DNA of 64,000 bases from a bacterium (GTDB lineage Bacteria > JAJRZV01), in the NCBI GenBank assembly GCA_024275095.1, contig JAJRZV010000025.1, positions 599-64,598 of the forward strand. The letters run 5' to 3'. Positions 1 through 64,000 of the stretch are shown here, piece after piece (position 1 is the first letter of the stretch; each line of letters starts with the position of its first letter). The notes beneath the pieces are model-generated. The model did not search any database, was not told the origin of the DNA, and saw only the letters and a program-made list of their open reading frames with translations. Position numbers and translations under genes: made by a program.

Positions 1-311
1 AGAAAGTAAAAGACATTGTTAGGATCCTGGGATGCGAGGGTCAGGAAGCAGAAGTGTCAAACCTTGATAGGTTTCAGGCCTTCGTAGACAACCGTCATTA
101 TCCTCATACCCTGGTTCGAACAATGAACTACCCGTTGTTCCTTGTCTGGTCTCACCTGCGAGAACGTGGAATGGCAACAAGGGCCGAAATCTGCCAAATA
201 GAAGGCTTAGACACTTCCAAGCTGCCTGTTGGGAATCTGGTTGGGCAGCTGGAACGGCTTGGGCTAGCAGAAGAGCGAGAAGGGCAAGTACACGTGCTGG
301 ATAGGGAGTAA
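1..311 (+). CDS. 3' end of a CDS entering from upstream of the window; possible winged-helix-like C-terminus; function unknown
   Basis: Frame is open from nt 3 to the stop at 309-311 with no upstream stop, so the gene starts outside the window. No recognisable motif. Confidence 0.3.
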   Translation, partial: KVKDIVRILGCEGQEAEVSNLDRFQAFVDNRHYPHTLVRTMNYPLFLVWSHLRERGMATRAEICQIEGLDTSKLPVGNLVGQLERLGLAEEREGQVHVLDRE

Positions 312-326
312 GGAGCATGTTGCCCA

Positions 327-1157
327 ATGCATCCATTTGAAATAGGAAGAAGTTACGACAGAGAACAAATACTTGCCTTCCTCGGCAGTAAGCAACGTCA
401 AAGTGGCATAGTGTATGGAAAAGCGAATCGAGAGTATATTGCGGTTTTTACCGGGGGGCGTTCCGGTCGAAGGGCAGGATACGAAGACGGGTGGGGACCA
501 GATGGCACTTTCTTGTATTGCGGCCAAGGTTCAAAAGGAGACCAAAGGCTGGCCAGAGCAAACAAGGTTTTGGCCAACCACCGCGGTATCGTGTTGTTAT
601 TCGAAACATGGAAACCCAAGAACACGTGGAAAGGGAAACAGCGATTTCTCGGAGAGTTCACTGTCTTAGGATTCGACTGGTTCAGCGGAAGCGGAACGCG
701 CGAGGGTGATAGGCTTCTCGTCTTTTCCCTACTACCGGCGGCCGGCTTGACGATGCCGCGACAAGCTCCTGATATACGCTATGAAGAATTGAACGATATC
801 GCGGTCTTGCGGAGCAAGGCAATAGAAGCCAGCCGAGAGAGCACTCCAGCGCGAATGACGCTCGCCGAGTACCGCACGAGGTCGCTGGTCGTAGCGCGAT
901 ATGTCTTAGCACGGGCAAGGGGAACGTGCGAAGCTTGTGGCAAACCCGCACCATTCATACGTCCCAATGGAACCCCTTTCTTGGAAGTTCATCACACGCG
1001 TCGTCTGGCAGACGATGGACCGGACGACATCATGCACGTGGCAGCATTGTGTCCCAATTGTCATCGTGAGGCACATCTTGGGGCTAACGTGAATCGATTC
1101 CGGGAGAATCTCGAGGAGAAAATCAAGGTGAAGGAACGGGGCAATGAGGAAAGGTAA
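327..1157 (+). CDS. SRA(YDG)-HNH endonuclease, type IV modification-dependent restriction enzyme family (TagI/ScoMcrA-like)
   Basis: The N-terminal region (AGYEDGWGPDGTFLYCGQGSKGD ... QRLARANKVLANH) matches the SRA/YDG 5mC-binding motif GGYEDDvDhG..F.YTGsGG ... QKLTNTNRALALN. The C-terminus has an HNH signature: CEACG ... EVHH ... CPNCH. An AAGGAG SD lies ~11 nt upstream of the ATG. Confidence 0.65.
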   Translation: MHPFEIGRSYDREQILAFLGSKQRQSGIVYGKANREYIAVFTGGRSGRRAGYEDGWGPDGTFLYCGQGSKGDQRLARANKVLANHRGIVLLFETWKPKNTWKGKQRFLGEFTVLGFDWFSGSGTREGDRLLVFSLLPAAGLTMPRQAPDIRYEELNDIAVLRSKAIEASRESTPARMTLAEYRTRSLVVARYVLARARGTCEACGKPAPFIRPNGTPFLEVHHTRRLADDGPDDIMHVAALCPNCHREAHLGANVNRFRENLEEKIKVKERGNEER

Positions 1158-1830
1158 AAGTCGGGAGGGGGTTTGCTTGCCTAACCATTCTCTGCTCCGT
1201 GGATTTAGGCGAAGGTTGCTGGCATGGTATGTGAAAAATGGACGTCACTTCCCGTGGCGAAATAGATCCGCGACTAAGTATCAGCTGATTATTGCAGAGA
1301 TCCTTCTCCAGCGAACGCGAGCCGAAACGATTGCTACTTTCTTTGGGGAGTTCCTTCGGGCTTTTCCCTCCTGGAAAAAGCTTTCGGATGCTAACGAAGA
1401 AGACATCGCTCGTTTCTTGCGGCCAATAGGGCTGTGGCGCCGACGTGCTTCTTCTTTGAAGTTACTTGCTGTAGAAATGGCGAGAAGAAATGGAAGGTTC
1501 CCCCGAAACAGGGAAGAGATTGAGGCCCTGCCCGGGGTTGGCCAGTATATAGCAAATGCCGTTTTGTTGTTCTGTCATGATGAACCCCAGCCATTGCTTG
1601 ACGTCAACATGGCTCGCGTCCTGGAGCGAGTATTCGGACCTCGCCAACTCGCGGACATCCGCTACGATCCGTACCTGCAATCTCTGTCCTCGACGGTGGT
1701 TAATTGCAGGAACCCGAGGGAGATAAACTGGGCGATACTAGACCTCGCCGCAACAACTTGTCGGGACAGCGCTCCTCGTTGCCACGAGTGCCCTCTTAGA
1801 CGCATTTGCCTTTACCAAGGTGGACCATGA
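1144..1830 (+). CDS. MutY/Mig-family HhH-GPD DNA glycosylase with a [4Fe-4S] cluster, catalytic domain only (no C-terminal NUDIX-like domain)
   Basis: MutY-type N-terminus (LLAWY..NGRHFPWR, QLIIAEILLQRTRAE), an HhH-GPD region (LPGVGQYIANAVLL ... LLDVNMARVLERV) and a C-x6-C-x2-C-x5-C cluster loop (CRDSAPRCHECPLRRIC). At 228 aa it is about the size of Mig.MthI rather than full-length MutY. The start overlaps the upstream stop by 14 nt. Confidence 0.75.
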   Translation: MRKGKSREGVCLPNHSLLRGFRRRLLAWYVKNGRHFPWRNRSATKYQLIIAEILLQRTRAETIATFFGEFLRAFPSWKKLSDANEEDIARFLRPIGLWRRRASSLKLLAVEMARRNGRFPRNREEIEALPGVGQYIANAVLLFCHDEPQPLLDVNMARVLERVFGPRQLADIRYDPYLQSLSSTVVNCRNPREINWAILDLAATTCRDSAPRCHECPLRRICLYQGGP

Positions 1831-2867
1831 GCTTCCGCTTTTGGAGACGAATCAGGATCGCACCGGGCGTGACCCTGAACCTGAGTAAGTCGGGCGGCTC
1901 TCTCTCGTTCGGGCCACGCGGAGCGAAGTTCACCATCGGTCCGAGGGGCAAGCGGGCCACGGTGGGCATTCCGGGAACAGGTCTTTTCTACACGACCACG
2001 CTTCCGAGCGGGCGGTCAGGTGGCAGGAGAAGCGTGTCCTACTCCGCTCCGGCCGTCCCAACGGTCCGCCCGGAAGACCGCCTGACCCTGGGCTTCTTCA
2101 AGCGGCTTATCACGCCGGACGACGAGGAGGCCCTGGTGGATGGGTGCCGGGAGTTGGTCCTTGGCAACGAAGAGAAGGCCCTCGAACACCTCGAGAAGGC
2201 CATCCACCTGGCCGACGGCGCGTACCTTGCCGGTTTTCTGGCGCTCAAGCAGCAGCGGCTTGAAGAAGCCGCGACCTACCTTGCGACGGCCGCCGAGAAG
2301 CACAGCCGTCTGGGCCGCTACTTCTCCAAGTACGGCATCTCCGCCACCATGAGCCTGCCCATCACAGACGAGGTATCCGCGCATGTGGGCCCGGATCTCC
2401 GCGGCGTGCTGCTGGGCCTGGTGGAGGTCTACCAGCGTCAGGAGCGCTGGGAGGATGCAATTGCCTGCCTGGAGCGCTTGCGGCGGCTCGAACCCGACGA
2501 CGTGGTGGTGAAGCTGTCCCTCGCCGAGCTGCTGCTCACCGCCCGCCCGGGCGACAAGAACGTCTGCCGGAAGGTTGTGCGGTTGGCCGAAGGCATCGAG
2601 AACGAGACGCCGGTCCACACCGCGCTGCTCTTGTACAAGGCCAGGGCCCTGCGCGGGCTCGGGCTCCTGGAGGCGGCGCGGGAGACCCTGACGGGCGCCC
2701 TGCGCCGGAAGAAGGGCCGCTCCGAGGAGCTGCTCCGGGCGCTCAGGTACGAACGGGCCCTGGTTTACGAGGACCTCGGCCAGCGCCGGCGGGCGCGCAG
2801 CGAGCTCGAGAAGCTCTACGCCGAGGCCCCGGATTACGAGGACGTGGCGGCCCGGTTGGGGCTGTAG
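1827..2867 (+). CDS. DUF4236 N-terminal domain protein with C-terminal TPR-like helical repeats
   Basis: N-terminus MSFRFWRRIRIAPGVTLNLSKSGGSLSFGPRGAKFTIGPRGKRATVGIPGTGLFYT is typical DUF4236. The rest is alanine/leucine-rich helical repeats. Its ATG overlaps the TGA of the glycosylase gene (ATGA). Very high G+C. Confidence 0.6.
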   Translation: MSFRFWRRIRIAPGVTLNLSKSGGSLSFGPRGAKFTIGPRGKRATVGIPGTGLFYTTTLPSGRSGGRRSVSYSAPAVPTVRPEDRLTLGFFKRLITPDDEEALVDGCRELVLGNEEKALEHLEKAIHLADGAYLAGFLALKQQRLEEAATYLATAAEKHSRLGRYFSKYGISATMSLPITDEVSAHVGPDLRGVLLGLVEVYQRQERWEDAIACLERLRRLEPDDVVVKLSLAELLLTARPGDKNVCRKVVRLAEGIENETPVHTALLLYKARALRGLGLLEAARETLTGALRRKKGRSEELLRALRYERALVYEDLGQRRRARSELEKLYAEAPDYEDVAARLGL

Positions 2868-3125
2868 CGGAAATCCGAATCAGCGCCGTTTCTGCCCCTT
2901 CGGGGATGTGCCGCTCTTTGAAAAGATATTGTGTATCAACGGGTTAGGTGATATCCTGGCGGTGGAGAGTAATTATGAAGAGGGTTGCGAGTGCGGAGGT
3001 GAACCCACAGGTCCCCGGGTGGTGGTACAAAGTCAGGTTTTACTCTGGTGTTAATAATCTCCAGGTGCTCCTGTGTGACCGTACCGTTTCTTATGGCGTT
3101 GAGGATTTCTATGAATTTTTCGTGT

Positions 3126-3570
3126 TTATGGCTTTCGCCTGCTTCTGCCGTTGAGCCTCATAAACCTGTCAACGCGATCAAGAAGGTCTGCGCGGACCAG
3201 TGAGATCTCATCAATGATTATGGTGTCAATGGAGCGGTATAGCCTGCGTGTACTCTCGTTTTTCAACTTCTTCACATCCTGCAGGGTCACTCCCGGGTGA
3301 AACCTGAAAAATGAATGGATGGTCTGTCCCATAACGTTAAGCGCGGCAACTCCCGTAGGTGCCAGCACAACCACGTTTTTGCTGGTCTTCTCACGAAAAA
3401 GCTGAAGAAGAGTGGACTTGCCTGTGCCTGCCCTTCCTGTTATGAAAACGTCTTTGCGGGTGTGCTCCAGAAGATAAGGGGCGAGTTCAAATTCCGGTGT
3501 AATTTCTATGTTTAAGGAATCCAGCTCCTTGTGGTTGCCGGTGCTTTCCGGGATAATATTACAGGATAAT
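3126..3570 (-). pseudogene. Fragment of a Pif1/RecD/Dda-like SF1 helicase (Walker A region only), lacking a start codon and truncated at the 3' end
   Basis: The minus-strand frame reads ...PYLLEHTRKDVFITGRAGTGKSTLLQLFREKTSKNVVVLAPTGVAALNVMGQTIHSFFRF...IIIDEISLV. It has no ATG upstream of the Walker A motif and ends after ~145 aa. Coordinates +/-2. Confidence 0.5.
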
Positions 3571-3920
3571 ATTACCAGACTCTTCCTGCTTCAGATAGCA
3601 CCTTGTGGCGTCTCTACCTTACAACCGTAAGCGACTCCGCTGCCCGGCTCTACCCGAAGCGAAAGAATTTTTTATTTGTATTTGTAAATACGGGCATGTT
3701 CTGCCGCCAGCATCATGCTCGCCTGCATTCGTCTCCTCCGGAGCGTTCAAAGAAATCCTCCTGCTTTAATGCTATTCTTCTCTGCATGGAGAACTCACTG
3801 GCCCGGATTGTCAAGTACGGAGGGGTTCCCGATTTATATAATCACGAAGTTTACACGCCGTGTTGAATTGCTCTTTTTTGCCCCTTTTTGTTCAGGCCAA
3901 TGCGTATCTCTCCAATCCCT

Positions 3921-5339
3921 TCATTCTTCCCTTGTCAGCTTCACCTTCACGTGAAATGTGCCCACCTCAGCCCATGGATAAATTTCCGTTCCTGCATTTG
4001 CCACACACCAGTCATGATCGTCCCCGTCGTTGAATCCTATTGTCCAGGTAAAATCTCCCTCGAGCTCTGTATCGGAAATTCTGTAGAGAATCATCTGGAT
4101 CACCTCTACACGATCGCACGTTTTGAAGACCCAGTTGCCTCCAGCATCATCAAATCCTATGTAATCTGTCCACTCATTTATCGTGGTGAAGGATCCAACA
4201 TTATCAGAATTGTAAATAAACTCCTCCAGTACGTAGAGTGTGGATGGTTTCCCCCTTTTCGTCTCAAACTGGTCAGGGAACTGATCTATCTCTTCGGGTG
4301 TAAGTGACCAGTCAAACTCTCTTTCTTCCACACACAGCTGGTCGTTTTCTTTTACTTCAGGTGAGTGATAGCAGTTGGCAAAGCAGTAAAGCTGTTCAGA
4401 AACAGGGGTAAGGTCCTTGCAGTAATCGCCTGTGTCTCCGTCGTTATTGTAATCGTTTGCCCAGCCGGATGCCTCTGTGCAGGAGTTCCCCCAGGAACCG
4501 GGTTCGGGAGGGTCTGGTGTATATGTGAAATGCCCCAGGAGATTAGTGTCGTCTATAATCACCTGTGGAGATTCAGCATCGCTATCTATATCTTCCTGGG
4601 TTACTCCGATCACCCCACCACATGACAGGAAAGCCTGCTCGCTCTTCCACACCATTATTCCGTACCGCTTTTTCCCCGTATTTTTATCTGTGGCGGAAAA
4701 TCTCAAAAGGTAAATTGGCAATCCCCCCTCCACACATGGACCCTCATCAGGAGGAAGAGCTGCAGGGTCCGTGTAACCTGGTCCCCCTTTCACACACTCC
4801 ATTTTCCACGAGCCCGTAAAGTCAAAGGGTTGTGAAATCTCTGTTTTTCCAGCCACCTGGATTTCTCCCTCAACAGATACAACTGCAATTTTGGCATCAA
4901 GGTCCACAATAATGGTTCCCAGATCCGCATCATCAGCCGTCACCACAGCACCTGAACGAACAGTGCCTCCCTCCAGGTTTGTCTCGGGCTGTTCAAAAAT
5001 AAGGTCTGCGATGTGGTTGCCGTTTTCATCAAGCACAAAACATCCGAAGGCCTTTCCTTTGGCATCAAAATTCACAATTTCAAAATACCCTGACTCGTCA
5101 GCCACTCCACTTCCGGCCTTGGGATAATCCTCAAAAGTAACGCAGTAAAGCACATAGTGAGCCAGGGGCACCCCTGCTCCATCCTGCAGGGATTGAAGAA
5201 GCGCATTTTGAACAGTTGCGCCTTCTCCAACAAGCCTCCCGGTTATGGTAATGGTATTTTTCTCGCCGCCACCGCATCCCCCTACAGCAATAATTATTCC
5301 CGCAAGCAAAAATAAAAAAATGCTTCGCCACTTCATCAT
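3921..5339 (-). CDS. Hypothetical secreted lipoprotein
   Basis: Signal peptide plus lipobox (LLAGIIIAVGGC). Acidic, Cys-containing, and no recognisable catalytic motif. Confidence 0.55.
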   Translation of the reverse strand: MMKWRSIFLFLLAGIIIAVGGCGGGEKNTITITGRLVGEGATVQNALLQSLQDGAGVPLAHYVLYCVTFEDYPKAGSGVADESGYFEIVNFDAKGKAFGCFVLDENGNHIADLIFEQPETNLEGGTVRSGAVVTADDADLGTIIVDLDAKIAVVSVEGEIQVAGKTEISQPFDFTGSWKMECVKGGPGYTDPAALPPDEGPCVEGGLPIYLLRFSATDKNTGKKRYGIMVWKSEQAFLSCGGVIGVTQEDIDSDAESPQVIIDDTNLLGHFTYTPDPPEPGSWGNSCTEASGWANDYNNDGDTGDYCKDLTPVSEQLYCFANCYHSPEVKENDQLCVEEREFDWSLTPEEIDQFPDQFETKRGKPSTLYVLEEFIYNSDNVGSFTTINEWTDYIGFDDAGGNWVFKTCDRVEVIQMILYRISDTELEGDFTWTIGFNDGDDHDWCVANAGTEIYPWAEVGTFHVKVKLTREE

Positions 5340-5627
5340 TCACCTCCGTGTTCTATCTCTGGTGCTCAGCATAATTTTTCTCTTTGTTGAAAGTATGTGA
5401 TACAGGTCACACACGTGGCCCCGGTCCGGAGAAGGGGTGTTTTTGTGGAAAAAAATTAAGAGAGTCGATTCTTACGGGGACATCTGCTTGTCCTGCTGCA
5501 CCTGGGTCAAAGCTCAATTTTTAGCTTCTGAAAAGATTCGTTCAAACATGCCTCTGCCAGCGTTCTACGTTATTACACACAAGTCTTAATGCTATGGTAG
5601 TCCGACAGGTGACATGGTTGTTATCTA

Positions 5628-6431
5628 TTATCTGACACTAAGAATTGTATTCTTCCAAACATTCCCTACGATTTTGTACCCAAGTCGAAAAATATTAATC
5701 AGATAACCACTCTGCATGGGGAGATTCTCTATTATTAGTATCGGCCTGTTTTTCTCAATGGTCGCCATGGCCCCAATCAGTGCAGTTTTTTTCAAACCCT
5801 TCAACATCCAGGTGGAGAATTGATACGTGCCGATTTGAGGAGACAATGTCGCCTGTCCTACCGTTTTAACCTTAATAAATTGAGAATTGTTCTCACTTTC
5901 AGCATCAACAAAATGACCGGCCCCTCCCAGGGCTCGGCCCTTTTCATCCAAGACTCTCAGGGGAAACAGACCGTTTTCTGAACCCAGTCCAGCATTTATA
6001 AGCTCAACATTTTTCAAATTGTTTATCAAAATTGTAATGGTGGCGCATCTATAGTTTTCTGGGTTAGGCTCAAATGCCCAGAGCTTGGCTCCTTCTGAAC
6101 ACGCTCTCGCCAATGCCGGAATAAAATCGCCAAAATATGCACCAGCATGGATAATATCTCCCTTCCCAACATTTTTAACTATGTACTCAATGGTATCCTC
6201 TTCCTACACCTGGCCCGATAGAACTCTCTGTGCAGCCGGACGATGATAAGATGACAAAGGTATACAAAAGCCACCGTATTTATTATATGCAATGCAGCAT
6301 CCTAAGACAGAAGGGTCACTATCTGGATATGTAGTAAAAAGCGGCCCTGTGCGGATTCTATTTATTTTGACAAATCTTCCTGTCACATGGACAGGCGAAT
6401 TAGGGAGCAGTTTTTTTATTAATTGCTTCAC
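5628..6431 (-). pseudogene. FkbM-family SAM-dependent methyltransferase interrupted by an in-frame TAG at 6204-6206
   Basis: ORFs 6204..6431 and 5628..6113 share one frame, separated only by TAG. Downstream of the stop the frame reads EEDTIEYIVKNVGKGDIIHAGAYFGDF (SAM motif I) and AFEPNPENY (FkbM motif). Confidence 0.55.
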
Positions 6432-6678
6432 TGATTTCCTTTTTTAATTTAAATTGAATTTTTCAGATTTTTGTCTTGTCCAGATCCACCTGTACTCGCA
6501 ATACTGTCTTATGTTCGATCCACAAATTCAGGTCCGATACTATAATAAGTGTCTTCTGATAATCAAAGCAAAATTTTATACACTACCAGTTTTTGCTAAT
6601 TAACACAAAAAAGAGTAGAATGAAAATAGTTCCTCTTAATGCTCTCCCCTTCCAGTCGGGTAAAAAAGGAGGTTTTTT

Positions 6679-7554
6679 ATGAAGCATGAAAAAAGAAATG
6701 AGAGATGGACTCGTCTGTTGCGGCCTTTTTACAGGGCCGGAAAGCCACTCGGTGCGCTTGGTGTGATTATGGCGCTGGGTGTCCTCTTTTCGTGTGGCGA
6801 TAGGGGGGCGCTCATTTCTGAACCACAGTTCGACATTATCGGTGAAATGTTCGCAACCCTTGCTCTCTCACCAGGCTCCTCCGCAATAGGGAACAATGCC
6901 CAGTCTGTTCCACTTTTGGAAGCCCGGGGGATTAATCCCCTGGAAAACTGTTCTCCACAGAAACTTATACCGCCTTCCAACTGTGGTGAAAGCGGGAACA
7001 TTTACACAACGATCAACCTCACGTGCTCAGGGCCGTCGGGGTGTTGTGGAGCTGACCCGCCGTGTGAGAAAGACACCATGAGCATAGAAGGCACCGGTAG
7101 CACCGTGTTCAACACGTGCACGACCTCAACAGCAGAGGGCGACAGGGTGGTGATTGACGGCACCATATATACAACTCTCACAGTGGACACTGCCTTTACG
7201 TGTTCAGGCATTGTTTCTGCACAGTCGAAGGTTACCCTTACAGGCAGGCCCTCTTTCCGGGTCAACGGAAGAGAGGTCTGCAACGGTGACATTTTCATTA
7301 CTGTTACAGCATTCGTGGGTAGCAGTGTATACGTGATTGTGTCTGGAAACATTTGCGACCAGTACTTTTACAGGAAGTACGATTACGGGTGCTCCGTGGA
7401 TTGCGGCAGTTACTGCTGCCCTTCCGGTGCTGTTTGCGCCACGTGCACATCAGGAGAAGCCTGTTTCGCAGCGATTTACCCCGTTGACTGCTGTAATGGA
7501 TACGCCTGCCCGGCTGGCACCACCTGTACGAGTGATGGCAAGTGCCAGTATTAA
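6679..7554 (+). CDS. Hypothetical Cys-rich secreted lipoprotein
   Basis: Strong SD (AAAAAGGAGG), signal peptide with an LFSCGD lipobox, and a very cysteine-rich C-terminal half. Confidence 0.55.
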   Translation: MKHEKRNERWTRLLRPFYRAGKPLGALGVIMALGVLFSCGDRGALISEPQFDIIGEMFATLALSPGSSAIGNNAQSVPLLEARGINPLENCSPQKLIPPSNCGESGNIYTTINLTCSGPSGCCGADPPCEKDTMSIEGTGSTVFNTCTTSTAEGDRVVIDGTIYTTLTVDTAFTCSGIVSAQSKVTLTGRPSFRVNGREVCNGDIFITVTAFVGSSVYVIVSGNICDQYFYRKYDYGCSVDCGSYCCPSGAVCATCTSGEACFAAIYPVDCCNGYACPAGTTCTSDGKCQY

Positions 7555-7654
7555 ATTAAATGGTTACAACACGGTAATTTAATTGCAGGTACAATAGAGT
7601 ATTATCACTGTCACTTCAGGTTGCAAATCCGGCGCCTGGAATTTATAACAGTTC

Positions 7655-7712
7655 AGAGGGGATGGAGTCCCCCTGTAACCGCCCGTTATAAAGGGCTGAT
7701 GACTCCTATCCG
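7655..7712 (+). ncRNA. Fluoride riboswitch (crcB RNA motif) aptamer
   Basis: AGGGGAUGGAGUCCCCCUGUAACCGCCCGUUAUAAAGGGCUGAUGACUCCUAUC matches the crcB-motif consensus (GGnGAUGGnGU.CnCC..AACCGCC...GCUGAUGAnnCCUAC). It sits directly upstream of crcB. Confidence 0.8.
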
Positions 7713-7731
7713 CCTGTGCAGGCGGTTTTTT
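7710..7731 (+). terminator. Intrinsic terminator, expression platform of the fluoride riboswitch
   Basis: Stem-loop CCGCC-UGUGCA-GGCGG followed by UUUUUU. It overlaps the 3' end of the aptamer. Confidence 0.6.
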
Positions 7732-7765
7732 ACTACATTGCAGATGCTGTTCAGGAGGATGTTCT

Positions 7766-8143
7766 ATGGGTCTGAAATTGTTGCAACTGGCTCTGGCAGG
7801 AGCTCTGGGAACGCTGGCCCGTTACGGTCTGGCAGGTTTTGTGCACCGCATCAATGGTGCATATTTCCCCTGGGGGACCTTTGCGGTGAACGTAACCGGA
7901 TGCTTTTTTGCAGGATTTTTATGGGCGATGTTCGAGAGCCGCTGGGTTGTTTCCGGCGAAACCCGTACCATTTTACTGGTGGGTTTCATGGGAGCGTTTA
8001 CGACATTTTCTGCTTTCATTCTGGAGACAGGTGAACTCATCAAGCCGGCGGAATGGGGCTATGCCGTGGCGAACCTTTTGTTGCGAAACGGTTTCGGCCT
8101 TGTGGCCCTTTTTTTAGGAGCGGCTCTCGGGCGCCTTGTGTAA
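7766..8143 (+). CDS. crcB: Fluoride ion channel CrcB/FluC
   Basis: A 125-aa four-TM protein with GAFTTFSAF and FAVNVTGCF motifs. A fluoride riboswitch lies upstream. Confidence 0.9.
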   Translation: MGLKLLQLALAGALGTLARYGLAGFVHRINGAYFPWGTFAVNVTGCFFAGFLWAMFESRWVVSGETRTILLVGFMGAFTTFSAFILETGELIKPAEWGYAVANLLLRNGFGLVALFLGAALGRLV

Positions 8144-8171
8144 TAGAGCAGACAAAGGAGGTGGATAAGAC

Positions 8172-8516
8172 ATGAAACTTTCTTCACAAGCATTGCTATT
8201 GAGAATATTTATCGGCGAAAGTGACAAGGTGGGAGGAAAGCCTTTATATGAAGTTGTTGTCGAGGAGGCCAGGCGACGGGGTATGGCGGGAGCTACGGTG
8301 TTGAGAGGATTTCTTGGGTTTGGAGCTACCAGTCGGATACATACGGCAAAAGTTTTGAGGCTTTCTGAAGATTTGCCCATAGTTGTTGAGATCGTGGATA
8401 CCAAGGAAAAGATTGAGGAGTTCCTGCCGGATCTTGACGGCATGATCGATCAGGGACTTGTGACTTTAGAGAAAGTCCAGGTTATAGCTTATCGCCACAA
8501 CTCCACCCAAAAGTAA
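8172..8516 (+). CDS. DUF190 (PII-like) protein commonly co-transcribed with crcB
   Basis: Sequence LYEVVVEEARRRGMAGATVLRGFLGFG... has DUF190/PII-like architecture. It is the classic fluoride-regulon partner of crcB. Confidence 0.75.
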   Translation: MKLSSQALLLRIFIGESDKVGGKPLYEVVVEEARRRGMAGATVLRGFLGFGATSRIHTAKVLRLSEDLPIVVEIVDTKEKIEEFLPDLDGMIDQGLVTLEKVQVIAYRHNSTQK

Positions 8517-8831
8517 GCACGTTTTTGTCTCCCTTATTTACTTTGGGACACATGCACAATAATGGTGCACGTCCCGTGGGAACATTTTCGTCTTCCTCAT
8601 GTGTTACAGATACCGAGGGTACGTACAGGGTTGCCTACGGGGCTTGCCAGGTGAGCGGCAAGGAAGAGATAAAAGCGTGGCTTGTTTTTGATCCTTCGGT
8701 GTCTGACCGGAAAATACTCCTTGTTGGAGTTCAGGAACTTTACCCCATGCCCGCAGGGAGGTACCGGTTGAACCGGTCAGACCTCTATTCATCGTGACAA
8801 TCACTATGGCACCTATTACACGGTTGTAAAC

Positions 8832-9164
8832 ATGCGTCTCATAGCAGAGGATTTTTACGAGGAGTTTGAAGCGATGCTTGGCATAAATGACATGAGTCTG
8901 CCACTTGGGGGGCTGTTTGATATTTACCATAACTGGCATCCACCTCACAATTCCCATAGAAAAGGAACAAGTGTTGATATAGACCGGTGTGCGTGGAAGG
9001 ATGGTGGGATAGAGGAAGGTGGCGTTGCTGCTGAGGATCCTTGTGGTCTTTCTCTTGGTTATCCAGGGGGATTTGTGAGGGTGGATAGGAAAGAAATAGA
9101 GAAATTATGCAACCAACGGGGTGGTAGGTTGCTTCCAGAACCCACCTGCCATTATGAATTTTAA
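8832..9164 (+). CDS. Hypothetical protein with a weak peptidase-M15-like zinc motif
   Basis: SHRKGTSVDID fits the H-x2-G-x3-D metal-binding motif of the M15 D-Ala-D-Ala peptidase fold. Otherwise there are no clear matches. Confidence 0.3.
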   Translation: MRLIAEDFYEEFEAMLGINDMSLPLGGLFDIYHNWHPPHNSHRKGTSVDIDRCAWKDGGIEEGGVAAEDPCGLSLGYPGGFVRVDRKEIEKLCNQRGGRLLPEPTCHYEF

Positions 9165-9176
9165 AGGAGGTTTATA

Positions 9177-9485
9177 ATGTTAAAGATTTTGACTTTGGCG
9201 TTATGTTTACTTGGTGTATATGGAGGTCCGTCTCCATTGAGGAATGTAAAGCTCTCGGCATCAGTCAGAATTGAAACTGCAAACGGATTTTTCATTTACG
9301 AGTACACTGTTTTCAACCCTGTTACCAGTGATGGAGAAATTTGGTCTTTTGATATATATTTACCCTACAACCCTCAAAAAGAAATGCTTCTCTCTAAGCG
9401 AGGATTCACCTATTGTTTTCGTTATCACAAGGACTCATCCCAGGACATTGCCGCTCGCACAAACAATGGTTCCTGTTGGTTTTGA
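9177..9485 (+). CDS. Hypothetical secreted protein; probably the N-terminal part of a frameshifted gene continuing in 9271..9666 and 9650..10042
   Basis: Signal peptide MLKILTLALCLLGVYGG. Three consecutive overlapping ORFs sit in three different frames. Confidence 0.4.
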   Translation: MLKILTLALCLLGVYGGPSPLRNVKLSASVRIETANGFFIYEYTVFNPVTSDGEIWSFDIYLPYNPQKEMLLSKRGFTYCFRYHKDSSQDIAARTNNGSCWF

Positions 9486-9649
9486 TGCGCCAGGGGGGTG
9501 GTCATGTGGACTTGCTATTTACGGTGCAGCTGGTTGGGGTTCTGATGAAAAGCATATGATTAAACCCGGCTCCTCTCTTTCAGGATTTATTCTTCAATCG
9601 TGCGGGCTACCTGCCATAAGAGATGCAGTAATTGAACCTGATGTAAATC

Positions 9650-10042
9650 TTGAATCTTTTGCCTGAAGAATATACTGAAAATCTTGAGAAGACAAAAGCT
9701 TTATATGAAAAAGTTAAACGGCCAGGCAAGACAGTTGGTCCCAAAGCACCACCGAAGGAGTTTGATCCTGTGGAGTTTCTTTCTTACATAATAGAACTCA
9801 AGCACGAGGCATATGAGCTTGGGTGGATAACCAATGAGGGTATATTGGAAAGTCTTGATAAGAAGCTTGAAAATGCGAGGGGGAAGACAACTCAGGAGAA
9901 GATAAGCCCGGCGATAAACATATTGAGGGCGTTTTTGCATGAGGTGGAAGCGCAGTCGTGCAGGACGTATGAGGAGGGGTGTTTGCCATGGAAACACATA
10001 ATACCTGGGGGTTATGCGTTGATGTATTTTAATGTAATGTGA
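9650..10042 (+). CDS. Hypothetical protein, possibly the C-terminal segment of the same frameshifted gene
   Basis: ORF of 130 aa with coding-like composition. It overlaps the end of ORF 9271..9666 in another frame. Confidence 0.35.
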   Translation: MNLLPEEYTENLEKTKALYEKVKRPGKTVGPKAPPKEFDPVEFLSYIIELKHEAYELGWITNEGILESLDKKLENARGKTTQEKISPAINILRAFLHEVEAQSCRTYEEGCLPWKHIIPGGYALMYFNVM

Positions 10043-10346
10043 GGTATCTTGTTGAGAACCTGGGGCAGTGAAAAAAGTGCTGGTGTCGCCAGAGATGTAA
10101 AAAATGGAGGCGGGGCTGGAAATTATGTGTCTGTCCTCAGAGCTTACCTGTACGAATGATGGCAGGTTCCTGTATTCTACTTCGCCATTCTCATCACTGC
10201 GGTTTGGGGCGAATTGTATTCTCAGGCCTGTTGGGTAATAGTTTATACTCGCACGCACTGGGCAAGATACTTTTGATAAAGAAGAGGTTTGGAAAAGGCG
10301 TATTGCGGCGCAGAAGCAGGCGGGCCCGAAATTTTTATGACGTTTT

Positions 10347-10589
10347 TTACTTTACCACCTGCTGTGAAGTGATGACGATTTCAAATCCGTAAATTTCGAT
10401 GTGATACAAATATTTCTCTGTTTCAACATCCAGGGAAACTCCCTGTTTGCTGAGCAGGTCTTCTGAATCGTAAGTATCGAGAATAACGTCGAGAATTTTT
10501 CTGACCTCCGAGAACTCTAGGTCCAGGTGGGTAATAATGTTGAAGAAATAATCTCTGTGTTTCAGAGGATAAACGTCTATTTCGCTCAT
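10347..10589 (-). CDS. Small hypothetical protein (80 aa), last gene of the PilZ cluster
   Basis: Same strand and tight spacing with the upstream PilZ gene. Confidence 0.35.
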   Translation of the reverse strand: MSEIDVYPLKHRDYFFNIITHLDLEFSEVRKILDVILDTYDSEDLLSKQGVSLDVETEKYLYHIEIYGFEIVITSQQVVK

Positions 10590-10610
10590 GGTCGCTGCTC
10601 TGGCACCATG

Positions 10611-10916
10611 TCAACGAAACAGGTGCTTGAGTATGTCCTCGATGACATCCCTGATTTCTTCTTCACTGAGCTTGAACTCTATGCCTATGCCCTTGTCGTC
10701 TGCCCCTTTCTTTGTGCCGCTCCACCGGACGGTTCCCTGGAGTTCTCGAGAAAATCCCACTGTTGGCACCTGCACGAGTATCTTCACATCCGTTCCTTCA
10801 GGCCAGAGGCGCGGTGTTTTCACAAAGAGCCCTTTTTTGGAGAAATCCACGAGAAAGTGTTCCTCCAGTTTCTCGTGTCCTTCGGGGTCTTCTACACTCA
10901 CAGCGATCTTGAGCAC
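10611..10916 (-). CDS. PilZ-domain protein (c-di-GMP receptor-like)
   Basis: 101 aa with a GIGIEF C-terminal motif like the TIGR02266-type PilZ paralogues. Adjacent to two further PilZ genes. Confidence 0.65.
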   Translation of the reverse strand: MLKIAVSVEDPEGHEKLEEHFLVDFSKKGLFVKTPRLWPEGTDVKILVQVPTVGFSRELQGTVRWSGTKKGADDKGIGIEFKLSEEEIRDVIEDILKHLFR

Positions 10917-10955
10917 TGCGCGAGGACCGGCCCGGCGGTCTGAAAGTTTTGCCCG

Positions 10956-11294
10956 TTATTTTTCAAGGGCTTCGAGGCACCTGGCAATTTTTTCGTCAAA
11001 TTCAGGTTCAGGGTCCAGGAATTCCACGCCCATGCCTGAGGGAATGCCGCAGGATCGGGCGACTTCCTCATCCACGACGTGCACAACGCGGGCGTCCGCC
11101 TCCGCAACTTCACCTGTGAGGGGAAGTGTGATAGCGACGTGTACAATGGTGCCTGGATCTTTGAGTTTTTTCGTTTTGATGAACATCCCACCCTTGGAGA
11201 TGTTTTTACCGTACTCTTCCAGAAATGCCTCCTCGTCCCGAAACCTCACTTTGAAAACCGTCTCGTAGCGTGGATGCGTTCGCCTTTCTACCAT
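10956..11294 (-). CDS. PilZ-domain protein
   Basis: RTHPRYE...NISKGGMFIKT...GMGVEF is the canonical PilZ pattern (RxxxR...D/NxSxGG). The start is taken at the internal ATG (MVERR), 1 nt downstream of the phosphoesterase stop. Confidence 0.75.
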   Translation of the reverse strand: MVERRTHPRYETVFKVRFRDEEAFLEEYGKNISKGGMFIKTKKLKDPGTIVHVAITLPLTGEVAEADARVVHVVDEEVARSCGIPSGMGVEFLDPEPEFDEKIARCLEALEK

Positions 11295-11295
11295 A

Positions 11296-12039
11296 TCACA
11301 CCCCCTTAAAAAGCCGTTGCCACAGAAAATCGGGCAACCCTGCATCTTTGATTTTTTTCGCTGCAAGGTCTATGTCGTAAAGTACACGCCGAACTTCGTA
11401 GGTTTTGTTGTCCGTGTCGTAGAGTGCATAGGCCGCTCGAGGATCACCGTCGCGGGGCTGTCCGACACTTCCAACGTTGATCACGTACAGTTGGTGTTCG
11501 TTTAACTGGAGATTTTCCGGGAAGGACCGGTCAGGATAGCCCGAGTCATCCTGTGGAGCGCTGAACACAAGCACCTGGTGCGCATGCCCGACGAATGAAG
11601 CCCTGCGCCCTTCCTGTTTGAGCCACGACATGATAAACGATGCACGAATGGGGTCTATAACGTAGTCGAAATTTTCAGGACCGAGGGGTGACCCGTGTGC
11701 AAAGACAACGTTGTTTTCCTCGTGGGTCCACTTCATGCCTCCTAACCAGTCCATGAATTCCTTTGACACGAGCTTTTGCTGGTATTCAATGGCGAAGCGG
11801 GCATTTTCAGAAAACCATTCGAGGTCCGTAATGCCTATCAGTGCAGCATCGTGATTTCCCATGATGCAGACATCTGCAATTTCTCTTACCTTTTCACAGC
11901 ACTCGTTTGGATTGGCACCATAACCCACGACGTCACCGAGAAAAATGATTTTTTCCGGCTCCTGAGTGTTAAGATCCTCCAACACGGCATTAAGAGCCTC
12001 CAGGTTTGCATGAACATCTGAGATAATGGCAACCCTCAT
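11296..12039 (-). CDS. Metallophosphoesterase (calcineurin-like, YfcE/MJ0936-type)
   Basis: Motifs MRVAIISDVHANLEAL, GDVVGYG, GNHD and GHAHQ. Confidence 0.8.
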   Translation of the reverse strand: MRVAIISDVHANLEALNAVLEDLNTQEPEKIIFLGDVVGYGANPNECCEKVREIADVCIMGNHDAALIGITDLEWFSENARFAIEYQQKLVSKEFMDWLGGMKWTHEENNVVFAHGSPLGPENFDYVIDPIRASFIMSWLKQEGRRASFVGHAHQVLVFSAPQDDSGYPDRSFPENLQLNEHQLYVINVGSVGQPRDGDPRAAYALYDTDNKTYEVRRVLYDIDLAAKKIKDAGLPDFLWQRLFKGV

Positions 12040-12060
12040 GCTGGTCTGCTCCTCGCTTTG

Positions 12061-12777
12061 TTATGATTTTGAACCATCCATGCGCAAAAAGTACTCGACA
12101 AGCATTTGAACATCGGACGCCTCTTCCTTTTCTTCTTTTTCTTCAGCCTGGGCCTCTGTGGAGGGGATGCCCAGGAATCCCTCTTCGACACTGTAAACCG
12201 TTTCGCCACAGATGACAGATCCGGGCATGACTTCGCACCCTTCAGACTTGAGCTCATTTACAGGCTTTACCTTTCCCAGGTACCCCTTTTCATCGGAACC
12301 CTCCACAATTTCTAAAAACCGGAGTGCTTCTATCAATTTGTAACCTCTTCCCTCTTTTTTGAGAAAGAGTTCTTCCCCTCTAAATTCAGCTCGATCTTCC
12401 TCAATCAATTTCTCAAGCGTGCTCGCTCTGAAAAATACCTTGTTGGATACACCTTTAACAGAAAAAAGCTTGGCGTTTTTAAATACAGTACCTACCACCA
12501 GTGCACCGCGCATGTCCGCATAAGAAAGGTCTGAACCCGTCAGGTCCGCATTTCTCAGGTCAGCATGTCTGAGAACAGCATGGCGAAGATTGGCATTTTT
12601 TATCGATGCTCCTTTCAAATTCGCCTTTTCGAGATTTGCATAGCGAAAATTGGAACCATCCAGTTTTGCTCCAGGCAATTGAACACCTCTCAGGTCACAT
12701 CCGCGGAAATCAGATTCTGAGAGGTTCTCCCCCGCTTTCGCTTTTTCCTGCAGTTCTTTGAGGTTAACTTTCTTCAT
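12061..12777 (-). CDS. Pentapeptide-repeat protein
   Basis: Tandem A(N/D)LxxAxL repeats (ANLEKANLKGASIKNANLRHAVLRHADLRNADLTGSDLSYADM). Confidence 0.8.
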   Translation of the reverse strand: MKKVNLKELQEKAKAGENLSESDFRGCDLRGVQLPGAKLDGSNFRYANLEKANLKGASIKNANLRHAVLRHADLRNADLTGSDLSYADMRGALVVGTVFKNAKLFSVKGVSNKVFFRASTLEKLIEEDRAEFRGEELFLKKEGRGYKLIEALRFLEIVEGSDEKGYLGKVKPVNELKSEGCEVMPGSVICGETVYSVEEGFLGIPSTEAQAEEKEEKEEASDVQMLVEYFLRMDGSKS

Positions 12778-13153
12778 AAGACTTCAACAGCTCATCGAGA
12801 GCTTTTCGTGCTTCCTCAGGAAGAGCCTGAAATTGAATGCCCAGTCCCTGTTTTTCCTTTCCGCTCTCCGTTTCCACCCATACAACCCTGGCGTCGACCT
12901 CAAACATGTCCACACTGGTGGGAAGGGTAAAACGCAGTTTTACAGTTTCTCCTTTTTCCAGTGGTTCAACTGAGAAAGGTATGAACATTCCTCCCGCGCT
13001 GATATCGCCGGAGTGGGCTTCTCCGGATATTTCAAAGTAAGCGTCTTCTACCACGAGATCGAGGGTTCGTGACAATCCTTTTTTATGAATAGAAGTAACA
13101 GTGACCTGTACTGGAATGCGCTTGTATCTCCTGCGTTCCATAAATTGCCCCAA
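12764..13153 (-). CDS. PilZ-domain protein
   Basis: RRRYKRIP...DISAGGMFI...GLGIQF PilZ signature. It overlaps the pentapeptide gene by 14 nt. Confidence 0.75.
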   Translation of the reverse strand: MGQFMERRRYKRIPVQVTVTSIHKKGLSRTLDLVVEDAYFEISGEAHSGDISAGGMFIPFSVEPLEKGETVKLRFTLPTSVDMFEVDARVVWVETESGKEKQGLGIQFQALPEEARKALDELLKSYEES

Positions 13154-13242
13154 TCTTTAATAAAAATCATTATAATACTTCCATCCAGCCTGTGCATCTT
13201 TTCTCCTGAAAATTCCATTTCAAGCGTCCTTTGAAGCTGAAA

Positions 13243-14715
13243 TCACAGTGGAAACAGGATGTAAGTAATAAAAATTCCTGATAAGACAGAAGTGCTCCAT
13301 GAGGCTCGAAGAGATTTTAAAATAAGCAGGGCTGCTATTCCTGTGAACAGAGGATTTAAATGAACGGCAAATGACATGTCAGGTAGAATTTCGATTATAT
13401 ATTTTATCACCACGGTCACTGTTCCGATTATCGCATCAGCAAACTGGAGCAAAATATGACCTGGAAGATTTGAGCCTCCCATTGCGTTACCTGCCATGGC
13501 AACAGGAATTGCTGCTGTAAAGAAAGGGAGAGCCACAATGTTGGTGATCATGCCTGTGAAGTTAACTCGATTGAAGTGGTAGGCAGTAAAAGGGATGGTG
13601 AAAAGTATTGCGAAAGCGGAGACACCTGTAAGAGTGAAAATGCGTGAGAGTACCCCGGCCTTCTTGAGAATGTGCAGGCGTTTTTTCAGGTTGAAGAAAC
13701 AGATAATTCCTGCAAAAGCAGCAAAAGAGAGTTGAAAGGAAACCGAGTAGAGTTCCATTGGGTGAAACGCAAGTATCAAAAGCCCTGCTAAAGCCAGGAC
13801 TTCCAGTGTGTTCACGGGTATGGCCACAAGCTCAGCGGTTATGAACACCAGGAGCAGGATAAATGCACGTGTGGCTGATACCGGATATCCAGTGCCGGCG
13901 AGATAAGCAGCACACACGAAAAGCGATAGCAGTGAAGCTCCGTAGAGGAGGTTTCGATTGGTGATGCTTTTTTGACGCGAGAGTCGCATGAAGAGGATGC
14001 CTGTCAACGCGAACACATACCGACATGCCAGGTAAAGCACGTACATATGAAAGCCTGATATGGCAAGTATGTGCGCGATACCAGCACGCCGGTAAAGTTC
14101 TCCGGTGCTCTTGTCTATTGCCCATCGTTCGCCTCGTATAATAGCCCGAATAATACCCGGGTGACGAAGTGTGCCTGAAAAAAAAGACGAGGTAGAAGTC
14201 GGTCCCGACGTTTCAATAAGGTGTGAATTTTTACATCGGAACCTGTAGCCACTGGCAGCCAGATACGCCTGAAATCCTTTATCTTCAATTTTCAGTAATT
14301 TGAGGCTGCATTGAATAATTGAGAGGGAAGCAAGGGGTTTTCTGCTCTCTACCAGGAGATTTCCTTCGCCAGGAATTTTCAGCCCTTCTGATACAACCCA
14401 CCAGTTCCCTTCACGAACCCGGTAATATTTGCGGCCAAGATGCCTGCCCTCCATGGCCAGCACTATGGTGCGTGATTGCTTGTGCAGAGGATGTTTTGAC
14501 TGCATTTGCATGTTTACATACCCGTTGATGTATCCGAAACACCAGACAAGCATGAAAAACAGCAATTCGGAAACTTTCCTGTTTCCCAGATGTGTTGACA
14601 GAACAACGCCTGTTATTGCGGTGACAGGAGACCCGCGTGAGGCGAGCAAACCCGTTATGTATGCCAGAAAGGAAAAGAAATACCGCCTGGAATGAAAGGC
14701 ATCGCTGTCGTGCAA
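13243..14715 (-). CDS. ComEC/Rec2-family membrane protein (competence domain only, no metallo-beta-lactamase domain)
   Basis: Polytopic membrane protein with the hallmark AHILAISGFHM motif of the ComEC competence domain. At 490 aa it is shorter than canonical ComEC. Confidence 0.65.
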   Translation of the reverse strand: MHDSDAFHSRRYFFSFLAYITGLLASRGSPVTAITGVVLSTHLGNRKVSELLFFMLVWCFGYINGYVNMQMQSKHPLHKQSRTIVLAMEGRHLGRKYYRVREGNWWVVSEGLKIPGEGNLLVESRKPLASLSIIQCSLKLLKIEDKGFQAYLAASGYRFRCKNSHLIETSGPTSTSSFFSGTLRHPGIIRAIIRGERWAIDKSTGELYRRAGIAHILAISGFHMYVLYLACRYVFALTGILFMRLSRQKSITNRNLLYGASLLSLFVCAAYLAGTGYPVSATRAFILLLVFITAELVAIPVNTLEVLALAGLLILAFHPMELYSVSFQLSFAAFAGIICFFNLKKRLHILKKAGVLSRIFTLTGVSAFAILFTIPFTAYHFNRVNFTGMITNIVALPFFTAAIPVAMAGNAMGGSNLPGHILLQFADAIIGTVTVVIKYIIEILPDMSFAVHLNPLFTGIAALLILKSLRASWSTSVLSGIFITYILFPL

Positions 14716-14724
14716 TTTTGTGTA

Positions 14725-16002
14725 TTAATGAATTTGGGCAGATTTGCTCCCTGTCTGCAGGGTTTTTGCGAAAACACCCCAGGCTTTGATAAGTTCGTAG
14801 GCCTTTTCGACCACCCTGTCTTTCCTCACGCGTTCTTCGAAACTCATTTTCATGAAGTCCTCGATACTCATGCGACTGTTTTCATCAGGTCGTGCTTCAA
14901 TATCGGGCTTGATGCCTTTTCCGTGAATGAGTTCTCCTGAGGGTGTGTAGTAATAGGCTGTGGTAAGTCGTACCGCAGCACCGTCTTCAAGCGGAAATAT
15001 TGTCTGGACAGATGCTTTGCCAAAGGTTTTTTCTCCCATAATAAGTGCCCTGTGATTATCGCGCAGTGCTCCAGCCACAATTTCGGAAGCGCTGGCGCTG
15101 CCTCGATTGACCAGAACAATCAAGGGAAAATCTCCTTCAAATCCGTCGTCTCGGGCTTCGAAAACGTTTTTCACACCCTCCCTGTCTTTGGTATAGACGA
15201 TGGTACCCTCACGTAAAAAGTCGTCGGCCACACGAATCGCCTCTTCCAGCAACCCTCCTAGATTGTTGCGCAGGTCAAGAATAACGCCCGCTATCTTTCC
15301 GTTGTTTGTGCTGTTTAGTAATTTATGTTTTTTAAGAATATTGAGTATTTCACGAGCAGCGTTTTCCTGAAATTGTTTAAGGCGAATGTATAACACGTCA
15401 TCGAGTTGAACGCTTTTTGTCGCCTTGATGTGGATGATGTCCCGGACAATTTCCACCTTAAACGGCTTGGACTTTCCCTCCCTCATAATTGTGAGAACGA
15501 CCTTGGTACCCTTTGGACCCCGCATGAGTTTCACTGCTTCCGATAGCGTCATATCTTTGGTGGATTTACCGTCAATTTCCACAATCATATCTCCTGCTTG
15601 AATACCCGCACGATAAGCGGGAGTGTCTTCTATGGGTGCCACGACGGTGAGAATTCCGTTGTGAATGGTGATTTCTATGCCCAGGCCGCCGTATTGACCC
15701 TTGGTTTCAATTTGCATTTCTTTGAACTCGTCTTTGCTCAAATAAGAGGAATAGGGGTCCAGACTCATGAGCATGCCCCGGATGGCCCCTTCTATGAGAG
15801 TATCTTCGTTTTTTTCTTCTACGTAGTTTTCTCGTATAATTTTCATTACTCGGGTAAACTTTTTTAGCTCCGCATATACTTCACTGTGATCTTCTTCCAC
15901 CCGCGCGAGAAGGGTAATATTAGCAATTATGAACCCTGTCAGCACTGCTGCAACAAGAGAATAAAAAATAATTTTTGCTTTCTTTTTTGTTTGTTCTTTC
16001 AT
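14725..16002 (-). CDS. ctpA: Carboxyl-terminal processing protease (S41, PDZ-containing)
   Basis: PDZ region and S41 motifs (GVILDLRNNLGG, RGSASASEIVAGAL). Start chosen at the internal ATG (MKEQTKKKAK...) preceding the TM segment. Confidence 0.85.
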   Translation of the reverse strand: MKEQTKKKAKIIFYSLVAAVLTGFIIANITLLARVEEDHSEVYAELKKFTRVMKIIRENYVEEKNEDTLIEGAIRGMLMSLDPYSSYLSKDEFKEMQIETKGQYGGLGIEITIHNGILTVVAPIEDTPAYRAGIQAGDMIVEIDGKSTKDMTLSEAVKLMRGPKGTKVVLTIMREGKSKPFKVEIVRDIIHIKATKSVQLDDVLYIRLKQFQENAAREILNILKKHKLLNSTNNGKIAGVILDLRNNLGGLLEEAIRVADDFLREGTIVYTKDREGVKNVFEARDDGFEGDFPLIVLVNRGSASASEIVAGALRDNHRALIMGEKTFGKASVQTIFPLEDGAAVRLTTAYYYTPSGELIHGKGIKPDIEARPDENSRMSIEDFMKMSFEERVRKDRVVEKAYELIKAWGVFAKTLQTGSKSAQIH

Positions 16003-16112
16003 TTTGTTATCACCTGTAAAAATATTTATTCTCAAAATCATTTTATCTCTCAGCAAGAACTTTTGCAATGAAAGGAAGGGCGTAAGTTGCCCTTTTAATC
16101 TCAATTTTTGCC

Positions 16113-17150
16113 TTAGCGCGTTTGATTCAGGTGCCTGAGTACTTCTTCTACGGGCAGGGGTGTTTCACCCCTTCGGACCTCGAAGTACAGGGCATCCTCT
16201 GCAATAATACCGGTTGCTCCAATACGGCCGATCACATCCCCTGGCTCCACTTTTGTGCCTGTGTCCACATTTACTTCATCGAGATGTGCGTATATATAGT
16301 TATACCCGTCTTTTCCGAGCACGATCACCACATTTCCCAGACCTCTGAGCCAGCCTGTGAAGGCAACCTCACCAGGTGCCGAGGAAAGTGCACGGGCTCC
16401 GTTTTTTAAAGAATAAAAGATAAGTCCGCGCCCCTTTCGTTCTACTCGAGAGATTCCTCCTTCCACAGGAGAATGCCACACGGAACCCTTTGACTTTGAA
16501 ATCGGGCTCTTTTTCCTTATCAGGGGAATTTTTTGTGTGTGGACGTATGCATCGGTGTGTTTGGCCAGTTCATATGCGCGGATTCGCCGGGCCTCCGCCC
16601 TTTTTTCCTTTTTCAGCTCTTCGAGATTTTCAAGGAGTCTTAACAATTTTTCTTTGCGCTTGAGAGCCCGAGCCTGAAGGTTTTTTAACCTCCGGGAGGC
16701 CCGGGCGACCCTTTCGGCTTCCTGCTTGAGACGAGACAATTTTTCGGCGGCAAGGGCATGCAAAGAACTCAGAATTTTTACTTTTATCCGCGCTTCGTTG
16801 ATGTCCATAACGCCTGTGAAAGCCGCAGCTCGCAGAAAATTAAGGCGCTGAGACCCTGAGATTAAAAGGGGAATGTACACTTCCGCCGCGTTTTTAAGTT
16901 GTTTGTGGGCTTGTTTCACCTGCTCCAAACGTTCGCGTGCCCTTTTTTCTTGTTGTTTAAGTTCTTCGATGTGTTTTTCGACGAGACGTACTTCTTCCTT
17001 TATCTGAACGATGCGTTTGTTGAGCTGATCTATACTTTTCAAAAGACGGTTTAACGTGTTTTTTGGAGAGGCAGGTGCTGATCCGGGAGGAGACAGGATT
17101 GTTATGAGCGTCCCGATTATCAGAAGCGTCGTGCCACCTCTTCCGTTCAC
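16113..17150 (-). CDS. envC: EnvC-like murein hydrolase activator / M23 peptidase with a coiled-coil N-terminus
   Basis: Long coiled-coil followed by an M23/LytM domain (YNYIYAHLDEV...GDVIGRIGATG). Located downstream of ftsEX. Confidence 0.8.
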   Translation of the reverse strand: MNGRGGTTLLIIGTLITILSPPGSAPASPKNTLNRLLKSIDQLNKRIVQIKEEVRLVEKHIEELKQQEKRARERLEQVKQAHKQLKNAAEVYIPLLISGSQRLNFLRAAAFTGVMDINEARIKVKILSSLHALAAEKLSRLKQEAERVARASRRLKNLQARALKRKEKLLRLLENLEELKKEKRAEARRIRAYELAKHTDAYVHTQKIPLIRKKSPISKSKGSVWHSPVEGGISRVERKGRGLIFYSLKNGARALSSAPGEVAFTGWLRGLGNVVIVLGKDGYNYIYAHLDEVNVDTGTKVEPGDVIGRIGATGIIAEDALYFEVRRGETPLPVEEVLRHLNQTR

Positions 17151-18004
17151 AGCATGCGCCTCAAGGTGTAGTATCCCGAGACAGCAGCAGCTCCTGTCCC
17201 TGCCAGAACAAGATATGTGTAAAATCGGAAAGGGATGCTTTTGACGCTGAGGAGCCCTCCGCCTCCGCTCGAGAATACCCCGGAACCAATGACCAGCACA
17301 TCGAAAAGATATAACCCCAGGGTGATGAACAAAAAGGTGGTATATGTGTACTTGAGGGTATACGGGAATGCAATGTACCGTCCGGTTGCTCCCACGAGTT
17401 TAAGAACTTCTATTTCCTGCTGCTGCATGAGAATGTTGGACCGAACACCGCCGGCGACGATGATAATGATGCCCACCACGAAAAGAACTGTGGTGGTGAA
17501 GGAAAGCGCCTGAATGACTCGAAGAACAGTGCCAAGGGAACGACGAACTTCTATACCGTAATCCACGTAAACGGGCTGAAAAGTGTGGTTCACAATTTTT
17601 TTGAATTGTTCGGATACTTCTTTTTCGGGTTCGAGGGTAATAGATATTACCTGCGGGATGTTCACCCCTGCTTCTCGAAATACTCTCAGCGCTTCTTTCC
17701 CCATTTCTTTCTGCAGGATTGTTTCACCGGGGATCACTTTTATGTCTTCGATCTCGGGGAGCTGAGAAAGAGTTTTTAACTGCTGGGAGGAAGGTTTTTC
17801 GTGAGTATAGACGAGAACGCTTATTCCCTTTTTTGAGGCTTGGAGAGATTCTTCAAAATTCACCAGAAAGAACATCACCATGGCCGCCGTTCCGGCAAGA
17901 ACCATCACAGTAATTGAATTGAGAAAATCAGAAAATATGGTTGCACGGTGAGCCTGGTACAGTGTTCGCCATACATAAGTGAGAAATGCGTAAAATCGTT
18001 TCAT
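17147..18004 (-). CDS. ftsX: Cell-division ABC transporter permease FtsX
   Basis: Four-TM FtsX-like topology, directly downstream of ftsE with a 4-nt overlap. Confidence 0.8.
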   Translation of the reverse strand: MKRFYAFLTYVWRTLYQAHRATIFSDFLNSITVMVLAGTAAMVMFFLVNFEESLQASKKGISVLVYTHEKPSSQQLKTLSQLPEIEDIKVIPGETILQKEMGKEALRVFREAGVNIPQVISITLEPEKEVSEQFKKIVNHTFQPVYVDYGIEVRRSLGTVLRVIQALSFTTTVLFVVGIIIIVAGGVRSNILMQQQEIEVLKLVGATGRYIAFPYTLKYTYTTFLFITLGLYLFDVLVIGSGVFSSGGGGLLSVKSIPFRFYTYLVLAGTGAAAVSGYYTLRRML

Positions 18005-18657
18005 TTTTCCACGACCATACCACGGTGAAGTTTTATGACCCGTCGGGGAAATTCCTTGATGAGTGATAGATCGTGTGTGGCGAAAACCACCGTTGTTCCC
18101 CGGGCATTCACTTCTTCGAATACGTGGAGTATTTCTTTGCTGAGATCAGGATCGAGGTTTCCCGTTGGTTCATCTGCAAGAAGAATAAGTGGATCTTTCA
18201 CGATAGCCCGTGCAATGGCCACACGCTGTTGCTCCCCGCCTGAGAGACGGACGACGGGGGTATTGCGTTTTACGTCAAGGTCGAGGAGCTTCAACACCCG
18301 TGATACCCGTCTTCGAACCTCCCATTCGTCTATAAATGCAACCCGCAGGGCAATGGCCACGTTATCGTAAACAGACCACTGGTCCACAAGGCGAAAATCC
18401 TGAAACACAAATCCCATCTCCCGACGCAAATAGGGTATGGAGGATTGACGCAGGCGATTGATATTTCTTCCTGCAATAAGAATCTGGCCATTGGTGGGTC
18501 TTTCCTCCATAAAGATGAGCTTGAGTAGAGTGGTTTTGCCGGCACCGCTTGCCCCGGTGACAAAAACGAACTCGCCCTTTTCTATTTCAAAGGTAATGTC
18601 TCTGAGAGCAAAATCTTCGCCGGTATAGGATTTGAAAACGTGAAAGAATTGAATCAT
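18001..18657 (-). CDS. ftsE: Cell-division ATP-binding protein FtsE
   Basis: [11 protein letters not shown]...[15 protein letters not shown] (Walker A), [14 protein letters not shown] (ABC signature) and a Walker B motif. Confidence 0.9.
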
Positions 18658-19634
18658 GTTTGTTTGAGAAATGCTTCCACAGCAGAGGCGATGCCGTTTG
18701 CATCCAGGCCAAAATAAGAGAGCAGTGCGTTGGCACTACCTGAGAGACCGAAGCGGTCTCTTATGCCTAATCTGAGTAGAGGAACAGGGTGGTTTTCTAC
18801 GAGGATTTCTGCCACCGCACTTCCCAGTCCTCCAATGATTTGGTGCTCTTCCACGGTAACTGCCCGACCAGTGCGTTTAACAGGCCTGACCACATCTTCT
18901 ACATTGAGGGGTTTGATTGTGGAGGCATTGATTATTTCGGCTTCGATGCCTTTTTCTCTCAAAATGTCACGAGCCATGAGACTCTGGTACACCATGTATC
19001 CACATGCAAATATGCTCACATCTTTTCCCGGTGCAATGACCTGTGCCCGCGAGTACTGGTACCGATAGTGGCTCTCATCGAGAATGATGGGGAACTTATT
19101 GCGCGAGAGCCTTACGTAAACAGGATGGTTGTAGTCAACAATGAATTCAATTACCTGTAAAACTTCTACAGGGTCTGCAGGTACGATGACGCTCATGCCG
19201 GGGATGGCCCTCATAAGGGCAATGTCCTCTGTTGCCTGGTGCGTGGCACCATCTTCACCCACAGTAATTCCACCGTGGGTGGCCACAATACGTACGGGAA
19301 AGTCTCCGTAAGCGATGGACTGTCGTATCTGTTCCCATGCACGTCCTGTGGCAAAGATTGCAAAGGTGCTGACGAACACCCTTTTCCCGTAGGCGGCAAG
19401 CCCTGATGCGATCCCCATTAAATTCTGTTCTGCCACCCCGACGTTAAAGAAGCGTTCCGGAAACCGGGATGCGAAAACGCTGGTTTTGGTTGATGCGGAC
19501 AAGTCTGCATCGAGTACAACGATGTCGTTGTAGCGTTCTCCCAGCTTGACGAGCATTTCTCCGTAGCGTTGTCTCATGTATTCAAACTTCAATTCTGAAG
19601 CGGGAGGTACCCGTTCAAATCTGGTCAGTCCCAT
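18654..19634 (-). CDS. tktB: Transketolase, C-terminal subunit (split transketolase)
   Basis: Pyrimidine-binding and C-terminal domains (FNVGVAEQNLMGIASGLA...). Start placed at MGLTRF, preceded by AAGGAG. Confidence 0.85.
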   Translation of the reverse strand: MGLTRFERVPPASELKFEYMRQRYGEMLVKLGERYNDIVVLDADLSASTKTSVFASRFPERFFNVGVAEQNLMGIASGLAAYGKRVFVSTFAIFATGRAWEQIRQSIAYGDFPVRIVATHGGITVGEDGATHQATEDIALMRAIPGMSVIVPADPVEVLQVIEFIVDYNHPVYVRLSRNKFPIILDESHYRYQYSRAQVIAPGKDVSIFACGYMVYQSLMARDILREKGIEAEIINASTIKPLNVEDVVRPVKRTGRAVTVEEHQIIGGLGSAVAEILVENHPVPLLRLGIRDRFGLSGSANALLSYFGLDANGIASAVEAFLKQT

Positions 19635-20478
19635 CTCCCAGCAGCTCCTTTCTGGCAATTTCCAGCTCTTCCGCGGTAGGTGCAATGCCATGGTATTTGG
19701 CCTTGCCTTCAAAGATGCTCACCCCTTTCCCTTTTACAGTTTTTGCAATAATAACCGTGGGTTTGCCTGCGGGCTGGCGTGTGGCTTCAAGTGCGTCCAA
19801 AATTTCGTTATAGTCATGTCCGTTGATTTCCAATACCCTCCAGCCGAAATCTTTCCATTTGGCAGCGAGGGGTTCAAGGGTAACGATGTCATTTATGTAT
19901 CCATCTATCTGCAGCCCGTTGTAGTCCACGATTGTTACCAGGTTGTCCAGGGATCTGTGACCCGCAAACATGGCTGCTTCCCAGATTTGACCTTCCTGTA
20001 ACTCCCCGTCACCTGTAAGTACAAACACACGAATGTTTTTGCTGTCGATGCGTGCTCCCAGTGCAATACCAATGCCGATAGAAAGCCCCTGCCCTAAACT
20101 ACCAGTAGAGACCTCCACTCCAACAGTGGATTTTCGATCGGGATGCCCCTGGAGATGTTTTTCTCCCAATTTTCTAAGGGTGGAAAGGTGATTTTCTCTG
20201 AAGTATCCTGACATGGCCAGCACAGTATAGAGAGCAGGAGCTGCGTGTCCCTTGGAGAGCACAAAGCGGTCTCTTTCCTTCCACCCGGGTTCTTGAGGCT
20301 TGTGCTTCATTTCATGGAAAAACAATGCCACCAAGAGGTCCATACACGAAAGCGAACCGCCGGTGTGCCCGGAGCCGGCCCGACAGAGGGCTTCCAGCAT
20401 CTTATATCGTGCTTTTCTTGCTATGGTTTCGAGCTTCAGCGTCAGTTCTTTTCGATTTAAATGGCGACTATTTTTCAT
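19615..20478 (-). CDS. tktA: Transketolase, N-terminal subunit (TPP-binding)
   Basis: GHTGGSLSCMDLL...SKGHAAPALY...GSLGQGLS...GDGELQEG TPP-binding motifs. Confidence 0.85.
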   Translation of the reverse strand: MKNSRHLNRKELTLKLETIARKARYKMLEALCRAGSGHTGGSLSCMDLLVALFFHEMKHKPQEPGWKERDRFVLSKGHAAPALYTVLAMSGYFRENHLSTLRKLGEKHLQGHPDRKSTVGVEVSTGSLGQGLSIGIGIALGARIDSKNIRVFVLTGDGELQEGQIWEAAMFAGHRSLDNLVTIVDYNGLQIDGYINDIVTLEPLAAKWKDFGWRVLEINGHDYNEILDALEATRQPAGKPTVIIAKTVKGKGVSIFEGKAKYHGIAPTAEELEIARKELLGDGTDQI

Positions 20479-20875
20479 TTTCCAGAATCTCGTCGGCCAG
20501 ATAGTCTAAGATCACCTCGTCCAGACTTTTCTCTTTTGCCTCTTCCTGGACCGAGGAGGCGGCGGCAGATTTGCTTTCATCAACTGCAATTCCTTTTTTC
20601 TTTAATTCTTCTTTAACAAGGGGGTGAGTATCATACGCTCCGGAAAGAACTTTTTTGATGGTGGCCTTATGCTGCTCTTCCATGATTTCTTTCACAACCC
20701 TATCGCAAAGCTCGTGTGCGACAATGTCTTTGTAATCTGTTTTCTCAGTGGCAATGATGTTTCCTCCAATGAACACGTGAGTAATTACCAGAGCCGCTTT
20801 TTTTCCCATATCTTCTGTTTGTACGTGAAAGACAAGTCCTCTATGTTTTACGTTATGATTGAATCCCGGCAGCAT
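20468..20875 (-). CDS. Hypothetical protein co-transcribed with tktAB
   Basis: A 135-aa ORF overlapping the tktA start by 11 nt. No recognised motif. Confidence 0.45.
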   Translation of the reverse strand: MLPGFNHNVKHRGLVFHVQTEDMGKKAALVITHVFIGGNIIATEKTDYKDIVAHELCDRVVKEIMEEQHKATIKKVLSGAYDTHPLVKEELKKKGIAVDESKSAAASSVQEEAKEKSLDEVILDYLADEILENEK

Positions 20876-20896
20876 TTCAGTAACCAGCCCTGATAT

Positions 20897-23023
20897 TCAT
20901 ATTGTAGCTCCAATGGAGAAATGAATAACGCTTGACGGCTCCCCCTCTTTCCTCATTGTGTTAAATCCTATTTCCAGGCGCATGGGCCCAACTGGAGTTC
21001 TGTACCTCATTCCAAACCCCACGGTCAACCGTTTAATGCTTTCTTGAATTTCAACACCCCCCGTTGTAATTCCAGATGCAATGCCCCCATCATTAAACAC
21101 GCTGATGCTCATATTTTCAAAAAGTTTCATTATAAACTCAACATTATATATAGCATATGCTGTGGCAGCTCCATTGGGCACAAAAGACTCCTCTTCCACC
21201 CCCCTCACTGTTGAGGAACCTCCGATATAATAGTATTCATCTACTGGAAGTGCCACTGTTCCCAGTTTCCAGATGCAGCCGCTTCCCGAAAACAATCTCA
21301 TCACAATGTTGTTTTGCATGGGTATGTAAAGTGAGCCATTCCAGGTAATCTTGACGAAATCATATTTGGACCCAAGATACCGGTCTGCCATCTCCAGCAT
21401 GAGAGAGGCATACCCTCCCCTGGAGGGATTGGCCCTGTCATCTCTTAAATCCATCGCAAAACGTGTAAAGGCTTTTCCCAGCTTGCCGCTTTCGCTGATC
21501 TGTTCCCTCGTTGATTCAACTTTGAATCTCAACTCGAAATCGTAGCCCAGTTTCATGTCGAGCCACTGATGCGTAAGACCGAGGGTGACGCCCCCAAAAA
21601 GTGCATCTTTGAGGTACAGGTGTCGCAGCTTGTACTCTGCTCCAACCCAGGCGTAAAGATCAGCCAATGAAGGGATCAAATTTGTCTTTTCAAATGTAAG
21701 ACGACCGCGTCTTTCATAAAGTACAGATTCTTCTATGTTGTAAAAAAGCTCTCGTGGAAGATACGAGACGCCTCCTTCGAGTGTTATGCTTGCACTGGTG
21801 TGAAAAAGTTTACGCACGGTAAAGTTCAATTCTCCTTCGAGTCCCCTGAGGGTGTTGACACCTGCTCCAATGTTCAGTGATGCTCGTTTCATCTCTTTTA
21901 CACGCACAAGAAGATCGTTTCCCGAAAAGTTTTCACCGCTTGGAAGAAGGGCTACATCCACAACTGTAAACACGCCTGTGCGAGCCAGTTCCTGTTCAAG
22001 TTTTTTTGCCACAAGCGGACTGGCCGGCTTCCCCTTGTACCGTCTGGCAAGGTATGAAAGGTCTACATCGCGGGTTCCCACAACATAAACATGTTCTATG
22101 ATTTGCCGGACGTATTGCTTGACGGTGATGATATGCCTGTGAGGGTCTACAGTGAAAACGGATGCAGCAGGATTGACTCCGCAGAGTCTCATTCTTTTTA
22201 TGAACACGAGTGATACGTCTTTTCCTTTTTCTACTTGAAGACCTTTCGCAAGGCAGTTTTCAGGAGGGATGTTTTCAAACTGAACCTCGTATGTTACAGG
22301 GGCGATCTTTTCTGCAGCCACCACGATCACAAGGGAGATTTCCGCCTCGTCCGCCGTTGTTCTTAGTTTTTTGTAATTCAGATGCAACCTTTTTACTCTC
22401 AGATTCATGGAGTTAAAGAAATCCACTACCTGGGTTCGAATGGACTGAATGTTTTGCACACTCATCAAAGTGTTGTCTCGAAAGAGATTCCGCCACGGCG
22501 GAAATATTCTTGATTCCAGAAAAACTTTTAGTTCTTTTTCTATTTCCTGGGCCTGCTCTATTCCTGTAACCACTGCATCTATCTGGACAATTCTGTGCTT
22601 TTTGCCTTTTCGTACGTAAAGAATTTTATTCTTAATTTCTAAGGAGGGTTCCATATATCCCTGTTCCTTGAAAAGAGATTTTACAGAAGCAATGGCGAGC
22701 GCTGGGGGTTTGCCTTTGACCATTCCTTTGAGAACCTTCTCCAGTCGTGAGTCATCCGGTACCACTACATCCAGAATTTTATCCTGTGTTTGCCTTTGTG
22801 GAGGTTTGGGTACGGGAGGCGTTTTGACCGGCTGGGGTTCTCGCGTTTTGGGAGCAGGAGCTTTTTCAATGGTTTGACACTCCAGATTCCCCTTGCTGTC
22901 AAAACATACAGCAATGATCCCCTGTAATAATGATGACTTTAAATACGTGTGAGACCACGTGCGAAAGTGGGACGATACGGGAGCTGAAAGCGAAGAGACT
23001 ATCAAGAATATCAATGTATTCAC
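20897..23023 (-). CDS. Omp85-family outer-membrane protein (TamA/BamA-like)
   Basis: Signal peptide, POTRA-like N-terminal region and a C-terminal beta-barrel. Immediately upstream of tamB. Confidence 0.7.
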   Translation of the reverse strand: MNTLIFLIVSSLSAPVSSHFRTWSHTYLKSSLLQGIIAVCFDSKGNLECQTIEKAPAPKTREPQPVKTPPVPKPPQRQTQDKILDVVVPDDSRLEKVLKGMVKGKPPALAIASVKSLFKEQGYMEPSLEIKNKILYVRKGKKHRIVQIDAVVTGIEQAQEIEKELKVFLESRIFPPWRNLFRDNTLMSVQNIQSIRTQVVDFFNSMNLRVKRLHLNYKKLRTTADEAEISLVIVVAAEKIAPVTYEVQFENIPPENCLAKGLQVEKGKDVSLVFIKRMRLCGVNPAASVFTVDPHRHIITVKQYVRQIIEHVYVVGTRDVDLSYLARRYKGKPASPLVAKKLEQELARTGVFTVVDVALLPSGENFSGNDLLVRVKEMKRASLNIGAGVNTLRGLEGELNFTVRKLFHTSASITLEGGVSYLPRELFYNIEESVLYERRGRLTFEKTNLIPSLADLYAWVGAEYKLRHLYLKDALFGGVTLGLTHQWLDMKLGYDFELRFKVESTREQISESGKLGKAFTRFAMDLRDDRANPSRGGYASLMLEMADRYLGSKYDFVKITWNGSLYIPMQNNIVMRLFSGSGCIWKLGTVALPVDEYYYIGGSSTVRGVEEESFVPNGAATAYAIYNVEFIMKLFENMSISVFNDGGIASGITTGGVEIQESIKRLTVGFGMRYRTPVGPMRLEIGFNTMRKEGEPSSVIHFSIGATI

Positions 23024-23031
23024 TTTTTCTC

Positions 23032-26000
23032 CTACCAGTCAAAATTCCATCGTGCATTTATCTTCAGGCTGAAATTGCCCACAGGACTGTTCACGTCTTC
23101 TACCACATCAAATGCTTTATTATCCCACCCTCCCTGAAGAATCACACTATTTGTAAGACGATAGAGGAGAAAAACACTCTGATCTTTTTCAATGATGTCT
23201 CTTTGATACTCAATGGTAAGCCGGGGTGACACGTTGGAAGAGATGCTCAGACGGGAGGCCAGACGCCTGGTTATTTCCTCGTACCCACTGGATATGGCGA
23301 GATCAGATATTCCGAATCGTCGTGCTACATCTTTCATTTCACTTCCAAATAAAAGCTCCATTCCCAGAGTTGCCTTTTCTATGTTGGATATTTGTTGCCC
23401 GCCGGTGACGTCTCCTGCTTCCGGGACACCAAATGTGATTAACGATAGTATTTCACTGTCTTTAAGAGGCGGAGATGAAGAAAATTTCATCTTGAGTCCG
23501 TCAACCCATCCTTCCACATCCACAGTAATCCTGTATCGCTTCTCGATTCCTTTAAGGGCCACGATTTCTGTTTCTGCACTGGCTTCTACATAGGGAACAC
23601 CAGGGCGAGCGCTGCTGAGGAGAAATGTCCCGTTCCTCACCCTGAACCACACATTGCGGAACTTGTAACGTCCTGTAAATCTCAATCTTCCGTTGAGAGA
23701 AAATTCTTTGCCCGCGTTTATTCGAAGCGAACCTGAAAGCGACATGTTTTGAGTTTCAGAGTAGAGCTGGAGTGAGTCAATGGTTATATTCGCATTGATG
23801 GATACAGGAAGCGGTTTCCACTCCTTTTCTTCGCCGTCGCCGCTTACCATTTTGTGCCACGTCATGTCGTAATACACTCTTTTTGTCAGCACCCTGCATA
23901 AAAGGTCAATTTCTTTTAAATCACCGCCTGCGGTACACCGCAGTCGAATTTGTGGCGGTCCCTCATATTCCACTTCCAGGGCGGGAATGTTTAGACTTAA
24001 TTGTTTTTTGGAGGGCTGGAGAATAATTGAAGCTCCCCCGGACGAAGAGACGTTCAGTAAATTTTCCCAGTTCCAGGTGAATTTCCACGGCTCATCCGGC
24101 AGACTCACAGCAAACGGCCCCCATTCTGCTCGATAGGGTTTTAAAACTCCTCTGAATTTAAAGGGAGAAAGCTGAAGCGTCCCTGAAGCAGTCGCGTTTA
24201 TCTGAATGCCACGGGTTAAACGCAGGTAGTCGAGAACACCAAAACCGTGAGCTGCTGTCTGAATTTTCAGTTTATTGCCTGATAGAATTTTTATGAATTC
24301 GCTGTTGTCTTCACTCGTGATAAGGTTTTTAACCGAACGAGTTTGTGAGAGCACATAAAGGGCCCGCCTCTTGGAATTATAGCCCAGGCCTGTGGCAGGG
24401 GATATTGTGTAAGAGACCCCTGCGACAGTAAACGTAGCACCTGACGGGAAACTCACCTCATAGCGGTATGAATGCTCGGATAATATTTCCGCCCCACCCT
24501 GCATAGACACATCAAACGGTCCGTCCCGGAAAATCGTCAGGGCACGCGAACTGGTAACAGAAGCTTTTAATATTCCTGTGTTCCAGAAGTATTGAACTTT
24601 TATTTTTTGAGAACTTGTTTCAAGGTTGGTTATGCCGTTTTCAGTATTGATATAAAAACTTTCTGATAATCCAGGCAAAATCAGTGAAGTTTTTTTCACT
24701 GATGCGTTCATGTTTCCACTGAGCCTCCACCCTTCTTCTTCTCTAAAAACAGCGTGTATGCTTCCGGTCAGAGATGCTGTAAACAACTCGCGAATTACCG
24801 GGAAATTCTTCAGACCCGCTCTCATTTCTATTTTCAGATCATTTTTTTCTTCGGATCCTGAAACTTTTAGGTGATATAGAATTCTTTCAGCTTTGTCCTT
24901 CACGTCGAGTGAAAAGGATTCCTGCGCGTACAAACCGTGTATTGTCACATCAGGACGATATGAGGTGTGCTTGAGGTAAAGCTCTTTCGCTGTTGTTTCA
25001 AAATACACCCTTACATCATTGAAAGGTCCTGTAACCTTCATGCGTAGATTTGCTGTTTTTGCACGCCGGTCCACCACAAATCCCATCAAATATCCGATAT
25101 CGGCGTATTCATTGGAAAGTAGTGCAGGGACCACTTTATCCGCTTGCAGGTGCCCGTAGACTGCTCCTTCTTCTGGGCCGAAATCTATTTCCACCGAGCC
25201 CTTTACGAGTCCTCCACCTGTGGTGCCTGAGATGGGGCTGAATTTCAAAAGTTTTTGTGAATACTCCACACGGGAGGATAAAAATGTATAGTCAAAGCCA
25301 AAAATTCTGCCTTTCCAGCTTTTAAATTGACCGCTGATGTTCACGTCGTGATAGTCAGATTGAATGGTACATTCAAGGTCTGTTGTCCCGGATATTTTGA
25401 CTGGTCCAACGTGGCCCAATACATCCAGAGGAAATCGGTCGCCTTTTACAGAAAGAAACATATGATCTTCGAATCCAAACTCTCCCTTTACCTCCATCGC
25501 TTTGTGTCCGTTGAAATAGACAAGAGCCCTGTCCAGTCGAAATGCGTGCGCCATAAAAGCACCTGAGACAAGAAGGTGTGCTCGTGGAGTTTCTACTACG
25601 ACCGCTTTGAGCGGATTTCTATAGTCATGTGTAAATGTAAAGAAATCTTTTACATTAACGGCTCCTTCAACATGGAATTCTTCGAAATCCCTTGTGGACC
25701 AAGTGAGACTTCGGGAAAAGAGTCGAGCTGTGACGCGGGAATGTTCCAGGCCCATGGAGGTCCCAATTCCTTCTATTGTAATTCCGTTCAGGGATGTCAC
25801 GATTTTCATGTGATGTTTCTGGAGGTCCAGAAAACCCGTCCCATTCACAGTACCGCCCATGAGATGGGCTGTGAACGAGGTTATGGAAACAGAGAAGTTT
25901 CTGACGTTTCCAGTTGCACGAATATTGCCGAACCTGAAATGTCCGAGTTCCAGCCCTTTTACATTGCATTCGTATGCAAAATCGAGGTTTTTACTGCTAC

Positions 26001-26850
26001 GGGATGTTTTCAAGTTTTCTAAATTGCACAAAAGCGAGCCTTTCAATTTTTCGGTTATTGCAATTCCTCCGCAGCCTTCTCCTGTTTCTGCTGACACCTG
26101 TAGATGATTGATGTGGATCCTGTCCCAATCAGAGGCGTAAAAGTTGTGTATGTTTATCCGGCAGTTTTGGTTGTCGAGGAGTGATACTGTTTCCACGGCA
26201 ATTTCACGGTCATCAATGTTGAATTCACCCTGCTGGATAGAAAGAGCACGCCATTGAGACTCAGGAACGGTTCCACCGAGACGGAGGGTTTTCAAAGCCA
26301 GTGCTTTTACAGAAACCCTGAGGGGTCGAGACGTAAGAGAGAGTACGGCTTTTTCAATTCTACTTTTTACCCACTGATGGCCTGATGCCCCCGTGAATGT
26401 AAGGTTAAACTCCCCGTTTTTGAGAACCATGTTTTCGATTCGGAAATACACAAATGATGTTTGAAATGTACGGAGCAGACGCTGGACAAAGAGGGGTTCT
26501 TTTTTTTCGGCTTCAGTGTAAATGTTTGCGTCTATGTGGAATTTTTCTACAACAAGGGAACGGATAACAGCCTGGCCCAGAATACCCTGTACCGGGCTTA
26601 AAGCCACAACAATTCGAGATCCGGAAAAGGAGAAGGTTGGCGTGTAGATGTTAACGTCATGGAAAACCACGGTTGAGGGGAGGCGCACTTCCAGAGTTCC
26701 TATGGATACTTCTCCGTGAATCTTTGCGGACGTCACGCGCTCAATGAAGGCCTTGCCGTGTCTGGGCATCCATACATAGGTAAAATAAAAAGCTCCTACC
26801 GTGAAGATCAGAATAAGAAAGATAAATAACGCTGATACCCAGCGTTTCAC
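23032..26850 (-). CDS. tamB: Translocation and assembly module protein TamB (DUF490/AsmA-like)
   Basis: 1272 aa with an N-terminal TM anchor, a long beta-rich body and a C-terminal DUF490-like end (...KINARWNFDW). Confidence 0.75.
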   Translation of the reverse strand: MKRWVSALFIFLILIFTVGAFYFTYVWMPRHGKAFIERVTSAKIHGEVSIGTLEVRLPSTVVFHDVNIYTPTFSFSGSRIVVALSPVQGILGQAVIRSLVVEKFHIDANIYTEAEKKEPLFVQRLLRTFQTSFVYFRIENMVLKNGEFNLTFTGASGHQWVKSRIEKAVLSLTSRPLRVSVKALALKTLRLGGTVPESQWRALSIQQGEFNIDDREIAVETVSLLDNQNCRINIHNFYASDWDRIHINHLQVSAETGEGCGGIAITEKLKGSLLCNLENLKTSRSSKNLDFAYECNVKGLELGHFRFGNIRATGNVRNFSVSITSFTAHLMGGTVNGTGFLDLQKHHMKIVTSLNGITIEGIGTSMGLEHSRVTARLFSRSLTWSTRDFEEFHVEGAVNVKDFFTFTHDYRNPLKAVVVETPRAHLLVSGAFMAHAFRLDRALVYFNGHKAMEVKGEFGFEDHMFLSVKGDRFPLDVLGHVGPVKISGTTDLECTIQSDYHDVNISGQFKSWKGRIFGFDYTFLSSRVEYSQKLLKFSPISGTTGGGLVKGSVEIDFGPEEGAVYGHLQADKVVPALLSNEYADIGYLMGFVVDRRAKTANLRMKVTGPFNDVRVYFETTAKELYLKHTSYRPDVTIHGLYAQESFSLDVKDKAERILYHLKVSGSEEKNDLKIEMRAGLKNFPVIRELFTASLTGSIHAVFREEEGWRLSGNMNASVKKTSLILPGLSESFYINTENGITNLETSSQKIKVQYFWNTGILKASVTSSRALTIFRDGPFDVSMQGGAEILSEHSYRYEVSFPSGATFTVAGVSYTISPATGLGYNSKRRALYVLSQTRSVKNLITSEDNSEFIKILSGNKLKIQTAAHGFGVLDYLRLTRGIQINATASGTLQLSPFKFRGVLKPYRAEWGPFAVSLPDEPWKFTWNWENLLNVSSSGGASIILQPSKKQLSLNIPALEVEYEGPPQIRLRCTAGGDLKEIDLLCRVLTKRVYYDMTWHKMVSGDGEEKEWKPLPVSINANITIDSLQLYSETQNMSLSGSLRINAGKEFSLNGRLRFTGRYKFRNVWFRVRNGTFLLSSARPGVPYVEASAETEIVALKGIEKRYRITVDVEGWVDGLKMKFSSSPPLKDSEILSLITFGVPEAGDVTGGQQISNIEKATLGMELLFGSEMKDVARRFGISDLAISSGYEEITRRLASRLSISSNVSPRLTIEYQRDIIEKDQSVFLLYRLTNSVILQGGWDNKAFDVVEDVNSPVGNFSLKINARWNFDW

Positions 26851-26950
26851 CTGTCCATTACCCCTGTAACTGAAACCTGCGAATCTTCAATTTAACCTGG
26901 TACCTGTCACGAGGGGTGAGATCGTGCTTTCGCGCAATGATGAAAATAAA

Positions 26951-27022
26951 AGCGGGCGACGGGATTCGAACCCGCGACATCGAGCTTGGGAAGCTCGCAC
27001 TCTACCACTGAGTTACGCCCGC
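26951..27022 (-). tRNA. tRNA-Gly (anticodon CCC)
   Basis: The reverse complement GCGGGCGTAACTCAGTGGTAGAGTGCGAGCTTCCCAAGCTCGATGTCGCGGGTTCGAATCCCGTCGCCCGCT folds as a cloverleaf. The anticodon loop is UUCCCAA. No CCA is encoded. Confidence 0.85.
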
Positions 27023-27048
27023 CGCTCCTTTTCGAAAAGGAGAATTTT

Positions 27049-27966
27049 TCATTCATCTATTTCCTCTATTCTTTCAACAATATCTTCCACTTCTGCAATA
27101 TCAACTTCGTTTACGGCCAAGCGCTGTTGTGATGTTTTTTCTTCCTGTTTCCACTGAAGCCTCAAGTCACTCACCACCCCTTTTACAATATCATAATCCA
27201 CTCTTTTTCTTTTTAAAAGATAGGCTTCGAACAAAGCGTTATCGCAGATGGTGTTAATGGTTCTGGGAATGCCTTTCGAGGCTGAATGTATAAGATCGTA
27301 CACACTGGTATCGAATATCTCCTGATTTTCTGCCCCGGCTAATTTGAGCCGATGCTGGATGTAATTAACAGTTGAGTTTTTGTCGAAAGGGCGCAGCTCG
27401 TATCTCATCGCCACCCTCTGGGCAAGAGGGGGATCAAGCTGAAGCACGTCATCCAGTTCAGGAAGACCGAAAAGTACAAAGGTAATCAGCTTTCTTTCGG
27501 GTAGCTCTATGTTGAGAAGCCCGCGCAATTCCTCCATAATTTCTTTGTTCCGCAGCATTTGGGCCTCGTCCACAAGCACCACTGCCTTTTTGCCCAATTC
27601 ATATATCTCCATAAGTCTTTGAGAGATGGAGGAGAGAAGCTGGATTTTATCTTCCGGGACATTTTCTATTCCAAACTGCATGGCAATTTTTTTGAGGAAC
27701 CAATCAGTGCTGATTTGAGAATGAACCACCACCAGAAGTGCAGATTCGTACTCGTTTTCATCAAGAGCATCCAGCAAGCGACGCGCAAGCATTGTTTTAC
27801 CTGTACCCACATCTCCCACGATAACCGCAAGCCCGCGCATTCGTTCAATTGCATGTCTGAGCCTTAACATGGCCTGCGAATGTTCCTGGCTGTCAAAATA
27901 GAACCGGGTATCAGGAGCTGTTGAAAAGGGTTCGTCTTTGAACCCGAAAAACTCCAGATAGCTCAT
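27049..27966 (-). CDS. ExeA/GspA/MshM-like AAA ATPase
   Basis: FGFKDEPFS...VIVGDVGTGKTMLARRL is characteristic of the ExeA family. Confidence 0.75.
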   Translation of the reverse strand: MSYLEFFGFKDEPFSTAPDTRFYFDSQEHSQAMLRLRHAIERMRGLAVIVGDVGTGKTMLARRLLDALDENEYESALLVVVHSQISTDWFLKKIAMQFGIENVPEDKIQLLSSISQRLMEIYELGKKAVVLVDEAQMLRNKEIMEELRGLLNIELPERKLITFVLFGLPELDDVLQLDPPLAQRVAMRYELRPFDKNSTVNYIQHRLKLAGAENQEIFDTSVYDLIHSASKGIPRTINTICDNALFEAYLLKRKRVDYDIVKGVVSDLRLQWKQEEKTSQQRLAVNEVDIAEVEDIVERIEEIDE

Positions 27967-28096
27967 CTATCCCCCCGAAAGGCTGAAGTGTTTGTATGAA
28001 AGAATAATAAAACCTCTATGGAAAATCCACATAATCATCCTGAAACAAACGTTCTCCCAGCTTCGGGTTCGATTGTGAATAATAATGCGTGCTGAT

Positions 28097-28633
28097 TCAG
28101 ACAAAGGTGATCTTTTTCTTGGAAGGTGCCTTTTTGGTAACGGGTTTGGGTTCTGCTTCGGGTTCGGGTTGGGGTTTTTCCTCTTTTTGCGGAGAGGGAG
28201 AAGGCGCGGGCTGGGGAGTTTTTTTCTCGAGAAGCTGGCTCTCTGTTTCATCGTATTCGTCGCCGAGAATGTCTTCGAGAGAAAGTCTTTCGTATTCCTG
28301 CTCCGCTTTAGCTTCTTTTTTAAGGGATCGTAGCATCTCTACTTTTTCTGCCACATCCTTGAAGGAAGCATCGCGGCTATAAACCATTTCGAACCATTTA
28401 AGGGCCTCTTCTGTTTCATTTTTCATCTCGTGGGCCACGCCAAGTTGATATTCAATGTCAATTTTCTGTTCGTCGTCGGCCTCCTGGTAAGCCTCGGAAA
28501 GAATTTTTATGGCATTATCCGGTTCAGACTTGTTAATGTAGCAGATACCGATCATCACCATTGATACCACTTTCAGCTCCGGTGATTTCATGGATATGAG
28601 AAATTCCTCGATGGCTTCTTCGTAAAGTCCCAT
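28097..28633 (-). CDS. TPR-repeat protein segment (C-terminal part of the TPR gene split by an in-frame TAA)
   Basis: TPR repeats followed by a Pro/Lys/Glu-rich tail. Its ATG directly abuts the TAA of the upstream ORF, inside a single TPR motif. Confidence 0.6.
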   Translation of the reverse strand: MGLYEEAIEEFLISMKSPELKVVSMVMIGICYINKSEPDNAIKILSEAYQEADDEQKIDIEYQLGVAHEMKNETEEALKWFEMVYSRDASFKDVAEKVEMLRSLKKEAKAEQEYERLSLEDILGDEYDETESQLLEKKTPQPAPSPSPQKEEKPQPEPEAEPKPVTKKAPSKKKITFV

Positions 28634-30865
28634 TTACACATAAGCCAGGCCCAGGTCGTAATGAGCCTGGCCTTCTTCTTCGCCCAGTATTTTTTTCACT
28701 CCTTTTTTGAATTCCTGTAGCACTTCTTCTGCACTGACCTGGTGAGTTGGTTCTGCGGGTGCAGCTTGAGCAGGTTGCTCTTCACCCTCGAGCTGTTCAT
28801 CCAGCACCTCTTTCAGGTCCCAGTCTCCTTCGAGAATTGACTCTTCAAACTCCGGTGCATTCGATTCCCCGGCGATGACAATATCTTCTTCTTTTACCTC
28901 GGCCTGGGCCTCTGTTGCTTTTTCCATTTCTTCTATTCTTTGCATGAGAATTCGGGCTTTTTCGCTGTTGGGCCTGCGCTCCAGTACCCGGGTGAGAACC
29001 TCTTTCGCTTCGTCGTAAAGCCCCTGATTCATATAAAACTCTGCTTCACTGATATCATCTTCTAAGGTAATGGAATCGTCCGCTCGAATTTCTTCTTCCT
29101 CCGGGGGTTCAGAAGAGGCAGGTTGCTCTTCAATATCGTGATCTCCAAGTTCTTCTTCAATATCGACGTCGTCGCTCTGGAATGCCTCCATGATATCTTC
29201 TTCTGTCACCATTTCCTCTTCATAAGATCCCCTGTCAGTATCTAATTCCGCCTCTTCTTCAAAGGCTTCGCTTCCGTCGGAGAAAGACACGGCCGCTTCA
29301 ACTTCTTCCTCTTCGACTTCGATATCCTCGGTCGCTGGCTCTTCTGACCCCAGATCCACCTCAATTTCCTCTTCCTCTCCCGCCTCTTCTTCCATCTCTA
29401 TGCTTTCTTCGGAGATATCCGGAGCGGTTTCTTTTATTTCCACCTGGGTCTCCGACCCCATATCAACTGAGATTTCTTCTTCGCCCAGGTCTACAGTGAT
29501 CTCTTCCTCCTCTTCCTCTTCTTCTACAGGTGCTTTTTCCGGGGCACTTTCTTCGAGTGTTTCTGCCGAGGTGGTGAGCACGACTTCCTCCTCCTCTTCC
29601 TCCAGAGGGATTTCTTCTTCGACCTCAGCCTGGCCTGCCAGTGGGGAGTTGGGAAGAAGACTTTTCACTTCTTCAATAATCGCTTCTTTTACACGTGAGT
29701 TATCACCGGCAAGTTCTATTGCCTTTGCAAAGAGTTTCTCCGCTCCTTCCTGGAATCGGAATTTGGCACACATCCGCGCGTAATTTCTCAACGCATCCAC
29801 ATCGTCCAGCAACGTGAGTATCTCTTCAAGCACAGAGCGTGCTGTGCTGGTCAGACCGTATTTTACGGACACGAGGAACTTGTTAATGAGCTTTTTAACG
29901 CGTTCTTCCTGCTCTACAACTTCGGCACGGGTTTCTTCCCGAGTTTCTTTTTCCTGGATTTCACGCACCTGCGTTTCGCCGAGTAGGGTCCGGGCGTCAT
30001 GGTCATCAGGAGCAATTTTGGTAATCCAGCGTGCTACACGCTCGATCCTTTCCTTGTCACCCCTGGACCTGTATAGTTTGAGCAATTGCTTGAGTACATG
30101 AAGGGCCTTATCAGGTTTGTTGACGCCTTCGAGTGACTCTGCCATAAGCCACATGACTCTTTCATTGACCCGATTCTTTTCTACAAAAGTCTGAAGCACC
30201 TTCAGTGCTTTAAGATAATCTTTGATGCGCACATAACACTCAGCAAGTTTCTCTCTCGTTGAGAAGTCATCCAGTCCAATTTTTATTTTCTTTTCCAGCA
30301 GGATGGCCATTTCTTTGTATTTGCCGGCCTTTTCCAGGGTGGCAATGAGTGATTGAAATTCTTTGTCTGCTGCTTCTTTGTCTCCTTGCTGAAGGTAGAG
30401 TTCGGCCAGCTTGAAACGGGCGGCTACGTTGTCCGGATCGATTTCAATAAGTTTTTTCAGAAATTCCATTTCTTCATCTATGCGCCCTTCTTCATCAAGT
30501 ACCACAACAGCATCTTTAATGGTGTTGACGAGTTCACCCTTGTAATTGAGGTTTTGATAAACTTCAATAAGCTGTTTGTACGTGTCTATATTTTTTCTGT
30601 CGACACTGAGGGCATTTTTCAGAATCCCCAGTGCTTTTGGATAAAAACCGGCATTCATGTGCCTGCGGGAAAGCTCGATTGAAACATCCACGACTTTTTT
30701 CTTGTCTCCCTTTTTGCTATACAGGCGGATGAGGTCATGCATGGCTTTCACTTCATTGGGGTCAGTTTCCACGAGTTGAGATAAAATGGAAATGGCTTTA
30801 TCTATCTGGCCCTTTTTCTCGGCTTTCAGGGCTTCCTGGTAAAATTGACGTTTGTTTACAGCCAT
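28634..30865 (-). CDS. Large TPR-repeat protein with an extremely acidic Glu-rich central region (MshN-like partner of the ExeA/MshM-like ATPase)
   Basis: Multiple TPR motifs (YQEALKAEKKGQIDKAISIL..., AEFYMNQGLYDEAKEVL...) and a ~180-aa poly-E/acidic repeat region. Confidence 0.7.
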   Translation of the reverse strand: MAVNKRQFYQEALKAEKKGQIDKAISILSQLVETDPNEVKAMHDLIRLYSKKGDKKKVVDVSIELSRRHMNAGFYPKALGILKNALSVDRKNIDTYKQLIEVYQNLNYKGELVNTIKDAVVVLDEEGRIDEEMEFLKKLIEIDPDNVAARFKLAELYLQQGDKEAADKEFQSLIATLEKAGKYKEMAILLEKKIKIGLDDFSTREKLAECYVRIKDYLKALKVLQTFVEKNRVNERVMWLMAESLEGVNKPDKALHVLKQLLKLYRSRGDKERIERVARWITKIAPDDHDARTLLGETQVREIQEKETREETRAEVVEQEERVKKLINKFLVSVKYGLTSTARSVLEEILTLLDDVDALRNYARMCAKFRFQEGAEKLFAKAIELAGDNSRVKEAIIEEVKSLLPNSPLAGQAEVEEEIPLEEEEEEVVLTTSAETLEESAPEKAPVEEEEEEEEITVDLGEEEISVDMGSETQVEIKETAPDISEESIEMEEEAGEEEEIEVDLGSEEPATEDIEVEEEEVEAAVSFSDGSEAFEEEAELDTDRGSYEEEMVTEEDIMEAFQSDDVDIEEELGDHDIEEQPASSEPPEEEEIRADDSITLEDDISEAEFYMNQGLYDEAKEVLTRVLERRPNSEKARILMQRIEEMEKATEAQAEVKEEDIVIAGESNAPEFEESILEGDWDLKEVLDEQLEGEEQPAQAAPAEPTHQVSAEEVLQEFKKGVKKILGEEEGQAHYDLGLAYV
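29090..29650 (-). repeat. Low-complexity GAA/GAG-rich coding repeat (poly-Glu region of the TPR protein)
   Basis: The plus strand shows a tcttcctcttcc-type simple repeat. It is in-frame coding, not a CRISPR array. Confidence 0.6.
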
Positions 30866-31047
30866 GGTTCCCCTTTTTTATGTAACTATTTCAGATTATC
30901 ACCAATAAATCCTCTATTCAAGTGCGATACCGAATAAAGGAGATGTGAAAGATGCAGGTCACATTTCAAAAAATTTTATAAAAAATGAAAATCGCAGGTC
31001 CTGCAAAGAGCCTTTGGGTGGAGGAAACTTATGCCCTTTAAAGCAGG

Positions 31048-32709
31048 TCAGTCCTCTTCACTCATTTTTTCAAGAAACTCGCGATTGTTCTTTGTACCCT
31101 GCATTTTTTCCAGGAGAAACTCCATGGCGCTGACCACGTCCATAGGCTGAAGGATTTTGCGGAGCAACCATATTCGGTTGAGAGCAAATTCGTCCAGTAG
31201 AAGCTCTTCACGGCGGGTTCCTGAACGATGAATATCTATTGCAGGAAACACTCTTTTCTCAGCGAGGCGCCTGTCGAGATAAATTTCCATGTTACCTGTA
31301 CCTTTAAATTCCTCAAAGATCACCTCATCCATTCTGCTTCCTGTATCAATGAGGGCCGTGCCGATAATGGTAAGGCTGCCTCCGCCTTCGATGTTTCTGG
31401 CTGCTCCGAAGAAGCGTTTGGGTTTGTGAAGGGCATTGGAATCGATACCTCCTGAAAGGACCTTTCCGCTGGCAGGTGTGATGGCATTATATGCCCGTGC
31501 CAGGCGAGTAATGCTGTCCAGGAGAATAACCACGTCATAGCCGTGTTCAACGAGTCGTTTGGCTTTCTCTATAACCATCTCCGCCACCTGCGTGTGCCGT
31601 TGAGCAGGCTCGTCAAAAGTGGAACTGATTACCTCTCCATTTACGGTACGCTGCATTTCGGTCACTTCTTCCGGTCGTTCATCGATGAGAAGAACGATGA
31701 GATACACGTCCGGATGATTTTTCATGAGTGCGTTGGCGATACGCTGAAGAAGCACTGTTTTTCCTGTGCGTGGAGGTGCGACGATGAGTCCCCTCTGTCC
31801 TTTCCCTATGGGTGCCATTAAATCGACCACTCGTGTGGTGAAGTCCGTGGGGTTGTATTCCAGGCTGAATTTTTCAGTTGGAAAGTAGGGTGTCAGGTTG
31901 TCAAAAAGAATTCTCTCCTTTGCCTTTTCCGGATCCTGGAAATTAATTTTTTCAATTTTTAAAAGGGCAAAATATTTTTCCTGCTCCTTGGGTGGACGTA
32001 TTATGCCATATATGGTGTCTCCTGTTTTGAGGTTGAATTTTTTTATCTGGGTGGGTGCAATATAAATGTCGTCTGGACCGTACAGGTAGCTGTTTTCCGG
32101 AGACCTCAAAAATCCATAACCTTCGTTCTGATTGACGTCCAGAACACCTTCTGCGTATACGTATATTTCCCCTTCTTTTTCCATCTGGAGTTGTAGTATT
32201 CGGTAAATCAGTTCCTGTTTTTTCATGGAGGTAGAGTCACTGATCCCCAACTCCCGGGCGAGTTTTGCCAGTTCTCCGATGCGCATGTTTTTCAAATCTT
32301 TCAGGTTGATGCGTTTGGCTATCCGGGCCTCTTTCTTTTCCTCTTCGGGTTCCGGAGATTTTCGCTGCGGTGTCTCAACCATTTCCTGCTGTTCTTGCAC
32401 CGGTGTCTCGGAACCGTTCTCTGCTTTTTCGTTTTTTTCTTCAATGGAAGATGCTTTCTCTTCCGGCGTTTCCTCAGGGACTTCTTCTACCTGCTTCGCC
32501 GGTTCGTTTTCCCTGGTTGTATCCTCTGAACCTTCACTCTTTTTCTCAGTTGTAGAGGTCTTGCTTCGCCGGCGTCTTCTCACCACCACCTGTTTTTCCT
32601 CGTGAGAAGGTACAGTTCCCTCCGAAACCTGGGCGTCCGAGTTTTCCTGAACGGGTGATTCCTCTGGTGATGGTGATGGTAGAGTTCCTTCTTGCTCTTC
32701 CCTTGACAT
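31048..32709 (-). CDS. rho: Transcription termination factor Rho with a long charged N-terminal insertion
   Basis: C-terminal two-thirds is canonical Rho (FDNLTPYFP..., [24 protein letters not shown]). The N-terminal ~130 aa is Ser/Glu/Lys-rich. Confidence 0.9.
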
Positions 32710-32932
32710 GGAATCGCCTCCTTATTCCGATATTTTCGACAATGAAATCAATTTCACAAAATTTTACTGTCCCGGGCTGTTTTCATGGATTAGAAGAGAT
32801 GTTATCATCTTAAATCCTTTTGATATGCCTGTCAAGTTAAAGGAGAAGTGAAAAGTACTATGGATTATAGATCATTTTACACACACCTCTGTTATGAGCT
32901 AAAATGATTTTTCAGTCAGAGGGGAGAGGGTT

Positions 32933-33463
32933 GTGGCTGAGACCTTGTGGGAAAATATCTTGAAAAGGCGCGAAAGGGAGCATTCTGTAGCGTCCATTCT
33001 CAAGAATACTCCCATATTTTCAGACCTTTCCAGGAGAGAACTTAATATTATCGAAAACATTATCCATCGACGGCGTTATAGAGATGGAGAGATTATTTTT
33101 CGTCAGGGTGATCCCGGTGTGGGTATGTATGTAATAGCAAAAGGCCAGGTTCGAATTTTTATGACCAATTCAGCAGGTGTGAGTGTTGAACTGGTCATGC
33201 TTCAGCCGGGAGATTTTTTTGGAGAAACAGCCGTGATTGACCGGGGTGAGCGTTCTGCATCTGCACAGGCTGTCGGAGATACCGAGCTTCTCGGATTTTT
33301 CCGTCCCGATCTGTTCGATATTATTGATCGCTTCCCACGGATGGGGGCCAAGATTCTTCTCAAAATCGCTCTTGTGTACTCCGAGCGTTTGAGACATACT
33401 AATGCTGAACTCATGAAGGCCCGTACCCAGCTCGCGGAACTTCGTAAAAAGACCGGTGAGTAA
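32933..33463 (+). CDS. Cyclic-nucleotide-binding domain protein (no DNA-binding HTH)
   Basis: cNMP-binding beta-roll motifs (GEIIFRQGDPGVGMYVIAKGQVRI, GDFFGETAVID...R.A.A). GTG start. Only 176 aa, with no C-terminal HTH. Confidence 0.7.
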   Translation: MAETLWENILKRREREHSVASILKNTPIFSDLSRRELNIIENIIHRRRYRDGEIIFRQGDPGVGMYVIAKGQVRIFMTNSAGVSVELVMLQPGDFFGETAVIDRGERSASAQAVGDTELLGFFRPDLFDIIDRFPRMGAKILLKIALVYSERLRHTNAELMKARTQLAELRKKTGE

Positions 33464-34562
33464 TGTAGGCAATTCATCATTGAGTTTCTCTTCCAAGTCG
33501 ATACTTGCTCTCGCACTTGCAATATTTGTCGGGCTCCTACTTTATCAGTTTGCCCTTCAGATTTTTACGGGATTTACCGCTCTTATCGGTGATCTGCTTT
33601 TAACTCTACTTTTGAGTTTGATTACATATTACATTTTCGATCCGGTAATTGCCCGACTTGAAGCCGTTGGACTTTCGCGGGGGATTGCCACCTTGCTGGT
33701 ATTTTTATGCATTTCGTGCGTGATTGTAACAGGTATTGTTGTTGTACTCCCTTCGTTTGTCGAGGAGCTCAAAAATCTCAAGCAGATTGATGTGAGCCGA
33801 TACATGCACGAAACTGTGTACCTCAGTGAGAGGTTGCAGTCGAGCCTGGACAGGTTTTTGCCACCGGGCATGCAGATCAATATCAGTGAAAAAATATCCA
33901 GGCTCACTTCCGGTCTCATGAAGAGTTTAATGAATGCTACCACTGCTGCTGTACCCCAGACTCTCACACTCGCACTCACTGTGCCGTTTTTTTCGTTTTT
34001 CTTTCTGCGCGATGCAGGGGAGTTTAAGAGATGGTTTATGGACTTTGTCCCGAACAGGTATTTTGAAACAGTTATGGATGCTATTTATAACATCAATCGT
34101 CAAACCGGCATGTTCATTCGAGGAAAGTTTTTAGAATCCCTCATCATCGCCGCTGCAACCTTTGTGGTGCTTTTCCCTTCAGGGATTAAGTACAATATTT
34201 TGTTAAGTTTATTTGCCGGGCTTTGCAATCTTATTCCCTATGTGGGGCCTGTTATCGGAGCGGTCCCTATCGCTATTATTGGATTTGCTGATTTAGACCC
34301 GACCACTGTGCTTTACGTTGTTGGAGCATATTTTATTTTTGTTCAGGTGATTGTGGATAACATGCTGGTGATTCCTTTTGTTATCGCCAAGGCGTCAGAC
34401 CTGCACGCATTTGTGGTACTGGTAGCGATTATTGCAGGAGGAAAATTTCTCGGGATTATCGGAATGTTCATAGGGGTGCCGGTAGCCAGTGTTTTAAAAA
34501 TTATCTTTGAAGAAGTGCGGGGATACCTTTTATTCAGGAATACTTCCCCGACATCTGAATAG
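33456..34562 (+). CDS. AI-2E family transporter (PerM/YhhT, UPF0118)
   Basis: Polytopic membrane protein with the conserved LIPYVGPVIGAVPIAIIGF motif. Confidence 0.8.
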   Translation: MSNVGNSSLSFSSKSILALALAIFVGLLLYQFALQIFTGFTALIGDLLLTLLLSLITYYIFDPVIARLEAVGLSRGIATLLVFLCISCVIVTGIVVVLPSFVEELKNLKQIDVSRYMHETVYLSERLQSSLDRFLPPGMQINISEKISRLTSGLMKSLMNATTAAVPQTLTLALTVPFFSFFFLRDAGEFKRWFMDFVPNRYFETVMDAIYNINRQTGMFIRGKFLESLIIAAATFVVLFPSGIKYNILLSLFAGLCNLIPYVGPVIGAVPIAIIGFADLDPTTVLYVVGAYFIFVQVIVDNMLVIPFVIAKASDLHAFVVLVAIIAGGKFLGIIGMFIGVPVASVLKIIFEEVRGYLLFRNTSPTSE

Positions 34563-34959
34563 GTTGCGTGGTAAAGCTGAAGACCTACATAGAGGCGCGT
34601 TTGAAACCAGAACAATATTTTTTTTCTTTCTGGGCGAAGATTTTTCCTTTGAGCGTGCGGATTCAAACGGGATTGGGAATGGGTGTGTATTTTCTGGGCT
34701 TTCGGATTCCCGGGGCCGTGATAAATTTTTTTACTCGAAAGCGAACTTTGAAAGGGGTGAGGAAATTCTCTCCTCCGAAAAAGCTTCCACCACTGAGCGA
34801 TGTTCCAGGCTGGATACGGTCGCTTCAGGTAGAAGGAGAGTTTACTTCGGGTCTACCGGACGTGGATGCATTAATAGCAGCCTTTACAGGGGCTTTTCCC
34901 GAAGTGAGGGTTCAACCAGTTGTTGCTTCGGATCCCGAACTCCACCTGCACGTCAGGAT

Positions 34960-34998
34960 GGGGCTGCGACTGTTGAGGATCATTCGCAGCCTTTTTTT
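34960..34998. terminator. Bidirectional intrinsic terminator between the AI-2E transporter gene and ahcY
   Basis: GGCTGCGA-(14 nt loop)-TCGCAGCC followed by T7 on the plus strand. The A-tract/hairpin is also usable from the minus strand, directly after the ahcY stop. Confidence 0.5.
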
Positions 34999-36260
34999 CA
35001 GGTCCCCATTTCCCAGGAGTTAAGGTACTTCTTTTGTGCCGCGGTGAGCGAATCTATGCGAATGCCCATGCTTTCGAGCTTGATGCGCGCGACTTCTCTG
35101 TCGATTTCTTCGGGCACCTGGTAAACGGTTCTCTCCAGGTTTTTCCCCATTTTCCACAGGTATTCAGCGCATAGCGCCTGGTTCGCAAAGGACATATCCA
35201 TCACGCTGGATGGATGCCCTTCTGCAGCAGAGAGATTGACAAGGCGTCCCTCAGCAAGCAGAAAAATGCGCCGACCGTCTTTCAGCTTATATTCTTCAAC
35301 GTTTTCACGCACAACTCGCTGTGAGACACTGAGCTCCTGGAGTCCGGGAATGTCGATCTCCACATTGAAGTGTCCGGAATTGGCCACGATGGCACCGTCC
35401 TTCATGCGCTGGAAGTGCTCTTTACGAATTACGGTGGTGTTGCCGGTCACTGTCACAAAAAAATCTCCGATGGTTGCGGCCTCTTTCATTGGCATTACTT
35501 CATATCCGTCCATTACTGCTTCGAGAGCTCTGACTGGGTCCACTTCTGTCACAATAACTCTTGCTCCCATGCCATGCGCTCTCATGGCCACCCCTCGTCC
35601 GCACCATCCGTATCCGCAAACTACAAATCGACTCCCAGCGATAAGCCTGGAAGTTGCCCTGAGGATGCCGTCAATGGTGGATTGCCCTGTGCCGTACCTG
35701 TTGTCAAAGAGATACTTTGTTTTGGCATCGTTCACGGCAATGATGGGATACCTGAGCACGCCGTTTTTTGCCATGGCCCGAAGCCGAATAACCCCGGTCG
35801 TTGTTTCTTCTGTACCCCCGATTACCTCATCCACACCACCTCCAGATGCCCTGTGAAGCGTGGAAACGAGATCTGCACCATCATCCATGGTGATATGAGG
35901 TTTAATGGAAAGGACCTTTTTAATATGTTCGTAATATTTTTTTCTGCTTTCTCCTCTGATGGCAAATACGGGTATTTTGTAGAATTTTACCAGTGCAGCT
36001 GCCACGTCGTCCTGAGTGCTGAGAGGATTTGATGCGCACAGAGCTACTACAGCACCTCCCTCTTTGAGAGTGATGACAAGGTTCGCTGTTTCTGTGGTTA
36101 CATGCAGGCATGCAGCTATGCGCACTCCTTTAAGCGGTTTTTCATTTTTAAATCTCTCGCGAATGCGCGTGAGTACAGGCATACTGAAGTCTGCCCATTC
36201 AATACGGTCTTTTCCTCTTTTGGCCAGCTTGAGGTCTTTTACATCGTGTTCCATTCTCAC
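34998..36260 (-). CDS. ahcY: Adenosylhomocysteinase
   Basis: Full-length SAH hydrolase with an NAD-binding [10 protein letters not shown] motif. It lies 21 nt downstream of metK. Confidence 0.9.
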
Positions 36261-36281
36261 CCCCTGTAAGTGATGAAACTT

Positions 36282-37433
36282 TCAGATTTTGGATTTAAGC
36301 GTTTCTATCATGTCCGTTCGTTCCCATGTAAATCCTTCTTCACTGCGTCCAAAGTGGCCATAGGCTGCTGTGGCTCTGTAAACAGGGCGTAACAGATTAA
36401 GATGCCGAATGATATCCCGTGGTTTGAGCGGGAAAACATCGGTAACAATTTTTGCCAGTTGCTCGTCGGGCAGCTTGCCCGTCCCAAAGGTTTCAACCAT
36501 TACTGATACCGGTTCCGCAACTCCGATGGCATAAGCAATTTGTACTTCACACTTGTCAGCAAGGTCTGCTGCAACAATATTTTTTGCTATGTACCGCGCC
36601 ATATAAGAAGCTGAACGGTCTACTTTTGAAGGGTCTTCGCCTGAAAAGGCTCCTCCTCCATGTCTGCCCATTCCCCCGTACGTATCCACGATGATTTTTC
36701 TCCCTGTAAGACCACAGTCACCGTAAGGGCCGCCGATAACGAACCGTCCCGTAGGATTAATATAATACTTCACATCACCTGGAAGCATCTCTTCTGGCAC
36801 GACTTTTTTGATGACTTCCTCGATTACAAATTCTCGAAGTTCCTCGTCTTTAACACTTTCGGTGTGTTGGGTGGACACGACCACGCTGGTAATGCGGTGG
36901 GGTTTGCCGTCCCGATAGAGCACGGACACCTGAGACTTCCCATCGGGACAGAGAAAGTCCACCTTACCGTATTTTCTTACTTCCGCAAGTTTTCTTGTAA
37001 TGCGGTGAGCGTACATTATGGGAGCAGGCATGAGTTCTTCTGTTTCCTTGCACGCGTACCCGAACATCATTCCCTGGTCTCCTGCTCCCTGCTCACCCTT
37101 TTCTCCATCAACACCCATGGCAATATCCGGAGACTGCTTTTCCACTACACACGAAACTGCACACGTTCTGTAGTCGATTCCCTTGGCACTGTCATCATAT
37201 CCGATGTCTTTCAGGACACTTTTGGCTATCTGGGTGTAGTCCACAACAGCCCTGGTTGTGATTTCTCCTGCAATCATTACAAGGCTGTTTTTAACCAGCG
37301 TTTCACACGCCACACGTGCAGAAGGGTCCTGTCGGATAATTTCATCGAGCACAGCATCGGATATCTGGTCCGCAATTTTGTCCGGATGACCTTCGGTGAC
37401 GGACTCAGATGTGAAAATAAACTCCTTGTTCAT
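36282..37433 (-). CDS. metK: S-adenosylmethionine synthetase
   Basis: [24 protein letters not shown]..., [17 protein letters not shown]-type motifs. Confidence 0.95.
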
Positions 37434-37487
37434 TGAGTGCCTCCTTTACTGTTCCAGTTGCAAAAAGATAAAAAATTCATTTGACCT

Positions 37488-39242
37488 TTAACGTATCAAT
37501 TGCTCGGGCAGCATTTTTAACACAGTTTTGTTTAAAAAGTCATCTATCTCTTCAGCACAGTTCAACTTTTTAACCTCCTGATATGCTCGATGGCACTCGT
37601 TTGCACGAAGGAATGTAAGCGCTTTTTTTATTCGCGGAATAAAAGGCGGAGACATGCTCAAATGCCGGAAGCCCATTCCTATAAGCAAAGGAAGATACTT
37701 TACTTCCCCTGCTACTTCTCCGCACACTTCCACCTCCCTCTTTTCTTTTTTTGCTGCCTCCAGGACCATCTCCATCAGTTTTAAAACGGAAGGGCTTGTG
37801 GGTTTAAACAGATACGATACCTTTTCATTGGTTCGGTCCGCAGCAAGGGTATACTGAACGAGATCGTTTGTACCAATGCTTAGAAAATCCACCTCTTTCA
37901 CGATTGCGTGTCTAAGAAGACATGCAGAAGGTGTTTCCATCATTACGCCTATCGGAATGTGGGGATTGAATGGTATGCCTGCCTGCGACAGGCGGGCCAT
38001 TTGTTTGGTGAGTAGCTCTTTTACCTCGCGTATTTCTGCCACGTCGGTGATTAAGGGTAAAAGAATGCGTACATTACCGTGGGCGCTGGCTCGCAGGATT
38101 CCCCGGAGTTGTTTCACAAAGATATGGGGCCGAGCCAATGAAAATCGTATGGCCCGGAGTCCAAGAGCGGGATTTGGTTCATCTTCGCCGTTTTTAGCGT
38201 CCAGAAGCTTCTCGGCTCCCAGGTCGAATGTGCGAATGGTAAAGGGTAGTGAACCGATGGTATTGATGATTTTCAGATAGTTGCGGTAGTGTTCCATTTC
38301 TGTGGGAAGGCGCTTGCGGCCCAGGTAGAGGTACTCTGTTCTGTAAAGGCCGATGCCGTCTGTTCGATAGTCAACCACGAAACGGGCCTCTTCGGGCAAT
38401 TCGATATTGACCATAAGATGAATTCTTACACCGTCTGCAGTTTGGGAACTGAGCAGGGCAGAGGAAGTGAGCGAACGGGCGTATTCCTCATATGCATTTC
38501 TTCGCGTGATGATTTCTCTTAATGTCCCGGAACCCGGGTTCAGAGTCACCGTGCCTTCGGTTCCGTCAACAGCTACTGTATCTCCATCGCGCACAAAATC
38601 CAGAAGGCCGTTAATTCCCACAACTGCAGGAATTTGAAAAGCCCGGGCAATGATAGACGTGTGAGATATGAGGCTTCCTGCTTCTGTCGCAATGGCCTTG
38701 ATGCTTTTGCGTGAAAGCCGGGCAATTTCTCCAGGTGAGATGTCGTGGGCAACCACCACGATATCTCCCTGTGGCAATTCAGTCACAACCGTTTCTTTCC
38801 CAGAGAGGTTATTGAAGATTCTTTCAGCTACGTAATCAAAGTCTGTCCTTCGTTCTCGAATGTACTCGTCGTCAATCTCATCAAGCACACGCCTGAGTTT
38901 TTCGTGCGCTGTTCGCAGAGCGAATTCTGCTGAATAGCGTTTGTTTTTTATCAGGTCTTCAACCTGGTCCAGAAGCATTCTGTCGTTGAGAATCATCAAG
39001 TGGGTTTCGAGGATATATATGGCATCCTTTCCGGATATAGGATCGAGTTCTTCCATTATTTCTTTAATCTGGGTTTCAGCCTTTCGGACAGCCCTCTGAA
39101 AACGTTGCAACTCCTGGGTTACCTGGGATGTATGGATGCGTTTAAAAGGCGCGTTGTTGAGGCTTCGCCGGGGTCCTGTTAAAATAGCTGCTTCTCCCAC
39201 GCCGATACCTGGAGATGCAGCAATACCCTTTAATTTTTTCAT
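37488..39242 (-). CDS. ptsI: Phosphoenolpyruvate-protein phosphotransferase (PTS Enzyme I)
   Basis: GIAASPGIGVGEAAIL, a phospho-histidine domain and a PEP-utilising C-terminal TIM-barrel domain. 584 aa. Confidence 0.9.
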   Translation of the reverse strand: MKKLKGIAASPGIGVGEAAILTGPRRSLNNAPFKRIHTSQVTQELQRFQRAVRKAETQIKEIMEELDPISGKDAIYILETHLMILNDRMLLDQVEDLIKNKRYSAEFALRTAHEKLRRVLDEIDDEYIRERRTDFDYVAERIFNNLSGKETVVTELPQGDIVVVAHDISPGEIARLSRKSIKAIATEAGSLISHTSIIARAFQIPAVVGINGLLDFVRDGDTVAVDGTEGTVTLNPGSGTLREIITRRNAYEEYARSLTSSALLSSQTADGVRIHLMVNIELPEEARFVVDYRTDGIGLYRTEYLYLGRKRLPTEMEHYRNYLKIINTIGSLPFTIRTFDLGAEKLLDAKNGEDEPNPALGLRAIRFSLARPHIFVKQLRGILRASAHGNVRILLPLITDVAEIREVKELLTKQMARLSQAGIPFNPHIPIGVMMETPSACLLRHAIVKEVDFLSIGTNDLVQYTLAADRTNEKVSYLFKPTSPSVLKLMEMVLEAAKKEKREVEVCGEVAGEVKYLPLLIGMGFRHLSMSPPFIPRIKKALTFLRANECHRAYQEVKKLNCAEEIDDFLNKTVLKMLPEQLIR

Positions 39243-39524
39243 TTATTCCTCTTCACCGAATCGGTCATTTACCAGCTTTACAAGAGTTTCCACCGCCTGG
39301 TGGCTGTCTTCACCCCTTGCTTTGATGATCACCTTGGAGCCCTTTGTAAGTGCGAGCGTCAGAATACCCATAATGCTTTTGCCGTTGACGGTTCTATTTC
39401 CTTTTTTCAATTCGATACGCGAGCGGAATTGTGTCGCTGTTTTGACAAATTGCGCTGCTGCACGCGCGTGAAGGCCAAGCTTATTTTTTATAACCACCGT
39501 TTTTTTTGCCTCTTTGGCCGCCAT
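39243..39524 (-). CDS. ptsH: Phosphocarrier protein HPr
   Basis: KNKLGLHARAAAQFV HPr active-site region. Start assumed at the internal ATG (MAAKEAKK); the listed ORF extends further 5' and overlaps EIIA. Confidence 0.75.
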   Translation of the reverse strand: MAAKEAKKTVVIKNKLGLHARAAAQFVKTATQFRSRIELKKGNRTVNGKSIMGILTLALTKGSKVIIKARGEDSHQAVETLVKLVNDRFGEEE

Positions 39525-39930
39525 TGAGAACCTCGCTTGCCAGCTGAATGTTTTTTTGTCCATAAGATTTTATAAACTTCGCAAATTCTGAAAGGTCCAT
39601 TTCATCTGTATGAGTGCACACCTTCAGAAGCATTGGGAGGTTGACGCCTGTGATCACTTCCGCCTTTCCTTTTTTCATAAAAGAAAGAGCAACATTGGAT
39701 GGCGTGCCGCCGAACATGTCAGTAAAAAGAACCACTCCATGACCCCTGTCGACCTTTTTTATGGCATCTTCGATTTTCTTTTTTATCCGCGTGAGGTCCA
39801 TGTTCTTCTCAACGTTGACGTATGTGAGCAGTGCATTTTCCCCGGCGATGTACTCTGCTGTTTTCACCAGGTCTTCAGCCAATCGTCCATGAGCTACCAC
39901 TACTATTCCAAATCTGCATTTTTTCTCCAT
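39481..39930 (-). CDS. PTS EIIA component, mannose/fructose (EIIA-Man) family
   Basis: FGIVVVAHGRLAEDL..., a PTS_EIIA_4-like fold of 149 aa. Confidence 0.7.
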   Translation of the reverse strand: MEKKCRFGIVVVAHGRLAEDLVKTAEYIAGENALLTYVNVEKNMDLTRIKKKIEDAIKKVDRGHGVVLFTDMFGGTPSNVALSFMKKGKAEVITGVNLPMLLKVCTHTDEMDLSEFAKFIKSYGQKNIQLASEVLNGGQRGKKNGGYKK

Positions 39931-39953
39931 GACTCTTTGCCCCGTGTATTGAG

Positions 39954-40811
39954 TTATTTTTCTATGTCTCTGTGGAATGTACTGACAACAGCAGTCCGCT
40001 CACGCAGGTATCTATCAAAGTAATTGGCCATTACAACAGACCGGTGCTTTCCTCCTGTGCACCCGAATGCGAGGTTGAGAATGCTTTTACCCTCTTTTTC
40101 GTAAAGATCCACGGCATAATCCAGGAATGCGGTTAATCGTTGTAAAAATTCTTCTGTCATCTTATTTTTTAACACATACTCTTTTACCCTTTCGTCGTTG
40201 CCGTTGAAGTTTCTCAGGTCTTCTTTGAAAAAGGGGTTGGGCAGGCATCTTACATCTATAACCAGATCCGCATCACTGGGCACACCGTATTTATAACCGA
40301 AGGATATAATGTTTATTTGCATTGTACGCGAGGGCGTGATTCCTTCGATTTTTCTCAAGCGGTCTCTCAACTGGTGAATGTTAATGTCAGAGGTGTCGAT
40401 TTGAACATGGCTGAGAGCTCGAATGGGAGCGAGCACTTCCCTTTCCTTCTCGAGCACTTCGTCCATGTTGAAACCTTCCAGCAGAGGATGCCTTCTGCGT
40501 GTTTCTTTAAATCTTGCTTTAATGCGTTCGTTCGTGGCATCGAGATATACCACAATGGGTTCAAAACCTTTTTCTCTGAGTTGTTCATACACTGAAGTGA
40601 AGTCCTTGAGAAATCGCCTTTCTCTTACGTCAACCACAAGGGCCACCTTTGAAATATCCTCAGAAGCGCTTTCGCATAATTCGAGAAAGTTGGGTATAAG
40701 GCCGACGGGGAGATTATCAACACAGTAATACCCAAAATCTTCAAGAGCCTTCATGGCCGTGGTTTTACCAGAGCCAGAAACTCCTGTAATAATGACAACC
40801 TGGGGTTTCAC
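39954..40811 (-). CDS. rapZ: RNase adapter protein RapZ (YhbJ/YvcJ P-loop NTPase)
   Basis: MKPQVVIITGVSGSGKTTAMKALEDFGYYCVDNLP is diagnostic of RapZ. Confidence 0.9.
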   Translation of the reverse strand: MKPQVVIITGVSGSGKTTAMKALEDFGYYCVDNLPVGLIPNFLELCESASEDISKVALVVDVRERRFLKDFTSVYEQLREKGFEPIVVYLDATNERIKARFKETRRRHPLLEGFNMDEVLEKEREVLAPIRALSHVQIDTSDINIHQLRDRLRKIEGITPSRTMQINIISFGYKYGVPSDADLVIDVRCLPNPFFKEDLRNFNGNDERVKEYVLKNKMTEEFLQRLTAFLDYAVDLYEKEGKSILNLAFGCTGGKHRSVVMANYFDRYLRERTAVVSTFHRDIEK

Positions 40812-41773
40812 TGGTCTTTTCTCCTTATGTGGAGTTCTTTTGTTTTTTCTTCAAGGCGTTTTTCAAAATCTTCACCAGAATATATACCTGCTCTTTTGAG
40901 AAGATAATTTCTTGCTGCTATTTCGACAAGTGTGGCAAGACTTCGGCCGGGTCCAACGGGTACCACCACATGCGGAAGTTTTACCCCCATAATTTCTGTT
41001 GTCATTTCGCGGGCTGCGATCGGGTCCTCGTTGGTGTATTCTTCCCATCGTACAAATTCTATGACAAGTTCTATTTTTTTTCTCGGTCTTACTGCAGAAA
41101 CTCCGAACAATTCCCGGATGTTGATAATACCGAGCCCCCGTATCTCCATGTGGTATCTGGTGATGGGGGGTGACATCCCGTAAACAGAGGTTTCGTCTCT
41201 TTTGACCACGTCTATTGCATCGTCGGATACAAGTCTTGCTCCCCTCATGATGAGTTCAAGGGCCACTTCACTTTTTCCTATGCCACTTGGTCCTTTGATA
41301 AGCACCCCTACACCAAGAATGTCCAGCAGCACGCCGTGGAGAGTGAGCGTGCGTGATTGGAGGTCCTTGATCTTTTCTGTAAATATCTGCACAAAATCAT
41401 TAAACGAAAGTCTGGTCTCCACAAAGGCAAGGTTTTGTGACTCGAGAATTTCGGAAAACGCCTGTACGTGCTTGCCGTGTGGCCTGCAGATGATCACTAC
41501 TGCTACTCCGCGTCGTTTAAGTCTGTGAAGAAGGCCTTCTATTTCCCGGGGGTATGCTTTAACCAGTTCTTCAATGACATCACCACCCGCCACTGCCAGG
41601 TTGGAGGTTCCACCTTTCAGGCGAAAACGCGGGGTTTTTTGACTCCGTATAATTCCAACAGGCGCTGACAAAATGAGTTCGCACTTGGGAAAAGATTCGG
41701 GAAGTTCCAAGCATAGCTCTTCAGCGTGGTCTTTGAGAAACTCCTTCAATGAAAGACTTTCAAGCTTTTTCAA
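40808..41773 (-). CDS. hprK: HPr kinase/phosphorylase
   Basis: LHGVLLDILGVGVLIKGPSGIGKSEVALELIMRGARLVSDD. Confidence 0.9.
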   Translation of the reverse strand: MKKLESLSLKEFLKDHAEELCLELPESFPKCELILSAPVGIIRSQKTPRFRLKGGTSNLAVAGGDVIEELVKAYPREIEGLLHRLKRRGVAVVIICRPHGKHVQAFSEILESQNLAFVETRLSFNDFVQIFTEKIKDLQSRTLTLHGVLLDILGVGVLIKGPSGIGKSEVALELIMRGARLVSDDAIDVVKRDETSVYGMSPPITRYHMEIRGLGIINIRELFGVSAVRPRKKIELVIEFVRWEEYTNEDPIAAREMTTEIMGVKLPHVVVPVGPGRSLATLVEIAARNYLLKRAGIYSGEDFEKRLEEKTKELHIRRKDQ

Positions 41774-42233
41774 GCCTTTCGTCTTCCTCGATGAGATAAT
41801 TGTAAATTTTATCTCTATCTTTTAAATCCATCAGCATTGAAAGAATTTTTTTTCTCCTGAGGAGTCTGGAAGCGGCAGCCAAGGCTCTTAAAAGCTCTCC
41901 TGGTCTGTCTTCAGGACCGATGAGAAAGAGAAAAATATGTACCGGTTTTCCTTCTTCGGTGTTGAAGTTTACGCCGCGACGGCTGAGGGCTAAAAGACCG
42001 TATACTTTCTCGACACCGGGAACACGAGCATGTGGAAATGCCACGCCTTCCGTTAATCCGGTAGAGCCCAGCCGCTCCCGCTGGAAGAGATAATCCTTAA
42101 TGCTTTCTGCACTTATATCCAGATGGTAAACATCCCTGAGGCGCTTCGCTCCTTCTTCTAAGGTATCCAGCACACCTGTCGTGTTCAGCTCAGTGATAAC
42201 GGCTTCTTTTATAAGAAAAGATGATATGCTCAT
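41760..42233 (-). CDS. ptsN: PTS EIIA-Ntr (nitrogen regulatory IIA)
   Basis: PTS EIIA type-2 fold with active-site GVAFPHARV. Confidence 0.8.
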   Translation of the reverse strand: MSISSFLIKEAVITELNTTGVLDTLEEGAKRLRDVYHLDISAESIKDYLFQRERLGSTGLTEGVAFPHARVPGVEKVYGLLALSRRGVNFNTEEGKPVHIFLFLIGPEDRPGELLRALAAASRLLRRKKILSMLMDLKDRDKIYNYLIEEDERLEKA

Positions 42234-42245
42234 TGAACTTGGATC

Positions 42246-42770
42246 TCAGTAATCTATCTCGATGAGTTCGAGTCGACCTTTTGCTGTGCGGTGAAGCACG
42301 TTGATCTTTCCGGTATCTTGGTTAATAAAGACAATAGCTCCTCCTTTTTCATCTAGCAGTAGGCGGGCATCTTCTACGGTGTAAACTTCCGGTTTTACAC
42401 TTTTGAAATCAAAGTGTTCTTCCACTTCGTCATCTTCGTATGAAGTAAAATCCCGCGCTGTCAGTCGGGAGTCAACACGTCTTTTCTGGTCCCTTACCCG
42501 ACCGAGTTTTTTGTGCAGTTGCCTGTCGATTTCATCAACCACCTCGTCCACTGCTGCCATTACATTGGCAGCTCTTTCGGAGGCAAATGCGCGGAATATT
42601 CCTTCTTTCACTTCTGCATCAACAACGTAATCATTGTTGTCTTTTTTAAGAACAAGTCTTATCGCCGGTGGGCGGTCGAAGTGTTTTTCTATTTTTCGAA
42701 AGCGTTTTTCAACGTATTCTTTTACCTGCTCATGTGATGGAACATCCTTGAATGTTATGTGGATCTTCAA
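42246..42770 (-). CDS. hpf: Ribosome hibernation-promoting factor (long HPF / sigma-54 modulation protein)
   Basis: KIHITFKDVPSHEQVKEYVEKRFRKIEKHF plus a C-terminal dimerisation domain. The probable TTG start is preceded by GGAGGTG with a 6-nt spacer; the listed ORF starts further upstream. Confidence 0.8.
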   Translation of the reverse strand: MKIHITFKDVPSHEQVKEYVEKRFRKIEKHFDRPPAIRLVLKKDNNDYVVDAEVKEGIFRAFASERAANVMAAVDEVVDEIDRQLHKKLGRVRDQKRRVDSRLTARDFTSYEDDEVEEHFDFKSVKPEVYTVEDARLLLDEKGGAIVFINQDTGKINVLHRTAKGRLELIEIDY

Positions 42771-42820
42771 GTTTGACACCTCCGGCAATGTGTTTTTGAA
42801 ACCGCCCTCTATTGAAGCGC

Positions 42821-43762
42821 TCAATCGAGAATATAGTCGCGGGGATCCACAGGAACCCCATTTTTTCTCACCTCATAGTGGAGGTGAGGCCCCGTACTTC
42901 GGCCGGTATTGCCCACCGCTCCTACTACCTGCCCCCGCTCTACACGCTGTCCAGGTTGTACGTAGACTTCCGCAAGGTGGGCATACAATGTGGAAAAGCC
43001 GTATCCATGTTCAATAATTACCGTATTGCCGAAACTGCGCTCGTATTTAGCATAAACTACAATTCCATCGGCTGTTGCAAGAACAGGGGTGCCAAAGCGT
43101 GCAGCTATATCCAGACCTTCGTGAAGCTCCTGGCGTCCAGTAAATGGGTCAACGCGGTATCCAAATTCTGACGTGACCCATCCCTTGACAGGCCATATGG
43201 AAGGTGTGGAGTCAAGAAGAGACCGCTTGTCATTAAGTATGGTAAATATGCTATCGAGTATCGTCTCTTCCTGCTCAATCCTTTTTTCCAGGTTCCCGAT
43301 GCGGGCTGCCAGCAGGTCTGTTCTTTCACCTGTTTCCACCTGGGGTACAGAAACATCAAGACCAACTCCTCCTACTCCCATGAGCATTGATTCCCCTTCC
43401 TCTTCTGTACCAATGGCAATGTCTCTGATTTTTCTTCCAAGATGCTCAATGTCCGCAACTTTCATCTCTAATGCTCGCAGCTTTCTGCCCATTTCAAGAA
43501 TTCGCTGTTTCTGAGTTTGAACCTTTGTTGAAAGGGCCTTGTTGAGAGAGTGCATCTGAAAAGTGACACTGAAAAGCAAGGGCGCGGAAACGGCCAGAAG
43601 GACAACAATGGATGCACATGCAAGTGCTACGTGAACCGATTTTCTGGATACCACGTATTTTCGAACCTTGCCTTCATGGGGTATCCAGATAAACGTGTAA
43701 AAAGATTCTTTTACCTTTCTCTTCACTCCCTTCATCCAGCCTTTATTTTTATTTACATACAA
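42821..43762 (-). CDS. M23-family metallopeptidase with a TM anchor and coiled-coil
   Basis: HEGLDIAARFGTPVLATADGIVV...HGYGFSTLYAHL...GNTGRSTGPHLHYEV (HxxxD / HxH M23 motifs). Confidence 0.8.
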   Translation of the reverse strand: MYVNKNKGWMKGVKRKVKESFYTFIWIPHEGKVRKYVVSRKSVHVALACASIVVLLAVSAPLLFSVTFQMHSLNKALSTKVQTQKQRILEMGRKLRALEMKVADIEHLGRKIRDIAIGTEEEGESMLMGVGGVGLDVSVPQVETGERTDLLAARIGNLEKRIEQEETILDSIFTILNDKRSLLDSTPSIWPVKGWVTSEFGYRVDPFTGRQELHEGLDIAARFGTPVLATADGIVVYAKYERSFGNTVIIEHGYGFSTLYAHLAEVYVQPGQRVERGQVVGAVGNTGRSTGPHLHYEVRKNGVPVDPRDYILD

Positions 43763-45006
43763 CTTCCCCTGTCAATAAAAACGTCCATTTTTTCTTTCCC
43801 GCGCGTATCACAGAAAATGTCTATCCTCTCCCCTCCTCGCATGAAGCTTAATTTATACACTCCACTGGTTAAATATACAACATTAGACACAACTTTATCA
43901 AAAACTTGTCCATTAATTTTGAGACGTGAAAACTCTCCGTGAATTGTCACCGGAATTCTGCGGTAATGCGCTCCCCACATAAAAAGGCTGAACAGGAGAA
44001 CCGAACATATCCATCGGGTTGCTGGCCACACATGGTGTGATATCCGCGAGCGAGCACGTGGAAATACAGGTGTCATCACTGCCGCGGGGCCATGCATTCT
44101 GCTTAAACAGGAAAGAATCACGTCTTCTTCCGGGAGATACCCGTACAGTTGCTGGATAATGCAATAAATATCTGCCAGCACCTCGTTAAAAGTTTCGGGT
44201 CTGCGCGCGATGTGATGTGAAAGGCAGCGATGCACGAGGTGTTCTACAGCTGAAGGGACTCGAACGTAATGGCTCAGAGGCGTCAGCTGGCCTCTGAGTA
44301 TTTTTTCTGAAGCTGTGGATGTTTCATCAGTTTCAAAGGGTCTACCCCCTGCGATCATTTCATACAACACAACGCCGAAGGCAAATACATCAGAGCGTTC
44401 GCTCACGCGTTCTCCTCTCAGTTGTTCCGGTGACATGTAGGAAGGCGTTCCCAGGGCCACTCCAGGTGCTGTCAGAAGTTCTGTGGCCTCGTCCAGATGA
44501 GCTACTCCAAAGTCCAGGATTTTTACCCCCCCATCTTCTGTAATGATAATATTTGAAGGTTTTAAATCTCTGTGAATAATGCCTCTTGCGTGTGCATACC
44601 TCAGCCCTCGTGCGATTTGAACACCGATAATAAGAGCTTCTTTCAATTCCAGATGTTTCAAATGATGAATGAGCTTGGAAAGAGGTATTCCCTCTACATA
44701 CTCCATTACAATGTAAAGGTCTCCCCGCTCCTGGAAAAACTCGTAAATTCTCGCGATGTTTCGATGTCGGAGTGAGGCGAGGATTTCAGCTTCGCGGGCA
44801 AAGCGTTTGACGAGTTCTTCGTCTTCCGTCAGCTCCCGCTTGAGATGCTTGACAGCAACGTATCGCCCGAGGGGCTGTTGCTGTGCCAGATATACTACCG
44901 ACATCCCGCCCCGGGCAATTTCATCGATAATTTTAAAACGGTCGCGGAATTTCAAACTCTCCGCTCCATTATTTCTTGCTTGAAGAGGAGAGGAAGAGAA
45001 CATACG
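43753..45006 (-). CDS. Hanks-type Ser/Thr protein kinase with a C-terminal TM segment
   Basis: GGMSVVY...VAVK, HRDLKPSNIII, DFGVA and SPEQ motifs. Start placed at MFSSSP; the listed ORF extends 5' into the GNAT gene. Confidence 0.8.
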   Translation of the reverse strand, partial: RMFSSSPLQARNNGAESLKFRDRFKIIDEIARGGMSVVYLAQQQPLGRYVAVKHLKRELTEDEELVKRFAREAEILASLRHRNIARIYEFFQERGDLYIVMEYVEGIPLSKLIHHLKHLELKEALIIGVQIARGLRYAHARGIIHRDLKPSNIIITEDGGVKILDFGVAHLDEATELLTAPGVALGTPSYMSPEQLRGERVSERSDVFAFGVVLYEMIAGGRPFETDETSTASEKILRGQLTPLSHYVRVPSAVEHLVHRCLSHHIARRPETFNEVLADIYCIIQQLYGYLPEEDVILSCLSRMHGPAAVMTPVFPRARSRISHHVWPATRWICSVLLFSLFMWGAHYRRIPVTIHGEFSRLKINGQVFDKVVSNVVYLTSGVYKLSFMRGGERIDIFCDTRGKEKMDVFIDRGSCM

Positions 45007-45442
45007 CCTCTTCGTCGCATTGTGGGAACTTGGGACAGTTAACGCAGTCTTTCCATATCTTGTTTGGAAGTTTTTCTTTCGGAACCAGCTTGAACCCCTT
45101 TTGCAGGTAGAGGTGAGGGGCTTGGGCGAGCACAAATATTTTCTTAAACCCGAACTGTTTTGCTTCTTTGATGACCCGCGAGAGAAGCCGCTTGCCCACC
45201 CCAAGGCCTCTCCATTTTTCTGCTACAACCAGGCTTCTTACTTCACACATTTCAGGAGTGGCAAAATGAAGGGCCACAACCCCTACTATTTCATCTTCTG
45301 CTTCTGCCACAATAAAGTCCCGAAGATGCTCCAGAATTTCCTGCTGGCTGCGTTCGAGTACTGCACCTGTGCGTGCAGCATGCCTGATAATGTTGTATAT
45401 ATCAAGCAGGTCTTCGAGTTTTGCTTTTCGTATCCTCACCAT
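44969..45442 (-). CDS. GNAT-family N-acetyltransferase
   Basis: Acetyl-CoA-binding motif RGLGVGKRLL in a 150-160 aa fold. Start assumed at MVRIRKAKLEDL. Confidence 0.7.
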   Translation of the reverse strand: MVRIRKAKLEDLLDIYNIIRHAARTGAVLERSQQEILEHLRDFIVAEAEDEIVGVVALHFATPEMCEVRSLVVAEKWRGLGVGKRLLSRVIKEAKQFGFKKIFVLAQAPHLYLQKGFKLVPKEKLPNKIWKDCVNCPKFPQCDEEAYVLFLSSSSKK

Positions 45443-47108
45443 GAGTCCTTTCCAGGAGTTCTTCTGCATGTTTTAGTGATATGGCTGAGACGTCCCCGCT
45501 GAGCAGTTTTGCGATTTCTTTTATTCTTTTTTCCGGGCTGGTGAGTTCCATCACTTCTACACTGCTGCGGCCGCTTTTTATTCTTTTTTCTACGTGGAAG
45601 TGGGCATCTGCGCGTGCAGCTATTTGCGCCCGGTGCGTTACGAGGAATACCTGATGATGTCTGGCCAGTTCAGCCAGTTTCAGAGCCACAGCATCCACGG
45701 TTTTACCACCTATGCCCGCATCTACTTCATCGAACACCAGTATTCCGCTCCTTCCAGCCAGTGTCTTTTTTAGTGCAAGCAGTACTCTTGCCAGCTCTCC
45801 GCCTGATGCAACTTTGCTCAAAGGCTGAGGTGGCAAATCAGGATTGGCTGAAAACATAAATTCTATTTTGTCAGCCCCTGTTGATGTGAGTGAATCCGCC
45901 CCTGAATCGAGAGAGGTTTCGATTTTTATTTGGAACATCCCCTTGGTTATTCCTAAGTCCTTAAATTCTTTGCATACTGCATCACATAGGACTTTTGCAC
46001 TCTTGGTACGCTTGTGATGCAGTGTTCGGGCCATATCCTCCATGGCATTGCGAAGTTTTTCTTTCTCCTTTTGAAGTTCTCTGAGATCGAGTTCCAAACA
46101 CTCCAGCTGTGAAAATTCATCCTGTGCACGTTTCAAGTAAGAATGTATTTCTTCAACCGTTGCTCCATACTTTTTCTTCAACCGGTGAAGAAGAGCAAGC
46201 CTTTCCTGGACGTGTTCTAATTCTTCCGGATCCTCATACACTCCCTCCAATATATCTGCTGCCTGAAGTGCAGCATCTTTTAATGCTTCCACTGCACTTT
46301 CTAATGTTTCACAGAGCTCTTCCAGTTCACTGCTGAGTTTTTTTACCCTGGTTATTTCGGTTAGGGCGGAAGAGGCCAGTCCATAAGCACTGACCTCGTC
46401 GGAATAAAGGAATTCGTAAGTTTTATTCAGGGCTTCCCGGAGTTGTTCTACATTTTTCAGATAAGCACTTTTACTTCGCAACTCTTCCTCTTCACCTGGT
46501 TGAATGTTAGCATTAAGAATTTCATCTATTTCGTAACGCAGAACGTCCATGCGTCGCTCTTTCTCCCTGTTTTTCGCTTCCAGTTCTTCCAGCTGGGCTT
46601 TTATACGATGGTATTTCTCGTAGAGTTCCCGGAACCGGGTTCTTAGTTCCATAACCTGGGCGAACTCATCAAGGATTTCCAGTTGATGAGCGGGATCCTT
46701 TATTCGAATGGCTGCATGCTGTGACGTGATTTCAAGAAACTCCGCGGTTATTTGATTGAGGAATGCAAGGGATACGGCCTTTTCGTTGAGGAATGTCTGA
46801 GAGCCTTTCGGAGTAATGAGACGTCGGATGATAAGCTGATCTGATACTTCAAATCCGGCGTTTTGCAGGAGCTCTGCTGCACGTGGTGGCAAATCCCCGG
46901 AGAGGACGAGCTCGATTTCACACCGATCTTTACCGGGACGGATCATCTCTGGCCGTGTCCGCCGGCCTGTAGCAACTCCCATGGCACCGAGTATTAAAGA
47001 TTTGCCCGCTCCTGTCTCACCTGTAAAGACGTTGAGTCCTTCGGCGGGCTCGATGGTTACATCTTCAATGATGATAAAATTTTTCACTCGCAGGCGTTCA
47101 ACCTTCAA
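45402..47108 (-). CDS. recN: DNA repair protein RecN
   Basis: RVKNFIIIEDVTIEPAEGLNVFTGETGAGKSLI with long coiled-coils and a C-terminal SMC signature. 568 aa. Confidence 0.9.
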   Translation of the reverse strand: MKVERLRVKNFIIIEDVTIEPAEGLNVFTGETGAGKSLILGAMGVATGRRTRPEMIRPGKDRCEIELVLSGDLPPRAAELLQNAGFEVSDQLIIRRLITPKGSQTFLNEKAVSLAFLNQITAEFLEITSQHAAIRIKDPAHQLEILDEFAQVMELRTRFRELYEKYHRIKAQLEELEAKNREKERRMDVLRYEIDEILNANIQPGEEEELRSKSAYLKNVEQLREALNKTYEFLYSDEVSAYGLASSALTEITRVKKLSSELEELCETLESAVEALKDAALQAADILEGVYEDPEELEHVQERLALLHRLKKKYGATVEEIHSYLKRAQDEFSQLECLELDLRELQKEKEKLRNAMEDMARTLHHKRTKSAKVLCDAVCKEFKDLGITKGMFQIKIETSLDSGADSLTSTGADKIEFMFSANPDLPPQPLSKVASGGELARVLLALKKTLAGRSGILVFDEVDAGIGGKTVDAVALKLAELARHHQVFLVTHRAQIAARADAHFHVEKRIKSGRSSVEVMELTSPEKRIKEIAKLLSGDVSAISLKHAEELLERTHGEDTKSKTRRPA

Positions 47109-47974
47109 GGTCCGCTCCAGGAGAGTTTTTTCCTGAGAACTTCGAAGTAATTACGATTTTTTCGGCGCACAAGTTTGAGACATTTTTCAGATCGGCGGGC
47201 GAGTAGCACGTCTCCCACACGCATTGCAGCACCTGTTTGTCCATCGAGTGTGAGAAATGCACCTTCTTCTTCGCGCGAGGCTTTACGGATTTCTATTCTT
47301 ATTTCGTATTTGTCCGGGATGACCATGGGTCTTACGGTAAGGCTGTGAGGGCATATAGCAGTGATGATATGTGCTCGCACTTCTGGCTCCACCACGGGCC
47401 CTCCGGAGGCGAGGGAATAAGCGGTTGAACCAGTGGGAGTGGACACAATGACCCCGTCCGCTCGGAAGCGTGCCGCAAAATATCCGCCCACGTAGAGATC
47501 TATCTCCATCAGCCGGGCAATGGCGGATTTTGTAACAACGGCATCGTTAAGTACAATTTTCTGCATTATTTCGTGGTTGTCTCGAAGAAGGAAAGCATCA
47601 AGAAGTGCTCTTTCTTCCACTTCGCATTTGCCCTGGAGAAATTCGTCTATTGCGACTTCCATTTCTTCAGGAGAGATTTCAGTCAGAAAACCAAGACCTC
47701 CCGCATTCACTCCGAGCACAGGAAGGCCTCTTGAAACAGCTACGTCTACAGTGCTGAGGAATGTGCCATCTCCTCCTATGACGAAGATACAATCAGCGTT
47801 CGAGGAAACCTCTTCTTTTGAGTGAACGGGGAAACCCTCAGCATGGTCCTCGCCTTTGTCCACAATCAATGGCTCGATGCCCCTGCTCTCCAGCATGTTT
47901 ACCATCTTCACCAACAGTGAATGAGCGCGTTCGCTTTTGCGCTTGTACACAATCCCAGCTTTTTTTACTTTCAT
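47105..47974 (-). CDS. nadK: NAD kinase
   Basis: CIFVIGGDGTFLS, NDAVV and TPTGSTAYSLSAGGP motifs. Confidence 0.9.
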   Translation of the reverse strand: MKVKKAGIVYKRKSERAHSLLVKMVNMLESRGIEPLIVDKGEDHAEGFPVHSKEEVSSNADCIFVIGGDGTFLSTVDVAVSRGLPVLGVNAGGLGFLTEISPEEMEVAIDEFLQGKCEVEERALLDAFLLRDNHEIMQKIVLNDAVVTKSAIARLMEIDLYVGGYFAARFRADGVIVSTPTGSTAYSLASGGPVVEPEVRAHIITAICPHSLTVRPMVIPDKYEIRIEIRKASREEEGAFLTLDGQTGAAMRVGDVLLARRSEKCLKLVRRKNRNYFEVLRKKLSWSGP

Positions 47975-48087
47975 CGTTGCCCCTTTATAATTTTAGGTCA
48001 CCGTATTTTTGCAGGAGCACTTTCATTCGTTTGCTGAATTCTCCGAAAGCGCCCCGAAACCCATAATGGTATGATAACATAAAAATA

Positions 48088-49371
48088 ATGCTGTTCGATG
48101 ATGCAAAACAGGGGCGCAAACCTTTATCTGAAAGAGTAAGGCCGCGGGTGCTTGAAGATCTCATTGGTTATCCCGGCCTTACGGCAAAGGGTGGTATCCT
48201 CAGGCAGATTATAGAGAAAGACCTGCGTATTCCTCTTATTTTGTGGGGCCCACCGGGTGTGGGCAAGACATCGGTAGGACACATAATCGCTGCTGAAAAA
48301 AAGGTTCCATTTCTCGAATTCTCCACGGCCACAACACCGCCCAAACAAATTATTGACAATATCACGGCCCTGAGCGCGGCAGGTAAGGTCCCTGTTGTTG
48401 TTATAAACGAATTTCACAGATACAACAAACTTCAACAGGAGCTTTTCCTGCCGCTTATGGAATCGGGCAATTATTTTTTTGTACTTACCACCACAGAGAA
48501 CCCTTCTTTTACCTTCAAGGGTTCGATCCTTTCACGCTCCCGAATTATTCCCATGGAGCCACTTTCTGAAGAGGCAATCCTGGAAATACTCAAAAAAAGT
48601 TTTGAGAAAGATCCGGTCTTGAAGAGTTACTCGGAAAGGGTGAGTGATGAGGCTCTTGTTGCTATTGCAGAAATGGCTCGGGGTGACGCACGTTTCGCGC
48701 TTAACGCCCTGGAAGCCGTGGTAGAGGAATCAGAGGACCTTGTTACTCCGCCTGTGGTTCACCAGGTCCTTTCCCGCAAGCCATTTCATTATGACAGAAG
48801 CGGTGATGAAAGGTACATTCTTATTTCCGCTTTTATCAAGAGCATCAGGGGTTCTGACCCTGACGCTGCCCTTTATTACCTGGCACGAATGCTGGAGGAA
48901 GGCGAGGATCCCCTCTATATTGCACGCCGAATGATTATCGCTGCAGCTGAGGATATTGGACTTGCAGACCCTAATGCCCTTTCTGTAGCAGTGGCCGCGT
49001 ACTCTGCCTTTGAAAAGGTCGGCTTACCTGAAGGTTGGATTCCTCTCGCAGAGGCAACAGTGTATCTTTCTACCGCACCCAAGTCCAATGCTGCATACAA
49101 GGCATATTTAAAAGCGCGTGAAGATGTGCACAAACATCCACATTTGACAGTACCCCTCAAACTGCGCAATCCTTCCACCCCTCTTCTCGAGAGGCTCGGG
49201 TATGGTAGAGACTACGTTTATCCTCACAATCTTCCTGATGGATATTCTCCAGAGCATTATTTGCCTGAAGAGCTTAAAGGAAGGATTTATTACCGTCCCA
49301 CTGGCAGGGGTTATGAAAAATATATCGAAAAGGTGCTTTCTCGTTTAAGAAAACTTCGAAATATGGATTAA
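48088..49371 (+). CDS. rarA: Replication-associated recombination protein A (RarA/MgsA AAA ATPase)
   Basis: ILWGPPGVGKTS Walker A and the C-terminal MgsA helical lid (LYIARRMIIAAAEDIGLADP). Confidence 0.9.
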   Translation: MLFDDAKQGRKPLSERVRPRVLEDLIGYPGLTAKGGILRQIIEKDLRIPLILWGPPGVGKTSVGHIIAAEKKVPFLEFSTATTPPKQIIDNITALSAAGKVPVVVINEFHRYNKLQQELFLPLMESGNYFFVLTTTENPSFTFKGSILSRSRIIPMEPLSEEAILEILKKSFEKDPVLKSYSERVSDEALVAIAEMARGDARFALNALEAVVEESEDLVTPPVVHQVLSRKPFHYDRSGDERYILISAFIKSIRGSDPDAALYYLARMLEEGEDPLYIARRMIIAAAEDIGLADPNALSVAVAAYSAFEKVGLPEGWIPLAEATVYLSTAPKSNAAYKAYLKAREDVHKHPHLTVPLKLRNPSTPLLERLGYGRDYVYPHNLPDGYSPEHYLPEELKGRIYYRPTGRGYEKYIEKVLSRLRKLRNMD

Positions 49372-49463
49372 CAATCAATTCGATGGATCATTGCGGACAA
49401 AAAATGCAAACAAACTTTACGCCTGTGTTTGTAAAAAATTTATTCAATAGTGATACTTTTTGT

Positions 49464-49497
49464 CCATTGTTGTGTCAGATAGTTGACACAACAATGG
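49464..49497. promoter_or_regulatory. Perfect 14-bp inverted repeat (CCATTGTTGTGTCA-n6-TGACACAACAATGG); candidate operator or Rho-independent-like hairpin without a U-tract
   Basis: Seen directly in the sequence ~93 nt after the rarA stop and ~265 nt upstream of the REC-GGDEF gene. The right arm contains TTGACA. Confidence 0.45.
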
Positions 49498-49758
49498 CTG
49501 TTCAGGATTGGTATTTGCCATATATGGTTTTCCAAAATGGCTGGGGGATGCTCGGCACATAAGACAGATTTCGATTCTCTGGTGATGTTTTTCTGTATTT
49601 TCGTAAAATCGCAAAATACTCATGTTTTTTCTTGACAGAATTCTGAAAATGTGATTTGGTGTGGGATGGAGGGGTGTTTATTTTCTCATGTGAGGTTCTG
49701 GCATGATAATTGATTTATCCATTTCTCCTGTGAGGATAACGAGGAAGAGGAAAGGGAA

Positions 49759-50685
49759 ATGAACAGCATTAGAGGAAAAAGGGTGATTGTGATAGATGAT
49801 TCTCAGTCCATGAGAAAGGAAATTATAAACATGTTGAAGAAGCGGGATTTGTTTGAAGAATACGACGAGGCAGAGGACGGACTCAATGGATTTAAGAAGA
49901 TTATGGAACGGCCCTATGACATCATCCTTCTGGATGTGATGATGCCCAACCTGGGGGGATATGAATTTCTCACCTGGAAAGCCCGGCGAAAAGAACTGGC
50001 AAACGTTCCTGTGATCCTTATCACATCAGTGGATGATGTGGAGTCGAAAGTAAAGGGGCTTCAGTTAGGCGCTCATGATTATGTGGTTAAACCCTTTCAG
50101 GAGGAAGAACTTGTCGCACGGGTGGGTGTGCACCTGAAGGTAAAAAAGCTTCAGGATGAGCTTCTCTCCACGTTGAAAAAATTAGAGCATCTTTCTGTGA
50201 CGGATCACCTGACAGGACTGTACAACAGGCGGCACCTCATGGAACTTCTGCAAAGAGAATTTGACCGAAGCGTTCGCTACTCCAGCAAGCTCAGCATCAT
50301 CATGGTGGACATTGATCACTTCAAGCATTTCAATGACCGCTATGGGCATCTCACCGGTGATATGGTGCTGGTCAAGGTGGCGGAAGAGCTGCGCAATAAT
50401 CTGCGCAAGCACGATATTATAGGACGATACGGTGGCGAAGAATTTGTCATTATTTTGCCTGAAACAGACGTGAGGGGTGCGATGACTGTGGCTGAGAGGT
50501 ATCGCAAACGCATCAGTGAAAAGAACTTTGGTTCAGATAAGACACCTTTGAGGGTCACCATCAGCCTGGGAGTAGCTGGATATCCAGAGCACCCCATAAA
50601 AGATATTGATGATCTTTTGCGGCTTGCCGATACCGCCCTTTATAAGGCAAAGAGGGAAGGACGTAACAGGGTTGCTGCCGCATGA
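49759..50685 (+). CDS. Response regulator receiver fused to a GGDEF diguanylate cyclase (PleD/WspR-like)
   Basis: REC domain (VIVIDDS...ILLDVMMP) followed by a GGDEF domain (RYGGEEF). Confidence 0.85.
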   Translation: MNSIRGKRVIVIDDSQSMRKEIINMLKKRDLFEEYDEAEDGLNGFKKIMERPYDIILLDVMMPNLGGYEFLTWKARRKELANVPVILITSVDDVESKVKGLQLGAHDYVVKPFQEEELVARVGVHLKVKKLQDELLSTLKKLEHLSVTDHLTGLYNRRHLMELLQREFDRSVRYSSKLSIIMVDIDHFKHFNDRYGHLTGDMVLVKVAEELRNNLRKHDIIGRYGGEEFVIILPETDVRGAMTVAERYRKRISEKNFGSDKTPLRVTISLGVAGYPEHPIKDIDDLLRLADTALYKAKREGRNRVAAA

Positions 50686-50697
50686 CAGCGGGTTTGT

Positions 50698-51000
50698 TTA
50701 GAAGTATCCGAGTTTTTCCTTGGCTTCTTCTGACATCATTTCCGGTCGCCAGGGTGGGTCCCACACGAGTTCAACTTTTGCTTCTTCGACTCCTTCGAGA
50801 GCTTTTATTGCCTCTTCCGCGCTTTTCATGAGCGTGGCATAAAGAGGACAACCCGGAGTGGTCATGGTCATTTTTATGTGAACACGGCCACCTTCTATTT
50901 TTACGTCGTATACAAGTCCAAGATTAACGATGTCTATGCCGATTTCAGGGTCCACGACTCTTTTGAGAGCTTCGAGAACCTTTTCCCGGGTTAATTCCAT
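50698..51000 (-). CDS. DUF59/MIP18-family Fe-S assembly protein (SufT-like)
   Basis: VVDPEIGIDIVNLGLVY...TTPGCP is the typical DUF59 pattern. Confidence 0.7.
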   Translation of the reverse strand: MELTREKVLEALKRVVDPEIGIDIVNLGLVYDVKIEGGRVHIKMTMTTPGCPLYATLMKSAEEAIKALEGVEEAKVELVWDPPWRPEMMSEEAKEKLGYF

Positions 51001-51084
51001 GAGCTCCTCCCTTTTTTCTATAAGGTTTTAAGTGATCTCGTATACCGCGAGGTGAAATTCCAATCTATAATACCTGGACTTTTC

Positions 51085-51158
51085 CGGGGCCGACGGGACT
51101 TGAACCCGCGCCCTCCGGCTTGACAGACCGGCGTTCTAACCGTCTGAACTACGGCCCC
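51085..51158 (-). tRNA. tRNA-Asp (anticodon GUC)
   Basis: The reverse complement GGGGCCGTAGTTCAGACGGTTAGAACGCCGGTCTGTCAAGCCGGAGGGCGCGGGTTCAAGTCCCGTCGGCCCCG folds as a cloverleaf with anticodon loop CUGUCAA. Confidence 0.85.
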
Positions 51159-51660
51159 GTAGTTTGGTGTAATCTTATAAGCGACAGGGCTATCTCGTCA
51201 ATGCTGTTGAGTCGAGACCCGGAATTCAACCCGGTATTCCATATCATACAAAAGTGTGACGAATATGAAATGATGATGGTACGGTGCGCTGTATTGTTTT
51301 GAATCATGCCGAAACGAAAAGCTGGAACACCTTTTTTTATGTGGGGCGGGTTGTTCGGTGAGCGAGTCTCACGGACATGTAGAGCATCAAATGGTTGCTT
51401 TCAGCAGCCGTGTTTTGAGGAAGGTCTCTACCATAAACAAGGTCGCTGGTTTTATAATTGTTTTACATGCGACGTAGAGTGTTTTTCTGGACGCAATTTT
51501 TATTTCTCTTGTTATTTATGGTATGGGGGTATCTGAACGCGACGTCCTTGGTGTATCCCATCAGGTATGGAAGGAAGGCCGATAAGGCTTTAATCCATCA
51601 GCAGGTGCAGGAAGGCAACCTGTCACTGCGAGAAGCACGCTTTTACACAACGCTGAAAAA

Positions 51661-52647
51661 ATGATGGGCAAACCTTCCATACGGTGTGAACTGTGCCCCA
51701 AACGGTGTGAGCTGGCCGAAGGAATGAAAGGGGATTGTCGTGTAAGGTACGTTGAAAACGGGAAACTTTATACGCTGGTGTACGCAAAAGCATGTGCTGT
51801 CCACGTGGATCCCATGGAGAAAAAACCCATGTTTCACTTCCTTCCAGGAACCCCTATTTTTTCCATTGCCACGGCAGGTTGCAATTTGCATTGCAAGTTC
51901 TGCCAGAACTGGGAAATATCTCAAACAGACCCGGAGGACCTCAACAATGTTCATCTGCCTCCTGAACGTGTGGTGTCACTGGCACGCTCTTACAGGTGCA
52001 AGAGCATTGCATACACGTATTCAGAACCCATTGTGTTTTACGAATACACCTATGACACGGCACGCCTGGCCACAGAGCAGGGTCTGAAAAACGTCCTGGT
52101 GACCGCTGGCTTCATCAATGAAAAACCACTGAGAGAGCTGTGCGGTGTATCGCAGGGAGCCAATGTGGACCTCAAGGCTTTTACCGAAGAATATTATGTT
52201 CAGATCTGTGACGGGCGCTTGAAAACGATTTTGCAGACACTGGAAATTATGAAGGAGGAAGGAGTGTGGGTGGAAATTACCAACCTCGTTGTGCCCACAC
52301 TCAATGACAACATGAATGAAATTCGATCCATGTGCCGCTGGATACGTGACCATCTGGGGCCGGAGGTGCCTCTTCACTTCAGTCGCTTTTTCCCCAGGTA
52401 TAAGCTGCGACATCTTTACCCCACACCGCTTAAAACGCTCACGAGGGCTGCTGAAATTGCAAAAGAAGAGGGCCTTCACTACGTTTATGTCGGTAATGTG
52501 CCGGGTAACGACTGGGAAGACACGTTCTGCCCCTCGTGCAGTAAGAAAATCGTTGACCGTTACGGGTATCGGATTCTGGATTACCGTATCACTCCAGAGG
52601 GAAAATGTGAGTACTGCGGTACAAGGATTGCGGGGGTGTGGTCATGA
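51661..52647 (+). CDS. amrS: AmmeMemoRadiSam-system radical SAM enzyme
   Basis: CELCPKRCEL...GDCRVRY N-terminal Cys motif plus the radical-SAM CNLHCKFCQN cluster, as in AMMECR1-associated PflA-like activases. Confidence 0.8.
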   Translation: MMGKPSIRCELCPKRCELAEGMKGDCRVRYVENGKLYTLVYAKACAVHVDPMEKKPMFHFLPGTPIFSIATAGCNLHCKFCQNWEISQTDPEDLNNVHLPPERVVSLARSYRCKSIAYTYSEPIVFYEYTYDTARLATEQGLKNVLVTAGFINEKPLRELCGVSQGANVDLKAFTEEYYVQICDGRLKTILQTLEIMKEEGVWVEITNLVVPTLNDNMNEIRSMCRWIRDHLGPEVPLHFSRFFPRYKLRHLYPTPLKTLTRAAEIAKEEGLHYVYVGNVPGNDWEDTFCPSCSKKIVDRYGYRILDYRITPEGKCEYCGTRIAGVWS

Positions 52648-52801
52648 AACCGGGGAGGTCCAGGAATCTGAAACCCGGCCGGAGGAGAGTGCTTAAGGGT
52701 TTGCTCGCCTTTCCGGTGGTGTCTTGTTTTGCAATAAAAAAGCGTCGCCATCGAAAGGTGACGTTCAGGGAAGCACAGTTTTATCGCAGGGTCAACAGGG
52801 C

Positions 52802-53629
52802 TTAGCTTTCTTTACCTTCTTTCCCGCGGGGAAGAGGAATGTACTCCACCGATGGGATACGTCGTACGGGCTGGGGATAGAGAGCCATGAGTGAATAGAT
52901 CTCTTCCGGCATTTCGTGGGATACGTTCAATCCAAGAGCCTTTGCCTCTTCAAAAGAAATGGGATGGTCGTGCGTCCACACTCCCTGTGATAGCAGGTCG
53001 GCCACTTTGTCCCTCACGTCTTCAGGATATGTACCTTCCATAAGTTCGCGGACACTTTCTCGAACCTGCTCGATTGCTTTTTCGGCCACATCTGCCAGTA
53101 TAAGAGTGCGGTCTTCCAGTGAATCAACATTCTTTTCTTTTCGAGCTTTGACAATGGATGCTGCCGGCATCCCGTTAAGCTGAGGATCTACAGGACCCAG
53201 GACAGCGTGAGGCCCCATAACGATTTCATCTGCGGCAAGTGCGATCAGTGTGCCACCTGACATGGCGTAGAAAGGCACAAATACCGTAACTTTGCCCCTG
53301 TGTTTCTTGATGGCCCTTGCAATCTGAAGTGACGCCAGCACCAGCCCACCAGGTGTATGAAGAATCAGGTCAACAGGAACGTCCTCCTCTGTCATGTGAA
53401 TAACCCGTATGACTTCTTCAGAATCGTGAATATCAATGTAACGGAAAACGGGGAAACCCAGAAGTGACATTGTCTCCTGTCGGTGAATGAGAAGAATTAC
53501 GCGGGAGTTTCGCATTTTTTCTATTTTTGCAATCAGGCGCTTGCGCATGTTTTCTAACATCATCTGTTTCAGGTAAGGTTGCATCGCTGCGACAATGAAA
53601 AACAGCCAGAACAGGTCTCCTATGCCCAT
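52802..53629 (-). CDS. ClpP/S49-fold serine protease of the SDH (serine dehydrogenase proteinase) family
   Basis: VILLIHRQE...LILHTPGGLVLAS...MSGGTLIALAADEIVM. Start placed at MGIGDLFW, preceded by GGAGG; the listed ORF has a 125-aa spurious 5' extension. Confidence 0.6.
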   Translation of the reverse strand: MGIGDLFWLFFIVAAMQPYLKQMMLENMRKRLIAKIEKMRNSRVILLIHRQETMSLLGFPVFRYIDIHDSEEVIRVIHMTEEDVPVDLILHTPGGLVLASLQIARAIKKHRGKVTVFVPFYAMSGGTLIALAADEIVMGPHAVLGPVDPQLNGMPAASIVKARKEKNVDSLEDRTLILADVAEKAIEQVRESVRELMEGTYPEDVRDKVADLLSQGVWTHDHPISFEEAKALGLNVSHEMPEEIYSLMALYPQPVRRIPSVEYIPLPRGKEGKES

Positions 53630-53677
53630 TTGAACCTCCTGCAATTTTGTATAAATTAATTTTATACAATTGGGGTC

Positions 53678-54514
53678 TTGTGGGCCATCTGGAGAACGAA
53701 ATACAATATTTTTATGAACAGGAGGAGGGGGGATCGAGTTTTCGGTGTATTTTTGTGCCTTTCTCTTCTCATTCACCTGCTTGTGCTTTACCTCCCTGTG
53801 AGTCAGCGCTTTCTTGAAGAAATGGCCAGGAGAAAAGAGCGCACACGCGAACCAGTACAGATTACACTCGTACCTCTTCCTGAAACACGCGAAAAACCCA
53901 ATGAGAAAGCGCGGCTGGGTCCCGCTACTCACAAAGCTGAAAAAGAACGGCGCAGAAAGGCTGTTCCGCGGGAAAGTTCTGGTGGTCGCAGAGCGCTTGC
54001 CCAAAGCACCTCAAAAGCGGAAAAGGAGCTCGAAAAGAAGCAGCGTACGGAGAATAAGACAGGGGAGTTGGAAGAGAAGCAGAAAAAAAAGCAACTGGCG
54101 CTTCTTCCCACGCGAGACCCTGGCAAATGGAAGGACGAGAGAACAGAAAGGCACATTCTGGATGAGGCTCTCAAAGAAGAAGAAACTGTAGACCTCAACA
54201 CCACCGAGTTCAAATATATCTCCTACTTTTCAAAACTCAAAAACATGATAGAGATGGTGTGGGTGTATCCGTATTCTGCGATCATGCGCGGTGAGGAGGG
54301 GACAGTCACCCTACGCTTTACCATTGAACGCACAGGACGTTTGTCTGGTGTTGAGGTGGTGAGATCTTCGGGAGTTCCCGAACTGGATACGGCGGCTGTT
54401 AATGCTGTAAAAGAAGCCTCGCCCTTTCCACCGCTTCCCCATTCCTGGAAAATTAAACGACTTAACGTGGTGGGGGAGTTCCATTATATTCTCGGATATC
54501 GTTTTGTACGCTAA
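53678..54514 (+). CDS. TonB-family energy transducer (C-terminal TonB domain)
   Basis: N-terminal TM segment, a Lys/Glu/Pro-rich linker and a TonB_C domain (EGTVTLRFTIERTGRLSGVEVVRSSG...LD.AA..AV). Confidence 0.7.
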   Translation: MWAIWRTKYNIFMNRRRGDRVFGVFLCLSLLIHLLVLYLPVSQRFLEEMARRKERTREPVQITLVPLPETREKPNEKARLGPATHKAEKERRRKAVPRESSGGRRALAQSTSKAEKELEKKQRTENKTGELEEKQKKKQLALLPTRDPGKWKDERTERHILDEALKEEETVDLNTTEFKYISYFSKLKNMIEMVWVYPYSAIMRGEEGTVTLRFTIERTGRLSGVEVVRSSGVPELDTAAVNAVKEASPFPPLPHSWKIKRLNVVGEFHYILGYRFVR

Positions 54515-54589
54515 GGATTGAGATACACTCAAAGGCAGTATATGATGTAACATTCTATTGAATGTAATTTCTCTATTGGAGGAAAAGGC

Positions 54590-55159
54590 ATGGGCGTTAT
54601 CAGTGCCAATGATATGAGAAAAGGTGTGCGGGTGTAAATTGACGGAGACGTGTATGAAGTGGTGGATTTTCAGCACATAAAGAAGGCAAGGCGTTCCGCT
54701 ACCGTTCGGGTAAAACTGAAGAATCTTATTGACGGCAGAGTTATAGAGAAGTCCTTTCTTTCCACAGATACTGTTGAAACGCCTGATCTCGAAGAGAAAC
54801 GTGCTCAGTACCTTTATCAGGATGGAGACAATTACGTGTTCATGGATCTCGAGACGTATGAACAATACACCGTAGACGGGAATGTACTCGGGGATGCGAT
54901 CAACTACTTACAGGAGAACATGGAGGTGGGGATTCTCTTTCACAGGGGGGCTCCGGCTGCAATCTCCTTACCCAATACGGTGGAACTGGAGGTGGTGGAT
55001 ACACCTCCGGGTGTGAGAGGGGATACGGAAAGTGGTGGTTCGAAGCCGGCAACGCTTTCGACCGGGGCGGTGGTGCAGGTGCCGCTGTTCATCAATATCG
55101 GTGATATTATCAAGGTTGACACGCGCACGGGGAAATACGTGGAGCGTGTGAGCAAATAA
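54590..55159 (+). pseudogene. efp: Elongation factor P with an in-frame TAA at codon 16 (54635-54637)
   Basis: ATG at 54590 is preceded by GGAGGAAAAGGC. It translates as MGVISANDMRKGVRV-TAA-IDGDVYEVVDFQH..., collinear with EF-P (e.g. GLTIEVDGGIWRVVDFQH). The rest of the protein is full length and conserved (KPATLSTGAVVQVPLF). Confidence 0.8.
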
Positions 55160-55166
55160 CAGGGCC

Positions 55167-56150
55167 ATGACGCGTAAAAAAGTAAAACGCATAGGGATTC
55201 TTACTTCCGGAGGGGACGCACCTGGAATGAATCCGTGCATTCGTGCGGTTGTGCGCACGGCTCTCAAAGAAGGCCTGTCTGTTGTGGGTATAAAACACGG
55301 TTACGAGGGGCTTGTCAGCGGCGAAATGGAAGAAATGCACTGGCGTTCGGTTTCCAATATTATCAAGGACGGAGGTACTGTTCTCGGTACGGGGCGCTCA
55401 CGCGATTTTCTCACCGAAAGGGGACAGCGGAGGGCCTGGGAGAACCTGAAAAAGGCAAATGTGGATGCGCTTGTCGTGATGGGTGGTGATGGTACTTTCA
55501 GGGGTGCGTATGAGTTCGGCGAACGGTTCGGTGTAAAGATTGTGGGCATTCCCGCCACCATCGACAACGATGTGGCGGGCACGGACTATACCATTGGCTT
55601 TGATACAGCTGTTAACACCGCCCTTGAGGCGATTGACCGCATACGGGACACGGCAACTTCGTTTGAAAGGATTTTTTACGTGGAGGTCATGGGCCGTCTT
55701 TCCGGATATATTGCGCTGTACTCGGCACTTGCAGGCGGAGCAGAGGAGGTACTTATCCCGGAGACACGCACGGATATAAAGAAACTCACTGAACTTATAC
55801 TGAACTCCCTCAAGGCTGGCAAGCGAAGCATTCTCATTATTGTTGCTGAGGGAGATGACATTGGTGGAGCCTTTGAGATTGCGCGGAAAGTGCGATTGAA
55901 GGTGGACGCAGACTATAGGGTGTGCGTGCTGGGACATATTCAACGTGGTGGATCCCCTACCGCGGCGGACAGGATCCTTGCTACCAAACTCGGGTATTAC
56001 GCTGTGCAGGCCGTTAAAGAGGGACGTTTCGGTGTTGCCGTGGGAGAGGTAAAGGGGAAGATCGTTTACACCCCCTTTGCCAAACTGCTCAAACAAACCA
56101 AAGCACTGGATCCTTTCCTCCAGCACCTTGTGGAGACTCTCGGCGCATGA
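55167..56150 (+). CDS. pfkA: ATP-dependent 6-phosphofructokinase
   Basis: IGILTSGGDAPGMNPCIRAVV, GGDGT and the MGR-type catalytic motif (VEVMGRLSG). Confidence 0.9.
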   Translation: MTRKKVKRIGILTSGGDAPGMNPCIRAVVRTALKEGLSVVGIKHGYEGLVSGEMEEMHWRSVSNIIKDGGTVLGTGRSRDFLTERGQRRAWENLKKANVDALVVMGGDGTFRGAYEFGERFGVKIVGIPATIDNDVAGTDYTIGFDTAVNTALEAIDRIRDTATSFERIFYVEVMGRLSGYIALYSALAGGAEEVLIPETRTDIKKLTELILNSLKAGKRSILIIVAEGDDIGGAFEIARKVRLKVDADYRVCVLGHIQRGGSPTAADRILATKLGYYAVQAVKEGRFGVAVGEVKGKIVYTPFAKLLKQTKALDPFLQHLVETLGA

Positions 56151-57511
56151 ACTACAGAAAATTTGCATCATTTGATGACCTTCTCCAGGAAATGGACGGC
56201 ACTGTAGCAGTGCAGGGGAACGAGGTGGTGATTCAGGACCTCGACGCTTTTGTCGAAAAGCACCTGGATACGGTGGTGTTTAATGCTTACTTTTCTACTC
56301 CTGATGTGCGGATGGAGTGTGTAGAGCTCATAAAGAAGGCATCTCAAGAAGGTGGGGTGCGTTCTGAGTCACTCCTGCCTGTATATGTGAAAAGAGGAAA
56401 AGGAGAACTCGGCGGTTTCACTGTGCCTGCGCTCAATGTACGCCTCATGCCTTATGATTTCATGCGCTGTGTATTGCGGATGGCTCGGGAAACTGATACG
56501 GGGCTTTTTGTTTTCGAAATTGCGCGGTCTGAAATTTCCTACACGGACCAGCCTCCGTCACTTTATGCTGCTGCTGCCATGGCAGCAGCATTACGTGAGG
56601 GTTACAGGTATCCAATCTTTCTTCAGGGAGATCACTTTCAGGTCAATCCCTCAAAATTTGCAGAGGATCCGGGAGCTGAAAAAGAAGCAATATGCAACCT
56701 CATTCGGGAAGCAGTAAACGGAGGCATGAAAAACATTGACATAGATTGCTCCACTGTGGTTCACGAAAACGCCAGCAGCCCGGAAGAAGAACAGGCGCTC
56801 AATGCAGAGCTTACCGCCTACTTCACACAATTTATCCGTTCCCTCGATAAAGGAGACGGGGTCAATGTCGGTGGTGAAATCGGAGAAATTGGGAAACGCA
56901 ATTCTACACCAGAAGATTTTCACGCGTTTATGAAAAGATTTGCTGAACACCTTGGAGCTTCTGAGCCTTACCGTGGTATCTCGAAAATCAGCGTTCAAAC
57001 CGGTACCCGTCACGGAGGTTTTATTCTTCCTGATGGAAGCGTTGCCAGGGTTAGCGTGGATTTCAATACATTACGCGATATATCGCGAATTGCACGCGAA
57101 GAGTACGGGATGGCCGGTGCTGTTCAACACGGAGCGAGCACATTACCCGTGGATTTGTTTGATAAATTCCCCGAGGTAGAGACAGCAGAAATTCACCTGG
57201 CCACACAGTTCATGAATATGATTTTTGACAGCCAGCACTTTCCGGAGGAACTTCGTGAAGACCTGCGCAAGGTCACTTTTGAAATTCGTGGTCACGTGCG
57301 TGAGCGTTACGAAACAGATGAACAGTTCCTCATGTCCAACAGAAAGTTTGCCATCAAGTATCTGGCTGAAGATGTGTGGCGTCTTTCAGACGATGTAAAA
57401 AATGCCATTCTTGAAGAGCTGTGTGCTTACCTGCACCAGGTGTTCACCCGGCTTCGGGTGATTAATACCCGCAAGATTGTGGAGGCTACTTACAATCAGC
57501 GTGAGGAGTGA
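56147..57511 (+). CDS. Class II (metal-dependent) fructose/ketose-bisphosphate aldolase family protein, long divergent form
   Basis: Loose matches to class II aldolase motifs (FLQGDHF ~ LHLDHG; NIDIDCS ~ VMIDGS; VGGEIGEIG ~ VEAELG.LGG). The ATG overlaps the pfkA stop (ATGA). Assignment is tentative. Confidence 0.45.
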   Translation: MNYRKFASFDDLLQEMDGTVAVQGNEVVIQDLDAFVEKHLDTVVFNAYFSTPDVRMECVELIKKASQEGGVRSESLLPVYVKRGKGELGGFTVPALNVRLMPYDFMRCVLRMARETDTGLFVFEIARSEISYTDQPPSLYAAAAMAAALREGYRYPIFLQGDHFQVNPSKFAEDPGAEKEAICNLIREAVNGGMKNIDIDCSTVVHENASSPEEEQALNAELTAYFTQFIRSLDKGDGVNVGGEIGEIGKRNSTPEDFHAFMKRFAEHLGASEPYRGISKISVQTGTRHGGFILPDGSVARVSVDFNTLRDISRIAREEYGMAGAVQHGASTLPVDLFDKFPEVETAEIHLATQFMNMIFDSQHFPEELREDLRKVTFEIRGHVRERYETDEQFLMSNRKFAIKYLAEDVWRLSDDVKNAILEELCAYLHQVFTRLRVINTRKIVEATYNQREE

Positions 57512-58635
57512 AATCGCATTTCTGGCCTGCCGTTTTTCATATAAAGAACCACACGACCTTTCTTACCTTTTCCAAAATAGGTAAAAGCAGCTTTTTCGAT
57601 GTGCTTTGTAATGATGCTTTCCAAGCCCCTGGCACCGGTTTGACGTTTAAGGCTTTCTTCGACGATGAAGTCGAGCACGTCTTCTTTTACTTCGAGTTCA
57701 AGCCGTTCAGCTTGGAATTCGTTTTTGAAGCGGTCCACTACATTATCCACAAGAATGCTTTTCAGCGTCTCCTTATCCAGGGCCTTCATGGGTACAATCC
57801 GGGTGAATCGGCCGATGAGCTCTGGTAGAAAGCCATACGTACTGAATGTTTCGATGTCCTCGACAAGGTCTTCGTCGTAGTCGACAGCGATGCTCTCCTT
57901 TTCCACCTTCCGGATTTCACCGGTAAACCCCAAGGAATTGCCTGCTCGACGCGTGTACAGACTTTTGAACCCGGAGAAGGCTCCACAGCCGATAAAGACA
58001 ATGTCTTCCGTGCTGATGTTGACGCGCTGGCTGTAAACCGTATTGTTGTAGTCCAGAGGCACCGGCACCACACTGCCCTCAAGAATTTTCAAAAGTTCTT
58101 TTTGAACGCCCAGTCCACTGACGTCTTTGGTTGTTCCCGCACCATCAAAGCGTGCTGTGTTCTGGGTAGAAGCGAGTTTGTCGAATTCGTCGAGGCATAC
58201 CACCCCGAAAGAAGCCAGCACAGGATTCATACCCGATGCGTAGAGCAGGCGCGTGAGGATTGTTTTCACATCATCACCAACGTAGCCTGTTTCAGAGAAT
58301 GTGGTCATGTCCACGATCACCGTGGGAAGGTGCAGAATGTCACGAAAGAGCAGCTCCACCAGAAATGTTTTCCCGCAGCCGGTGGGTCCCATGATAAGGT
58401 AGTTGCTGCGCGGGGGGAGCTCTTCGCGCGGAATACTGTGAACATAAATGTTTTTCAGCCTGCGGATGTGCCTGTATGCCATGAGACACACGGTGCGGCG
58501 TGCCTCTTCCTGGCCCCGGTAACCCTTTTCTTCCAGCATGTGAAACATTTCTTCAGGGGTAAGAAGCGGAAGCGCAGCAATGAACTTGACGGCATTTTCC
58601 TGATACTTGGATGATTCTGTTCTCACAAGAGCCAT
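57496..58635 (-). CDS. ClpX/HslU-like AAA+ ATPase lacking the ClpX N-terminal zinc-finger domain
   Basis: LIMGPTGCGKTFL...VIVDMTTFSETGYVGDDV...CLDEFDKL...LKILEGSVVPVP are collinear with the ClpX AAA+ module. 379 aa. Confidence 0.6.
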   Translation of the reverse strand: MALVRTESSKYQENAVKFIAALPLLTPEEMFHMLEEKGYRGQEEARRTVCLMAYRHIRRLKNIYVHSIPREELPPRSNYLIMGPTGCGKTFLVELLFRDILHLPTVIVDMTTFSETGYVGDDVKTILTRLLYASGMNPVLASFGVVCLDEFDKLASTQNTARFDGAGTTKDVSGLGVQKELLKILEGSVVPVPLDYNNTVYSQRVNISTEDIVFIGCGAFSGFKSLYTRRAGNSLGFTGEIRKVEKESIAVDYDEDLVEDIETFSTYGFLPELIGRFTRIVPMKALDKETLKSILVDNVVDRFKNEFQAERLELEVKEDVLDFIVEESLKRQTGARGLESIITKHIEKAAFTYFGKGKKGRVVLYMKNGRPEMRFHSSR

Positions 58636-58681
58636 ATGTAATATGATAATACAAATTTCAACCTGTCAAAAGGAGCAGTAG

Positions 58682-59479
58682 ATGTTCAAACTTAAATTTC
58701 TGGGTACAGGCGGCGCCCGCTTCGTTGTGATGAGACAGCTCCGCCACAGCGGAGGTCTTTACCTGATCACGGATAAGTTGAGAATACACATAGACCCCGG
58801 CCCTGGTGCACTGGTGAGGATGCTGTCTTCACGCCCCAAGCTCGATCCCACAAAAACGGACGCTGTCATCCTTACACACAAACATCTTGACCACTCCAAT
58901 GACGTGAACATTATTCTTGAAGCCCTTACGCAGGGAGGATTTTACAAACGTGGTACCCTCATGGCTCCCAGGGATGCCTTGGAGGGTGACCCGCCTGTTC
59001 TTCAATTTGTACGCCAGTACATTGCTGAAGTTCTTACGCTTGAGAAGGGGTTGTGCTGGGAAAGAGAAGGGATTGAAGTGATGTGCCCTCTTGAACTGCG
59101 ACACGGAGTGGAGAACTACGCAGTCCGGGTAAAGTATAACGGTCTGGAGATGACGCTTGTTTCTGACACCGTGTTTTTTGAAGACCTGGTGGACATCTCC
59201 AGGACTGATTGCCTTGTTGTCAACGTGCTGCTCACCGAGCCCCGTCAGGGCATTATGCACCTGTGCGTGGATGACCTGCGTCGTCTCTTAACGGGCGCCC
59301 GTCAACGCGTGGCCATCATGACGCACTTCGGCATGCGCATGATCCAGGCAAAACCCTGGGTCATTGCAGAAAAACTTTCGGATGAAACAGGCGTGCGCGT
59401 GGTGGCTGCACGGGATGGGATGGAGTTTGACATTGTCGCTGAACTGAGTGGGTCAGGTCGCGAGAAAGTGGAAGCGTGA
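58682..59479 (+). CDS. Metallo-beta-lactamase-fold hydrolase
   Basis: ILTHKHLDHSND (HxHxDH metal-binding motif). Confidence 0.7.
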   Translation: MFKLKFLGTGGARFVVMRQLRHSGGLYLITDKLRIHIDPGPGALVRMLSSRPKLDPTKTDAVILTHKHLDHSNDVNIILEALTQGGFYKRGTLMAPRDALEGDPPVLQFVRQYIAEVLTLEKGLCWEREGIEVMCPLELRHGVENYAVRVKYNGLEMTLVSDTVFFEDLVDISRTDCLVVNVLLTEPRQGIMHLCVDDLRRLLTGARQRVAIMTHFGMRMIQAKPWVIAEKLSDETGVRVVAARDGMEFDIVAELSGSGREKVEA

Positions 59480-59559
59480 AAATTTTGTGTTCAGATGAGA
59501 AGACTTTCCCTTTTGCTTCAGAGTAATATATTCGGCATTAACCTTTCAGACAGGGGGAA

Positions 59560-61194
59560 ATGTTGATGGTGGAGAAGAAATGGTGTGATGAATTTTCGCA
59601 GTGGGCTGCATCTTTTTCCTTGGAAGATGTGCCCCAACCAGTTCGTACAAAAGCGAAGATCCAGGTGGCAAATACCATAGCTGCTGCCTTTGGTGGGTGG
59701 TCTGCTGATGGTAGAGTTATGTTGGCTCCCATGAAAGAACGTGGCGGAAAAGGAGAGGCTACAGCGCTGGGACTGGGTGAAGTGGACCTTTTTACCGCGT
59801 ATTACATCAATGCTTCGCTGAGCATGTGGCATGACTATGACGATTACGTGTTCATGGGTCACACAGGTCACAGCGCCGTGTTTGCGGCCCTTGCTGCCGC
59901 TGAGGTTGCAGGAGCTTCAGGTACCGATTTTCTCCGGGGCGTGATTGCAGCTACGGAGCTGGGTGGACGGCTGGGTGCGTCCGTGCTCGTGGGACCGCAT
60001 AACGGGCAGATGTGGGCTCATATCCACGCGGCGGAGGCGGCTGCAGCAGCGTGTACCGTGTGGGGTGTGCCCTCTCAACAAACTGCAGAGGCCTTGAAGC
60101 TGGCGCTTTACGCGCCACCTTTTGTCTTGGAACCGGGTTTTATGGGTGGGGACGGCAAAAAGACAACAGCAGCAGCCTCGGGCGAAGCGGGATTGCGCGC
60201 TGCACTTTTTGCTACAGGCGGAGCGTCGGTTAAAACGGATGTCTTCAGCGGGCCCAAGGGCTTTTTTCAGAGGTTTTCATTTCTTCCCCTTACAGCGTTT
60301 CTTTCTGCGTTTGGCGAGACATGGGTGCTGGAGACGCTGTCTGTGAAACCCTATCCAGGGTGCGCATACATTCAGGCGCCTGTAGAGTGCCTTGAGGCTG
60401 TTGTAGAAGAGGTAAGCGGTAGTGGTAAAGAATTCAGTGCTTCTGAGATCAAGCGTATCCGTGTAAATGCGTCTTTGCTTACAGTGGGAATGGAAAAGAT
60501 GTCCGAGCCGTATCGCAATCCGGGTGCGCTGGCACCTGTGAACGTGAACTTCTCTGTTCCTCTGAGTTTGGGTCTTTATATTCTCTGGGATGGGTTGAAG
60601 ACGCGGCAGCTCACTCATGCAAATCTTGTTGCAGATGCAGAAAAACTTTTTGAAATCGCTGACAGAGTCACCCTGGACCACGACTGGAGGTTTACTTTTG
60701 AACTTGCCAGAGGATTGCGCGGCGGCATTAATCTTTTTCCCCTTCTTCGTTCGAAAGGATTGTTTCGCCTCGCACGTGCATTTCGTCGCTTCAGAAAGGA
60801 ACAGTCGCGCATCTCCACACCACGAGAACTCTGGCGTTTGTTGTCCAGCGGTCACCTCTCACGCCTGCGTGAATTTGGTGGTTCTTTTTCCAGAAAAAAG
60901 CACTTCCAATTCTCTCAAACACATCTCAAAGCCCTCGCTTTTAACTTTGGTGCGCGCGTGGAGGTGGAACTGAAGTCCGGCTCCAGGTGGGGAGCGGAAC
61001 GCGTCAGGCACAAGGGTGCGGCAGGTTGTTCTATTGATGAACTTATGGATGTTCTCGAAACAAAGTTTTTACGTGAAGCAGAGCACTTTACAGGCTCTGC
61101 GGGAAAAGCCGGGGAGTTGTACACGCTTTTAATGGATATCGAACAGACGGATATAAAAGCAATAAAGCCTTATCTGCTGCCGCCGGTTTCGTGA
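59560..61194 (+). CDS. MmgE/PrpD-family protein (2-methylcitrate dehydratase superfamily)
   Basis: N-terminal helical domain typical of MmgE/PrpD (WCDEFSQWAASFSLEDVPQPVRTKAKIQVANTIAAAFGG) and a ~540-aa length. Confidence 0.75.
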   Translation: MLMVEKKWCDEFSQWAASFSLEDVPQPVRTKAKIQVANTIAAAFGGWSADGRVMLAPMKERGGKGEATALGLGEVDLFTAYYINASLSMWHDYDDYVFMGHTGHSAVFAALAAAEVAGASGTDFLRGVIAATELGGRLGASVLVGPHNGQMWAHIHAAEAAAAACTVWGVPSQQTAEALKLALYAPPFVLEPGFMGGDGKKTTAAASGEAGLRAALFATGGASVKTDVFSGPKGFFQRFSFLPLTAFLSAFGETWVLETLSVKPYPGCAYIQAPVECLEAVVEEVSGSGKEFSASEIKRIRVNASLLTVGMEKMSEPYRNPGALAPVNVNFSVPLSLGLYILWDGLKTRQLTHANLVADAEKLFEIADRVTLDHDWRFTFELARGLRGGINLFPLLRSKGLFRLARAFRRFRKEQSRISTPRELWRLLSSGHLSRLREFGGSFSRKKHFQFSQTHLKALAFNFGARVEVELKSGSRWGAERVRHKGAAGCSIDELMDVLETKFLREAEHFTGSAGKAGELYTLLMDIEQTDIKAIKPYLLPPVS

Positions 61195-61205
61195 ACGAGT
61201 ATGGT

Positions 61206-63971
61206 TCAGCGAGTTCCCGTTTCAATGACATCCATTCCCCTGAGTCCCATGGGTACAAGCAGTTTGTTCTCCGCTATTGCCACCCGCGTTGGGGGGGACG
61301 TTGTGGTAAAGAAGATGTGATTGTCAGGCGAGAGGTTTTTTGCATTGAGTACCACCCCCTTGAAAAGGAACCCCTGGCTCTCAATGTAACCTTCAAGATA
61401 GTACCTGTTGTTTCTTACAGCTACAGGGTCAATAAAAGTAGTCAGTCCATCCATAACAACGTAGTCTCCTGTCACGGTGACGGTGATAAAGGAGGAGTAC
61501 CAGTATCCAGGATAAAGTGACAACCCGAGAGGTATTACAGTATGTGTGAATGCTTCCGGAGAAGTGGAGGTCAATGCATGAGAATAAACGGTTAATGTTT
61601 GTTTCCCGGTATCGAGATAGGTTCGAACCCAGTGCGTTGATGTTCTTATCACACAATCTAACATGCTTGTCTCGCTATCAGATGCAGGCAAGGAATACAG
61701 AAGGGAAGGAGGAGTCGTGGTGGTGTCGTAAACACTGAGCGTGTTGTTGTTTATCACCAGTATCCGTCCATCACCGAGGTATTCCACCAGCGTGCCTTCG
61801 ATATTTGTCCATTCAAACACGGGTGCTGTGATGTTGTCCATTTTCAAGGTGGCGAAGTAGGGTTTGATCACAGCGGTGTAGGTGTCTGCATAGTATGTTT
61901 GTTCGTAAATCCCCATATAGAACAACTGTTCGGACGCATCCCACCTCATGAGAGGCCGGGAGTAGGTGACGATGTAAGGGTAACTGTTCCAGATGGATTT
62001 AAGAACAAGATACCCCTTCACGAGATCAGGAGTGGTAACGTTGAAGACCAGAATGCCTTCCTGCGTGGTCATTTCATCATAAGTAAACCTGTCCTGCCGC
62101 ACGGGTACCATGAGATAATTGTTTGCATATCCAACGCTGTTCGGGAGAGGATTGACATTTTCCACTGACTGGCACCCTGTTACCAGTGCTCCTCCTGATG
62201 CGTGAATTTCAATCCTGAACAGGCTGAGCGTGTCGTATGTCCCGGTGAGCACACTCAGCACGTTGGGTGATATTTCTTTTGCCCATACAACGGGCCATCG
62301 CGACATGATGCGCAGTACCGGCTGAAAATGCTCTTCGCCCGTGCGTACTACTTCGTACTGGTAATAAGCGAGCCCTGAAGGGGGATACCACCAGCCCCAC
62401 CAGGGATTGCCACCTTCGTCCACCTGCATGATAATGTAATTGCCTGTTGCTATTACGTCCCGCACTGCCCGTATGAGCCGAAGTTCCGCCATGGACACGG
62501 GGTTGTCACGATTTGATAAATCTATTGCCTGGACTGAACGCCGGGATACGCTCAGAAACACGTTGTCCTGATAAGGTAGTATCCTCTGCACAATTCCGTG
62601 TTGCGCAACTTTTCCCCTTTCGACCAGGCGGTCTTCGTACAGGTCCACAAACTGAACATAACTGGTCAGCGGAAGCCACCATCTTCTTTCCGTATAAGGA
62701 AAAGCAATAAGGTTTTCCTCAGGCACCACAGTAAATGCTCTGTAGTCGTTGTATGCTTCACTGGCAGAATAATCACCGAACAGGAGCCTTGAGAGGAGTT
62801 TTGGATTTGATAAGTCCGAGACGTCGTACAGGGAAAGAGCTGTCCGGGCATTTTGGGGACCCAGCCCCAGAAGCAGGTCCCCCATCGGATAAAGCTGTTC
62901 AGACCATCCGAGAACTTCTAACTCTCCCAGCACCTGCAGGTTTTCCGGGTCCGAAAAGTCAACGACAATCAGGGGGTCCATTCGTATGAACGTAATGGCG
63001 TATCCTGTACGGCCCTGGAAGGCGCTGGCATAGAGCCTTTCGTTTTTGAGCGTTACGGACTGGAGCAATTTCCCGTTCTTCAGCGAAATGGTGTGCGCGT
63101 AAGCTTTATTCCATGTGGAAGAAAAGATCATGACCACATCCCCGTCAATCGCCATGCGGTGCTCGTCGTCCAGGTATCCAGGAATGGTCTCTACCCCGAT
63201 TTCACGCAATGTCCCGTCCGGCTTAATGAGATAGGTGTAAATGGTGGAAATAGAGCTGTAGTTGTCATCCATGCCGGGTACAGCAAGGGCCGCGTATTCT
63301 CCGTTTACGACCATGCGGGTGAATACCAGGTTGGGCTCCAGGTATTCTCTGGCGCTGACTTCTACTGTGGAGCGGGCCTCGAGAGTGCCGTCAGGGCGAA
63401 GGACAAATGTGCTGAGATAAGCCCGTGACGTATCTGTGGAAAGAGCGATGAGCACGGCATTTCGGGTTTTCAGCTGCACCAGCTCTCCCGGAACCCTTTT
63501 CTCTGTAATAATGCCGGCATCATCCGGGCTTTTTACATCCCACACCTGAACACTGCTTTCTATATCACTTTCCCGGTCAGAATTGCGGTATACATTTGCA
63601 TATCCCGCCACTCCCAGTACGAGAAACCGCCCCTGAATGACCATTCCCACAGGATAACCGTTCACAGGCAGGATGTGTTCTACGTAGGGGTCTTCAGGCT
63701 GCGAAACATCTGAAATGACCACTCCCAGGTACCTGTTCAGGTTGAAGAGGTAATTATCTTTAAAAGCCACAATATCTGGTTCTTTGTCAAAGGAGACAGC
63801 TTCTTCACCTCCCTGAGCCGGCTGGGATGCCTCGTAAAATGCCATGTTCCCCGGCTCAAAGAGTACTATGACAGGCCATCCATTGCAGTAGTTATAGTAC
63901 CTGATGTCGTTCCGGTTGTATTGAAAAGACGAGTCACGAACATAAATGTTCGAGATTTTTTGAAAATTCAC
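61206..63971 (-). CDS. Very large hypothetical protein, probably a beta-propeller/beta-rich secreted protein; N-terminus may lie beyond the window end
   Basis: Continuous ORF of >921 aa, Tyr/Val/Thr/Gly-rich with repeated beta-strand-like segments. The frame stays open to nt 64000 upstream of the listed GTG start. Confidence 0.45.
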   Translation of the reverse strand: MNFQKISNIYVRDSSFQYNRNDIRYYNYCNGWPVIVLFEPGNMAFYEASQPAQGGEEAVSFDKEPDIVAFKDNYLFNLNRYLGVVISDVSQPEDPYVEHILPVNGYPVGMVIQGRFLVLGVAGYANVYRNSDRESDIESSVQVWDVKSPDDAGIITEKRVPGELVQLKTRNAVLIALSTDTSRAYLSTFVLRPDGTLEARSTVEVSAREYLEPNLVFTRMVVNGEYAALAVPGMDDNYSSISTIYTYLIKPDGTLREIGVETIPGYLDDEHRMAIDGDVVMIFSSTWNKAYAHTISLKNGKLLQSVTLKNERLYASAFQGRTGYAITFIRMDPLIVVDFSDPENLQVLGELEVLGWSEQLYPMGDLLLGLGPQNARTALSLYDVSDLSNPKLLSRLLFGDYSASEAYNDYRAFTVVPEENLIAFPYTERRWWLPLTSYVQFVDLYEDRLVERGKVAQHGIVQRILPYQDNVFLSVSRRSVQAIDLSNRDNPVSMAELRLIRAVRDVIATGNYIIMQVDEGGNPWWGWWYPPSGLAYYQYEVVRTGEEHFQPVLRIMSRWPVVWAKEISPNVLSVLTGTYDTLSLFRIEIHASGGALVTGCQSVENVNPLPNSVGYANNYLMVPVRQDRFTYDEMTTQEGILVFNVTTPDLVKGYLVLKSIWNSYPYIVTYSRPLMRWDASEQLFYMGIYEQTYYADTYTAVIKPYFATLKMDNITAPVFEWTNIEGTLVEYLGDGRILVINNNTLSVYDTTTTPPSLLYSLPASDSETSMLDCVIRTSTHWVRTYLDTGKQTLTVYSHALTSTSPEAFTHTVIPLGLSLYPGYWYSSFITVTVTGDYVVMDGLTTFIDPVAVRNNRYYLEGYIESQGFLFKGVVLNAKNLSPDNHIFFTTTSPPTRVAIAENKLLVPMGLRGMDVIETGTR

Positions 63972-64000
63972 CTGGGTAATTGTGTTGGGACATGATGTGA

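What the first reader, a model, noticed from the sequence alone, without database searches (positions are those of the whole stretch)
327..2867. Translationally coupled SRA-HNH endonuclease / Mig-like glycosylase / DUF4236-TPR module: candidate modified-DNA-sensing defence or repair system
Three genes are fused into one operon by overlapping start/stop codons: a 14-nt overlap at 1144-1157 and an ATGA at 1827-1830.
- Gene 1 combines an SRA/YDG-like modified-cytosine reader with an HNH nuclease, i.e. type IV restriction architecture.
- Gene 2 is a MutY catalytic core with an Fe-S loop but no 8-oxoG-recognition domain, the architecture of thermophile T:G mismatch glycosylases such as Mig.MthI.
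- Gene 3 joins DUF4236 to TPR repeats.
A base-flipping 5mC reader-nuclease paired with a base-excision enzyme and a TPR scaffold is not a combination I recognise as a described system. It could act on modified phage DNA (glycosylase makes AP sites, HNH cleaves) or be a 5mC-associated repair cassette.
Basis: partly seen in the sequence, partly recalled or inferred. Interest (0 to 1): 0.75.

Follow-up and report, generated by a model that had tools for sequence, protein, structure and literature searches.

The report
Tail of a methylation-based defence operon
The three genes are real, but they are the last part of a larger cytosine-methylation defence operon cut off by the window start: a thymine-mismatch repair glycosylase that goes with the operon's methylase, an optional methyl-cytosine-reading nuclease swapped in by recombination, and an unrelated, widely transferred island gene.

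Summary
Three same-strand ORFs lie at 327-1157, 1144-1830 and 1827-2867, with the stated overlaps and the stated domains: SRA+HNH, a MutY-core HhH-GPD/Fe-S glycosylase without the C-terminal domain, and DUF4236+TPR.

The three-gene interpretation is only partly right. A fourth gene runs off the window start (3-311). It is the C-terminus of a ~1,850-aa DndH/DptH-like ATPase.

In relatives the full operon is: C5-cytosine methyltransferase, weak SspF/DndF-like protein, unknown protein, giant ATPase, optional SRA-HNH, then glycosylase.

- **Glycosylase (g2).** It carries the Mig.MthI thymine-pocket residues rather than MutY's. Short relatives on plasmids sit beside m5C methylases. I read it as the Vsr/Mig-type repair companion of the operon's methylase.
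- **SRA-HNH (g1).** All 8 operons with SRA-HNH at 53% identity or more have the glycosylase directly downstream. None of 58 more distant loci do. The closest relative of this locus lacks SRA-HNH altogether. Here g1 and the 5' two-thirds of g2 form one recombination tract. I read g1 as a type IV plug-in.
- **DUF4236-TPR (g3).** It is 78-97% identical across phyla and follows unrelated defence operons. It is not a specific partner.

Verdict: a new variant of known kinds, of moderate interest.

The parts
1..311 (+). g0: the last 102 codons plus stop (309-311) of a giant DndH/DptH-like ATPase gene that runs off the window start.
   Evidence: The frame is open from base 3. It is 96% aa and 97.7% nt identical to the C-terminus of the 1,859-aa giant protein of L096, and 57-59% aa identical to those of L090 and L093. 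The C-terminal ATPase of that protein matches PADLOC DndH at 4.7e-28 and PDB 7es4 DptH at 2e-18.
327..1157 (+). g1: SRA(ScoMcrA-type)-HNH nuclease, 276 aa. The SRA domain is roughly residues 1-140 (nt 327-746). The HNH/Cys4 domain is roughly residues 198-262 (nt 918-1112).
   Evidence: Family-invariant residues are H222, H223, H246, H250 and C201. Nearly invariant (90% or more) are N244, C204, C242 and C245, together with the SRA-region residues G51, Y52, D54, Y64, G66, Q67 and G68. The Shine-Dalgarno AAGGAG lies 11 nt upstream of the start.
1144..1830 (+). g2: Mig-type, MutY-core HhH-GPD/4Fe-4S DNA glycosylase, 228 aa, without the MutY C-terminal domain.
   Evidence: Catalytic E52 and D153 are present. 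The Fe-S loop is C206-X6-C213-X2-C216-X5-C222. The Mig-type residues are F36, R39, R57, A60, Y135 and W196.
299..1545 (+). Recombination tract relative to the closest relative (L096): g1 plus the 5' two-thirds of g2.
   Evidence: Compared with L096, window 1-298 is 97.7% identical. 299-1203 has no counterpart. 1204-1540 is 58-73% identical. 1550-1800 is 97-100% identical. At protein level, g2 residues 20-132 are 70% identical to L096 and residues 137-222 are 99% identical.
1827..2867 (+). g3: DUF4236 (residues 3-56) plus TPR protein, 346 aa. GC is 67.5%, against about 53% for g1 and g2 and 47% for the host.
2868..2998 (.). Non-coding tail that travels with g3 in close relatives. Homology to the other loci ends at 2998.
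   Evidence: Window 1827-2998 matches L103 7182-8353 at 93.8% nt identity, starting exactly at the g3 ATG. Window 2869-2998 matches the end of L096 at 91.5%. There is no Rfam hit.

Best explanation
Window 1-2998 is the 3' end of a horizontally acquired defence island. It is not a stand-alone three-gene system.

**The operon.** By homology with relatives, the operon begins upstream of the window with a C5-cytosine DNA methyltransferase. It is followed by a weak SspF/DndF-like protein, a second unknown protein, and a giant DndH/DptH-like ATPase. The window shows only the last 102 codons of that ATPase.

**g2.** It is a Mig.MthI-type monofunctional thymine/uracil mismatch glycosylase. I infer that it removes the T left opposite G when the operon's own 5-methylcytosines deaminate. 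That is the job Vsr does for Dcm and Mig does for M.MthTI.

**g1.** It is a modification-dependent (type IV-like) SRA-HNH nuclease. It is an optional plug-in that entered this operon together with the 5' part of g2 by homologous recombination between related operons. I infer that it attacks foreign DNA carrying modified cytosines (5mC, 5hmC or derivatives) in contexts the host's methylase does not make. That would close the escape route of phages that modify their own cytosines.

**g3.** DUF4236-TPR is an independent, widely transferred gene that recurs at the downstream edge of many different defence operons. It is not functionally specific to g1 or g2.

**Shown versus inferred.** Shown: the gene order, domain identities, residue patterns, recombination mosaic and co-occurrence statistics. 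Inferred: the substrates of g1 and g2, and the presence of the methylase upstream in this particular genome.
For: **Larger operon**
- The g0 C-terminus is 96% aa and 97.7% nt identical to the L096 giant protein.
- The order methylase (PF00145), a 595-693-aa protein, a 491-543-aa protein, a 1,677-1,863-aa ATPase, optional SRA-HNH, then HhH-GPD is seen in L090, L091, L092, L093, L095 and L096/97.
- L082 shows the 3' part of the same order.
- L087 has DruE (PADLOC DruE2, 2.6e-277) plus a NERD-helicase before the pair.
- The F- and G-like proteins of the two giant-ATPase subtypes are homologous.

**g2 is Mig-type**
- In 126 family members E52, D153 and three of the four Fe-S cysteines are invariant or nearly so; the fourth, C213, is Cys in 122 of 126.
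- F36, R39, R57, A60 and Y135 equal Mig.MthI F27, R30, R47, A50 and Y126. MutY has L, Q, V and S/Y at four of these positions, and Bst MutY shares the Arg at the R39 position.
- W196 replaces Mig L187, where MutY has Q or E. The role of these positions is taken from PMC2714593.
- Tyr, not Lys, follows the HhH motif, which is the monofunctional pattern.
- g2 falls below the mutY equivalog cut-off.
- Short homologues on plasmids sit next to m5C methylases: pFV1 mig with M.MthTI, an Alisedimentitalea plasmid, and a Thermus plasmid.

**g1 is a plug-in**
- The SRA fold and an intact HNH are confirmed.
- L096-L101 lack it although their flanks are near-identical.
- The mosaic breakpoints lie at the end of g0 and in the middle of g2.
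- The glycosylase is translationally coupled to whatever gene precedes it: an 8-nt overlap with the giant gene in L096.

**g3 is independent**
-.
Against: - The methylase and the F- and G-like genes are not in the window. The source contig is only 1.7 kb longer than the window, so their presence in this genome is inferred.
- g1 and g2 are strictly linked within the clade (8 of 8) and their identity matrices are congruent. This could mean a joint function rather than mere co-inheritance.
- An m5C-reading nuclease in an operon that writes m5C is a potential self-targeting paradox. My explanation resolves it only by assuming non-overlapping sequence specificities.
- Trp at the Mig L187 position is unprecedented in characterised enzymes, so the substrate could differ from T:G.
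- g3 does recur directly after m5C-methylase-containing operons (the window, L096, and a 52% relative in L106), so a loose functional link to defence operons is not excluded.
Confidence: 0.6

Rival explanations
1. **Joint effector pair.** SRA-HNH and the glycosylase work together on invading DNA. The glycosylase excises a modified or mismatched pyrimidine (for example 5hmU, or T or U in phage DNA), and the HNH cuts at or near the abasic site, guided by the SRA reader. This is the first reader's defence model, a base-excision arm of immunity comparable in logic to restriction glycosylases.
For: - Co-occurrence is strict: 8 of 8 clade loci against 0 of 58 distant SRA-HNH loci.
- Start/stop overlaps are conserved in most loci.
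- The pair appears after three different upstream machineries: HerA-type giant, AAA+-type giant, and DruE plus NERD-helicase.
- g1 and the 5' part of g2 moved together in the recombination tract.
- g2 is predicted to be monofunctional, so it needs a separate strand-cleaving activity.
Against: - The glycosylase occurs without SRA-HNH in the closest relative, directly coupled to the giant gene.
- It also occurs with ordinary m5C restriction-modification systems on plasmids.
- Of the 120 closest g2 homologues, only one shares its longest-contig length with a listed g1 homologue. This is a weak inference.
- Every context that is long enough contains an m5C methylase, which explains a T:G glycosylase on its own.
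- No PADLOC defence model other than the REBASE-type nicking/Mig-like model (PDLC03398) matches g2.
Confidence: 0.15
2. **Self-mark reader.** The SRA domain reads the operon's own 5mC mark. It acts as the self/non-self discriminator or a regulator for the DndFGH-like machine: for instance, the HNH is held inactive on methylated or hemimethylated host DNA, or recruits repair to methylated sites. It would not be a type IV enzyme against foreign modified DNA.
For: - g1 is always placed between the giant ATPase and the glycosylase, inside operons that write m5C.
- DndFGH-type systems are proposed to sense the host mark in order to spare self DNA (PMC10853773).
- In Dnd loci, SAD(SRA)-HNH genes are noted to lie immediately downstream of the modification genes.
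Against: - The operon exists without g1, so discrimination cannot depend on it.
- All characterised SRA-HNH enzymes (TagI, ScoMcrA) are activated, not inhibited, by modified DNA.
- The HNH catalytic and zinc residues are fully conserved, as expected for an active nuclease.
Confidence: 0.12
3. **Three-gene module as proposed.** SRA-HNH, glycosylase and DUF4236-TPR form one functional unit with the TPR protein as scaffold.
For: - There is an ATGA overlap at 1827-1830.
- The same g2-then-g3 order occurs in the independent assemblies L096-L099.
- A 52% g3 relative lies near a DruE/NERD-helicase/m5C-methylase cluster.
Against: - g3 is absent from the other 7 operons that carry the g1-g2 pair.
- g3 is 78-97% identical in more than 120 clusters from many phyla.
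- It follows unrelated operons: type I R-M plus SIR2-HerA plus an AAA_15/21 pair in Thiohalobacter, and an N6/N4-methylase plus helicase plus DUF2188 cluster in a Thermodesulforhabdaceae MAG.
- Nucleotide homology starts exactly at the g3 ATG.
- Its GC is 65-67% whatever the flank.
- The overlap is replaced by a 29-nt spacer in L096.
Confidence: 0.04
4. **Housekeeping MutY next to a stray HNH gene.** g2 is the organism's ordinary A/G-specific adenine glycosylase.
For: - Sources annotate homologues as 'A/G-specific adenine glycosylase'.
- The best PDB hits are MutY catalytic domains.
Against: - g2 scores 165 bits against the 286.5 cut-off for TIGR01084 and has no C-terminal 8-oxoG-recognition domain.
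- Ala60 and Trp196 replace the adenine-specificity Val45 and Gln182.
- The gene lies in a GC-deviant island and has been mosaic-recombined.
- It travels with methylase operons in unrelated contigs.
Confidence: 0.03

Closest known systems
Mig.MthI with the M.MthTI/R.MthTI (GGCC, m5C) system of Methanothermobacter plasmid pFV1. The functional analogue is Vsr with Dcm in E. coli.
   Same: g2 is a short MutY-core HhH-GPD/4Fe-4S glycosylase without the MutY C-terminal domain. It is 32% identical to Mig.MthI over 206 residues (1e-36). It shares Mig's F27, R30, E42, R47, A50, Y126 and catalytic Asp equivalents. In relatives it is genetically linked to a C5-cytosine methyltransferase, as mig is on pFV1.
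   Different: The partner system is not a classical type II R-M pair. It is a large methylase / F-like / G-like / giant-ATPase operon, or Druantia-type genes. g2 has Trp where Mig has Leu187. It is translationally coupled to the preceding defence gene. No activity has been measured.
SRA-HNH modification-dependent (type IV) restriction endonucleases: TagI (6ghs) and ScoMcrA (5zmm), with the EcoKMcrA HNH (6ghc).
   Same: The two-domain architecture is the same. The SRA fold and the Cys4 HNH are confirmed by sequence and by predicted structure. The database protein carries PF26348 (SRA_ScoMcrA) plus PF01844.
   Different: g1 has no sulfur-binding or head domain. It is embedded in an operon that itself writes m5C, and it is always followed by a glycosylase. 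Characterised members are stand-alone or lie beside Dnd modification genes. Its specificity is unknown.
DndFGH/DptFGH and SspFGH restriction modules.
   Same: The upstream giant protein in relatives, whose last 102 residues are in the window, has a DndH/DptH-like HerA/FtsK C-terminal ATPase (PADLOC DndH 4.7e-28; PDB 7es4 2e-18). The three large genes follow the same order, and the first has weak SspF similarity (3e-8). Swapping of the C-terminal ATPase type echoes the 'HerA/FtsK capture' described in PMC10853773.
   Different: There are no phosphorothioation genes. A C5-cytosine methylase heads the operon instead. The N-terminal ~1,400 residues of the giant protein, and the second protein, match nothing in Pfam or PADLOC. 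One subtype uses an AAA+ domain with a RuvB_C winged helix instead of HerA/FtsK.
Methylation-based defence loci with an embedded type IV enzyme, for example BREX with BrxU/GmrSD. This comparison rests on my own knowledge and was not tested here.
   Same: The logic is the same: a modification-dependent nuclease rides in a locus whose main system spares methylated self DNA, and so covers phages with modified bases.
   Different: The enzyme families differ.
Druantia type II (DruM-DruF-DruG-DruE).
   Same: One relative (L087) places the SRA-HNH/glycosylase pair directly after DruE (PADLOC DruE2, 2.6e-277) and a NERD-helicase. The methylases of the relatives score well on DruM models (1.5e-44).
   Different: The window's own upstream gene is DndH-like, not DruE. 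No Druantia gene lies in the window.

Membership tests
SRA-HNH type IV modification-dependent endonucleases (TagI/ScoMcrA type) | N-terminal SRA/SAD (YDG) fold. | tested here: met
   phmmer matches the ScoMcrA SRA domain at about 3e-3. PF26348 SRA_ScoMcrA is precomputed on the identical protein. The AF2 model has pLDDT 89. Foldseek finds ScoMcrA 8.6e-14, TagI 7e-9, and SUVH6, KRYPTONITE and MspJI SRA modules at 1e-5 to 1e-3.
SRA-HNH type IV modification-dependent endonucleases (TagI/ScoMcrA type) | C-terminal beta-beta-alpha-Me HNH with catalytic His/Asn/His and a Cys4 zinc site. | tested here: met
   Pfam HNH 1.5e-8. EcoKMcrA 4.5e-18. Across 40 homologues H222, H223, H246, H250 and C201 are invariant, and N244, C204, C242 and C245 are conserved in 90% or more.
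SRA-HNH type IV modification-dependent endonucleases (TagI/ScoMcrA type) | Cleavage that depends on modified cytosine (5mC or 5hmC). | not testable with these tools
   This needs nuclease assays on differently modified DNA.
Mig-type (MutY-core) T/U:G mismatch glycosylases | HhH-GPD fold with catalytic Glu and Asp, plus a C-X6-C-X2-C-X5-C 4Fe-4S loop. | tested here: met
   HhH-GPD 1.4e-13. Across 126 relatives D153, C206, C216 and C222 are invariant, E52 is in 125 and C213 in 122.
Mig-type (MutY-core) T/U:G mismatch glycosylases | Thymine-pocket residues of Mig.MthI (F27, R47, A50, Y126, L187) instead of MutY's L22, Q42, V45, S120, Q182. | tested here: met
   F36, R57, A60 and Y135 are identical to Mig and conserved in 96-100% of the family. 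The L187 position is Trp (99%), which is hydrophobic but not identical.
Mig-type (MutY-core) T/U:G mismatch glycosylases | Genetic linkage to a C5-cytosine methyltransferase. | tested here: inconclusive
   Met in every relative long enough to show the operon head (L090-L093, L095, L096/97) and on three plasmids. It is not visible in this window, which starts inside the giant gene.
Mig-type (MutY-core) T/U:G mismatch glycosylases | T:G and U:G glycosylase activity, monofunctional. | not testable with these tools
   Only indirect evidence: Tyr, not Lys, follows the HhH motif.
MutY (A/G-specific adenine glycosylase) | Passes the equivalog model and has the C-terminal NUDIX-like 8-oxoG-recognition domain. 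| tested here: not met
   TIGR01084 scores 165.4 bits against a cut-off of 286.5, aligned to model positions 2-207 of 277. The protein ends at residue 228.
MutY (A/G-specific adenine glycosylase) | Adenine-specificity residues Val45 and Gln182 (E. coli numbering). | tested here: not met
   Ala60 and Trp196 occupy these positions and are essentially invariant in the family.
DndFGH/DptFGH-like restriction module (for g0 and the inferred upstream genes) | Giant DndH/DptH protein with a C-terminal HerA/FtsK-type ATPase. | tested here: inconclusive
   Met for the homologous proteins in L083/L090 and L096 (DndH 4.7e-28; DptH 7es4 2e-18). The window holds only the last 102 residues (96% identical to L096), and these have no family hit of their own.
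DndFGH/DptFGH-like restriction module (for g0 and the inferred upstream genes) | DndF and DndG homologues, and association with phosphorothioate modification genes. | tested here: not met
   The first protein has only weak SspF hits (3e-8 and 2e-4) and the second has none. No dnd or ssp modification genes were seen in the stretches read; a C5 methylase takes their place.
DUF4236 domain proteins | N-terminal PF14020 domain. | tested here: met
   2.9e-20, residues 3-56 matching profile positions 1-55 of 55. The same N-terminal module occurs in nine PHROG families with different C-termini. The AF2 model of this part has low confidence, pLDDT below 50.
Known anti-phage systems in PADLOC-DB v2 | All three proteins match models of one catalogued system. 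| tested here: not met
   g1 matches only the generic mREase_IV models. g2 matches a REBASE-type 'nicking endonuclease' model of length 221. g3 matches nothing.

The most novel reading that the evidence does not exclude
The methylase / F-like / G-like / giant-ATPase / glycosylase operon family may be a previously uncatalogued m5C-based analogue of DndFGH/SspFGH immunity, of which this window shows only the tail. Within it, the SRA-HNH/Mig-like pair may be a dedicated two-enzyme module that acts jointly on cytosine-modified or deaminated invader DNA: an SRA-guided nuclease plus base excision. On that reading they are not two independent add-ons. It would be a defence system that writes, reads, repairs and attacks the same mark.
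Probability: 0.15. Interest if true: 0.75.

Novelty: new variant of a known kind. Interest (0 to 1): 0.5.

Why it matters
**Three points of wider interest**
- m5C-based immunity carries a mutational cost, because 5mC deaminates to T. This locus suggests that large non-classical defence operons (DndFGH-like, Druantia-like) carry their own Mig-type anti-mutator. Until now that was documented mainly for simple type II R-M systems.
- An m5C reader-nuclease inside an m5C-writing operon is a concrete, testable case of how a cell avoids self-attack while punishing invaders that copy the mark.
- The recombination mosaic shows accessory nucleases being swapped between related operons, using the flanking conserved genes as homology arms.

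**Separate lead**
- The DUF4236-TPR gene is almost identical across bacterial phyla and always sits at the downstream edge of defence operons. It could mark a cargo hotspot of a widespread mobile element.

Tried and rejected
- **Genome-collection scan.** An alignment query would have been better.
- **Exact look-up of the window's g1 protein.** Not on record, so the DNA upstream of the window could not be fetched.
- **Metagenome loci.** Eighty loci with SRA-HNH at 30-47% identity had no g0, g2 or g3 homologue. This first suggested no conservation. The signal appeared only with the relatives at 53% identity or more.
- **g3 as an assembly chimera or one-off insertion.** Considered because of the GC jump at 1830. 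Rejected because the same g2-g3 junction region occurs in independent assemblies, and g3 has the same GC in all contexts.
- **g3 as an integron-like cassette, or its tail as a structured RNA.** There is no Rfam hit, no terminator or promoter, no meaningful repeats, and no convincing attC-like core by eye.
- **g3 unit against PLSDB plasmids.** No match.
- **Viral contigs.** Only 52-54% relatives were found.
- **DEMETER/ROS1-like 5mC excision for g2.** Not supported. The position after the HhH motif is Tyr, not the bifunctional Lys, and the pocket is Mig-like. It is not formally excluded.
- **Literature.** No paper describing an SRA-HNH/HhH-GPD pair, or this methylase / giant-ATPase / glycosylase operon, was found in the held library.
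- **AF2 model of g3.** The DUF4236 part has low confidence, so no fold search was run on it.

Full report
**1. Observation**

ORF listing and the raw sequence confirm three same-strand genes: g1 at 327-1157 (276 aa), g2 at 1144-1830 (228 aa) and g3 at 1827-2867 (346 aa from the ATG). The 14-nt overlap and the ATGA overlap are as described.

It is open from base 3 and stops at 309-311, 15 nt before g1, with AAGGAG serving as g1's Shine-Dalgarno sequence. No sigma-70-like promoter lies in 1-3600.

Composition differs by gene. g1 and g2 are about 53% GC, g3 is 67.5%, and the rest of the window is 47%.

An alternative g2 start, TTG 1177 behind GGGAGGGGG, would turn the g1/g2 overlap into a 19-nt gap. 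The genes remain tightly packed either way.

**2. Domain identities**

*g1.*
- Pfam HNH scores 1.5e-8, and PADLOC mREase_IV models score 1.8e-18 and 2e-14.
- The HNH region matches EcoKMcrA 6ghc at 4.5e-18. Residues 46-96 match the ScoMcrA SRA domain at about 3e-3.
- The identical database protein carries PF26348 (SRA_ScoMcrA) plus PF01844.
- An AF2 model built on 40 homologues has pLDDT 89. Its best PDB folds are ScoMcrA (8.6e-14) and TagI (7e-9), followed by the SRA modules of KRYPTONITE, SUVH6 and MspJI.
- The HNH histidines and Cys201 are invariant across homologues. Asn244 and the other three zinc cysteines are conserved in 90% or more.

*g2.*
- It matches HhH-GPD, HHH and a weak EndIII Fe-S motif.
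- It is equally similar to MutY catalytic domains (8e-32) and to Mig.MthI 1kea (3e-30).
- It fails the mutY equivalog model, at 165 bits against a 286.5 cut-off, and ends where the MutY catalytic domain ends.
- A direct BLASTP against Mig.MthI from pFV1 gives 32% identity at 1e-36.
- PMC2714593 lists the positions that separate thymine-excising Mig from adenine-excising MutY. At these positions g2 and 126 relatives have Mig's residues: F36, R39, R57, A60 and Y135. They have Trp at the Mig L187 / MutY Q182 position.
- The catalytic Glu and Asp and the C-X6-C-X2-C-X5-C loop are conserved.
- Tyr, not Lys, follows the HhH motif, which predicts a monofunctional glycosylase.

*g3.* It matches DUF4236 at 2.9e-20 (residues 3-56) plus TPR repeats. 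It has no PADLOC hit.

**3. Context in relatives**

Eighty metagenome loci with SRA-HNH at 30-47% identity contain no g0, g2 or g3 homologue. Fifty-eight of them have at least 800 nt of downstream sequence.

Every SRA-HNH at 53% identity or more whose contig could be read has an intact g2-type ORF immediately downstream. These are L082, L087, L090, L091, L092, L093/94 and L095, plus the window.

Where the contigs reach far enough upstream, the operon has this order:

| Position | Gene | Size |
|---|---|---|
| 1 | C5-cytosine methyltransferase (PF00145) | 397-475 aa |
| 2 | Protein with weak SspF / AAA_16 similarity | 595-693 aa |
| 3 | Protein with no hits | 491-543 aa |
| 4 | Giant ATPase | 1,677-1,863 aa |
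| 5 | SRA-HNH (optional) | 278-303 aa |
| 6 | Glycosylase | 223-237 aa |

The giant protein comes in two flavours.
- One has a HerA/FtsK/TrwB C-terminus like DndH/DptH (PADLOC DndH 4.7e-28; PDB 7es4 2e-18).
- The other has an AAA+ domain with a RuvB_C winged helix.

The second and third proteins of the two flavours are homologous, at 22-26% identity. In L087 the pair follows DruE (2.6e-277 to PADLOC DruE2) and a NERD-helicase.

The window's g0 is 96% aa identical to the end of the L096 giant protein, and 57-59% identical to those of L090 and L093. No methylase, F-like or G-like gene is in the window. The source contig is only 1.7 kb longer than the window. The operon is therefore truncated by the assembly.

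**4. SRA-HNH is a plug-in**

L096-L101 carry the closest g2 homologue (82% identity). They have the same operon with no SRA-HNH. There the glycosylase overlaps the giant gene by 8 nt.

At the DNA level, the window compares with L096 as follows:

| Window coordinates | Identity to L096 |
|---|---|
| 1-298 | 97.7% |
| 299-1203 | No counterpart |
| 1204-1540 | 58-73% |
| 1550-1800 | 97-100% |
| g3 | 90-97% |

At protein level, g2 residues 20-132 are 70% identical to L096 and residues 137-222 are 99% identical. So g1 plus the 5' two-thirds of g2 entered, or left, as one tract. The crossovers lie at the end of the giant gene and inside the glycosylase gene.

The g1 and g2 identity matrices are congruent, so the two genes are co-inherited as neighbours.

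**5. The glycosylase goes with methylases**

On annotated plasmids, short g2 homologues lie next to DNA cytosine methyltransferases.
- pFV1: mig with the M.MthTI methylase and an NgoPII-family endonuclease.
- An Alisedimentitalea plasmid: a methylase plus an MvaI/BcnI-family endonuclease.
- A Thermus plasmid.

Together with section 3, the most economical reading is that g2 repairs T:G mismatches created by deamination of the operon's own 5mC. This is inference; no activity was measured.

**6. g3 is not part of the module**

g3 homologues form more than 120 clusters at 78-97% identity. They come from Thermodesulforhabdaceae, Chloroflexi, Gammaproteobacteria (Thiohalobacter, Inmirania), Armatimonadota, Acidobacteria and others.

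g3 follows different operons in different genomes.
- In Thiohalobacter it follows a type I R-M system, SIR2-HerA and an AAA_15/21 pair. It precedes HicB and F-type conjugation genes, so it sits on an integrative conjugative element.
- In a Thermodesulforhabdaceae MAG it follows an N6/N4-methylase, a helicase and DUF2188. It precedes an Mrr gene and a DUF499/DUF1156 system.
- A 52% relative lies near DruE, a NERD-helicase and an m5C methylase.

Nucleotide homology between the window and L103 starts exactly at the g3 ATG and runs to 2998 at 93.8%. g3's GC is 65-67% in the close (87% or more) relatives, whatever the flank. There are 37 synonymous against 17 non-synonymous codon differences, so the gene is under purifying selection.

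The ATGA overlap with g2 is peculiar to this locus. L096 has a 29-nt spacer. g3 is absent from the seven other operons with the g1-g2 pair.

It is best seen as a conserved gene at the edge of a defence-cargo hotspot of a promiscuous mobile element. Its own function remains unknown. The TPR part models well, and the DUF4236 part does not.

**7. Mechanism**

The best-supported account is as follows.
- A methylation-based, DndFGH-like immune operon marks self DNA with 5mC.
- The Mig-type glycosylase limits the resulting C-to-T mutagenesis.
- The optional SRA-HNH adds type IV restriction of invaders that carry modified cytosines in non-self contexts.

The weak point is g1. An m5C reader-nuclease in an m5C-writing operon must avoid the host mark, and that is assumed here, not shown.

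Three rivals are kept, with these probabilities.

| Rival | Probability |
|---|---|
| Joint glycosylase-plus-nuclease effector | 0.15 |
| SRA as reader of the self mark | 0.12 |
| The original three-gene module | 0.04 |

**8. Comparison and novelty**

Each protein belongs to a known family: SRA-HNH type IV enzymes, Mig-type glycosylases and DUF4236. The following were not found in PADLOC v2 as a system or in the searched literature:
- a Mig-type glycosylase built into a DndFGH-like or Druantia-like operon headed by a C5 methylase;
- the clade-specific SRA-HNH/glycosylase pairing.

PMC10853773 does note SAD(SRA)-HNH genes downstream of Dnd modification genes, cytosine methylases replacing phosphorothioation in related systems, and HerA/FtsK domain swapping in DndH. 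The parts and the logic are therefore familiar.

**Verdict:** a new variant of a known kind, with interest about 0.5. Most of the novelty lies in the operon upstream of, and therefore outside, the window.

Noticed in passing
window 1827-2998; also L096 10717-12048, L102 10001-11044, L103 7182-8353: The DUF4236-TPR gene, with a 130-nt tail in close relatives, is 78-97% aa identical in more than 120 clusters from many bacterial phyla. Its GC stays at about 65-67% whatever the host flank. It always abuts the 3' end of a different defence operon, and nucleotide homology begins exactly at its start codon. It looks like the conserved edge of a defence-cargo hotspot of a promiscuous mobile element; in Thiohalobacter it sits on an ICE with F-type transfer genes.
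   Followed up: partly
window 3126-3374 (- strand): An 82-aa ORF matches only positions 54-127 of the PIF1-like helicase model (4e-11). It is a decayed fragment, probably a remnant of the mobile element that brought the island. Ordinary chromosomal genes (CrcB, ComEC-like) follow from about 7.7 kb.
   Followed up: partly
window 1144-1830 compared with L096 10001-10687: The glycosylase gene is a chimera. Residues 20-132 are 70% identical to the closest relative and residues 137-222 are 99% identical, so a recombination crossover lies inside the gene, near nt 1545.
   Followed up: yes
L090, L093, L096 (HerA/FtsK-type) and L082, L091, L092, L095 (AAA+/RuvB_C-type): The relatives' operon (C5 methylase, ~600-690-aa protein, ~490-540-aa protein, 1,677-1,863-aa ATPase) comes in two flavours of C-terminal ATPase but with homologous second and third proteins. 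PADLOC v2 matches only the C-terminal ATPase (DndH, IetA) and the methylase. This may be an uncatalogued defence system family.
   Followed up: partly
L082 7726-8985, L091 12270-13769, L092 12669-20891, L090 15251-16501: The relatives' operons lie in defence islands. Their neighbours include SIR2_2, TIR, AddAB-like plus SMC/AAA_15, and Schlafen-type helicase genes.
   Followed up: no
window 1161-1179: A strong Shine-Dalgarno-like GGGAGGGGG lies 7 nt before an in-frame TTG (1177), inside the annotated 5' end of g2. The first ~12-20 residues of g2 are not conserved in homologues, so the true start, and hence the g1/g2 overlap, is uncertain.
   Followed up: no
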